From: Lama guanicoe
Taxonomy: Eukaryota
Length of the DNA stretch: 64,000 bases
Assembly (NCBI GenBank): GCA_013239625.1
Contig: MU053758.1
Span: forward strand, 2,666,001-2,730,000
Direction: 5' to 3'
The position numbers and the translations under genes were made by a program. Under the pieces are notes generated by a model. It made no database searches. It was not told the DNA's origin and saw only the letters and a list, made by a program, of their open reading frames with translations. Numbering within the stretch: the first letter of the stretch is position 1; each line of letters begins with the position of its first letter. This document shows positions 1 through 64,000 of the stretch, piece by piece.

Positions 1-885
1 GATTGCAGGAGCCATTCCATCTCCCTTCTGACTGCTGCTGGGTTCAAAGTCAGGAATCTCCAAGATGATTTCTCTGCTCTGCCCCCCATCCATATACACA
101 CTCCTTCCCTCCCACAGCCCCTGAGTCTCCCCTGAGTCCTTGCCTGTCATTAAGGCACCCTAACATCCTTCTCTCCCATCCATGCCTGCCTCTCATCCAG
201 TTCCCCTAACAATGGCCTCCCACCTTTTACAGTACCACTCTTCTCTTTTTAAGGACTTTTGCATCTCATATCTCACATGAATCCTGTGAGGTAGGTGACG
301 CTGCTACAGCAAACCCCTTCTCATGTGTTTGGGTAACTACCTCAGAAAGCCCAGTGACTCACCAGCTACTCGGTGGTGAATCTGTGAGCAAAACCCAGGC
401 TTTGAGACTCCAGCCGGTGCTTTCCCCTCACAGCTCCACTCCCTGCCAGAGTTCTTGCCCCCTCTGCCAAGTTCCCCTGTCTTCACATCTCTCCCATCCC
501 CTCACCACCACCACCTGCCCCAAGCAGAAGTCACCGAGAGGAACAGCCAGAGTGAGCCAGGTGGAAGCCAAGTGGAACTTGAAGGAGAGGAGGGGAGGCA
601 GACGGCCTAGGGTCGGTCCCCCTGCCTCGGGGCTGAAATCTGGGAGATCAGGGTGTTCTATTCCTCTTTAGGGTCTGTTCCCAAAACCAGCTGGTGACCT
701 ATAGCCCCTCCACAGGTTTCTCCCAACCCCTTCAGTGTGGCTCCCTAGTGCCTGCACCTCCCACCACTCCTCCCCGCTCAGAGACCACCCTATGTAGGCC
801 TATGTGGTGAGGGGAGCCAGCCAGAACAGGCCAGGAGAAGTCAGGGAATCAGTGACAGCCAGTGCTCCATTTCTGACCCCCACAG

Positions 886-2331
886 ACATCCTCCCACTCA
901 AAGACCAGAATCTAAAAATGTCCCCCTCTGAAGGTGAGAGAAGCTAAAGGACTCTTCTCCCTCCCACCCCATAATGTGATGAGGACAGTCGGACAAAGTC
1001 TTAGAAGGTGAGGACACAAAGACACCACTCCCCCGCCTTCTCCAGCAAAGGAAAGAAACCAGCCCACTGAGGAACACAAGCCTGGAGCCCTTTCTCAAAA
1101 CCATGACAGGATGGTGGGTGGGATGCAGAGGGGTCTCTCTGACTTTGACATGACGTAGTGATGCTGGGGATCCCAGCCACAGGTTTGGTTTCTTGGGCTT
1201 TTAAGTACATCCTCCCCCTGCCCCCAGTCTCCACCACACTCTTCTAGGTGGGATGAGGCTGGACCCACCCAGGGCTGCACCACGGGGCAGGCGGACGCTT
1301 CTTCCCTAGGGGCTCTCTGCCCTCCATCTCCGTCTATCACAGTCACCCTCGGTCCCTTTCGCGTCTGCAACATCCTCAACCCCATTGAAAAATACTGTTA
1401 GGAGCTGAGTTCCCCTGTCACTCCACACCAGCCCCTGCCCTGATCCTCTTTCCCTGGAGAGGGGTACTTGAGGGAGGCACAGGACACCAAGGCCCAGAAG
1501 GAGGACTCTGTGCCTGGGGTGGGGGGCCCTCTGGGTGAAGTTATGTGGAGGCAGGAGGAGCAGGGTATGGTCCTCGTTACCACAGTCCTCTACGCAAAGC
1601 TCTGTCTGGGCCTGAGCCGGTCCGCTGGGAGCCCACAGGGTTTCGGGAGCTGCAGGCTGAGGTAGAGGAGGAGCTGCTGTAGCTTAAGGGCCTGACCCGG
1701 AACAGCGGACAGCGGGGCTGAGAGAAGGATTGGCACGACTGGGCCAGGCCCTGAGGCCCAGGAGCTGTGGGACGTAGCAGGGGCGGGGCTGCGGCGGAGT
1801 GGGCGGGACTGCAGGAGTCTTGGGGCGAGGTGATCGAGATTTCCGGAGCACGCTAGAGTGGTGACTGCAGTCCCGCGGGGCGAGAGGCGGGGCTTAAAAC
1901 GTCTAGGGGGAGGAGTCGGGGATGGGGCGGGGCTAAACTGGTGACGGCTAGACCTGCGCGCCGGAGGCGGGGCTACGAGCCGTAGGAGCCAGATGCAGGC
2001 TGAATGGGGCGTGACTGGCCTCCTATTCAGGGAGCTGTCATCCAGCATGTCCACTCGTCCACTCGAGGAAGGCCTCTTTACGCTAAGAGACACTGGGCTC
2101 CTGCCCTGAGGAGGGGATCTCCCTGTCTTTCTAACCGTTGAAGTATCTAGCTGATCACTTCCCATCTCTCTGTCAAGTAGATGGGAGCCTAGATTTTAAC
2201 AAGTCTTAGGTTCTGAGAGTTTCGGGGCGGGGGGCGCATGGCCTGAATCCTCGAATGACTGCAGGAGACTTCTAGCAAACTCAGTTCCATACTGACTGGG
2301 CACATCTTCTACCTGCTGGAGGCTCTGGGTG
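886..2331 (+). pseudogene. Decayed gasdermin-family paralogue (unprocessed pseudogene; remnants of linker and C-terminal-domain exons)
   Basis: 886-933: 48-nt phase 1-1 exon (cccccacag|...|gtgaga), DILPLKDQNLKMSPSEG, same length and phase as GSDMA exon 6. 1641-1773: FRELQAEVEEELL*LKGLT/EQRTAGLREGLARLGQ aligns with GSDMA exon 9 (stop 1680-1682, 1-nt frameshift near 1699). 2177-2331: VDGSLD...ILE*LQETSSKLSSILTGHIFYLLEALG ending G|gtgagg, matching GSDMA exon 10 LEGALD...GAILYFLGALT G|gtgagt. Confidence 0.72.
1782..2016. promoter_or_regulatory. CpG-rich cluster of GC boxes (SP/KLF-type)
   Basis: GGCGGGGCT at 1782, 1886, 1926 and 1966; variants at 1802, 1824 and 2008; locally high CpG density. 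Confidence 0.5.
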
Positions 2332-2984
2332 GTGAGGATCTAGAATGGAGATGGAGTCAGTCACTGATGTGACTGACAGGCCTACTGAGTTGGGCCCAAG
2401 GTACCAAGAGGGACCTAAAACATAATTTATGAGTCCCAGTGCAAAATGAAAATTTCAGGGCGCATTCAGTTCCTCAGCACAACTTTGATTTGAGGACGTG
2501 TCACAAGACACCGAACAGTGTCTGCTCAGCTAGGATTTTGGAGATGTCTTGGGCTCCAAAGCTGATTTGGGAATTGGGGAAGAAAACTCGAAATTTTTTA
2601 GGAGATAATAAAAGAGTCTGGGGGTTTTACTGTGTTCAGAAAAGAATAGTTTATTTATGGAAGTATAGCCTGCAGTCTGCAGTCTGCATTCCAAAACTTC
2701 CAACCTCCCATGAGAGATATAAAATGCATCGACTTTGGGGCACATTCTTCCTCCTTCTCCACCATTCCAGTCTGTCTCTTTCCTCTTTGGCTCCTTTCTG
2801 AGGAGAAAGTCAATAATAATAAAGAAGAAAATGGGTAAAGAAGTAATTAATGTCCTGTCCCAGTGTCTGGGTCTGACTTCAGGGTCCGCAGTGCACACTG
2901 TAGGTCAAGTTACCAGAGAACAGGTGGCTGGGGCTTCCTCCACTAAGTCTATTCCCTTACCTGATCCGCATCTTCTAGCAATCA

Positions 2985-3026
2985 CACACAAACCACAGCT
3001 TGGTGCACACAAACCACAGCTTGGTG
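2985..3026. repeat. Perfect 21-bp tandem duplication
   Basis: cacacaaaccacagcttggtg x2 (2985-3005, 3006-3026). Confidence 0.9.
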
Positions 3027-3074
3027 CACACACACATCAAGGGGTGATTATCGCCCATTAACTCCCTCGATCGA

Positions 3075-3087
3075 CCACTAGAGGGAG
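3075..3087 (+). promoter_or_regulatory. CTCF core motif (forward)
   Basis: CCACTAGAGGGAG matches the CCASYAGRKGGCR consensus except at its end. Confidence 0.5.
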
Positions 3088-4579
3088 ATAGAGAGCAAAG
3101 CCTGCTGCCTGCATCAGCACCACGCACCACTTAGCTTGTTTCAATAAATCACTATTAATTGACCAAAAAAGTTCTTACATATTACTCCAACTTAAATTTC
3201 TTTCAGCACAGTTTGAATTATGTCCCAGATTCCCCTGAACATAAACAAAGACTCTGAGGAAAAGGAGCCTGTAGACCCTAAAGGGATTCTGCGGCCTTAC
3301 CCTAAGGCCTTTACTGGAGTTTTCCTTGAGGAGCTTGTGGTGAATGGGAGGAGGGGAGGTGACAAAAAGACAGGATATCCTAGATAGGTAGGAGGAACAG
3401 CCCAAGAACAAGCCTGACATGGATGTTTTTATTTCAAAAGCACAAGACCTTCAACCTGGCTGGTCTCATAAGCCCTTATTTCTTCTCTCTGCCTTGAACT
3501 CACAAAGGAACCTGCTTAGAACACCATTAGGCAGTTTGCGGGATGGTGCAATGGGGCAGAAGTAGAGTGGGGACAGGACAAGGAGAAGGAGGATAGGCCT
3601 GGTGGAGTTCAGAATGAATGAAGGAAGGCAAGAGGAATGAAAAGAGCAAGACTTCTGGGTCAGAGGAGACAAAACTGGCTAGATAGACTTTTTTGGGTCC
3701 TGAGAACAGATACAGGTGTGACTTCTTGAAACCACTCTTCTCCAGATCTTTGGAGGATAAGGTAAGAAGAAGACAGACACTCAGAAGAAACCCCCAAAAG
3801 TCTAGCTGAGGCAATGATAGGCTGGTCAGAGGGTGAGGAGTGGGGCTGCCTTCTCAGGAGCTGATTAAGCCCAGGACCACATGATGGTTTGCTGTGGGGT
3901 CAGATCAAAGTGCCAAATAAGAGATACAGAGAGGTAGAGACAGAAGTCCAGGAAGAACCAGGAAAATAAGAGATGAAAAAGATATTACACAGACAACACC
4001 TTTCTGCATACATGCACACATGTGACAGGAACCGCATGACTGATGACAGCCTCCCCACATGCCCAAGCTCCCATTTCTGTTTCTCCTAAAGAGGAGGGAT
4101 GTTTGCTTAAGATAATGATTAGAGCTGTCGAAGGAGGAGGTATTAGGTATCTGCACAAGATGAGCGCGGGTTCAATGGGAAGAGAGGTAAACAAAAAGAC
4201 AAGGGGCAGGGACCAGAGACCCAGCAGGGGCAAGGTCTTGTTTTGTTTCAGGACACAGAAGAGAGAGATTTGGGAGCAGCTGTCATACCGAATGAGACTT
4301 TGCGGACAGAGGTGGAAGAGTTAAATTTTTAGGAGTTTTGCTGAATATGATGTGATCTAATCTCCCCTAGTCACCACCAGCCCCTCCAGAAAACCTCCAG
4401 TAAAGACCTAACTTACTCTTCATGGGTTTTAAGGCAATATTTCATCTTCAGTAGGTGATACTGAGGAGAGCCTCAAAGGGAGAGCATGAAGGCTCAGTGG
4501 TATTCAGGTTATACATGCACTCATGCGTAGACACATATCCCAACACCATAGGAGCCTTGCTTGTAAATGTCTTGATTTG

Positions 4580-5037
4580 ACCGTAAAAAAGAATGAAATA
4601 ATGCCACCTGCAGCAACATGGATGGACCTAGAGATGATCATATTAAGTGAAGTAAGTCAGATAGAGACAAATATGATATCACTTATATGTGGAATCTAAA
4701 AAAATGATACAAATTTTATTTAAAAACCAGAAATAGATGCACAGACATAGATAACAAACTATGGTTACCAAAGGGGAAAGGAGGTGGGGAAATAAACTAG
4801 GAGTTTGGGATTAACAGGTATAAACAACTATATATAAAATAGATAAACAACAAGGACCTACTGTACAGCACAGGGAACTATATTCAATTTCTTGTAATCA
4901 GCTACAATGGAAAGGAATCTGAAAAAATGTATATATATATGCATATGTATTTTTATAACTGAATTGCTTTGCTGTACACCTCAAACTAACACCAAATCAA
5001 CTACACTTAATTTTTAAGAAAAGACAGTTTTTAAAAA
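4580..5037 (+). mobile_element. 5'-truncated LINE-1 3' end with target-site duplication
   Basis: Typical L1 3' sequence (gaatgaaataatgcca...catggatggacctagagatgatcatattaagtgaagtaagtcag; gctgtacacctcaaactaacac); TSD gtcttgatttg at 4569-4579 and 5038-5048. Confidence 0.85.
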
Positions 5038-5563
5038 GTCTTGATTTGTCATCTAAAGACTTACCATGTGTGTAAAGTCCCCTTTAAAATTCCTTCCAGG
5101 CAGGGATTTGAGATAAGAGTAAGACCTGAGTGACCGATGGTAAGGTGTCTGAATTCCCACCGGAGATGGGTGTTTGGAGATTTTCCACTAACTCCGCTGT
5201 GCTTCTGCCTGTGCACGTTTGTGTGTGTCTGTACAATACTCCTTTAGGGGCAGAGATGCTGAACAGGAAATAAGAGAAAACCATTTGGTCTATCTCCATC
5301 TCTGCCTACACAGGCATATGCTTGTAGCTGTGCCATAGATACGTACCTGGAGCTGAAACAGATAGAATGAGGCAGTGATGTGCGGGCTGACAAGCAAAAA
5401 GATGGAGGACAACCTTTCAGTTGCTCTTTCTGCTGGAATCTGAAGACACACAGGATTTCTTATCACCTTATCACACCCACAAAGCCTCGTCATGAATCCT
5501 AGCTGCTTCCCGATGGCCATGATGGAACAGAGATGCCTTCCCTCATCACACCCATGCATGTGA

Positions 5564-5587
5564 ACACACACACACACACACACACAC
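5564..5587. repeat. (CA)n microsatellite
   Basis: Uninterrupted AC dinucleotide run. Confidence 0.9.
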
Positions 5588-5779
5588 CCGAAGTCCCACT
5601 GCCTCTCTCTGCAGCCCCCTCCAAGGTGCCTTCCTTCCTCCGCTCTCAGCCCATCAAGCCAACCTTCCACTGGCATCTCTTCCTCGGCCTTGGCTCCCCC
5701 ACCCATGCCGGCACCTGCCTGGCAGCACCTCTCCCATCCTCTCAGCCCTCGGGAGGCCGGGGCACAGGGCCTGGGGCAG

Positions 5780-6007
5780 GGCACACGTGGAACAGGTTAA
5801 TGCTGTTCTCCCGGAAGTGGAGCAGGTGAGGGGTGGGGTCACTGGAGCAGGCGGAGTCCCTGGAAGCCAACATCCTTGCCTCCACGGAGGCATAAAGCAG
5901 CAGCCTGTCCTGGTGAAGGACAGTCATTCTCTCAGCCCGCAGACCAAGAGAGGCCCAGACCCTCACCCCAGACCCAGCTGCTGGTCAGGACCTAGCACCG
6001 CTCCCTG
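5780..6007 (+). promoter_or_regulatory. GSDMA: Probable GSDMA promoter and non-coding exon 1
   Basis: E-box 5784-5789, GRHL-like AACAGGTT 5791-5798, ETS CCGGAAGT 5811-5818, CACCC box near 5830, TATA-like CATAAA 5891-5896, strong donor ctg|gtaaga after 6007; the next acceptor (7485) is 5 nt before the ATG. Confidence 0.55.
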
Positions 6008-7490
6008 GTAAGAACTAGAGGACAGCAGGGGAGGAGAGGGTGTTCTAGGGACAGACGAGATCATGGATGGGACAAGAAGGGCCTAGGAGTCCCCTAGAGC
6101 CCCGTGGGGTAGGAATCTTGATCAGCCTTGGGGAGAGAAGGGGGAGGTGGCCCTGTGAGCACTTATCTGATGAGGAGGAGACAGCAGTCACCCAAGCCCT
6201 TCCCAGGTTGGCCAGGAGGTGGTCCTGTCCCATCTGGGCCCTCCCAGGAATGAGAGGTGAAAAAAGCACATTGGAGCTAGTGTGGTTGACAGAGTGGCCC
6301 CAGCCCCTGTGTGTGTGCACCCTGCTTCCCCAACTCTGTGAGGTGCCAACTGGGATGTGAGGCGGTTCCAGGCTGGCTGGTGTGTCCTCTTCCACCCTCG
6401 GGGATAACCCAGCTGTGCCAGCTGGCTGCCCAGCCAGAGCATCCGGACTTGAACCTCAAAGACAGAGACCAGAGATCATGAACTTCAGGCTCTTGTAGGC
6501 CCCATGTTCTCCAGGGCCCTCTCACCCCAGCTCAAGTCTCCCAGGGCCGCGTTCATGCATTCACTTGTCCATCCATTCCACACACGTTGCCAAGCTCCAA
6601 GTCTGCACCAGGCACGGTGCTTGGAGCTGAGGCCACCAGGATGACTAAGACCTACTTCCTGCCATCTGGGAGGTCACGGTCGAGTAGGCGAGAGAGTCAG
6701 GTGAACAGATCACAACAACAGAAGGCAGCAGGTGTCTCAGAAGGCATTTTGGGGTGGAGTCACCAGCTGCCTGAAGGGGAGAGAGAAGGGGGTCACAGAG
6801 GAGTGACCGGAAGTGAGTCTTAAAGGACACATAGGGATTCCTTAGATTGGGAGGGAGGTATTACCAGCAGAGGGGCGAGGGCAAAGAGCATCAAAATGCC
6901 TGGATCTGCTGAGTGGTACCTGGAGGGAGGTGGGAGAAAGTAGAACCTACACCCATGAGCCAGGAGAAGGGCACAAGGGAGGTAAGGGGACAGGGAAGTG
7001 ACCCCCACCCAAAGAAAAGGCAACTGGGTGAACAGTGCTGCCTCCCGGGCCCTCCCCCTTGGCACCAGGGGTGGCTGCCTCCCTCCCCCAGCGTCCCCAG
7101 GTCCTGGCTGTCACAGTTCTCTGGGGGAGACAAGGTGGGCATGTCTGTGTGAGAGGAGCTTTACTTCCACAGCTGATGAAATGCTCCAGCAGGGCTCCAG
7201 GTCCGTGAAGTGAACAGGGAGTAAGAAAGGAGCCCTTGACAAGGAGAAGGGAGGGCTGGCTCCCCAAGCCAGCCGAGCCACCCCCCAGGCGACTTGTTTT
7301 CAGCTCTCAAGGCTTCATTTCCTCATGGTAGAGTGAGGACTCCTCTGGTTCCTTTCAGCTCTGACATTCAGAGAATCCAGGCATCTTTAAGGGCGCCCCA
7401 GCCCCAGAAACCCCCCATCTCTCTCCACAGGGGACGTCCTGGTCTCCCAACTTGTCACTTTCCGGTCTCCCTCCCCCTCCTGCAGAGACA

Positions 7491-8278
7491 ATGACCATGT
7501 TTGAAAATGTCACCCGGGCTCTGGTCCGCCAGCTGAACCCCCGAGGGGACCTGACACCCCTGGACAGCCTCATAGACTTCAAGCGCTTCCACCCCTTCTG
7601 CCTGGTGCTGAGGAAGAGGAAGAGCACGCTCTTCTGGGGAGCCCGGTACGTCCACACTGACTACACCCTCCTGGATGTGCTTGAACCCGGCAGCTCGCCC
7701 TCAGGTCAGCCTTGTGCGTGGGGTTGGGGACTGAGGGAGGGGCCCCCGAAGCTCCCTCTGCCCTGGTGGTGGCAGCATGGATAGGAGTCTCTAGCCCAAA
7801 GACCTCGCAGGAGGCGGGGACCACGGATGCCTCTCAGCCCAGCCCCCTTCGTCTTCTCCCTCCTGCAGACCCAACAGACTCTGGAAACTTTGGCTTTAAG
7901 AATATGCTGGATGCCCGAGTGGAGGGAGAGGTGGATGTGCCAAAGACAGTCAAGGTGAAGGGGACAGCCAATCTGTCCCAGAACAGCACCCTGGAGGTCC
8001 AGACGCTCAGTGTGGCTCCTACGGCTCTGGAGAGTTTGCACCAGGAGAGGTGAGACTGGGCAGGGCTGGAGGGCTGCTGGGATGGGGGAGCGGTGCCTGG
8101 AAAGGGTGCTTTGGGCCCTGAGTTAAAGGGCAGGGCCCTCACACTGACCTTCACCTATGTGGTCACCCCAGGGGCGCTCTTGAAAATGGCCTTCTGGCCT
8201 ATAGGTCATTTAGGCCATTTCTTAACCACTCCCCACCCCTTCCCGTCCTTCCACCACCTCCAGTACCCCTCCCCACCA

Positions 8279-8314
<36 letters not shown>

Positions 8315-11300
8315 ATGAGTGTGTCCCCATTAATGTGTTGTGTGACCTTGGCAAAGTCACTTCTCTTGGGACTTGAGTTTTCTTCCCTGAAAAGTCACAG
8401 TGTTAGATGAAAATTTCTAGGGTTCCTTCTGACCCTAAGACTATGAAATACACTAAAAAGCGAAGAGGCCTTAACTGTTCCCTACTGTGGCTTGAACACA
8501 GCATTCTGCTCCCATAAATGAAGCTCTCCCCCCTGCCCAGCCCCGTGCCCACACCAGGCTGGAAATACTGCCCCTGCAGCATAAGGAGTGTGGCAGATGC
8601 CATGTCTCTTCTGGGCTCCTCAGATGTTTTGCTTGACAAGGGAACCGACTTTTAAGTAGTTAAGTAGTGGTTGAAAGGAGGTGAGGATCAGGGAGGCAGG
8701 AAGGAAGGGTGGGGTGCTTGGGAAGCCATCCAGGAAACATTTATATACCTTGCTGAGCACAAAGCACCCCACTGGTGCTGGGCTGCACTAGAACATCTTT
8801 GTCTGAGAATCTGGTGGTCTCGGAGTGTGGGAAAAAATGTACAACAGTAACTAATCCAGGGCAAGAAGAGGTCAGTGTCCTAGGAAGGCTTTGCCTGAGT
8901 TTTGTGGCAGGTCAGAGGGACTTCTGGCTGGGGAAATGAGGGCACACTTCACAGAGCAGGCAGCCCATGAACTGGGCCTTGAAATGAGTAGAAATTGGAC
9001 AAGCAAGACTGGGAGAATGGCATTACAGAAGCACACAGGTGAGAAATCTCAAAACCTATAGGGACTGTGAATAGCCGGTTTGACAGGAGCAGAAGAGGGA
9101 TGAGTGGAACAAAGGAGGGCCCGGGTCATGGGGACACAGGTGTCTGGTCAAGAAGATGGAACTATGCTGTAGGCACCAGGGAGACCCTGACGATGCTCTG
9201 ATATGTGTCTTGACTAATTTGACCAGACGAAGGAAGTGAGTCAGCGGATGAGGGACAGGGGTTTGGAGGAAGCAGGCAGACCAGGCAAGACTCTGTTCCA
9301 CTGCCCATCAGAGATGCAAAGTGAGCTGGGAAGAGCAGACAGAATGAAGGGGGAGGAACAGACGTGAGGCCTCTGGGGTGGCAAAATGGATGGACCTGGC
9401 AGCCAATCGCAGGGCTAGGGAGAGGGTTTTGTCAAAGCAACTCTGATGGAGATCTGATGCACAGCATGACCGTGTTAATAATTCTATATTATATAACCGG
9501 AAATTTGCTAACAGAGTAGATTTCGGGGAGGGGGAAGGTATAGCTCAGTGGTAGAGTGTGTGCTTAGTTAGCATACACGCGGTCCTGGGTTCAATCCCCA
9601 GTACTTCTATTTAAAAATAAATAAATAAATAAATCTAATTTCCCTTCCTGAAAAAAAAATTTTTTTTAAAAAGAGAGTCGATTTCAGATGAAGTGGTAAC
9701 TCCGTGAGGAGATGGGTATGTTAATTGGCTTGACTGCAGTAATCACTTCCCCATGTATATGTATATCAAAATATCACCTTGTACACCTTAAATATATACA
9801 ATTTTTATTTAAATAAATTAAATACATAAGAATCTTTTAAATGACTCTGGGATTTGACCCAAGTGGTGACCTTCATAGGAACGGGAAGACAGAATTTAGA
9901 ACCGAGTTTGGAGAGAAAGAGTGAAGCCACACATGTGGGTGGTGGTCAGCAATTTAAAGATTAAAACTGCAGGAAGGAGGTCAGGGGAGCTGTTGGAAGG
10001 AACTCAGACAGAAAACCAAGTATGGAATCTCAGAGAAGATAAAATTTTAGGGAACAAAAGAAAATGAAAGACCTAGAAAACTGAGATGCAGACAGAATGG
10101 ATAGGATTTAGAGCCAGAAAGACAGGAGCAGAACCTGGGAGGCAAACTGGTCAGAAGCCTGGCGAAAACAGCATTGCACAGAGGGTTTGCACAGACAGGT
10201 CCAAAGTCTTGCAGAGTTCAGGAAGGTCTCTGAGTTCAGTGGGGGGGGGGGGTCATTGTGATTTCAGTTGAGGAGTGGAAACAGAAGCCAACTTGTCAAG
10301 AATTTACAGGTGGGCAGTGAGGAAGTAAAGACCCTGGGTATGGACATATCTTTTGAAATACTTGCCACTGAAGTGAAGGAAAGAAACAGAATGGTAATTG
10401 GAGGGGGTAGCAAGACCAAAGGACGGGTTTATGTGTGTAAGCAAGTGGAGAGGAGGAACTGGTGTTAATCATAAGGGAATAGATAAGAGGTGGAGAGGAA
10501 GGACCGAGGAGAGATGAACAGGGAGGAGAGGGAGGAGAATGCAAGGGAGAAAGAAGCCACCACGAGGCCCTGTTCTGGGCCAGGTGCTATGCCTGAGAAA
10601 AATTCTTTTACGTTTGTTTTTTTAAATTTTTCCCCCTAAGGGAGGCACTGGGGATTGAACCCAGGATCTTGTGCACACCAAGTGCGAGCTCTACCACTGA
10701 GCTATACCCCCCTACCTCTTATTTTACTTGTTTGTTGTTGTTTGTTGTCGTTTTTACATGTCCATTTATTAAACAAGAACTCCTCCATGACAATTTAATA
10801 CAATATTTACTAGCATTTAATTTTGAGAAAAGTATTTCCCTCTACATACAAAAATACAGATTTGAACACTATAAAAACAATCAGGACAAGTACCATGAAA
10901 AATTAGTCCCTTAAAAGAAATAAAGGGGAGAAACTGAGGGCAGCATGAGGTTTTGTCTGCTGTCAGGAACAAACCAACAGGAGCAAAGGCTTTGGGTCCC
11001 CAAACCACTCCAAATGGATAGAGCCATACCTGAGAGCCAGTCCGAGCAGGATGGTACCCACCCCAGGGCATCTGTGTCCTCGGTTTCAGAAGCCAGGGTG
11101 GGAGCTCTGACCGACCAACAGTCTGTCTCTCAACAACCCTGGAGGTAGGTGTCATTACCCTCATTTTATAGATGAGGCAACCCAGACTCAGAGAAGCCGC
11201 CCTGACAGTAAGCGGGAGATCTGGGTTTCAACCTGAGTCTTACTCCAGAGTCTGCACGCTTTCCCTGACACCACCAGGCCTCGCTCCTGCGAATGACAGA

Positions 11301-14300
11301 AGGGAAGAGAAGGACAGGGCCCAGATGGGGAGAAGCTCTGGACGGTCTCCTGATGTTTCTCCTGCCACAGGAAGCTGATGGTAGACCACCCGTTCCTGAA
11401 GGAGATGCGAAGTGAAAGAATGAACCTGTATGTGGTGATGGAGGTGGTGGAGACTGTGCAGGAGGTCACCCTGGAGAGAGCCAGCAAGGCCGATGGCTGC
11501 TTCTCCCTCCCAATATTCGCCCCGTTGGGACTACAGGTTTGGTTCACACGCGCACACACACTTACATTCAGCGTACCCTCAGTGGCTGCATTGACTTTGC
11601 CCAATTAGTCCCTCTGCCCCAATACTGAAAAGGACCCACTCCTTCCCCCTGCTCTTCAACATCCAGACCCCAGTTGGCCAGAAACAAATCCTCTCTCTGG
11701 TCAGTGGTGTCCAGTAGGGCACAGTCCTATGCCAGGTGCCACGGGGAGCTATCAGGGAAGAGGAAACTCATAGTCGTGGATTCTCCCCTAGGGTGCTCCC
11801 GATCTACAGCAGAGACATCCTTTCTGTCAGAAGGTTCTCAGTCTCATGGGGGAGACACAGAGGTTAAAGACTAGAGAACACAGGCTTGGAAAACTCAGTG
11901 TAAATAAGTAATGCTCTACATGTTTGTATCTGTTTTGTATAAATGTTCAAAGGATGAGTGGGAACTAAGAGTAGGGATTAGTCATGGAAGGCTTCCTGGA
12001 GGAGGTGAGCATGGGACAGATGGCAAAGAGGAAGAAGGAACCAGGGCCTGGGTGGAAGCTCTAAAGTGGGACAGGGATACACAGGTAGGTGATGGAACAG
12101 CTCTGCCTAGTTCCTTCCTGTATCGGAACCAGGAAGTAAGAAACAGATTGTTAGAGGCATGATCAGCAGAAATGAGAAGAAGAAAGCTGCCACAGAAGCT
12201 CACTGTTCCAGGTGGAAAGGCAATCAGGGATACCACTGGTGTTCCCCACTTCTTATCTCCCCAAGGGCTCTGAGGCCTCACCCTCCACTTGCCCTGCCAA
12301 CACACACCCAATGTCTCATACTGAGCCTCTCTGTACATTCACAAATCCTTATGTCTAATTCTAGGGATCCATAAACCACAAGGAGGCTGTAACCATCCCC
12401 AAGGGCTGCATCCTGGCATTTCGAGTGAGACAGCTGATGGTCAAAGGCAAAGATGAGTGGGGTGAGCAGACACCGATGGTCCCCTGCTCAAGATGAGAAT
12501 TACCTGCACCACAGCTAAGGCATCCTGGTCCCCTCTTGTGGCAATGTCAGGGACTGAGTAAAGGAGTATGCTGTGGTCCAATTTCCAGGCACAGAGGGAC
12601 AGGGGCTGCTCTGGAGAGGGAGGGAGGAACTCCTGGTTCTGAGCATCTCAGGGTGCTAGGCACTGTGTTCACTGAGGAGAGGGAAGACAGAGATGAACAG
12701 GCACAGCCAATGCTCTCAAGAAGTCTGTGGCCAGTGGAGGAAACTGACACAGACACCAGTACTAGAACGCAAGGTAGAAAACAGTGTTATCATAGGAGAG
12801 GATTTACAGAAGAAGAAAAGATTACATCCAGCGACAGAGGTAGAGCTGGGGACCAGCTGAGGCATTTGAGGGCAGGTTCTCAGCCCTTAGCAGAGCCCAT
12901 GGGCTTGAGACTAGAGAAGGAAAGGTGGGGCAACTGTTGAGAGTCCTCCTGCTCTCCCCTCTCTTGCTTCTTTCAGATATTCCGTGTATCTACAATGATG
13001 ACATGCAAACCTTCCCTCTTGGAGGTAAGTGGAATTGCTTCCTGGCCCCCCACCTTTTCTGCCCAACCCCTGATGCTATGGGCTGAAATCCCTCCTGCTC
13101 TCATGGGGCACACCAGAATCCCCCAAGGAGCCCCCTGCTTTTGTTTCCCAAGTCTCTCAAAGCATCTATCCTCAACTTTAGGAAAGACAGATAGAAGCAT
13201 ATAAATATCCCCAAGAGAGACAGAAACAGAAAGACAGAGACCAGAAGGCACCATCAGAAGCAGATATAAGACTTGAAGGCAGTGTCTGTTCCCAAATTGC
13301 GGGGGCAGATGCGCTAACATCATCTCTTTGTGTTTTTATAATGATCACTGATAAAGCTGCCTTGACAACTGCTCTAGATTAAAAAGGCACAAAGACGTTT
13401 TATGCTGACATATGTACATTGTTTCTGTCTTCAGAAAAGCCAGAAGAGGAGAAGTTCACCCGTAAGTGTTTCCTGTCATTTCGCCGCAACTTCCTTCACA
13501 GAATTCTAAAACTCCAGTCTTTTTCTTCCATTCTCTCTGGGACTGATGAGGAACGTGGCAGGGCAAGTTTCAACAAACTATTGTCTCTGAAATGTGGCAG
13601 GAATTCTAATGTCTCAGGAAAAAAACAGGGGAAGGGGGAAGTCCTTGGACAACATGCCCAGGCGGTCTCATGCCTCCGACCACTGTCCTCAAGGGCCTTA
13701 GTAATTAATACCTGTTACATCACGTCTGCAACTCAGCCACCCATGGCCCGGGGCCGGAGCCGCTGAGTCAACAGTGATGCCAAATCAATCCAGGTGCCCT
13801 GGTTAACAATGCATTAGCTTCTCAGCTGTCTCATTCCTGCCTCTCACGAATGGAGCAACCGTATCCTTAAAATGGCTGGGATATCCCAGCAGACGGGATG
13901 TATTTCCTAACCTCCATTAATGTCTCATCCCCTGGGTATGGCTACTGTTTTGGAGGATTGCATCCTAATTGGTTTTTTTTTTTTCCCTCAGTTATCCAGG
14001 CATCTGATGTTGGTAAGGAACTTTGTGTTTCTCCCTAGACTTTGGCAGGAAGGCAGTGGAAGTAGCTTTGGAGTGAAGGGAGGGGAAGACAGGTGCTAAG
14101 TCCTAGACGCTGGCAGCTGGAGCCACTTCCAGGAAGCCACTCTCTCTAAAGCAGGCTAGACGTATTCTTAGGATGAGGCCCCTAGAGGGGCAGGTGGAGG
14201 TTCAAGCTATCCCTGATCCACCCACATCCCTGGATTGAGACCCACTGCTCTTTCCTGTCCCAGTTTTTGCTCAGTCATCACAATCACTTCTTTGTCAATA

Positions 14301-17057
14301 ACTTTAGGGAAGGGAAATAGAAATTCCTTCTCAACTCTTAGCTGGAGTCTTAGAGAAAGGGAGGTCAATTATCTACTGATCTGGGATGGATGGAGCCTAG
14401 GGTCTCAGGGAGAATGAACTGCTGGCTTAGATGATGTGGGTCCTGGCCCAGCCCCTCGCCCCCACATCCCCCACCACCCAAAGCCTCAAGTCAAGGCTGG
14501 TGGATAACTACATGAACTGCATTCTTTGGTCCAGCAAAAAGAGAGACCAGGCTCCAGCCGAGAGCAGAGCCCAGGGGCCTGAGCAGGGTTGGATGAAGGA
14601 GACCCTCAGGGAGAGGGCTGCCTGAACTGATGGGGATGGTGCCACATCTACTGTCCCCACAGGGGAGGCACTCAAGGACTTCAGAACACTAAAAGAAGAG
14701 GTTCAAAGAAAGACCCATGAAGTGGAGAAGCTGAGCCCAGTGGGGAAGAGCTCCCTGCTCTGCTCACTCAGCAAACTCCTAGGGAAGAAAAAGGAGCTGG
14801 AAGACCTGGAGTTCACAGTGAGGACCCAGCGGAAGGGGGGAGGTGCAGGAGAAGGAAGGCTTTTGGTGGAGGTGCATGTGGGTGGCACAGCTGGTAGGGG
14901 ATCTGACAGATTTGGCAGAAGGTGGTTAGTGGCCAGGAGCACTGATAGCGGATGCCTTCCCCAAGGCTGGCCAAACGCCCCCCAGGCTGCCAGACCACCT
15001 GGGACCTGGGTCCCTCTGAAGAAGGGACACAGTGCCGATTCCATGCTCCTTTCCAGAGTCCAAGGCTCAGGGACCAAGGAAGGAACCCAAGAGTCCAATA
15101 CTTTGGGAGATTTGATACCTTGAAAAAGAAACAAGGAAATGGAGACAATTAACACATCTCAAGGCATTGTTAGTTGCCAGGCACTGTGCCCTTTACCTTT
15201 ATCTTAAATAGTCACCCGCCTTTCCCTACAGCTGGAAGGGGCTCTAGACAGAGGACATGAAGTGACCCTGGAGGCACTCCCAAAAGATGTCCTACTATCA
15301 AAGGAGGCTACAGGTGCCATCCTCTATTTCCTTGGAGCCCTAACAGGTGAGTGGGGAGTGAGGTCTTCATTTACATACCTTTTCAGCGGGAGGAATGAGT
15401 CACTAAATGAATTCCTGAATGAATGAATGAATGAATGAGTAAATGAATAAATGCCAGGCAAATTATACCACAGTTAATTAAATTATATCTACACTTTTAA
15501 AAATTGGTTTCATTCCTAAGGGTCCATTTGGTCACCTTAGCCTACTCTTGCTAACAGAGATTGGCAAATCACCCTAGTTTTATCAGCCATATATTTAAAA
15601 CTTCTGAATATAGTTAAGCTCATCACTTTTATATTGATATCTGTTAGCTTTAATTTGAGGGTAACATCTTCTCATCTGACCCCTGAATTCTCTTCTTCCC
15701 TCTGCAAGAAACACTCCCCAACTTCTAAAAATTCTCTGGTCCTTCAGGTGTAAACTGAGGTGTTTGTTCCCTAAGAAGCTGGCCCTCAAACCACCAAGAC
15801 CAAAGTTAGACCCCTCAGCTATGGCTCCCGTAACAGCCTGTATTGTAATTACTCGTTACACTCTGTCTTCTCCGCTAGACTGCAAGCTCGAGTGAAGAGA
15901 GGACCACTTTTACCCAACAGCCCCAGCAAAGGTGCCTGGCATAGAGCAAGCATTCAACCATGGATGCTGTATGAATCAATTAATCCCGAAGGACACCCAT
16001 TCATTAATTAATTAATGCTGGAAGGGCACTCATTTGGAGCCTGTAGTCCCCTTTGCACCAACACCACACATCTCTCTCTCTGCTTTTTCCTCCAGAGCTA
16101 AGTGAAGCCCAACAGAAGTTGCTGGCAATATCCATGGAGAAGAAGATCCTACCCGTGCAACTAAAGCTGGTGAGAAAACACCACCAGGTGTGACAGAGAG
16201 TTTGGGTGGGAGTCAGCTAGAAACAGAGGAAAGATCCAGTTTAACTTCATGACAGAACCTTCCTAGAGGGCCTCTGTCTTATCCTAGGAGCTCCTGCTCC
16301 CTTCCCTTTTCTTTCCATGTTTCTTCCTGTTTGCTAGCTCACAACTAGAAGTCAAGAATGCATTTCTGAGCAATTTCCTGGCTTTTCCCACCTGATTTTG
16401 GGAGAAGGGACAGAAAACTCTGGTGATGTGAACAAATCTTAATGTCTCTGAGTCAGCCTCAATTGATTCCTCTATAAAATGGAGCTAAAAATAAACATGC
16501 TGGGGGGAGGGTATAGTTCAAGTGGTAGAGCACATGCTTAGCATGCACAAGGTCCTGGGCTCAATCCCCAGCATCTCCTCTAAAAATAAATAAATAAAAA
16601 ATCTAATAACCCCTCCCCCAACAAACAAACAACGTGCTGCTGCCCACTGTATGAAAAGGTTATGAAAAAAGCTCAGACAGAGGTGTAATGAAATGTAAGA
16701 AAAGGGGTTACAAGTAAAGAAAGGTAGTGCTCTTTGTGTTTTTTATGAGTTAAGAGAAAGGAGTAGAGGTTGCCAGCTCTTTCTTTCTTTTCATGTTACT
16801 TCGGTTTCCTCCAGGTGGAGAGCACAATGGAACAGAATTTCCTACTGGATAATGAAGGTGTTTTCCCCCTGCAGTCTGAGTTGCTTTCCTCCCTTGGGGA
16901 AGAGGAACTGACCCTCACAGAGGCCCTAGTAGGGCTGAGTGGCCTGGAAGTGCAGAGATCGGGCCCCCTCTACATGTGGGACCCAGACACCCTCCCCCAC
17001 CTCTGTGCCCTTTACGCTGGTCTCACCTTCCTGCAGCTACTGACCAAGGCCTCCTAA
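7491..17057 (+). CDS. GSDMA: Gasdermin-A, 446 aa, 11 coding exons
   Basis: join(7491-7704,7869-8049,11371-11536,12365-12461,12977-13024,13435-13461,13992-14012,14663-14817,15232-15346,16096-16169,16815-17057) = 1341 nt, all GT-AG, phases consistent; MTMFENVTRALVRQLNPRGDLTPLDSLIDFKRF...LCALYAGLTFLQLLTKAS*. Confidence 0.97.
8281..8310. repeat. (CA)15 microsatellite
   Basis: Perfect AC run in GSDMA intron 3. Confidence 0.9.
9445..9815 (+). mobile_element. Old LINE-1 3' fragment interrupted by a SINE
   Basis: gagatctgatgcacagcatgac...aaatttgctaacagagtagattt / ...atatcaaaatatcaccttgtacaccttaaatatatacaattttt. Confidence 0.7.
9525..9673 (+). mobile_element. tRNA-derived SINE (camelid Vic-1-like) with TSD
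   Basis: A box tagctcagtgg, B box ggttcaatccc, (aaat)n tail; TSD agagtagatttc 9513-9524 / agagtcgatttc 9674-9685. Confidence 0.85.
10612..10712 (-). mobile_element. tRNA-derived SINE (Vic-1-like)
   Basis: gggattgaacccagg...ctctaccactgagctatacccc is the reverse complement of the SINE head. Confidence 0.8.
15410..15452. repeat. (GAAT)n simple repeat
   Basis: gaatgaatgaatgaatgaatgagt run. Confidence 0.75.
16502..16630 (+). mobile_element. tRNA-derived SINE (Vic-1-like)
   Basis: ggggggagggtatagttcaagtggtagagcacatgcttagcatgcacaaggtcctgggctcaatcccc plus A-rich tail. Confidence 0.85.
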
Positions 17058-17421
17058 CTTGCCATTTCCATCCACTTCCTGCTTCCCTAATGCCTTCCCT
17101 ACCCCCTAATGCCCTGTCCTGACGCCCAAGGTCATTTCAAAGCCACCAGGCTGAAGATAATGGACACCCTAGTTGATCATCCAAGTTAACCAATTTCCAC
17201 TTCTCCAACTCTGTAACTACCCTCTGCCGCCCCTATGACTGCCACCCATCCATTGATGCTTAAGTCCTCTAAAAGTAGAAACACTCAAACTTTTGAAAAC
17301 TATGAACCATTTCAGCAAAACCTAATTAATTAATTAATTCCCTATCCCAACCCCTCCCACTCATGATCCCAAAATCAAGCTTTCCTGGAATTCATGAAAA
17401 GTGTTATTTCACTTTGGAACA

Positions 17422-17427
17422 AATAAA
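17422..17427 (+). terminator. GSDMA: Probable GSDMA polyadenylation signal
   Basis: AATAAA about 365 nt after the stop, followed by a T/GT-rich tract. Confidence 0.65.
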
Positions 17428-19319
17428 TATCTTCTGGTGTCTTTCTTTCAAAATCCATTGTAAGGAAATTCTTGTGCCAGAAAAAAAAAAAAAGACATTG
17501 TCATACTACATGTAGATTATATGTAAATGAAAACTATTACGCTGCCCTCAGGCGAGATGGAAAATGCTCAAGGACGAACTAGCTGGGTGGAGAATGTGGA
17601 CTCTATAGATTCTAGAGTCAGAAGATCATTTCAAAGCAGCGTATCTTCAAAGAGGAGCGTTTGGGATCCTCTGGACTTGAGTTGAGAGACTGGGAAAGGC
17701 ACAGACCTAGAGATATGTAGTATCAACCCAAAATGAGAGTAAGACAACTTTTCAGTTTACAGAATAGAAAATGCAGATAAGTCAAAAAATGGTACCCAAG
17801 AATAAGACTGGCCCAAACTTTAAAAAAGAAAATGTAATATTATCTTATTTCACCTTTCCTCCTGCCCTCAATTAAGGGTGGTTGTGGGAGGAAGTGATGT
17901 GGGTAATCTTGGCACATGAACTAGCTAACATAGATTTTCAGTCTCATAAAACTTCTGGGTTCATACCAGCCTCCTCTTCTAAAGCTGGGTTTTAACATCT
18001 TCCACCAATTTCTTTTAAAATAGTTTCATGGGTAGAATAATTCCTCCAAGGCTTTTGGCTCCAGAAGTCAGACTCTTCCCTTCTTAGCCAACCCCTGCCC
18101 AGGCTGGTTCCCTCACTCACCAAGAATTCATGACCAACTGCCAAAAGCTTAAGCCATCCTCCCCCATTCTGGAGCATCTTCCAAGGCCTCACTACATTGC
18201 TCAAGGACAAACTGAGTAGTTATCTGCTGACTTGACTGTTTTTCCCTTGTGATGTAAACTTAATAAAGAGGTGAGCTAACAATCCTAACTATCCAGAAGG
18301 GTAACTTCATAAAGATGAACAACAAAGCTCGTCTGTTTTCTTCTTTCACCATTCTCACCCACCTTCAGTTACAGACACGATGTTATAAAGAAGAGACGTT
18401 AATGAGTTTATTCCAGTGATGATTTAGAAGTCCTGTTATCCATCCTACAGCCATCGGGGGCCAGAGGGACAGTTAGGGAGGAAGTGGTCAAGGCATTTTT
18501 CCCTAAAACTGGAGCACCCATTTTTCCATTTAACAAATGGCTGTTTAGTGTAAGGAGCTATTCACTGCAATAGTATAAAGGGGAGATACAAAGAATATCC
18601 TCTCTTTAAATAAATATAAGGGAGGATATGGTCAAAACATTCTCTGCCCTCTAGGACCTTACAACAGGGTTAAATAGTCTTGTAGGGACTGACCTGGTCT
18701 AAAACTCAGGACTTCCATTTATGGAAGAGATAAAAGTTCCAAGACAGGCAGGGAGATTTTTGTTTTGTGTCTTAAGAAATTGGAACCTGTATCCCCCTGC
18801 AGAATCACTGGAGGATTCCTTTGAAAAATAAGTAGAACAGGGTTTCAGGTCCAATTTATTTTCCCTGGGGGATTCTTAAGCGCTCCCTAGGTACACTATT
18901 ATTATGTTCCCCATTTCACTACAGTGTCTGTCTGGATGCACAAAGGCGCCTCAACGGACCTTCTGAAGCTTCTGCCATTAGTGTCTTCCACCCTCTTTCC
19001 TCTGGCCTCACCATACACAACTGCCCAGAGCACTGCGTCCAGCAGACTACATTCTGGAGCTGTTTTTTAACCACACCGCCCCCTGAATGTGCTAACCCTG
19101 GGCCTCTTATTGAGTACTTTATTAAACTGGAGTGACTGTACACAAATGCACTCTCCCCTCATCCGCACTCCCAGGTTGCAGAGATATTACACCTTCTTTT
19201 CAGCACTAGCTAAAATCTGACAAGGAAGTATGAATCCCGTAGGGTTCTTCCTAGTCTCCAGTTCGACTTTATTTTAAGCCCAGAGGCCTAGCTCCACATC
19301 GCTTCACAGCTTCTTTTCT

Positions 19320-32614
<13,295 letters not shown>

Positions 32615-32980
32615 GCTGGGGGGCTGGGGAGGGGTGGGGTGAGTGGGGACTGGCTCTTCATCTTTCCCCCTTGGGGGTCCCCTGCCCGGGGAACTGCCCC
32701 TTTTCCCACACACATGTCACACAGACTGCAACTGTGCAGAGGGTGAGGGGTGCAGGGAGTCAGTCACCCCCACCTCGCCCCAGGGCCCCTCCCCGGCCGG
32801 TGACTTAGCACACGTGGGCAGGAGGCGGGGGGCGGCTTCCCCAGGGCAGGGTCCTGGCTGGTGGTGTGGGCGGCAGGATGGGAGGGAATGGCCCTGTGCT
32901 CTCCTCCCGGGAGTGGGGGCTGCAACTGGGACATGGGTTGGGTTGTATGTTTTTTGAAGCTTCAATTATGATTTTTAAAC

Positions 32981-32986
32981 AATAAA
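32981..32986 (+). terminator. PSMD3: PSMD3 polyadenylation signal
   Basis: AATAAA about 365 nt after the stop. Confidence 0.75.
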
Positions 32987-35424
32987 AAGTTCTCCAAAGC
33001 TCTTTGTGCATCAGCTAATTACAATATTTGTCTCACCCCTGCACTATTAACAGGCCCAGATTTTGTTTCTGGTCTTGAAGTACTAACCCCAGGCCTGATC
33101 TGAGGACCCTCTGCAGCTATAGATGAGGAGGAAGCCAAGGGCGCGATGAAAAGACTGATCTGGGATCAGAAGGGCCTGGGTTTGCTCTTTCATATCTAAC
33201 TGGCTCTCAAGTCATTGGGCAACTCTGAACCGCTCAGGCTTCTTTCCCATATCTGTCAAATAAATGACTAGACTCAGTGACCTCCTGACTCTGAAATTAG
33301 GAATCTAGGCTTCCAGAGGATCAAAGAAAAGGCGAGAGTCTGACCCTCAGGGGAGGTTCACAGAGGGGAAGGGTCTCGGATGAGGCCACAGCAGGTGGAG
33401 AGCAGGGTTCTGCCCAGTTGGCCCTAACGGAATGGGGGATGGGCTCCTCCCTGATAGCAGAGTTGGAGTCAGGCAGGTGGGGGCTCCCTGTGGCCCTCAG
33501 CCCACCTCTTCTCCGGCTGCGTTTGGTGGGAAAATGTGCCAGGATCTCAAAGTCTCCCAGCCGCTGGCAGCGGTGCTCCCTGTGTTGGGTCGTTTGAATC
33601 ATTCACATTCTCTGGCACCTGGGACGGTGCTGTACGCGTGCTCTTTGTTCCTGCCGGCCTCTGTGTTCTCTGCACAATGCCTGTGGGTTTCTCCCTCTCC
33701 TCTCCCTCTCCACCTCGCTGATTTCCGCACATCCCCCAGGCGTCCTGTCTCACAGTGATTCACCTTCCTGGCTCCTGAACCACTCACTTGAATTGAGTTC
33801 TCTTAGGAGGTAGTTGGTGTGAAAGCTTTATCTTCCTAATTAGATGGTAACTTCTTAAAGAGCATGGGGCATTTCTGTCCTCCCAGCACCTTGACAGATG
33901 CCTGGCGCACAAGAGTTCAATGAAGTCTTGTTAGGGGAGTCATGCCATGTGTTCATCCATCACCAGCTGCAGCTTTTCATATCCCAATATCCCTAGTTTC
34001 CACTAAAGGGATGTTCTAGACTGGCCTTGCTTTGGTTCCTGATTCCCACCCCAGCCTCGGTCACAGTGATTTGGCATTGCTGGCTTTAAGCTTCTGCCAT
34101 CTCCCCAGGTAATGAAACTCTTAATGTTTGCTTTGTGAAATGGGACTTTTTCCCCTCAAATTCCCCCCTTGATCTTTGTGGAAGATGTTTGTATTCCAGC
34201 ATCCAAACTTTTCATCTTTTTTAAGGATTCCACTCTTTCCCCTATTTTACAGGTCAATTCAAAAAATCTAACACGGAGATCTTTAATTCCCTTCCAGGAA
34301 GGATGGGGACTAACAGTGAGCACCCATTCCATGCCCTTCCAGGGTGCGAGCACAGGCTTAGATGGGAAGTGAGCCCTGGCCTATGTGATACCAAGTTCAG
34401 GTCACGTTCTGCTGGCCTGTGCAGCCTTCTCCCAGCCTCAGTCTGTGGCTCTGCTATCTGGTTAGTTGGTGTCTGTCCCTTCATGACTGTTCTTCTAGCC
34501 CTTGACCACTCTACCTGACTTCTAAACCAACTTTCTTTTCCAGTGTGTAATAATTAGTTGTAATCAATATTACTGCCAATGACAAATCTTAAAGTCAGCA
34601 TCTAGCCCAAAGTGCCTCAGACCCTTCCTTGGTTGGTAATGAACTGGAGAGTGTATCACCCTCTTACACAGAATTGGGGTCATTTGCTGTGGTTTCCTGG
34701 TCCTCACCCACCTTGAGTCCATGGACCAGTTTTCTGTCTGCTCATTGGAAGTTTCTCATAGTTCATCCCCACTGGCTTGGCTTTCCTTTCTTGGAAAAAT
34801 TCAGTGTCATTTTCATGCTTGGAGGGTTCACTGTCATCTCTACCTCCCCGTTTATTTTTTAATTAGAAAACTACAGAGAAGTACAAAGAGTGAAAAACAC
34901 CCAAGTCCTTCCCACCCAAGTTTAATAAATGTCAACATTTGTTATCTTGTCAAGTTTGTTCATCCAAGAGAAAACATGGCAGGTAAGATGGAAGCCCATC
35001 TGGCTTCTTTCCCAGGCCCCTTCCCACCTGCCCTAGAGGCAGCCACTCTGAAGAAGTGAGCAGGGAGCCTTCCAATTTATGTTTTTATACTTTTACTACA
35101 AAACATAGTGTTGTTTTGAGTTTTTAAATCTTTGTAAATGATGTATCCCGTGAATGTAAGTTGCTCCTTTCTCTCAATGCTGGTTTTGAGATCCAATCAT
35201 GTTGACACCCAATGCCCAGCACTACTCTAGGGACTGAGAATACAGCTGAATAGAACAAAATCCTTTCCTCATGGGTTCTTCATTCTGGAGGGATGGGGAG
35301 GCCCATGTGGTAGGAATGGGCCACAATTCATTTATTTATTAATTTACTGGTGGGCATTGGTTTACTGTTACAAACACTGCTGCAGAGGATACCTCTGTGT
35401 CTCCTTGTACATGTGTCCCGTGTA

Positions 35425-35670
35425 CACAGTTTGCAAACTTGAAGGGCCAGACAGTACACTTCTTTGTCCTGTGAACCATATGGTCCATCACAGCTACTCA
35501 TGTCTGCCCTTCTTGAAAGGGGCCTTACAGAAATAATATGTGAATGAATTATTTATGAACGCTGGGGTTTGAATTTCATGATTTTTACATGTTATAAATT
35601 ATACTTTTGATTTTTTTCCAACCATTTAAAAATGTAAAACCTACTCTTAACTCAGGCTGTATGTATCCCA
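35425..35670 (+). mobile_element. hAT-Charlie (MER58-like) DNA transposon relic
   Basis: gcaaacttgaagggccagacagta...tttgaatttcatg...caaccatttaaaaatgtaaaac motifs. Confidence 0.55.
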
Positions 35671-36609
35671 GCCCACAGGGCGAGTCTGCGACAAAGGCAT
35701 TACTCCAGAGCCTTTATAAAGATGCTCCAAGTCCAGCTTCAGATGAAAACAGGAAGTGTGAAGGGAAGCTGCCGACCAGCTCTGGCCATTGATAAATACC
35801 TGGGAAAACCTTTGGGAAGCTGAAAGGATGAATAACAGCTGGGGGTCTCCGGAGCCAGACCCTTTATGTCATTTCTTCCGGCTCAGCCAGCATGTGTCAT
35901 GAGCGGTAACCAGCGCTTTCTCTCTGCCTGGTCTTTATTCTCCTGTGAGTGGGGCTGAAGTCTGGAGTCAGCTATCAGCCAAGAAGTACAGCTCTCTGAA
36001 CAGGAAGGTAGCGTAATGGGAATAACAGGGGCTTGGGAAGCCTGACCGCAAATCCGGCCTGTCTCTGCCCCTGACTTGTTCTGTGATCTTGGGCCCTTCG
36101 CTTCTCTGAGGCTGTCCTGTGTCTATAATGGGAATAATCCACACTTGGTTAATAGAAGGAAATGACGAAAGTGTAATGGAAGGTGCCTGACCTATAGAAG
36201 GTGACCTGTAATTACCAGGGTTTTCTCCTCCGGGATGGAGGCCAGAACACTTCCTGGGTCCAGCAGTTCGCTCCTCTGGAAGCAGCCCCCTCCATCCTCC
36301 AACACGTCTGGCTGCTAGAAAGCTCTTTTCTTGAGCTGAAAACTGGCTGGCCTGGCCTTCCCTCCCTGTCCCTCTTCTAGCCCTTGAGACCATACAACAG
36401 CCACCTCCTTCTCCTCGCCAGGAAAAATAGTGTGTTTTCTTCAAATCATGATCTCAACTCCTTTCACCATTCTGGCCACTCTTGTTAGAATTAGCATTTT
36501 CTGAGCCAAACATCTGACATACTTAGACTGTAGATGAATATTCAAGTGTGAGTCTATCTAGAACTGGCTTGGTCATGCACAAGGAAGGCCAGACATTGAT
36601 CAAGAGATT

Positions 36610-36780
36610 CAGTGGTTAAGCGTTTAAGACTCTGACACAGGGCAGACCTTGGCTCTGCTCTTTGGGCAAGTTACTTAACCTCTCCAAGGTCAGATTTGTC
36701 TTCTGTAAAAGGGGAAATGGTTCTGGTACCTTCCTCATAGGCTTATTGAAAGGAGTACATTTGCCAATGTATAGAGTGCT
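36610..36780 (+). mobile_element. MIR SINE (representative; similar MIR relics near 8330, 11140, 21450, 23050, 24500, 31490, 36050, 43370)
   Basis: MIR core ttgggcaagttacttaacctctc...tctgtaaaagggg. Confidence 0.65.
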
Positions 36781-37049
36781 CGGCCCCAGGTCTGGGGCAG
36801 GCTGGGTTCTCTGGGGGTCTTAGGGGAAGGGAGAGGAGGCATGCTTGTGAATGGGAACCTCCGGTCCTCCCCAGTTCTGTTCAAACCATGCTCTCCTCCC
36901 ACGGAGCTGGGCACAAGCTGGGCTCAACTGGGATGTGGTGGCCAGTGGCCTAGCCTCAAGTGGAGTGGAGGGCCAGGGCCACCCCCCAGAACTGGGGACC
37001 AGAAGCAACATGTGAACAGATCAGCAGGTGACGTCCCTGCCAGTTGTGG

Positions 37050-37063
37050 CCACCAGGGGGCAC
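37050..37063 (+). promoter_or_regulatory. CTCF core motif (forward), about 1.2 kb upstream of CSF3
   Basis: CCACCAGGGGGCAC, near-perfect consensus. Confidence 0.55.
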
Positions 37064-38099
37064 CCCTGCCCCAGAGATGGCCTGGCTCAGTCAGACACAC
37101 CCACTCCTCCTCCAAAGATGTCTTCTGATAAGGCATATTGTTGGGTTAATCAGGACAGAAAGTGACCGCTTTGGATGCCCTTGGTCACACTTCCTCGGGC
37201 AGGCCCCACGGCCTGCGGAAGACTCAGGCCTGAAGCAGCAGCCCAGGTTGTAACACTGACTCTGCTACCCATGACCTTGGGCAAGGCTCCTCCCTCACTG
37301 GCCCAGCTCACAGGGTTGGAACAGACTCCCAAGTCCCTTCCAGAGCGCACAGTGTGTGGCTCTCGGGTTTGAAGCCAGGCAGTTTCTTCTTTCTCACCCT
37401 AGCCCTTCCCACTCAGGGCAGCACACACACTGCCGCTGGCAGTGAACCTGGCCAGGGAAGCCATGTGTCCCAGGCCCTCAACCCCGAAGTCCTGGGGCAC
37501 TGTTGTGGGGGAGGGAAAGTGGTGCGGGAGGAGGAGGAAGCACAAGGTCAGGTGAACCAAGAGCCTAGAAGGGTCTTGCTTCATTCAGGACAGACATCCG
37601 GTTTCCTCTGGGCTCTGCCAGGATTCTGGGGGCTTAAAGGAATGAGTCATGGTGGGGTTTGGGGAGTTCCCAGCTAACCAGTACAGAACAGGAACCTGGG
37701 ATGATGCCTGTCAAAGTGTGGGCAAGACCCCAATGTCCTCTCTCAGGCCCCTGGCCTCTCAGGAGGGCACTCAGGGAGGCAGCCTCCTGGGAATTTTGGG
37801 GGATCAGAATGGGGGCAGATAGCTTCTTCCCTCTCAGAACTGGATGCCTAGAGAGCAGGTGGCTTGAGAATCCCCAGGGAAAGTGGCAAAGCCAGCTGTC
37901 CCAGGAGAAGTGCCAGGGGAGGGAGGGAGGGCCTGAGGCCTGCCTCTTCCCTAGTGTCTGACCAGACCTTGGCCTCCATGGCTGTTATCAGTGGCCCAGC
38001 CTTTGTTCAGCGGTTCAGTTCAAACACCCTGGGGTAATTCAGGCCTGGGTGGGGCTGAGGGGAGGAAGGGATCTTGAAGGGGACAAGACGTCAAAGAAG

Positions 38100-38280
38100 A
38101 ATCAGAGATTCCACAATTTCACAAAACTTTCGCAAACAGTTTTTTTGTCCCACCCCCACCACCCCCCAGCATTGTCCTGGACACCAAATTTGCATAAATC
38201 CTGGGAAGTTATTACTAAGCCTTAGACGCAGCACCAGGTAATTTCCTCCCAGGCCTCCATGGGCTTATGTATAAAGGCCC
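38100..38280 (+). promoter_or_regulatory. CSF3: CSF3 proximal promoter
   Basis: CK-1/NF-kB decanucleotide GAGATTCCAC 38105-38114, adjacent C/EBP-type sites (tttcacaa, tttcgcaa), octamer ATTTGCAT 38188-38195, TATAAA 38270-38275. Confidence 0.9.
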
Positions 38281-38357
38281 CTGGAGTTCGTCCCTGACAG
38301 AGCCCAGAGCCTACAGGCCCACCCAGACCCTAGTCTGAGCCTTCTGCCCAGAGCCCC

Positions 38358-39932
38358 ATGAAGCTGATGGGTGAGTGTCTGGGCCCCAGGAGCGGGAGGA
38401 TCTGCTGGTGCTGCGTGCAAGAGGGAGGTGGGAGGGCAGAGGGCTGGGGGGTCCCCAGGCTCCCAGGAAGGGACCCAGGGGCAGGTACAGCATGTCTCCT
38501 GAGTCCCTGTCTGCTCCCAGCCCTGCAGCTGCTGCTCTGGCACAGCGCACTCTGGACCATGCAAGAAGCCGCCCTCCTCGGCCCTGCCAGCTCCCTGCCC
38601 CAGAGCTTCCTGCTCAAGGGCTTAGAGCAAGTGAGGAAAATCCAGGCTGATAGCCTTGAGCTACAGGAGAGGCTGGTGAGTGAGAGGCGAGTGGACAGAT
38701 GGGAGATGCTGCAGGAAGAAGCAGGCGCACAGGGGAGCGCTGCAGGGAGAGAGGGAGGCAAAGAGAACCGTGGGAACAGCATCAGGAAGGGACACGGGAG
38801 AGGAGAGACACAGCGCAAATGGAAGAAAATGAGGAGAGGTAGAGCCCTGGGCGGCTGGCAAGGAACAGGGGGGAGAGCCTCTTGGGGGCACTGCTGGGAG
38901 ACGTTGGCGGAGGAGTGGATTGCGGATAGGGGCTGAGAAGCTTGGCAGGATGTGGGGGGAGGGGAAGACCTCAGGGAGATGGGGGCACTGGGGAAGGAGG
39001 AGCAGCCTGGCTCCAACGAGTCCCCTCACTTGGCATCTTTCCCTCCCACAGTGTGCCGCCCACAAGCTGTGCCACCCTGAGGAGCTGGTGCTGCTCGGGC
39101 ACTCTCTGGGCATCCCCCAGGCTTCCCTGAGCAGCTGCTCCAGCCAGGCCCTGCAGCTGGTGAGTGTCTGCAGGGAAGAAGGGAGAGGAGGGGGAGGGAA
39201 GGATAATCTGGAAGGCTCCCCAGTTCTCCAGACTCCAAGCTGGGGCCCTCAGGGCAGCGTCCCCTGACTCTCCTACTCTGTCCTCCCAGACAGGCTGCCT
39301 GATCCAACTCCACAGCGGCCTCTTCCTCTACCAGGGCCTCCTGCAGGCCCTGGCAGGAATCTCCCCAGAGTTAGCCCCAACCTTGGACACGCTGCAGCTG
39401 GACATCACCGACTTTGCCACCAACATCTGGCTGCAGGTGAGTCTCTGGGAGACATTAGGGGCCTGGACTGAGCTGGTCCCCAAAGGTTGTGCTACAAGCC
39501 TGGGGATTCCGGAGTTCTTTAGAACCCGGGCAGGAGCATTCTGGGGGAACGCCAGATGGAGGGAGCTGCCACCCCAACCCAGGACCCTGCTCCGCAACCC
39601 CTATTTGAGGGCGTGAGTGGATCACTGGACCTTGAAACAGACCTCAGTTCTGGTCCGGGCCCACCATTAATGCGTTATCTTCCACAGCCCATCAGCCCTT
39701 AGAGTTTCCTCACTGCAGCAACACCCACTCAGCAGGGCCTGATTGCTGACCTCATCTTCCCCCACAGATGGAAGACCTGGGGATGGCCCCTGCCTCACCG
39801 CCCACCCCAGGCACCACGCTGACCTTCACCTCGGCCTTCCAGCGCCAGGCAGGAGGGGTCCTGGTGGCAGCCAAACTGCAGCGCTTCCTGGAACTGGCCT
39901 ACCGTGTCCTGCGCTACCTGGCCGAGCCCTGA
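38358..39932 (+). CDS. CSF3: Granulocyte colony-stimulating factor precursor, 195 aa, 5 exons
   Basis: join(38358-38370,38521-38675,39052-39159,39290-39436,39768-39932) = 588 nt; MKLMALQLLLWHSALWTMQEA|ALLGPASSLPQSFLLKGLEQVRKIQ...CAAHKLCHPEEL...AYRVLRYLAEP*. Confidence 0.97.
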
Positions 39933-39954
39933 GCAAAACCTGCCCTCATCCAGC

Positions 39955-40003
39955 ATATTTATCTCTATTTAATATTTATGCTTATTTAAACTTAATATTT
40001 AAA
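39955..40003 (+). promoter_or_regulatory. CSF3: AU-rich elements in the CSF3 3'UTR
   Basis: Five ATTTA pentamers directly after the stop. Confidence 0.85.
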
Positions 40004-40276
40004 GATGGGGAAGAACAAAAAGGAGCCCCAGACTCCTGGGTCCTTCCCTCCACCTCCAAGTTTCATTCTCCCGCCTGTAGCAGGGAGAAAAACTCCTATC
40101 TTCCCGTCCCCTGGACTGGGAGGTAGTTGGTAAATACCAAGTATTAATTCCTGCGACTGCTCCCTGCCTGGCCCCGAGGTGGGCACTGGAAGAGCAGTGA
40201 ACCTCTACCCTGAGGGTGCCCACCTCGGGGCCCTTGGAAGCATCAGGAAATCTCCCACATGGGAGACAAGACAGCC

Positions 40277-40295
40277 CTGTTTAATATTTAAACAG
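40277..40295 (+). promoter_or_regulatory. CSF3: G-CSF stem-loop destabilising element (SLDE)
   Basis: CTGTTTAA-TAT-TTAAACAG: perfect 8-bp stem with a UAU triloop. Confidence 0.8.
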
Positions 40296-40668
40296 CCGTG
40301 TTCCCCAACTGGGTCCTCGCACCTCTTACTCCCCTCAACATGGCCTGTGCTGCTCCCCCTCGCGTCCCCTTCACTTGCAGAGGCAGCTGGAGCAGGATGC
40401 CTGACCCTGGCGGCCCTCAAAGTTTTAAGATTTTTGAGGGGCATGTTTCGACTCCTCACATGGGGAGTCCAGACATCACCAACATCTCTTGTTTTTCTGG
40501 AAGCACTACCAGCCCCACTCACTGGGGTCAGGGTTCTGACCTTCAGGGCCAGTGGATGGTCCTTCTCTGCCCTGCAGCGTGGGGACTGGGACCGTGGGAG
40601 GGAGAAGATGTGACGGGCTTAAGAGGGAAGCCCCAGTGTTCCACCTCATTGTAGCCAAAATTCATGGT

Positions 40669-40674
40669 AATAAA
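40669..40674 (+). terminator. CSF3: CSF3 polyadenylation signal
   Basis: AATAAA about 735 nt after the stop. Confidence 0.8.
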
Positions 40675-42399
40675 AGTGCTTGTCTCCAGTAAATGTCCTT
40701 CCTCCTTCTTGAGTCCAGCTAGTGCCTGGCCAGGGCTTGTGGGTGGGGAGCTGAATGGTGGGTGAGGCTCGAGGAAGGGAGGAGGAGGTGTGGGCAGGGG
40801 GGCGCCCATTTCTCCGGCATGTCTTCATCTGGCACCCACTCTGCAGGTGCCAGGACACGGTGGTGAGCGAGGCAGCTGTGGTCCCTGCCCACAGGAGCCA
40901 CAGCTTAGTGGGGAGGACGAAGGCAGTGGGCAGGTACTGGGAGAGGAGGGAGTGGGCTGGGAGGAGGGGTGGGGGGCTCAGCAGTCCAGACACAGACAGA
41001 CGCTGGTCTGAAACAAGGGAGTACTTCACATTTGCACAGGGCTCGTCAGTTTACCATCTTCCACACACCTCAGTCCATCCATGCTCTCAGCTGCCCACAA
41101 ATACAGAATTATGAAGGGCCTTCTACAGATTAGGGAGCTGAGTTCAAGGTGACAACTTGGGTCAGACCCCAAATTCCAGGCTCTGTGCGTCTGTCTCTCC
41201 CTCATCAAGCTCTGCCTCTGACCTGCAGGGAGCCTGCTGCTTTCCTGCCGTCTCAGCCTCACGGCTGAAGGGGCCTGAGCTCACACCTAGGGAGAAGGAG
41301 AGGCTGTGTCACGGCACAAACCTCTCTGTGCCCTCAGCCGAAGACGCACGTGTGCTCCAGGGTGCCTCCACCAGGCCCTGGGGCCAACCGAGTCCCCTCT
41401 CAAGACTCTCCATCCTCGGCTCCTGAGCCCCGCCCACTTCCTTCCCCATCAGGCTCATGAGAAGCAGGGTCTGGCTAAGTGGGGCTGGAGTCCCCAGCTT
41501 CATGGCTCAGGGAGTCACCTCCCTCGCAGGTTGGTCCTGAAGGAACCGGAGCTTGGAGATGTGTGGAGCAGGAGAGGAAAGGTTAAACAGAGTTCCTGCC
41601 CTCACCCCCCTCACCCCTCTGGGGAGGACAGAGCAAACTCTGGGGCCAGGCAGACTTCGGGTGGGGCCTGGCCAGGCCAGGGAACGTCAGAACAGGACAC
41701 CCTACCCCAGCACCAGCGAGGCCCGTAGCCAAAACCTCTCCCTTTTCAGAGTAAGTGGGGTGAGGGGAGACGGCGGGCAGGAATGAGGAAGGGAAGCTGC
41801 TCCCATCGCCATGCCCTGCCCCTACTGAGCAGACAAACACGGGAACCTGAGCCCGGCCCTCCTCTGCACCTCCTCCTCCTTCCTCCACAGCCACAGGACT
41901 GAGCCTCTTCCTGGGCCATGGCGCACGGATGCCAAGGAGAAAACAGCGTTCCCCACCCCACCAGACGCGGGCCCTGACCGCACTTACAGTCACGAAGGGA
42001 TCCACAGGGGTCTTTATCTACAAGTGAGCCGAGGTGAACATCCGTCATGTAAAAAACACACCTATACATATATACACACAGCCCCCGCACCTGGGCATTC
42101 TCTCAGAGGTAAATCTATCCGCGGGAGGGGAGGAGCGGCGCGAGGGGTGCAACACAGGGAGGCTGCCCTGAGCTAAGGAACCAGGTGCTGGCAGTGGGGA
42201 AAGGAAATTACGAAAGAGATTGGGAGACGTCTTAGAGGTCAGAAGTCAGGAGCAGGGGAAGATCTGGAAACCGACTGACTGAGGGCTGTTACGTCATGTG
42301 GCTATGAGCAATGATGTCTCATCTCTCCTCACGGTTCCCTTCTGAGATGCCTGGGGCTGGCACCCTCCCCCGCCAGCGCCAGCGGCCACTCCAAGCCCC

Positions 42400-45300
42400 T
42401 CAGAGGGCAGCAATGGCTTTGGCAGCCACCTGGCGGCCCAGGGGCAGGCTGAGGTCCGTGATGGCCAGAACCACCTTGGGGCTGGACATGGCTGACACCT
42501 TCACCAGTTCTGATACCTGCCAGACAGACAGACAGCTATTCAGTGGGGCGACAGTGGGTGCACTGTCCAAGAGGAAGGAGCCCCTCCCTCCTGGCTGCTG
42601 ACCCCCAGGATCTAGAGGGTGGGGCAGCCCGGCCCGCAGGTGAAGACTCACGGTGGTGAAGGGCATGAACTGCAGGATGCTGCCCCGGCTGCCCTGCTCC
42701 AGGCAGTCCACGCACTCCTCCATGAACCACTGCACAAACTGCGTGTGCGGACCGGCGGTCCGCGACCCCAGGATGGAGGAGATGAGCAGGAACAGGTTGG
42801 CTGTGTGGCATCAGGGGAGAAGGGGAAGAATCCCATCAGAAAGATTTGGGAAGAGGTCGGACTCTGGGAGAAGAAATCGGTGCTAAGAGTGGCCCCCAAA
42901 AGGGGGACGTCAAAAAGAGGCAGCATGAAAGGCAAGCTGGGGGCGAGCCAGAGAGGGACGAGGTGGGAGCCTGGGGGAGACAGAGGGCTGGCAATTAGGG
43001 GAGACGGAGGAAAGAGGGGGAATGTGGCAGATGCGGGGTGGCAGGATGAGCTGTGGGAGCGGGGCTGGAGGACTCACCCAGAACTCTGTTCAGCGGGTCT
43101 CTCATATTAACCGTGTGGAGCTGGGAGGCCGACAGGGAGCTGCTCATGGATCGGTCGGCTGTGGGGCCAAGCGAGGGAGCACTGAGGAAACGGCCTCCTG
43201 CATTCAAAACCGCTGTCCCAGAGGAAGCCCTCACCCGTCAGGGGTGGAGTGCTTGCCCGGAGAATGTCCTTGGATGCAGAGTCACAAGGGCCCCCGAGAA
43301 CAGACATCCCCCAAGCAGATATAAGATATACAGGCGTCAATCTGCTGGCTGTACGTGGATTAAGCCGCTAGTCCTCACACCTCCATTATACAGATGGAGA
43401 AACTGAGACTAAGATTTATTAAGTGACTAGCCAACAGTCATAGGATCTGCAGGCGGCAGACCCAGAGTCTTTCCTCTGCTCAAGTGCACAATGGGTCCCC
43501 TACTCTCTAAAAGGCCTCAGAGAAACTTCTAGGCTCAGGAGAAATCTCTGGAAATAGGAAAAATTAAATGCCACAGAAGAGCCCTTGGCAGGGAGAGAGA
43601 AGTCGGTGGGGGAGGGGTGCTCTCTAGGCAGGAAGAGTGGGGAGCAGTCCCGAGTCCCAGCCCAGGCCTGTTTAGGGGGAAGGAAGGTCAGAGCTGGTGA
43701 GTCAAAGGCACAGAGCGTGCCCAGGGCAGTGAACTCACTGCAGTGAGGGGTGGGGAAGGGACAACCAACCATGCGCCCGGGGCTGGGCTGGGATCTGAGC
43801 AGAAGAGCTTCAACCCTTAAGGAGAGATCCACAGCTACCTCTAGTCTCTTGGGGTAGGAAACAGAGCAGCCACAGGGGACAGAATGGGGCACAGTCCTGC
43901 CACACTGTCTCTGACCAGCCAGCGAGATGCCCGGGGACCAGAGCAGGGCAGCTCTCAGGCAGGAGCGAGTTCCCGAGAAAGGAGGCAGCCCACCCAGCCC
44001 ATGTCCACACACTCACTGGGACTTGAGAGGATATTTGCATCTTCCTCATTGGAGCTCAGCAGTCGCATCAGCTTGGAGGGCTGCATGTCATCCAAGGGGA
44101 AGAGGCTGATGTAATCCTGGAGGGCAGGAGTCACTGTCATCCACCCCTGGATCCCCAGATCTCCCATTATGGGGAAGAGGGCCAGAGATCAGATCAGAGT
44201 AGGGAACAGCGTCATCTTTCCCCTCACCCCTCCCACTACCCGAGGGAGAGAACTTCCACACAGTCACCCCTAACACAGCGGACCGGGGCAGGGTCCGTGC
44301 CTGGCTACCTGGGCCTGGGAAGGCGCCTCTTACCAGAAAAGGCTCAATAAACGTCTGTGGAAAAAGCACATGGGCAAGTGAACAGGGGAGGGGCCCCTAT
44401 CCTACCTCAATGTCTTCGCGGTGTCTCTTCTTTTGGCGGGAGGATGCCTGCCCCTTGTGGGAGGAGTAGGAACTCAGGGCACACCAGACGGCCAGCCTGG
44501 CAAAGGGGTCCAGGAAAAGGGGGTAAAATCAGAGGGGCCCCCAAGACGGTTTCTGCACCCATGCTGACCGTACCCCACCCGACAGGGCTTCCCCACAGCC
44601 CCGCCTCCCTGGGGGGCACGACGGGGTGCCAGACTCTGGGCTGTGGGGACTTGAGAATCCTACTTGGCGAGAGCAGTGCCAGGGGGGTCCATGAGGCTGT
44701 GCCACTTGGAGGAGTCGGTGAGCAGGCCGGGCAGGATGTGGCCCAGCAGGACCAGGGTCACCTGCTGCATGTCCAGACAGAAGATGGAGTAGAGCAGCTC
44801 CACCGCCCGCAGTGTGTGCTCCTTCCGCGTCTCCTTCAGCAGCTCCTGGGTGGGCAGGGGAGAGGGGACCAAGGAGCTGAGGGCCCTCGATGTGGGCTCT
44901 GACATCCTACAGCTCCCCTAGGGCCCAGGAGCTCCTGAGGCAAGGACTGCTCTGGATTCCAAGGAACCTACTCAGCGTTTGAGGGGCCTCTCAGGGAAGC
45001 CTGGCTGACCGGGCTGGGTGATGGGAAGTCAAAGTACAAATGAAGGGAGCTTGGCCCTGTCAGGCATTTTCTCAGCTGTCTCCCATAGTCTGGGGACACC
45101 TGCTCCTCCAGGCCGCCCCCACCAACCACCAGTACCTTAATCAGGTTGTTGCAGAACCAGTAGACGCCTCCCATGTGGAGCAGGGTGTCAAAGATGTGGA
45201 TGGAGCGGCTGTCCACCCATCCCCTCTCCAGCACCTTGGCAAATATGTCCGTCAGCACCTCCTTTATGGGTCGCTTTGGGGGCAGCAGGTTCCAGTAGGG

Positions 45301-48300
45301 CATGGTGTCCATGCCCGTGGACGGGAACTTGATCTGCGTGGCTGTCTGCTGCAGCACGTCGGCACACATGTGCTCCAGGATGGAGCTCATGATCACCACC
45401 CTGGCGGAGGGGGAGGGGGAGAGGACCTGCGGGTCAGGCAGCACCAGCTTCAGTAGGTGAGGGAGTAGGGGACAACACTTCCAGGCTAGACTCTTCCCAG
45501 GACTTGGGTTACAGAAATGTTCCAGGGTAATGAACCCCATTCTACGCTGAGGGAGGAGACAAAAGGAAGCTGCAAACCCCCAGGGGACCTGACCCCACCA
45601 GCCTGGCTCCCAGCACCCGGCCTGGGCTGTGGGGGTGGGGGGACTTGCCTCCTCGGTCGTTCCCGCAACATATTCATGTTTTTCACTCGACTTCCCCCAG
45701 CCCCCAGACCTGGGCCCTGCCAATCCTCTGGCATAAATAAATATAATCACTTCCGTCTGGGCTGAGTGCTTGGGGGGGTTCCCTACCCAGCCTTGGCCTC
45801 CTCCCAAAGTAAACTGTTACTTCCAGGACAGGGCCCGAGGGCTGCCCCACAGGACTCTTCCCGGCCCTTCGTAGCTGGGCAAAAACAAGTGTACATCCAG
45901 GAATTTTCTCATGAAGAGCCTTCAACTATGAATACAGACCTGGGCCTGAGCGCTAACCTTTCGGAGGACCCGGGGTGGCTCTGGTAAAGTCACTTTGACT
46001 TTCAGGGTCACTTTTTCCACCTGCATGATGGAGCCACAGATTTCCCAGATAGAAGTCGGGGCTCTTAGAATGGATTAGGTCAGAGAAAACACTCCACGAC
46101 TTGGCGTGGGGAGGATGATGAGGGCGGAAGGAATAAAGGAGGAGGAGAGGGAAAAGCAGGAGATGTGATTTTACACACTCCCAACCTCATCTCAGCTCAG
46201 TGCTTCCACGTCCCCCTCCACCCGTCCTTTACCCATCCAGTAAGGGCCATCACTTGTAACTTACGGCTTAGTGCGCGCCCGTACTCAGAGCAGCATGGTT
46301 CACAACAGCCAAGAAGAGGAAGAAGCCCACACGTCCATCAACTGATGAACGGATAAGCCAAATGCAGAATATACATACCATGGAATATCATTCAGCCTTA
46401 AAAAGGAAGGAAATTCTGACACATGCAATGACATGGTCGAATATTGGGGACATTATGCAAAGTGAGATATGCCAGTCACAAAAAGACAAATACTATGTGA
46501 CTCCACTTACATGGGGTCTCTAAAGTAGCCAAATTCATAGAAACAGAAAGTAGAATGGTGGTTGCCAGGGGTTGGGGGGAGGACAGGACAGGGAGTTGCT
46601 TTATGGGTCCAGTTTCAGATTTACAAGATGAAAAAGTTCTGGAAAACTGTTTCTTGACAACGTGAATATACCTACATTGATAAACTATACACTTAAGAAT
46701 GGTTAAGATGGTAAATTTCACGCTATGTATTTTTTTACCACAATTTTTTTTAAAAGGTTTATTGGATGGGTAAAGAACCACCATCACACTCAACTCAACA
46801 GAGCTGAAGTCACTAGAGAGGTCCGCCAAGCCTCTAAAAAGCCAAGGCAGGAAAATGTCACAGAAGATAGCCAGGCAGGGGGTGGGGAAGGGAGGGGGTG
46901 GACAGGCCCAAAGCCTGTAAAATCTATGGATGGGCTCAGTTCCTGGACAGCAGTATAACTAAGATAATTACTGTATCCTGGCAAGCTATTTCTCCACAAC
47001 TTGAGCTCTTTGAGGGCTGGAATCAGAGCTGTTTGGGGTCTGCAGTGCTGGGACACACACAGCAAGTGCTGGATTATAAACACAGAGACACACACTAAAT
47101 GCTGCTGAGTCAGCGAGTGAATGTGTGATTAAGAACACGAGTGAGTGAGGAAGAGTGAGCAGGCGAGCACGGTGTCTCAGAAGGTGAGAGAAGAGGGGCT
47201 CAGTGGTGACTGGAGGGCCTGACGTCTCACGCCAGATCTGCAGAGCTCCAGAAGGAGGGGACGGGTCACTGACCTCTCATTGTAGAACTGCAGGGTGTTC
47301 TCGCTGTACAGCGGCCCTGCCAGCTGGCGGATCATCTGCAGCGACTTCTCACGCTCATCCAGCCCCAGCATCCGCACGTGGGCCACCAGCCAAGCCACGG
47401 CACACACTGCCAGACTGCAAACCTTCCCCTTGATATTATCGGTGATTTTCTGGGAGAGGGAAAGAGGGTGACTGGGGTCGTGATCTCCCCTTCCTGGCCC
47501 TCACTGTCCCCGGCCTCCGCACGGCAGTGGAGTCCTGGGCCACAATCCACAGCTCTTTTCACCACAAGTTGATTTTCCCAAAGTTACCTGGGTGGGAAGG
47601 AGCAGCTAAGATTATGCTTACAAGGAAGGTCAATGTCCACACATGGACTCCCGGATTAAGGGTCTTCTTGCTCTTATGAATTCTAACAAGCTATCAAAGA
47701 TTGGCTCTGTGTTTTGGGCAAGGCTACCTGGATGGACTCGAAGGCCAGCACCCCATTCTCCCAGGCGTTGAGGATTTCCAGGATGGCCGCTGAAATGCTG
47801 AGACAGGCTTCGTGCCACTTCATTTGCCTGCGAGGGGGTAGGGCGGGAGAAAAATCACCATAGGGGAGCGTGGGATGGGCTGAGGGAGAGGGTCTGGGCC
47901 CTGCCCCCACTGCCCCCCTTGGAGTGGGCACCCAGGCCACTGACACCAGCTTCATCTCTGAGGAGTTGTTGAGCAGAGCCACCAGGGACTCCACTTTGGT
48001 GGAGTCGGGCCGGAAGCAGGGGTGGTCAGGGTTCAGGATTTTGCCCTCCTCGGGCATGCACGTCTGCATCCACGTCTCAAAGAAGAACACCTCTGTTCCT
48101 GTGCTCGACTCAGACAGGATGACCTGGGAAAGGAAGGTTGGGGAGGGGGATGTGCAGCACCCTACACCTCAATGTCCTGCCTAGCTGCTTCCCTCTTCCA
48201 GCCTAAAGAACTGGCGACAAATTGATCAAAGGGAGAAAGACAGTGGCTATGCTGCCACCTAGTGGTGGGTGTGAGTGTGGCACTGAGGGATTCAGGTCAT

Positions 48301-51300
48301 GACAAGGGGGTGACTATTGACTGGGCCTGGGTGGGCACCTGATTTGGGCAGCCAGGAGACCAGGCTTGGGAGACTGGCGGGGGCAGGGGCGGGTTAGGGG
48401 TGTGAGGTGGGGAGAGTTATTGGTTGCTTCTTTCCCCTTTGCCCCTTCTCTTGGTGCCCCCCAATCCTGACTGCTCCCCGCTACTCACCTCTGAGCCATA
48501 GGTCTGGGCCACGTGGCACAGCATGAGGAAGGAGATGTCAAAGAGCAAGGCTCGAACTGAGGCCGCCTTGGCTGTGAAGGAGGAGAAGGCTGACCTCATA
48601 GCCTGGGGCAGGGGCCCAAAGGCCTCGTCTGGGTCGGGAGGGGATCAGGATCTGCCTCAAGGAAGGTCAGGGACCGAGTGGCTCCTTCAGAGCTCTGAGG
48701 CTCAGAATCCTTTTCTTGAGTCTCATTTTGAACATCATCCCTTCCTTGGAATCAAAGACTCCTGATACCTTCCTTCCCCCTCAACACCTGACCAAATCAT
48801 AACAGGGGAAGGAGAGACAAATAGTGGTTTGGGAAGAATCCTTTTCCCGCATGACCCTCTTTCAAACCTCCCCAGAAGCTTCGGTTGGTCATCACTCAGG
48901 GGAGAAAACAGCCTCCCCAGGATGAGCAAAGGCATCCTCTTCCCTCCCTGTCCTCACCCTCTGCACCCCACCTTCAGCGCCACTGGGTCTGCGGGTATGC
49001 AGAGCTGACTTACTGCTTTCTTCACTGCCGTGTGTTGTGAATTCGTTCAAACTGCGGAAGGAATGGAGATGGGTCGCATCAACCAAGGCCAGCGCTGAGC
49101 GATGGCTGTGGTCGGGGGCCCCGTCCAGTCAGAGGGCAGTCACTGGAGTCTGAACTATGGGTTCAACTTAAAGGGAACACCATTGCTACAGAAATGAGAA
49201 CCCTTTCTATTTTTAAAAGATTTCCAAAGCGTAGAGAGTGGCTCGCTGAGCGGAACAACATTCTATACATGAAATTCCAAGTCAATGGAAAAAGTCAGAA
49301 TTTGAGAGCCCCTTACTAGTAAGTGGGTCTGCACGCAATCCCTCCATGCCAACTGTTCAACACCTCATCACCTCACCAAACACCTCCACTTCATCCCCAG
49401 CTGAAGACAAAAGAGCACTTTTCATGTCCAGAGAACCGGCCCTTCCCCCGAGTCTCCAGTTGGGATGCTCTGCCTTGGCATCTCTGAGGAGACCCAGCCC
49501 CCAGTTCCTCGCTCTTATTCTGCTACCTCCTCCTTCAGACCTGCCTCCCAGACCCTGGGCACGGGCTCGGCCTTCCTTACTTGATGAATTTCCGGGCGAA
49601 GGACTTAAGCTTCCCAGTGGCGGCGGCCGCAGCCAGCAACAAGTCCAGGCTCTTCCCAGACAGCATGTGGCCCAGGACCCCCAGCAGCCCCTCCGGGGAC
49701 TTAGAGTGGTCTGCGTCCATTGTCTGGGGACAAGACAGGAAACCAAGTCTTGAAGAATACTGAAGACTTGAACACATAGATACCACCGAGCCCCAGTTCC
49801 TCTCCACATGTCTCCAGTAAACGGGATACCACAACCTGCAATTTAATCTCTGTCTTTCTGACTCCCATCTGGAAATCCATTCCTAAAATTCCTTGCTCTC
49901 CGATTCATCCCTCTCAACCTAACTGGGACGATGGTGGTGGGGTCGGGGTGTGCAAGTCTCTGCTGTGAGGTTCAGCATTATTTCTGCACGAGCAAGTGCA
50001 GCACCCAGCACAGCGCCTGCCTCACCAGCGACGTTCAACAGATACTCGTTTCCAGTGGTGCTTCCCTCCTCTCCCCGTTTAGTCTACCTCCAAAGTAACC
50101 ATGTGTACAAGCCAGAAGAGAGCTCTGTGGCCTCTGTTTATTTATCTGGAAGTAGAGGGGAAGCTGGAAAGAGGGAAGAGATGACCCTGGTGGGAGGGGA
50201 AACGCACACTCACTTTGAGGATGTTGGTGACTGTGGGCTCCGCACGGAGGATCAGCCCAGGGTTGGGCTGGATGTTGGCATTTTCATCTGATTTCAGCTG
50301 CGGTGCATGCTCCCGGTCTGCTTTGCTGTGGCCGGAACCAGTCAGTCAAGAGAAGGGAAGAGGAACACAGATCAATTCCTGACACGCTTCCCAGTCCAGT
50401 CCCTGAAGCAGCGGCCCGGAGAAGGCTGGGAAGCGCCACTGGGGTCGGGCGAGGTTTACGAAAGCAGATCCAACATCGCAATTGCTTCAATTTGTCACTG
50501 GTCTTTACATCTATTTTGAAAGTTCACTGAAGATGAAAGGAAGTTTTAGGATTTCTGCTTTGATCACAAAGGAGGGTGAGACTTAAAGTGTAGCACCTAA
50601 GAGTGCAAGACCTGCTCTGCAGAAATCTCCTGTCCCTGGTAACTCTAGGCATGGCCCCTCTCACCTGCAATCTGAACTCTAGACTGGAGGGGAGATAGCA
50701 CCCAGCAGCCCGGTCTGGACCTGAGGCGCGGTGGTCAAAGGGCCCGTGGGCCAGCTCGAGGAACTCACACTTACCGCTTGGCCATTAGGTTGTTCATACT
50801 GGCTTCAGACAGAAGCCCCTGCTTGCTACATTCCTGGAGCAGGAAGCTTGTACAGTCACAGCTGTGAGGGAAAAAGAGGATGGGAGGCTTGGGCATACAG
50901 CAGGGATTATTGAAGAGGGAGCAATGAGCCTGTCTTGCATCTTCCTTCCTTGAGGATGAAGAACTTTCTGAGTGCCCGAGGGAAGGCAGAGAGGACCGGG
51001 CACTCACAACCACGGGGCTGCTGCCTCCTGCCCCTGCCGAGGGGAGTGAACAAGGAGACAGTCTCCTGGGGCTTCTCTGGCACAAAGAGCAGGGGAAGAG
51101 CCCAGAACACCTTCCAGTAGAGTGAGGGTGAACAGGGGACTTCATACTTGCAGCGCTGGTCAGCCTTGTCCAGCAAGGGGGTGAGCTTCAGCAGGAACTC
51201 AAAAGCAGAATTGACATCCTCAGTAAAGTCCTGCAAAGAGCCAGAAACTGCCATCTGGCTTCCAGGTCCTCTGCTCCATGCACAGCCTGCGATGCAGGTT

Positions 51301-54300
51301 CATGAGGATGCCCTGCTGGGTTCAACAGCCTACAAGTCGGCCGTGCCCCGCTGGCTTCCAGCAACTGGACGGGAAGAGTACAGGGCACGACTGCTCCCTG
51401 TGTCCACCCCGGCCTGGTCATCTCAGGCACCCTCGTCTCCAAGCAGCCTGGCTGCCTTGTCAGAAGACTGCATGCACGTGCGCAGAGGTACACACGTGCT
51501 CCCAGGCTGACTCCAGCACAAGAATGCACCAGTGCCCAGCAAGGGCCAAGGAACCCTCCCTGTGCCCTTGTTCCTTTGGGGCAGAAACAAGGATTCACCT
51601 GTTTCCATGTCCTCCCCCCATCTCATTTCTTTCACTCACCTTGTCCCCATGAGAGTATTTCTTCAACTTCACCAAAACCTGTGGAATCTAGAGGGTGAGG
51701 CAGGGTGGTGGGGGATAGGAAGCTCAATTTCTTCTCTCCTTCACCCAGAACTAAAGGCATCCCCTCCAGCCCGCTGCTCTGCACAGAGACAGGAACACTC
51801 CTGCCCCGGAAGTAAAGACACTCTTAGAGCCAAATCAGAAAGCTGACGGCTAGCCAAGTGCCTGGTGCCCTCAGCCTGAGGGGCACAGGAACCCCTCACT
51901 TTCATGGCCTGACGAGGAAATGCCATAAGCCAAAGTGGGCTCCCACAGCTGCCCTGCGCCACGCTGGCTGATGCCAAGACATGGCGGAAGCCTGCCAAGT
52001 GGGCTGAATACAGCCCTGGGACTTTGAGAGAAAATCACAGAGGGGAACTTGTGCTGGGGGACCTGGCAAGCTGGGCACAAGGCCAGCAGGGAGAAACGTG
52101 GGGCAAAGGTCCAGGGTGTCTCTGCTCTTCCTAAGAACCATCCCCAGACGGGCTCTCCACAGCTCCCCCATCCCAGGTACCTTGAGGAAGGTGAAAGCTG
52201 TCCACTTGAGCTCTCCAGTACCCTCAGGAGACTCAATAAGACCCACGAAGCAAGCTTTCCAGATCTCCAGGACAAAAAGTGGGGTAGGGATATGCTGCAG
52301 GGAGAGCCATGGGTGAGGCCTGAGAGGGCGCCGTGCCCCTCCTGCCTCTGGGCCCCTGAGGATCGGGGGGTCAGAGGCCACACAGCACAGGCACCTCCCC
52401 CACTCCCATGTGAGAACCAGGGACGGCAGGTGACATGGCATTTCATCAGACAGAACCGCGCAGGACTGGGATCCATGCTCCACCAGGAAGCAAGAGAAAC
52501 CCTATCTCTCCCACAAAAGACTAGAAAAATCCTCCCTCCTGCCCTCCGCATGGCCAGCCTGTCTTGGGGACAGAGAAGCAGAGCTGGCCTCCCACCTGCA
52601 TGCGTTTCACCATCATCAGCTGTTCCACCAGCGGCTGTGTCTCGCCTGTCAGGTTCATGGTGCCCTCGAGCAGGACCACTGCATGGACGGTGGGGAAGCC
52701 AGTCTTGTGCAGCTGCTCCGAGTGCACGGACAGCATGGTGGGGATGCTGAGGGAAAACAGCCACAGGGGACAGACAGTATGTGGGGAGCCGGAAGAGTCA
52801 GAGAGGAGGTGACAGCAGAGGGGCCGGGGCCAGGGCCACACCTCCCCAGTCCCTTCACCATGATCGCCCTGGGAGTGGGTACCTCCTGATAAGTGTGCCA
52901 CACTGCTCGGCCTGGCTCCGGAGCTGGGGGCTGCTGAGACCAGCCAGGATATCCCCAAGCTTCAAGAGGCAATGCTCAATGGCAGTCCAGGAAGCTGGCA
53001 GAGAAAAGGAAATGCAGAAAATGATGGGAAACAGAGGCGTGGAAGACAGTGGCCCCAGCTCCTCGACTTTCGCACCCCCTGGGCCCACAAAACCACGCAG
53101 GGAGACTTCCCCTGAGGATGGCATGAAGGCTGGGGGCCTGAGGGCAGCATGCACTGTTTCCAGAAGAAGGGTGCACACCATTGATGGAGCCCCTAGAAGC
53201 TATTCCCAGAGGATGGACCTCTAGGAGTTGCACGCAGCTGACTTAGAGACTAGGTCCAGCATAACACAGGCAGGGACAGAGGGAGGAAGAGGGGGTGTGG
53301 AGTCCAGTGGAACAGAGGGGTGGCCACAAATCATTTCAAGAATGGGCCAGCCTTGCAAGTGGCCACCGCTCTCCAGCCCAGTCAAGCTGGAGTCCTAAAC
53401 AGCCTTCCATGTCGCCTGCTCCATGTCACTTTGCTCTCGCTGCTCCCTCTTCTGAAATGCCCCTCCTACTCACCTCATCCTCACTCTCTCACTAGCCCTC
53501 AAGTCTCTGTTCAAGCCCCAGCTCCTTCAACAACTTACCCACCCACTGCTCTCTGACTCCTCAACGCCTATACTCGCGGTCTACACCGCACAATTTGGCC
53601 CTTAATTATAAGTAACTTATCTTGATTACACTTCCAGAGGGTCAGATGATTAATAATGCCACCACCTAGCCCATTAACCTCCATGTAGCGTAGGGAAAAA
53701 AAAACAAGAAGACCTGAGATCCGATAAAATTAAGTTCAATATTCACTCGCTTTTCAGCCAACAAATACTTGTCAAGGGCTCAAGATACGTACAGCCCATT
53801 TTTACATAGTGATCATCTTTCTGGCTTTTTCACAGGCCATAAACCCTATTCTGAGAAGTAATAAACATACTAATCCTATATCAAGTTCTCCAGCCAGGTC
53901 CTGAAAACCCAGGTGGAACCCACTCCAGTATTCTTGTTACTGGAGAACAAGAGATCCTTAGGTGGTCCCAAGCCTCATCAGCAAGACTGTGGCCTTCAGG
54001 TCCCATGTCCAGAACTGCCAGTCTTCCCTCCCACCAGGTGGTCTGTCTGATCCTGGGATCTGGAGGGGTCCGAAATTTAACACCTGCACTTGAGATAAGA
54101 GGTGTACGGCGCCACAGGCCCACGTTTAGAGGGATGTTTTAGGCCACACTCAAACACTAGAGTCATTTGCTTTCAAAAGATGAGTCACATGGAGACCAAC
54201 ACAAGAATGGATGGTGTGCTTGTCTTGTCCTCCCGTTTTTTTCCGTGTCTATTACGTACTAGTCTTGCTCCCCACTAGCGTGTCTGCTTGTGGACGGTAG

Positions 54301-57300
54301 GGACCTGCCACATGCTCCTTCGGTAGCCCCCCGCCCCCCACCCCCAGCACCTGGCACAGTGCTGGGCATACAACAATGCTCAGTAAATACCTGTTGGTTG
54401 ATTGGCTCGGGTGCCACCCTGCCCAAGTCCCTGGGATGTATGCAATGCTTATGGGGAGAAAAAAAAGGAAGTGGGATGATTTCAGATCCTCCTGGAAAGA
54501 AGTGGGATGGCATCCTGCCTCTCCCCTCTCAATTAAAGAACCAGCTACGGGCGCAGTGGCAGGTGGGGCTCAGGGAACCAGGGGACATACAGGCCTCCTC
54601 TAGTTTGGCGATGTGAAGCAGAGCCCGGTTCTTGGTACTGCTGAGGGTCTTCTCCAGGCGCTGCAGGCACATGGCAAGCTGCTTCTCGGCGGCGGCTGGA
54701 GTGCCGGCCTCCAGCCCGACTCGGAGCTGCTCGGCAGAGGCTGCGGTGCAGCGCAGCAGCCAGTGGAGGGCGCTGAGGAGGGCCCGGCAGAGCCCGATAC
54801 ACTCCTCCGCTTTGCCGTGACAGCTACCAGGGAAGGATGCAAAATCTGACTCTACTCCAAAGGCTGAAATTTGACCCACACCAACGTTCCCCAGAGGGCC
54901 TGGCACTCCCCTACTAGGGAAGAGAGTTGGGAAGCTAGCAAAGGCCTGGGGAAGATGGCCCTGTCGGCTCCCTTTGGATAAGATTTCAAATGAGCTACTC
55001 CAGACAGAGAAGAGGCATTTTAGTCCTAAGGGAATAAGGAGAAAAGAATGGGGGTGGGTGGGTGCGGATGAGCAGGTGGGCAGAAGTGTGGGAGCCCGCA
55101 GAGCTGGTCTGAGTCTCTGTGCCAGGAGCTTCTCCTCTACGCTAAGATAGTGCTGGAAGGTTGTGAGCCCCTCACTCCTGCCATTACCTCAGTCGGTCAC
55201 AAAACATGTCCATGATGTCCAGCAAAGCCTGGACACACAGGTCCCGGGAAAAGTCATCAAACTGTGGAAAGAACAGTGGTGATGCTATGGAACGTCCCAG
55301 TCACGACCCAGTCTCACGCTTGCGGCACCTGGCACATTCGGGATTCCTATTCATCTCTACTCCGACCTCAGGTTTCAGGCTCAGCATCCTTTCAACATTG
55401 GCAATTGGCTCCCAATGGCCAGCCTTCACTTCCCAGGATCCCCCTCCTTCCCAAGGAAGGCAGCCATGCCAGCCAGAGACAGGCTGTGCTGCCTGCCCAG
55501 CCTCAGAGGTCACGTGGTCAGAGCAGTCAGGGAGGTGGGGCCCCGCTGTTGCTACCATTCCTCTGAACCCCCGCCCCCCCACTGAGCTCATGTGTGGCTG
55601 TGGTCATACCTTACTGATAGCTGTGAGGACAGAGGAGTAGGACACCATCTGGAAAGAAAGAAGAAAGATAAAATTCAGACAACTAGTGTGCCACAGTTGA
55701 GAGGCACAAACACTGACACTTAAAGTGGCTGCAACTCTCCTAAAATCTCACCCCTTCGAGAGGCCATCCTCAACCCCTGAAGAGAGGCAGTAACATCAGG
55801 CATTGTGCCCATTCCTGCTTCAATCACACTCCCTATGATTGAAGGCATCGGCATAAACCCACTGAGAAGATATCTGGGGGTATCCAAAGGGGCCAAGTTT
55901 CATGATCACATGCCACCAGACAGAACAAGGTTAGACTGCTGGTGGGCAGAAGAATGGACCAGGGTGAGATCCTCTTACTCTACTCCTAAAACTCCTATCA
56001 AGAGTGATTGTATTTGGACAAGAACTGGAGATATACAAACTTTCCCTGCAATGAACATGTAGTAACTACACTTGTAATAGGTAGTGAATTTCATCACACA
56101 TACTCATTCTCTAAGACTCCTCCAGGGCACCACCCAAAGCTGAAATCCTTTCTTGATGCTCCAAGTAAATGCCTTAGACCTATCATTGCACCGTGGGTAC
56201 CTGCTGCCCCACCAAACTAGGAGCTCCTTGAGGACAAGGATGCTTTCACTCAGTGACCACCATGAACCTGTTAATAACGTCTGGAGAATGGATAAGTAAA
56301 AACGCACCCTTAGACCAACATTTCCCAAAGTAGCTTCCAAAGCTGTGCTGTCCAAGAGGGGTGACACTGGCCACATCTGGCTGTTTAAACTGAAGTTAAA
56401 TGAAATAAAAAATTCAGTTCCTTAGTCGAACTAGCCACATCTCAGGTGCTCAACACCCACATGTGGCTAGTGGCTACTGTACTGGACAGTGCAGATAACA
56501 GAACATTTCTATCATCGTAGAAAGTTCTATTGGGTGATGTTGTTCCAAAGATTCCTCAAGACGTTAAGAAATTTTACACATGCACACACATATACAGAGC
56601 TTCTGGGTAATACGAATTTGAGAGACCCTGAAATAAACATATACAAAGAGCTTTCTTTAAAGGGTTCTTTTAGTAAAGAGCTTTCCTTACTGTAGGACTT
56701 CCCTAAACCATAATAATATTTTTGTATACAATGAGAATCTCTAGGATAACTGGCAATGAAGCAAACAATACTTTTCCAAATTATCTGGCCAAGGAATTTC
56801 ACTTAAGCAGTATTTGCAAAAGACATTTCAGGAAATGCTATCTGAACAGTGAGCTCCCTGAGAACAGAAATAGTGTTAAGTTTATGTTTCCCTAGAACCT
56901 AGCCCCAGGCTGACCACACAGTAGGTCCTCAGTAAGTTTTTATTGCTTTAGATTGATGAATTCTAGTAACTAGCATCCTGAAAAACTTTTACCTTAAAGC
57001 AAATTTCTATGAGTAAAACTTATTCATCACTAAGATTGGAGATGTGGTTCAAAAGAAATAATTAGTCGTGAATGAAATCAAACCCTCCAGAGAGCTTTTA
57101 AGTTGCCATATTTTAAAAAAAATTATAGCATGCTGATCAAATGTGAATACCACAGAACATAGTTACAGGTGTGTGGCAAAATGTATCAAAATAAAAAGCA
57201 GAATATAATGATAAAAACCATCAGGATAATCACCTGCTTCATAGGTTGTCTTCACTAGAGGAATAGAAATTTCCAAAGATGTAAGAAGAAAGCTAAGTCA

Positions 57301-60300
57301 CCCTCAGTGACTCAGTACGGTGAATTTTACATGCATAGCAATGCCTTCCATGTAGTTTCTCCAATACATGAACAGACAGCTCTCTGTTCAGACATTTTTT
57401 AACTGGACTTGGATAAAGAGGAGCAAAACACACAGAGGACTTAAATACACCGTTAGCATTTAGTGCCACTCTCAGCGGGGCATACTGTGAAGCCATAGCT
57501 GGTGTCTGACAGTGATCAGAAAGTTGGGAGCCTGCCTGGGCAGGATGACCATAACGTTCCAGGCGAGTGTTTGTTTATTTATAACCCATGTCCCCATAGC
57601 AAGAGTTTGGCAGCGAACTGAGCCCTGTTGGATACCAACCTGAAGAGGGAGCTGGATGTCCCCACTAGAAACTCACCCCAAACTACCAGAAGAAAAACAC
57701 CCAGTTCTGTAGGTTCTGAGAGATGCCGGGAGTTACTGTGAATTTATGGGCTCCAAAGTCAGAATTATGCTCAGCCCGTCTTTGCTAATGGTATCAATAA
57801 AGCCCTGCTACTCTGGAGACCTAAAAATACTTTCCACATGGTGAACTGCTTTTCACAGCAGGATTTAACCTATCCCAGTCCTAATATATCCATCAACATA
57901 GAAGCTCTAAGCCACCATCAGCCCCCGAGGCTGGAGACGGTCTAAGCGGCCTGGTGCACACCTGGCCAGCCCAGAGTGACCTTGCAGCTGCCTTCTAATC
58001 CCCTCTCTCACATTCAACGCCCTCAACTCCTGCTAAGTGCCTTCTACGTGCACAGCACTGGACCAAAGAGCCTCTTGACTCTGACGGAAGAATAAATTAC
58101 TAATCTTGCATAGCATTTTGCAAGTCACGAAGGTCTTTCCTATTTTTCTTTCTCTCACTGGTACTTCAGGCTCTTCCTCCCTCTTGCCTTCCTCATCAAT
58201 TTACACATCTCAAAGTTCTTCTATTTTTAAAACAAGTTGGGGGGTAATTAGGTTTATCTTTTTTATTTATCTTTTTTTTTTTAATGGAGGCACTGGGGAT
58301 TGAACTCAGGACCTCGCTCATGCTAAGCATGCGCTCTACCACTTGAGCTACCCTTTCCCTCCTCAAGCGTCTTCTATTTTTAAAAGAACCCCCCGCAGAC
58401 TCTCTATTTCCAATTAACCACCACGCTCTCACCACAGACATAAGTGCTCGACACCCACTGTCTCTACCTCCTGGCCTTCCATTCGCAACACGACCCACTC
58501 CAGTCACTTCTGTCCTCACCACAGCGAAAATCTCTCATTAGGCTCATCAACAAAGTTGTTAAACCCCATGGCTACTCCTCGGTTCTCATCTCACTGCCCT
58601 CTCAGCGGCATCTAACAGCAGGAAACAGCTCCTCATCCTTCAAGTCCTCTCCTCCCTGGGCTTTCCTTGGGATCACACTCTCTTGGTTTCCTTCTCTCCT
58701 CACCAGCCCCTTCTCTTCAGACTCCTCTGAGGAATTCTTTTCCTCTGGGTGTTCCCCAAGTGTGACTGGTTCCTCAGAAATACGGCTTGGGTCACCTCTT
58801 GGCTCCCGTGCCACACTCTCTCTGGGCAATCTCCTCCATGCCCGGAGCTTCAAATACCATCTGTGGCTGACAGCTCCTAAACCCTAGCTCCAGTCTCCTC
58901 TCTCCTTCTGAGTTCCAGACATATTATGCGTTCAACTGGCTACTGAGGGTCTTCTCTTTGTCGGTCCCCCAGGTACCTTCAGTGAATCAAGGCCAGAAGC
59001 AAACACCACCCCTCATCTGCACTCCAACCCTAACAGCAGTCCTGCTCCAATCCCACTGTCTCCTTCCCATCCCATCAGCCCTCCAGGGGTCCAAACCAGA
59101 AACCCAGGCTTCAGCCTTGATTTCTTCCTCTCCCTCACACCCCTCCTCCAGTTAACCACCAAATCCTCTCAATGCCACTTCCTAAATTGTTCTTGGACTC
59201 GTCTTTTTTTTCCTGCTGCCACTTCTCAAGTTTCTGCTAGTATCATCTCTTACCTGAATCACTGTAACAGACTGAAATCAGGGCTTGGAAAACTACAGCT
59301 AAAAAATTAAATCTGCCTCATTGCCTTTTTTTACTTCCCCCTACACTTCTTTTTTTTAATGGAGGTACTGGGGATTGAACCCAGGACCTTGTGCACGTTA
59401 AGCATGTGTTCCACCGCTAAGCTATACTCACCCCGCCTCGTTACCTTTATTGTAAATAAAGTTGTATCAGGACACAGCCATGTCGGTTTATTCACATATT
59501 GCCTATATGTGCTTTATTGCCTATATGTGCTTGTGAGTTAAAATGACAGAATGGTGGTGACTGAGAACATACAGCCTGCTAAGCTGAAAGTATTTACTAT
59601 CTGGTCCTTTACAGAAAAAATATCCTAGACTAAACTGTCTCCCTGCCTTCTGCCTTACCTCCCTCCCACTCATTCTTCAAACTACAACCAGAGTGATCCT
59701 TCTAAAATCAAACCACAAATTCCTCAAATCCCCAAAGTCAAGGAAACCCCAATCAAAATGCAACAGGATATTTTAAGGAACTTCAGTTGATTCTAAAATC
59801 TGTCTGGAAAAGAAAATGCCTGAAAACAGCCAAGAAATTTTTGAAAAATAAAACAACTAAGGGAAGACTTGTGTAACAAGATATCAAACATACTATAGAG
59901 ATAGAGTCATGAAAAGGGTAAAGTACCGGCACAAAAAAGATAAATATGTCAATGAAATACTAGATTGTCAAGAAATAGACCATTGTCTGTAAGAGAATGT
60001 AAGATATGACCATTAAATGGCCTATTCAATAAAGCCATTGTCCATCTTTTCAGAAAAATAAATAAATTTGGATCCTTTCCTTACACCAGAAAATTCTAAA
60101 TGGATTAAACAAAGTGAAGTGTTGGCAGAAATTAAAGAATATATTTTGATCCTGGAGCAGGGAAGCCCTTATGCAAGACAAAAGCCATACAGGAAAAAAA
60201 AAAAAAGGTTAAATCTGACAACAAATACATTAAAAATATTCTGCATACTAAGAAAATTAAACCACAAAGTTAAAACAGTGATAGAAAAAAATTTAAAACA

Positions 60301-63300
60301 TAAATAACAGATAATAGTTACAAGATAGACTATATTAAAAGACACTTAAAAATTGTAAGATTCTTCTTAGGGTGATGAAAATGTTCTAAATTGATTGTGG
60401 TGATGATTACACAAGTCTAAATATACTAAAAACCAGTGACTCACACACTTTAAGTGGGTAAACTGTATGTTATGTGATTTATGTCTCAAGAAAGCTGTTA
60501 CTAAAAAAAAAAATAAAGAAAATAAACTAATGTTAGAAAAAATGGGCAGATGATACACATAAGTAATTCACAGAATATATACAGAGAGCCAATAAACATG
60601 AAAAAATATGCTCAACATCACAATCGTGGAAATACCTCTTATAACATGATGTACTTTTTTGCCTCTCTAGGAAAAAAATCTTAAAAGATTCTATCCAACA
60701 CTGGCAAAGGTGTGGGGAAATACTGGCAAGGACTATGGAGTGGGTGTAAAGTGATACAATCCTTTTTTAAGGGCAACTTGCAGGATCCACTATGATTTAA
60801 CATGTGTGTACTCTTCAAACCAGCAATTTCTAGCTATCTATCCTAGGGAAATAGTCCGAGATATGCAGAGAGGTAAGTATAAGGATGTTCAGTGAATCAT
60901 TGATGATTAACAGTAAAAAATGCAAAACAACCTAAATTACTGAACAAATGGAGCATTATACAGCAGTTAAAAAGAGCAAGAGTGATAAGGGTATAGCTCA
61001 GTGGTAGAGCACATGCTTAGCATGCACAAGGTCCTGGATTAAATCCCCAGCACCTCTGTTAATAAATAAATAAAACAAACCTAATTTCCTCTCCCCACCA
61101 AGAAAGAAAAAAAATTTAAATTAAAAAATAAAAAAAGAATAAGGAAGATGAGCTTATTCTAACATGGAAAGCAGACACGAGGCCAAGAGGGAAAAAAAGG
61201 CATAAGAACTACATGCCAGCTGAGGAATACTACTTGGCAATTTAAAAAAAGGAGTGCACGCTTCGGCAGCACATATACTAAAACTGGAATGATACAGAGA
61301 AGATTAGCATGGCCCCTGAGCAAGGATGACATACAAATTCGTGAAGCGGTGATTTTTCTGAATCACCATGCTGAACACCAGAGACTAACACAACACTGTA
61401 AATTGACTATACCTCAATAAAAAAAAAATAAGTAAAAAATATTTTTAAAAGAATGAACTACTGACATATACAACAAAGAGTTCAACAACATTTCTGTTAA
61501 ACAAAAGAAAACAGAGCATTAAGTGTTTATACTATTGAGTCCATTTCTATGAAATTCAAATATAGACAATGTTAATCTATGGTGCAGATAGAAACATTTA
61601 GCAGTTATAGGAAGATGTACTAGAAGAGGGTACAAGGGAACCTTCTGGGAGAACGAAAATGTTCTGTATCTTATTTTGGATGTCAATGCTGTGGGTATAG
61701 ATAATTACTAAAACTCAATGAATTAATCTTAAGATCTATGCATTTTATTGCCATGTTAAATACATATAAATCCTATCACACTACTCCTCCACTTAAAGCC
61801 CTTTAAATGATTACTCATTACCCCAGGATAAAGTCCACACTCCTTAGCAACAGCAACAGGTCATTTATGACCTAATCTCTCTCTCTCTCTCTAAACCAAT
61901 CTCCTCCTTGAAGTACTGGCCCAGCAGTTATCAAAAGATGGTCCAGGGGCCCCTGGGGGATCTATGAGTCAAAACTATTTTTAAAGTACTACAAGATGGT
62001 ATTTGCCTTTTTCACTCTTACTTTCTTCCAAGTGTACAACAGAAAGTCCCAGAGGCTCCATGACATATGACATTATATAACTAAATATGTCAACAATTGG
62101 AATATCTGTATAAATAAGTAATGGATATTTTCCAAATGACCGATTCATATTATAAAATCATGCAGGGGTAAAAGATCCATTCAAACTGCAAGAGAGAAAT
62201 CAATGGATTTTAATGTAACAGTATTAAAAATTCACTGATGTGATTTTTACAACATCTGCTGAATCTTAGCATAATTATCAAAGAAAAATATCCACATTTA
62301 TCTGAAAGGCTTTAAAAATACTCCTCCCTTTCAAACTAAGTATCTGATGTGCAAGACTAGATTCTCTTTTATTTTGGGGCGGGTAATTAGGGTTTTGTTT
62401 ATTTGTTTTGGTGGAGGTACTGGGGATTGCTTGTATGTGCATGCTAGGCATGCACTCTACCCCCGAGCTATACCCTCCCCCCAGATTCTCTTTATATACA
62501 TCAGCTGAAACAGCCTACCTACCTGCAACAACTGAATGCAGAAGCAGATAGGAGAATTCAGCTGTATTCTATCAAGCCAAACATCAAAGAGATTTGCAAA
62601 AATGTAAAACAATGCCACTATCTTCACCAATTTTCTGTTGTTTTAAAAAAATGATTATTTTTCACTAAAATGTCATTTATATTAATATAAAATGGTATGT
62701 TTTTTGTTACTTTTAAGTACAAAAATTTTTTTTAATTTCTAAAATGGTGATATGAAAAGATATAATACATATTAACAAAAACTCTGTAGGAGTCTCAATT
62801 TTTAAGGGTATAAAAGGTGCTAAGACCAAAACTATGGCTCCAGCCATACCACACTATTTTCAGTTCCTAAACATCATGTGATGTTTGTCTCCCAGCCTCT
62901 GCGTGTGCTTTTCTCTCTGCTTTGTACACTCTCATCAATCTGCCTGGACAGCTCCCACTCAACACTCATGTCTTGGTTTAAACATCACTTTCTCCCTGGT
63001 TGCTCATGCTGGATTAGGTGCCCCTCCCATGTACTCCCATAGTACTCTGTTCTAGCCTATATCATAATCCCATCCTGCAATTGACTATTTATTTACATGC
63101 CTGCATTACCGACTAAATTCCTTGTGTGCTGGGATCAGGCCTTGTTCACAGGTAAATCCCCAGAGCCTATGGCACTGTCTGGCACATACAAGCATTTGTG
63201 AATATTTATTGGTAGAATAAGTTAATGTAATATTAATCATAACCAATGAAGTACTGTTATTTTCATCAGAAGACTAAGGCTCAGAGAAATGATGTGTTCA

Positions 63301-63680
63301 AATTCACCTAGAAAGTCTGAGCTGTACTCCAAGTCTTTTACCTTCAAACCCTCACTCTGGAACAGGTGGAACAGTTTACCTGGGAACTAATGGCATACTT
63401 CAGGTAGGACAGGATGAGAGGATTGGGGGAAGGTCCAATCATGGCCTGCTCCAGTAGTGCTTCTGTAAGGGGAATAACAAAGTAAGACTCAGTGGTTACA
63501 GCTTCTCTGGGTTTAGCCCTCCCATCCATCCTTCCTACTTCACTTGAGACCTGCTAGGTTGAGAATGTCCCAGGTGGCTCCTTTGGGAAAGAATTTCTTC
63601 ATGTTGATTGCCCATTGGTAGTCACTCCATCGCTCCTTCCAAGCTTGCAAAATGGCTTGCTTCAGGTTCACCACCTTCAT
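42400..63680 (-). CDS. MED24: Mediator complex subunit 24 (TRAP100), 989 aa, 25 coding exons; the non-coding first exon lies beyond the window
   Basis: complement join in transcript order (63551-63680,63380-63462,55610-55648,55188-55261,54591-54823,52883-52994,52596-52746,52181-52294,51640-51687,51148-51230,50775-50861,50214-50325,49581-49723,49014-49051,48489-48571,47945-48123,47728-47827,47274-47449,45136-45400,44664-44845,44406-44496,44017-44116,43078-43158,42652-42800,42400-42516) = 2970 nt; MKVVNLKQAILQAWKERWSDYQW...QVAAKAIAAL*; acceptor of the first coding exon at 63716. Confidence 0.97.
46285..46755 (+). mobile_element. LINE-1 (L1MB-type) 3' fragment
   Basis: gtccatcaactgatgaacggataa...aaaaggaaggaaattctgacacatgc...agtagaatggtggttgccagggg...atggtaaatttc. 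Confidence 0.85.
48252..48265 (-). promoter_or_regulatory. CTCF core motif (reverse)
   Basis: Minus strand CCACTAGGTGGCAG, near-perfect consensus. Confidence 0.55.
48641..48745 (-). ncRNA. SNORD124: Intronic box C/D snoRNA, SNORD124 orthologue
   Basis: Minus strand ggga-TGATGT (box C near 48732-48738)...CTGA (box D 48645-48648)-tccc terminal stem; ends about 70 nt upstream of the acceptor at 48572; the internal sequence gagactcaagaaaaggattctgagcctcagagct matches my recollection of SNORD124, whose host is MED24. Confidence 0.82.
56343..56545 (+). mobile_element. MER3-like hAT-Charlie MITE
   Basis: ctgtgctgtccaa...aaattcagttccttagtcgaactagccacat...catgtggctagtggctactgtactggacag...gaaagttctattgg. 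Confidence 0.75.
58233..58369 (-). mobile_element. tRNA-derived SINE (Vic-1-like) with 16-bp TSD
   Basis: TSD tcttctatttttaaaa at 58217-58232 and 58370-58385; reverse-complement SINE head. Confidence 0.88.
58430..59270 (+). mobile_element. LINE-2 fragment
   Basis: Pyrimidine-rich L2 motifs (cacactctcttggtttccttctctcctc; ccctagctccagtctcctctctccttctgagttccagac). Confidence 0.6.
59280..59625 (+). mobile_element. MER58A-like DNA transposon interrupted by a minus-strand Vic-1-like SINE (about 59348-59436)
   Basis: ttgtaaataaagtt...cacagccatg...aagtatttactatctggtcctttacagaaaaa; nested ggggattgaacccagg...gctatac. Confidence 0.7.
60987..61140 (+). mobile_element. tRNA-derived SINE (Vic-1-like)
   Basis: agggtatagctcagtggtagagcacatgcttagcatgcacaaggtcctgg plus A-rich tail. 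Confidence 0.85.
61254..61430 (+). pseudogene. U6 snRNA retrocopy fused to an L1 3' end (U6/L1 chimera)
   Basis: 61254-61357: near full-length U6 (gtgcacgcttcggcagcacatatactaaaa...acagagaagattagcatggcccctg...aaattcgtgaagcg) ending in a T-tract, then the L1 terminal sequence ctgaatcaccatgctgaacaccagagactaacacaacactgtaaattgactatacctcaataaa and poly(A). Confidence 0.9.
61920..62830. mobile_element. hAT-Charlie-type DNA transposon relic
   Basis: AT-rich segment with Charlie-like motifs (ctgaatgcagaagcagataggagaattcagctgtattctatcaagccaaacatcaaagagatttgcaaaaatgtaaaacaatgccact). Confidence 0.55.
62370..62482 (-). mobile_element. tRNA-derived SINE (Vic-1-like) with TSD
   Basis: Reverse-complement head ...gagctataccctcccc; agattctcttt repeated on both sides. 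Confidence 0.82.
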
Positions 63681-64000
63681 GATTTCACTCAGGAGGCCAG
63701 GCCGGTGGCGGTCAGCTGTGAGGCGGGAGAAAAAAAGCTAGAAAAGGGGTGAAGAGATTCTGAGGAAAAGAACGGGGCGTGGGGGGAGGGGGCAGCGAAT
63801 AGAGTAAAATGGAATGGAGAAGATACAGGATGATTTAAGGGAGGCAGAACTAGAAAGGGAAAAAAAGGGAAAGGGGGCAAAGTAGGGATCCTGTTAGGTT
63901 CTTCCCTCCTAAATCATCCTTGAAACTGGAGCACTAAGGTGTCAAAGGGACTTTGATACAGAGATAAATGGGCAGCAAGGGGTTAAGCTGGTTCCGGTTC

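Follow-up and report, generated by a model that had tools for sequence, protein, structure and literature searches.

A probable unitary pseudogene of a distinct gasdermin gene directly upstream of GSDMA

Layout of the locus and recovered exons

The window, a stretch of 64,000 nucleotides from a camelid-like genome, was searched together with 30 kb of the same contig upstream of it, and the genes and remnants found there follow in the order GSDMB (-), ORMDL3 (-), an LRRC3C-like gene (+), a decayed gasdermin-family sequence (+; hereafter the relic), GSDMA (+), PSMD3 (+), CSF3 (+) and MED24 (-). The relic extends over approximately 5.4 kb, from contig position C1600 2663162 to window position 2612, between LRRC3C and GSDMA and on the strand of GSDMA. 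Pieces of exons 2, 3, 4, 6, 9 and 10 and of the last coding exon of its clade were recovered in this order on the + strand. GAL is our label for the database proteins named "gasdermin-A-like", which come from marsupials (P0127 of Monodelphis, cluster XP_007482353/54; P0287 of Petaurus; P0279 of Gracilinanus), from Elephantulus (P0128, XP_006889541) and from two frame-corrected sirenian models, P0289 of Dugong and P0291 of Trichechus inunguis, both flagged 'LOW QUALITY PROTEIN'. The initial annotation had reported three segments of a hidden gasdermin gene, at 886–933, from 1641 and at 2177–2331, and on re-reading the sequence we found all three at these coordinates, on the + strand and in that order. 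The features in the window are as follows.

1–48, + strand: relic exon 4, 3' end; SHSISLLTAAGFK at 10–48, GT donor at 49–50
886–933, + strand: relic exon 6; 48 nt, phase 1-1, AG and GT splice sites intact, stop-free
1585–1768, + strand: relic exon 9; end of the linker and start of the C-terminal domain, both boundaries approximate
2178–2331, + strand: relic exon 10; AG acceptor, phase-1 GT donor, GAL-specific insertion of 10 residues
2458–2608, + strand: last coding exon of the relic (marsupial long form), acceptor position approximate
2607–2612, + strand: AATAAA polyadenylation-type hexamer read from the sequence, overlapping the stop of the last relic exon
5702–5797, + strand: match to the final 32 residues of the Elephantulus GAL model (56%, 35.0 bits, E = 2e-5)
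7491–17054, + strand: intact GSDMA coding exons immediately downstream (tblastn with P0001, 83–100% identity exon by exon; start codon position taken from open frames)

Upstream of the window, tblastn on the same contig detected exon 2 (46–55% identity, E = 2e-8), exon 3 (59% over 22 residues) and the upstream continuation of exon 4 (41–46% identity, E = 4e-5), which starts 104 bases before the window (G000:C1600:2665896). In an ungapped scan, the end of exon 4 ranked first of 127,924 six-frame positions with all four GAL exon-4-end queries (scores 31–41), and the bases directly after this piece read GTCAGGAA. Exon 6, preceded by ...CCCCCACAG and followed by GTGAGA, translates as (D)ILPLKDQNLKMSPSE. 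When the Petaurus query was used, its peptide (885–932) came top among 127,906 six-frame positions (score 31); the Monodelphis query gave it 23 by hand count, below the 31 of that query's top match. Because tblastn with P0287 gave E = 1.4 (43% over 30 residues), this exon is persuasive only jointly with its position and splice sites.

For exon 9, the reading frame, the stop and the 1-nt shift described in the initial annotation were borne out, and the homology begins before 1641, at 1596. The frame through 1641 reads ...GFRELQAEVEEELL, a stop (TAG at 1680–1682) and LKGLT, and after a 1-nt frameshift near 1697–1700 the reading resumes as EQRTAGLREGLARLGQA; tblastn gave 59–66% identity over 1596–1700 with E = 1e-6 to 4e-6 (P0291, P0128 and P0289). 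Exon 10 opens with (V)DGSLD after ...TGTCAAG and closes with ...YLLEALG G before GTGAGG, and it carries TAG at 2207–2209, a frameshift near 2225–2230 and TGA at 2244–2246 and 2256–2258. The region 2229–2327 is 55% identical to P0128 (tblastn, E = 8e-5), and 2213–2290, in another frame, is 58% identical to the frame-shifted manatee model P0291 (E = 0.002). The last coding exon, only about 126 bases after exon 10, closes with ...SKFFRR and TAA at 2606–2608, with in-frame TGA at 2486–2488 and TAG at 2531–2533; GAL queries match 2474–2599 at E = 9e-4, Petaurus P0287 with its residues 628–669 (40% over 42 residues, 30.4 bits), and P0279 matches at 58% over 26 residues. The AATAAA hexamer at its end presumably acted as the polyadenylation signal. 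Splice signals are preserved at the donor of exon 4 and on both sides of exons 6 and 10, and the gasdermin exon layout and phases are kept (exons 4, 6 and 10), with the pieces in protein order on one strand.

Exons 5, 11 and 12 gave nothing by tblastn at E <= 20 in the window and the upstream contig, and in ungapped scans with exon-sized GAL peptides their highest-scoring + strand positions before 7000 took ranks 4 to 59 among approximately 128,000 and were non-collinear. Because these three exons were not found, the claim that the pieces form the relic of one gene rests on seven of approximately 11 coding exons. The additional match at 5702–5797 lies 3' of the AATAAA of the relic, and represents either the beginning of the GAL tail or a conserved 5'-flank of GSDMA that was modelled as coding in Elephantulus. 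Were it an exon-12/tail junction, either the exon order would be disturbed or the relic would exist in two copies. We consider improbable an arrangement of two tandem GAL relics, in which the first copy has exons 2–10 and the tail end and the second comprises an exon-10-like piece at 3422–3499 and the exon-12/tail start at 5618–5797. The presence of several GAL genes in Monodelphis (P0127, P0288, P0131 and P0162), the significance and the position of the match at 5702–5797 and a weak exon-10-like match of 24 bits at 3422–3499 speak for it; however, eight of 200 shuffles equalled the score of the last, which is not followed by a GT donor, and 5702–5797 can equally be read as GSDMA flank. Exon-12-like matches at 5618–5705 were at chance level (E = 2–5) and contradictory between two frames, and they were not counted.

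The description of the gene as dead proved right: the relic has at least six in-frame stops and at least five frameshifts, ACA stands at the position aligning to the initiator Met, and exons 5, 11 and 12 were not found. Having no open reading frame for both domains, it is a pseudogene of the gasdermin family and not a working member. Contigs of a close relative show, in addition, an A inserted after 895 and four bases deleted at 1601.

It is nevertheless conceivable, though in our judgement unlikely, that the protein-dead relic has been reused as a non-coding RNA, as alternative upstream exons or as a promoter of GSDMA. The GSDMA model of Camelus dromedarius (P0001) begins MVTEAVKMLKEATLE, and this N-terminus is the relic exon-4 piece YMVTEAVKMPKEATLE (55 to 11 bases before the window) joined to the first coding exon of GSDMA; the region 1780–1972 is CpG-rich with five same-strand GC boxes, and bases 1–4400 are partly covered by RNA-library contigs. 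Against this, the four RNA runs (X15–X18) gave over bases 1–4400 unspliced contigs only, with depth 2–13, 90–99% likeness and no joints, which may derive from DNA; the camel model may be an artefact of homology-driven prediction; and the gain of indels in relic exons between close relatives argues against constraint.

Significance of the matches and choice of query

We ran 151 gasdermin-family queries against bases 1–7000, and used 200 dinucleotide shuffles of the same bases as the control. The top query was the Elephantulus protein P0128 (E = 7e-5 at 2229–2327), whose three best HSPs scored 38.1 bits (1596–1697), 35.0 bits (5702–5797) and 33.1 bits (2229–2327); none of these was matched in any of the 200 shuffles, for which the maximum was 26.9. 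Against GAL proteins in general, the three segments scored 33–39 bits and the shuffles peaked at 28.9, and the 30.4 bits of the last exon with P0287 were equalled in 0 of 200 shuffles (maximum 28.5). A GAL HMM found two collinear domains in one frame, at 1596–1706 (i-E 1.4e-7) and at exon 10 (i-E 2.8e-5). The homology of the relic to bona fide gasdermins is thus beyond chance by tblastn, by shuffling and by HMM.

The grounds on which the segments had originally been proposed did not hold up. Their similarity to the GSDMA exons of this window is at chance level: the proposed codon-by-codon alignment with exon 9 of GSDMA is without significance, and a tblastn search of the entire window with camel GSDMA (P0001) listed 60 HSPs, among which there was nothing at 1641 and, at the relic, only 2280–2327 with E = 47. 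An ungapped scan with GSDMA exon 6 did not single out 885. The segments are genuine and well beyond chance, on the basis of the GAL clade and not of similarity to GSDMA.

Pfam searches with four single relic pieces returned no family at E <= 10, while GSDMA exons 9, 10 and 12, used as positive controls, all matched Gasdermin_C; because the relic pieces are short and broken, this null result is weak counter-evidence. The nearest relatives of the relic (P0127, P0128, P0287, P0289 and P0291) each carry both PF04598 Gasdermin and PF17708 Gasdermin_C. The silence of Pfam, the noise-level scores against GSDMA and the high GC content of 1601–2000 (0.68) might suggest GC-rich non-coding DNA that translates by accident into gasdermin-like peptides. 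We regard this reading as having next to no probability, and as refuted by the shuffle controls and by the collinearity of at least seven pieces on one strand in protein order; furthermore, two short exons each ranked first of approximately 128,000 positions, in the case of exon 6 for the Petaurus query alone, and splice signals stand at the expected phases.

Phylogenetic placement

We constructed a careful IQ-TREE phylogeny of 36 rows, unrooted within mammals and including the reconstructed peptide. The relic fell inside GAL at 100/100 and inside its placental subclade at 99/98, and a quick tree from the in-window pieces alone also gave the GAL grouping at 100 SH-aLRT. The GAL clade divides into marsupials and placentals and lies outside mammalian GSDMA, platypus included, in agreement with the initial proposal of an ancient paralogue; the tree joins GAL, GSDMA and GSDMC/D at an open fork. 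With Elephantulus the relic shares 58% identity over 229 columns, and its terminal branch is 0.63 long, against 0.10 for Elephantulus.

It was also correct that the relic is not a recent duplicate of the mouse Gsdma1–3 type. Identity is 25% to GSDMA (121 columns) versus 44–53% to GAL proteins, and an AU test rejected a clade of the relic and GSDMA (delta lnL 30.4, p-AU 0.0004). A blastn comparison of bases 1–6000 with the rest of the window found only an (AC)n microsatellite, and in the alignment a 10-residue insertion in exon 10 is present in the relic and GAL and absent from GSDMA. A lineage-specific tandem copy of GSDMA that later decayed could be imagined from the position of the relic directly upstream of GSDMA, on the same strand and with equal exon sizes and phases, and from the tandem duplication of GSDMA reported in mouse (PMC8742441); however, the low identity, the AU test, the lack of DNA similarity apart from (AC)n, and the GAL-specific insertion and tail exon make this copy very unlikely, and a position of the relic within crown mammalian GSDMA was rejected on the same identity, AU and DNA evidence.

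Identity of the relic or of GAL with GSDMB was ruled out as well. GSDMB forms a separate clade (100/99) with the relic outside it, separate GSDMB models exist in Elephantulus and Monodelphis, and the first coding exon of GSDMB here lies 26 kb upstream, on the minus strand, beyond ORMDL3 and LRRC3C.

A probable lost gasdermin and its known relatives

On this basis, the region is very probably a unitary pseudogene, the eroded remnant of the distinct gasdermin gene GAL, and the relic is an additional member of the known gasdermin family. Constraint on GAL would have ended early on the branch towards this camelid-like genome, with neutral decay from then on; a deletion may have taken out exons 11–12 and most of the tail, and the relic would yield no protein at present. 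The suggestion that the gene may survive in other mammals was well founded, with open-frame models in Monodelphis, Gracilinanus, Petaurus, Antechinus and Elephantulus. These models support the view that marsupials and an elephant shrew have, as judged from sequence, a seemingly intact GAL gene, and that mammals would once have had one additional gasdermin. In other species too GAL may lie between LRRC3C and GSDMA, as suggested by shared scaffolds and neighbouring accession numbers: in Elephantulus, GAL shares its scaffold with a GSDMB-like model whose accession number is two away, and the GAL and GSDMA of Dugong are on one contig.

The predicted architecture of GAL comprises both Pfam domains and an extra C-terminal tail of approximately 200 residues of no known family; for P0127 residues 458–667, Pfam found no domain, and an Atlas search gave no usable feature match and structural TM of 0.25–0.39 only. 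By analogy with other gasdermins, cleavage of the linker may release the N-terminal pore-forming domain of an intact GAL, as in marsupials, from inhibition by its C-terminal domain.

Current accounts list GSDMA, B, C, D, E and PJVK as the mammalian gasdermins and describe GSDMA as directly flanked by LRRC3C and PSMD3 (PMC10948149, PMC8742441). The searched portion of the literature on gasdermin evolution does not describe the GAL paralogue, and an earlier description in reviews of subscription journals is possible. Among the 12 of 51 supplement files of Billman et al. covered by the search, file 3 is a taxon list of 1,226 rows in which neither Monodelphis domestica nor Elephantulus nor either of the accession prefixes occurs; the seven supplementary files of PMC8742441 gave no match. 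We consider it likely, with somewhat less confidence than the identification of the relic itself, that GAL is a seventh, unnamed mammalian gasdermin lineage beside GSDMA–E and PJVK, adjacent to GSDMA in the therian ancestor if not earlier, having a unique tail of approximately 200 residues, kept and multiplied in marsupials, and eroded stepwise in placentals, from an open frame in the elephant shrew through frame-corrected sirenian models to the 5-kb relic here.

A paralogue older than the marsupial–placental split alters the reconstruction in which GSDMA gave rise to mammalian gasdermins. Marsupial GAL is a candidate pore-former, and if it forms pores, marsupials would have a pyroptosis effector without a human or mouse counterpart. 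If the above interpretation is true, the relic can become a marker for dating the loss of GAL across placental orders. It also explains odd gene models such as that of dromedary GSDMA, which takes a relic exon as its N-terminus. For annotation, the lesson is that a unitary pseudogene missed by Pfam and by queries from the neighbouring gene is recoverable with surviving orthologues as queries.

Among known systems, the GAL proteins are the closest to the relic, with 44–58% identity over 82–229 aligned columns, and have in common with it the exon-10 insertion and a last exon ending in ...SKFF. They differ in being open or frame-corrected, whereas the relic has stops and frameshifts and lacks a start codon and exons 5, 11 and 12; conversely, exon 6 and approximately 36 residues of the N-terminal domain are missing from the afrotherian GAL models, whereas traces of both persist in the relic. 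GSDMA of this window resembles the relic in family, strand, adjacency, the 48-nt phase 1-1 exon 6 and the phase-1 donor of exon 10, but it belongs to a separate clade (100/100) of low identity and no nucleotide similarity and, unlike GAL, lacks both the exon-10 insertion and the C-terminal tail. In mouse, according to PMC8742441, more than one gasdermin gene (Gsdma, Gsdma2 and Gsdma3) likewise lies between Lrrc3c and Psmd3; those copies are ascribed to a recent mouse-specific triplication of GSDMA, whereas the lineage of the relic is older in our tree than the marsupial–placental split. The remnants of GSDMB in rabbits and the loss of GSDMB and GSDMC in rodents, as described by Billman et al. 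(2024, PMC10948149), likewise show a gasdermin paralogue of the 17q21-type locus decaying in particular lineages, but that paralogue is a different one, located across ORMDL3 and LRRC3C from the relic.

The decayed gene and its neighbours

The three segments that the initial annotation had proposed as a dead second gasdermin gene (886-933, likened to exon 6; from 1641, likened to exon 9; and 2177-2331) can be read from the sequence at these positions, with the splice dinucleotides, stops and shift as described. The observation is confirmed, and this decayed gene (the relic), put at 1.4 kb at first, proves to extend over about 5.4 kb. For the analysis, 30 kb of contig upstream of the window (pieces L009-L011) was added. 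The window (G000:C1600:2666001-2730000, + strand) carries a mammalian 17q21-type gene row, and the relic lies between LRRC3C and GSDMA.

Features of the locus (window positions unless stated; relic exons numbered after GSDMA as in the initial annotation)
within the 30 kb upstream of the window, - strand: GSDMB first coding exon
within the 30 kb upstream of the window, - strand: ORMDL3 exons
6408 to 5590 bases before the window, + strand: leucine-rich repeat (LRR) open frame of 273 residues at the expected LRRC3C site
C1600:2663162-2663343 (same contig), + strand: relic exon 2; 46-55% identity, 9-codon deletion, frameshift
ending 454 bases before the window, + strand: relic exon 3; 59% identity over 22 residues, GTGAGC donor
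104 bases before the window to base 48, + strand: relic exon 4; three frame segments, then GT
886-933, + strand: relic exon 6; intact
~1585-1768, + strand: relic exon 9; TAG at 1680-1682, 1-nt shift
2178-2331, + strand: relic exon 10; TAG at 2207-2209, shift, TGA at 2244-2246 and 2256-2258
~2458-2608, + strand: relic last exon; matches the final 26-42 residues of marsupial long forms
7491-17054, + strand: GSDMA coding exons (open frames, tblastn)
~22.5-31.4 kb, + strand: PSMD3 (Pfam on open frames)
~38.8-39.6 kb, + strand: CSF3 (Pfam on open frames)
~42.4-55.2 kb, - strand: MED24 (Pfam on open frames)

We infer the 273-residue frame to be LRRC3C from its LRR domains and its position. GSDMA has its best database match in Camelus dromedarius GSDMA (95% identity over the last exon). 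After GSDMA, the exons of PSMD3 (+), CSF3 (+) and MED24 (-) span 22477-55188, an order familiar from the human 17q21 region.

In relic exon 2, ACA stands in place of the aligned initiator Met. The last exon encodes a C-terminus ending in SKFFRR, followed by TAA, with AATAAA at 2607-2612. Exons 5, 11 and 12 were not found by ungapped scans of the window or by tblastn with the gasdermin-A-like queries introduced below, which took in the upstream contig as well; because exon 10 and the last exon are only about 126 bases apart, a deletion has presumably removed exons 11-12 together with most of the tail. Close relatives differ further within these exons: contigs from their RNA-library runs have one additional A after 895 in exon 6 (X15, X16) and lack 4 bases at 1601 in exon 9 (X15-X17). 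These frame-breaking differences fit neutral drift. The relic is a unitary pseudogene.

The CpG-rich stretch 1601-2000 (GC 0.68; CpG observed/expected 0.52-0.96), in relic intron 9, contains five same-strand GGGGCGGGG-type GC boxes at 1780, 1822, 1884, 1924 and 1964, at intervals of 40-62 bases; the stretch may represent a decayed tandem repeat of about 40 bp or a promoter-like element.

Affinity to gasdermin-A-like proteins

The likeness to the GSDMA exons of the same window, on which the initial annotation had built its reading, fails in direct comparison. When camel GSDMA was run by tblastn against the whole window, the only part of the relic segments listed was 2280-2327, at E = 47, with nothing at 1641, and four single relic pieces gave no Pfam family at E <= 10, in contrast to GSDMA exons 9, 10 and 12, where Gasdermin_C was detected. 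Had these null results been the only evidence, the finding would have had to be rejected.

A full HMMER search of 1.84 billion representatives, with camel GSDMA as query, gave 305 proteins at E <= 0.001, and the best 150 of these, with the query, were run against bases 1-7000. Among these queries one protein stood out (P0128, with the cluster name "gasdermin-A-like [Elephantulus edwardii]"); its matches lay at 2229-2327 (33 residues, 55% identical, E = 7e-5) and at 1596-1697 (34 residues, 59% identical). Word-indexed searches with P0128 and its Monodelphis counterpart P0127 found 8 clusters of relatives in one and 13 in the other. All clusters of this gasdermin-A-like (GAL) clade were marsupial (Monodelphis with several genes, Gracilinanus, Petaurus and Antechinus) or afrotherian (Elephantulus, Dugong and Trichechus inunguis), and no boreoeutherian or xenarthran member occurred among the approximately 8,000 most word-sharing candidates scored per search. 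The Dugong and Trichechus inunguis models are both flagged "LOW QUALITY PROTEIN", the NCBI mark for a frame repaired by the annotator. The GAL proteins P0127, P0128, P0287 (Petaurus), P0289 (Dugong) and P0291 (Trichechus inunguis) all have both Pfam gasdermin domains.

With nine GAL queries, tblastn matched 1596-1700 at 59-66% identity (E = 1e-6 to 4e-6) and 2229-2327 at 48-55% (E = 8e-5 with P0128). In a different frame, 2213-2290 matched the frame-shifted manatee model at 58% (E = 0.002), so the likeness lies in the DNA, beyond a single reading frame. None of 200 shuffles that preserved the dinucleotides of bases 1-7000 reached any of the real P0128 scores (38.1, 35.0 and 33.1 bits; shuffle maximum 26.9). 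The last exon matched P0287 at 40% over 42 residues, its 30.4 bits exceeding the 28.5 maximum of 200 shuffles. With an HMM built from eight GAL proteins, two domains were detected, both in the same frame (i-E 1.4e-7 and 2.8e-5). For short exons, we used an ungapped scan over all six frames of the window. For each of the four queries, the exon 4 end (SHSISLLTAAGFK, 10-48) was the top hit among 127,924 positions, outscoring even GSDMA's own exon 4; the exon 6 peptide (885-932) came first among 127,906 positions when the query was from Petaurus, and with the Monodelphis query it scored 23 by hand count, below that query's best of 31.

The in-window pieces are 25% identical to GSDMA (30 of 121 columns) versus 44-53% to GAL proteins, and a 10-residue insertion in exon 10 is shared by the relic and all GAL proteins and absent from GSDMA. 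An IQ-TREE phylogeny was made of 36 rows (GSDMA 9, GAL 8, GSDMB 5, GSDMC 4, GSDMD 5, sauropsid/caecilian GSDMA 4, and the relic, its breaks each filled with X), picked by hand from 311 proteins with fragments and most GSDMA, GSDMC and GSDMD representatives excluded. In it the relic falls inside GAL (100/100) and inside its placental subclade (99/98), with its top identity, 58% over 229 columns, to Elephantulus. GAL divides into marsupials and placentals in an orthologue-like pattern and lies outside the GSDMA clade (100/100, platypus included); the tree does not fix the order among GAL, GSDMA, GSDMB, platypus GSDMD and GSDMC/D. The GAL homology, the lesions, the tree and the AU test thus support a dead ancient paralogue, distinct from GSDMA and surviving in other mammals, as initially proposed.

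The rival grouping of the relic with GSDMA, named in the initial annotation before any tree, is rejected by the AU test (delta lnL 30.4, p-AU 0.0004). When bases 1-6000 were compared by blastn with the remainder of the window, no similarity was found except (AC)n, the microsatellites concerned being at 5564-5587 and 8280-8312. Identity of GAL with GSDMB is ruled out, as a GSDMB model distinct from GAL exists in both Elephantulus and Monodelphis and the guanaco contig has its own GSDMB exon upstream.

Gene models and neighbouring matches

Compared with P0127, the afrotherian models P0128, P0289 and P0291 have neither exon 6 nor some 36 residues of the N-terminal pore-forming domain, those encoded by the 5' part of exon 3, and the Pfam match to their N-domain falls into two stretches. 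Because exon 6 is still present in the relic and the other missing part has left a VNISITVSS-type trace there, these gaps are either specific to Afrotheria or gaps of annotation. By eye, a further piece of relic exon 3 in another frame (…LLVNISITVSS…) resembles marsupial …IPVNISVSAGG…. The marsupial long forms (P0127, P0287 and Gracilinanus P0279) extend about 200 residues past the gasdermin C-domain (residues ~458-669); for this extension Pfam gave no family and the Atlas no look-alike, and its first part is common to the sirenian models (…KAEWDLE…).

The final 32 residues of the Elephantulus GAL model have a match at 5702-5797 (56%, 35 bits, a score that none of 200 shuffles reached). This stretch lies 3 kb past the relic AATAAA and, by eye, some 100-200 bases ahead of a TATA-like CATAAAG at 5890. 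It may mark where the GAL tail begins, or it may be a conserved 5' flank or promoter of GSDMA read as a last exon in the Elephantulus model; under either reading, the match suggests that the Elephantulus GAL gene abuts the GSDMA flank. A likely GSDMA exon 1 lies just downstream of the stretch. A weak exon-10-like match to marsupial GAL at 3422-3499 (DVFISKAQD----LQPGWSHKPLFLLSAL; 24 bits, E = 0.04-0.09), whose score was attained in 8 of 200 shuffles and which no GT donor follows, could be chance or a second, older copy.

The dromedary "Gasdermin-A" model (P0001, 468 aa) begins with MVTEAVKMLKEATLE, which is the relic exon 4 piece (YMVTEAVKMPKEATLE in guanaco). This piece occupies L009:9945-9989, between 55 and 11 bases ahead of the window, and continues in the genome with GAG|GTGGGA. 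The model therefore borrows a relic exon as its N-terminus, either as a prediction artefact or as a real chimeric transcript.

History and relation to known gasdermins

A GAL gene would have stood between LRRC3C and GSDMA in the therian ancestor. In the guanaco lineage, constraint was probably lost long ago. The relic's end branch (0.63 changes per column) exceeds those of Elephantulus (0.10) and the sirenians (~0.06-0.08 atop a shared 0.23). By analogy with established family behaviour, and as both Pfam gasdermin domains are present, an intact GAL protein is predicted to act as an autoinhibited pore-former that would be freed by linker cleavage.

We found no description of a GAL paralogue in the full-text gasdermin papers searched, a set to which subscription-journal reviews do not belong. 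In two broad evolutionary studies (PMC8742441; Billman et al., 2024, PMC10948149), mammalian gasdermins comprise GSDMA-E and PJVK, and GSDMA is flanked by LRRC3C and PSMD3, the mouse triplication being the sole exception. Within the 12 of 51 supplementary files covered for PMC10948149, the taxon list that underlies the eLife tree (1,226 rows) includes neither Monodelphis domestica nor Elephantulus nor either accession prefix. Set beside these known gasdermins, the relic points to an ancient, apparently unnamed lineage of the family that is alive in marsupials.
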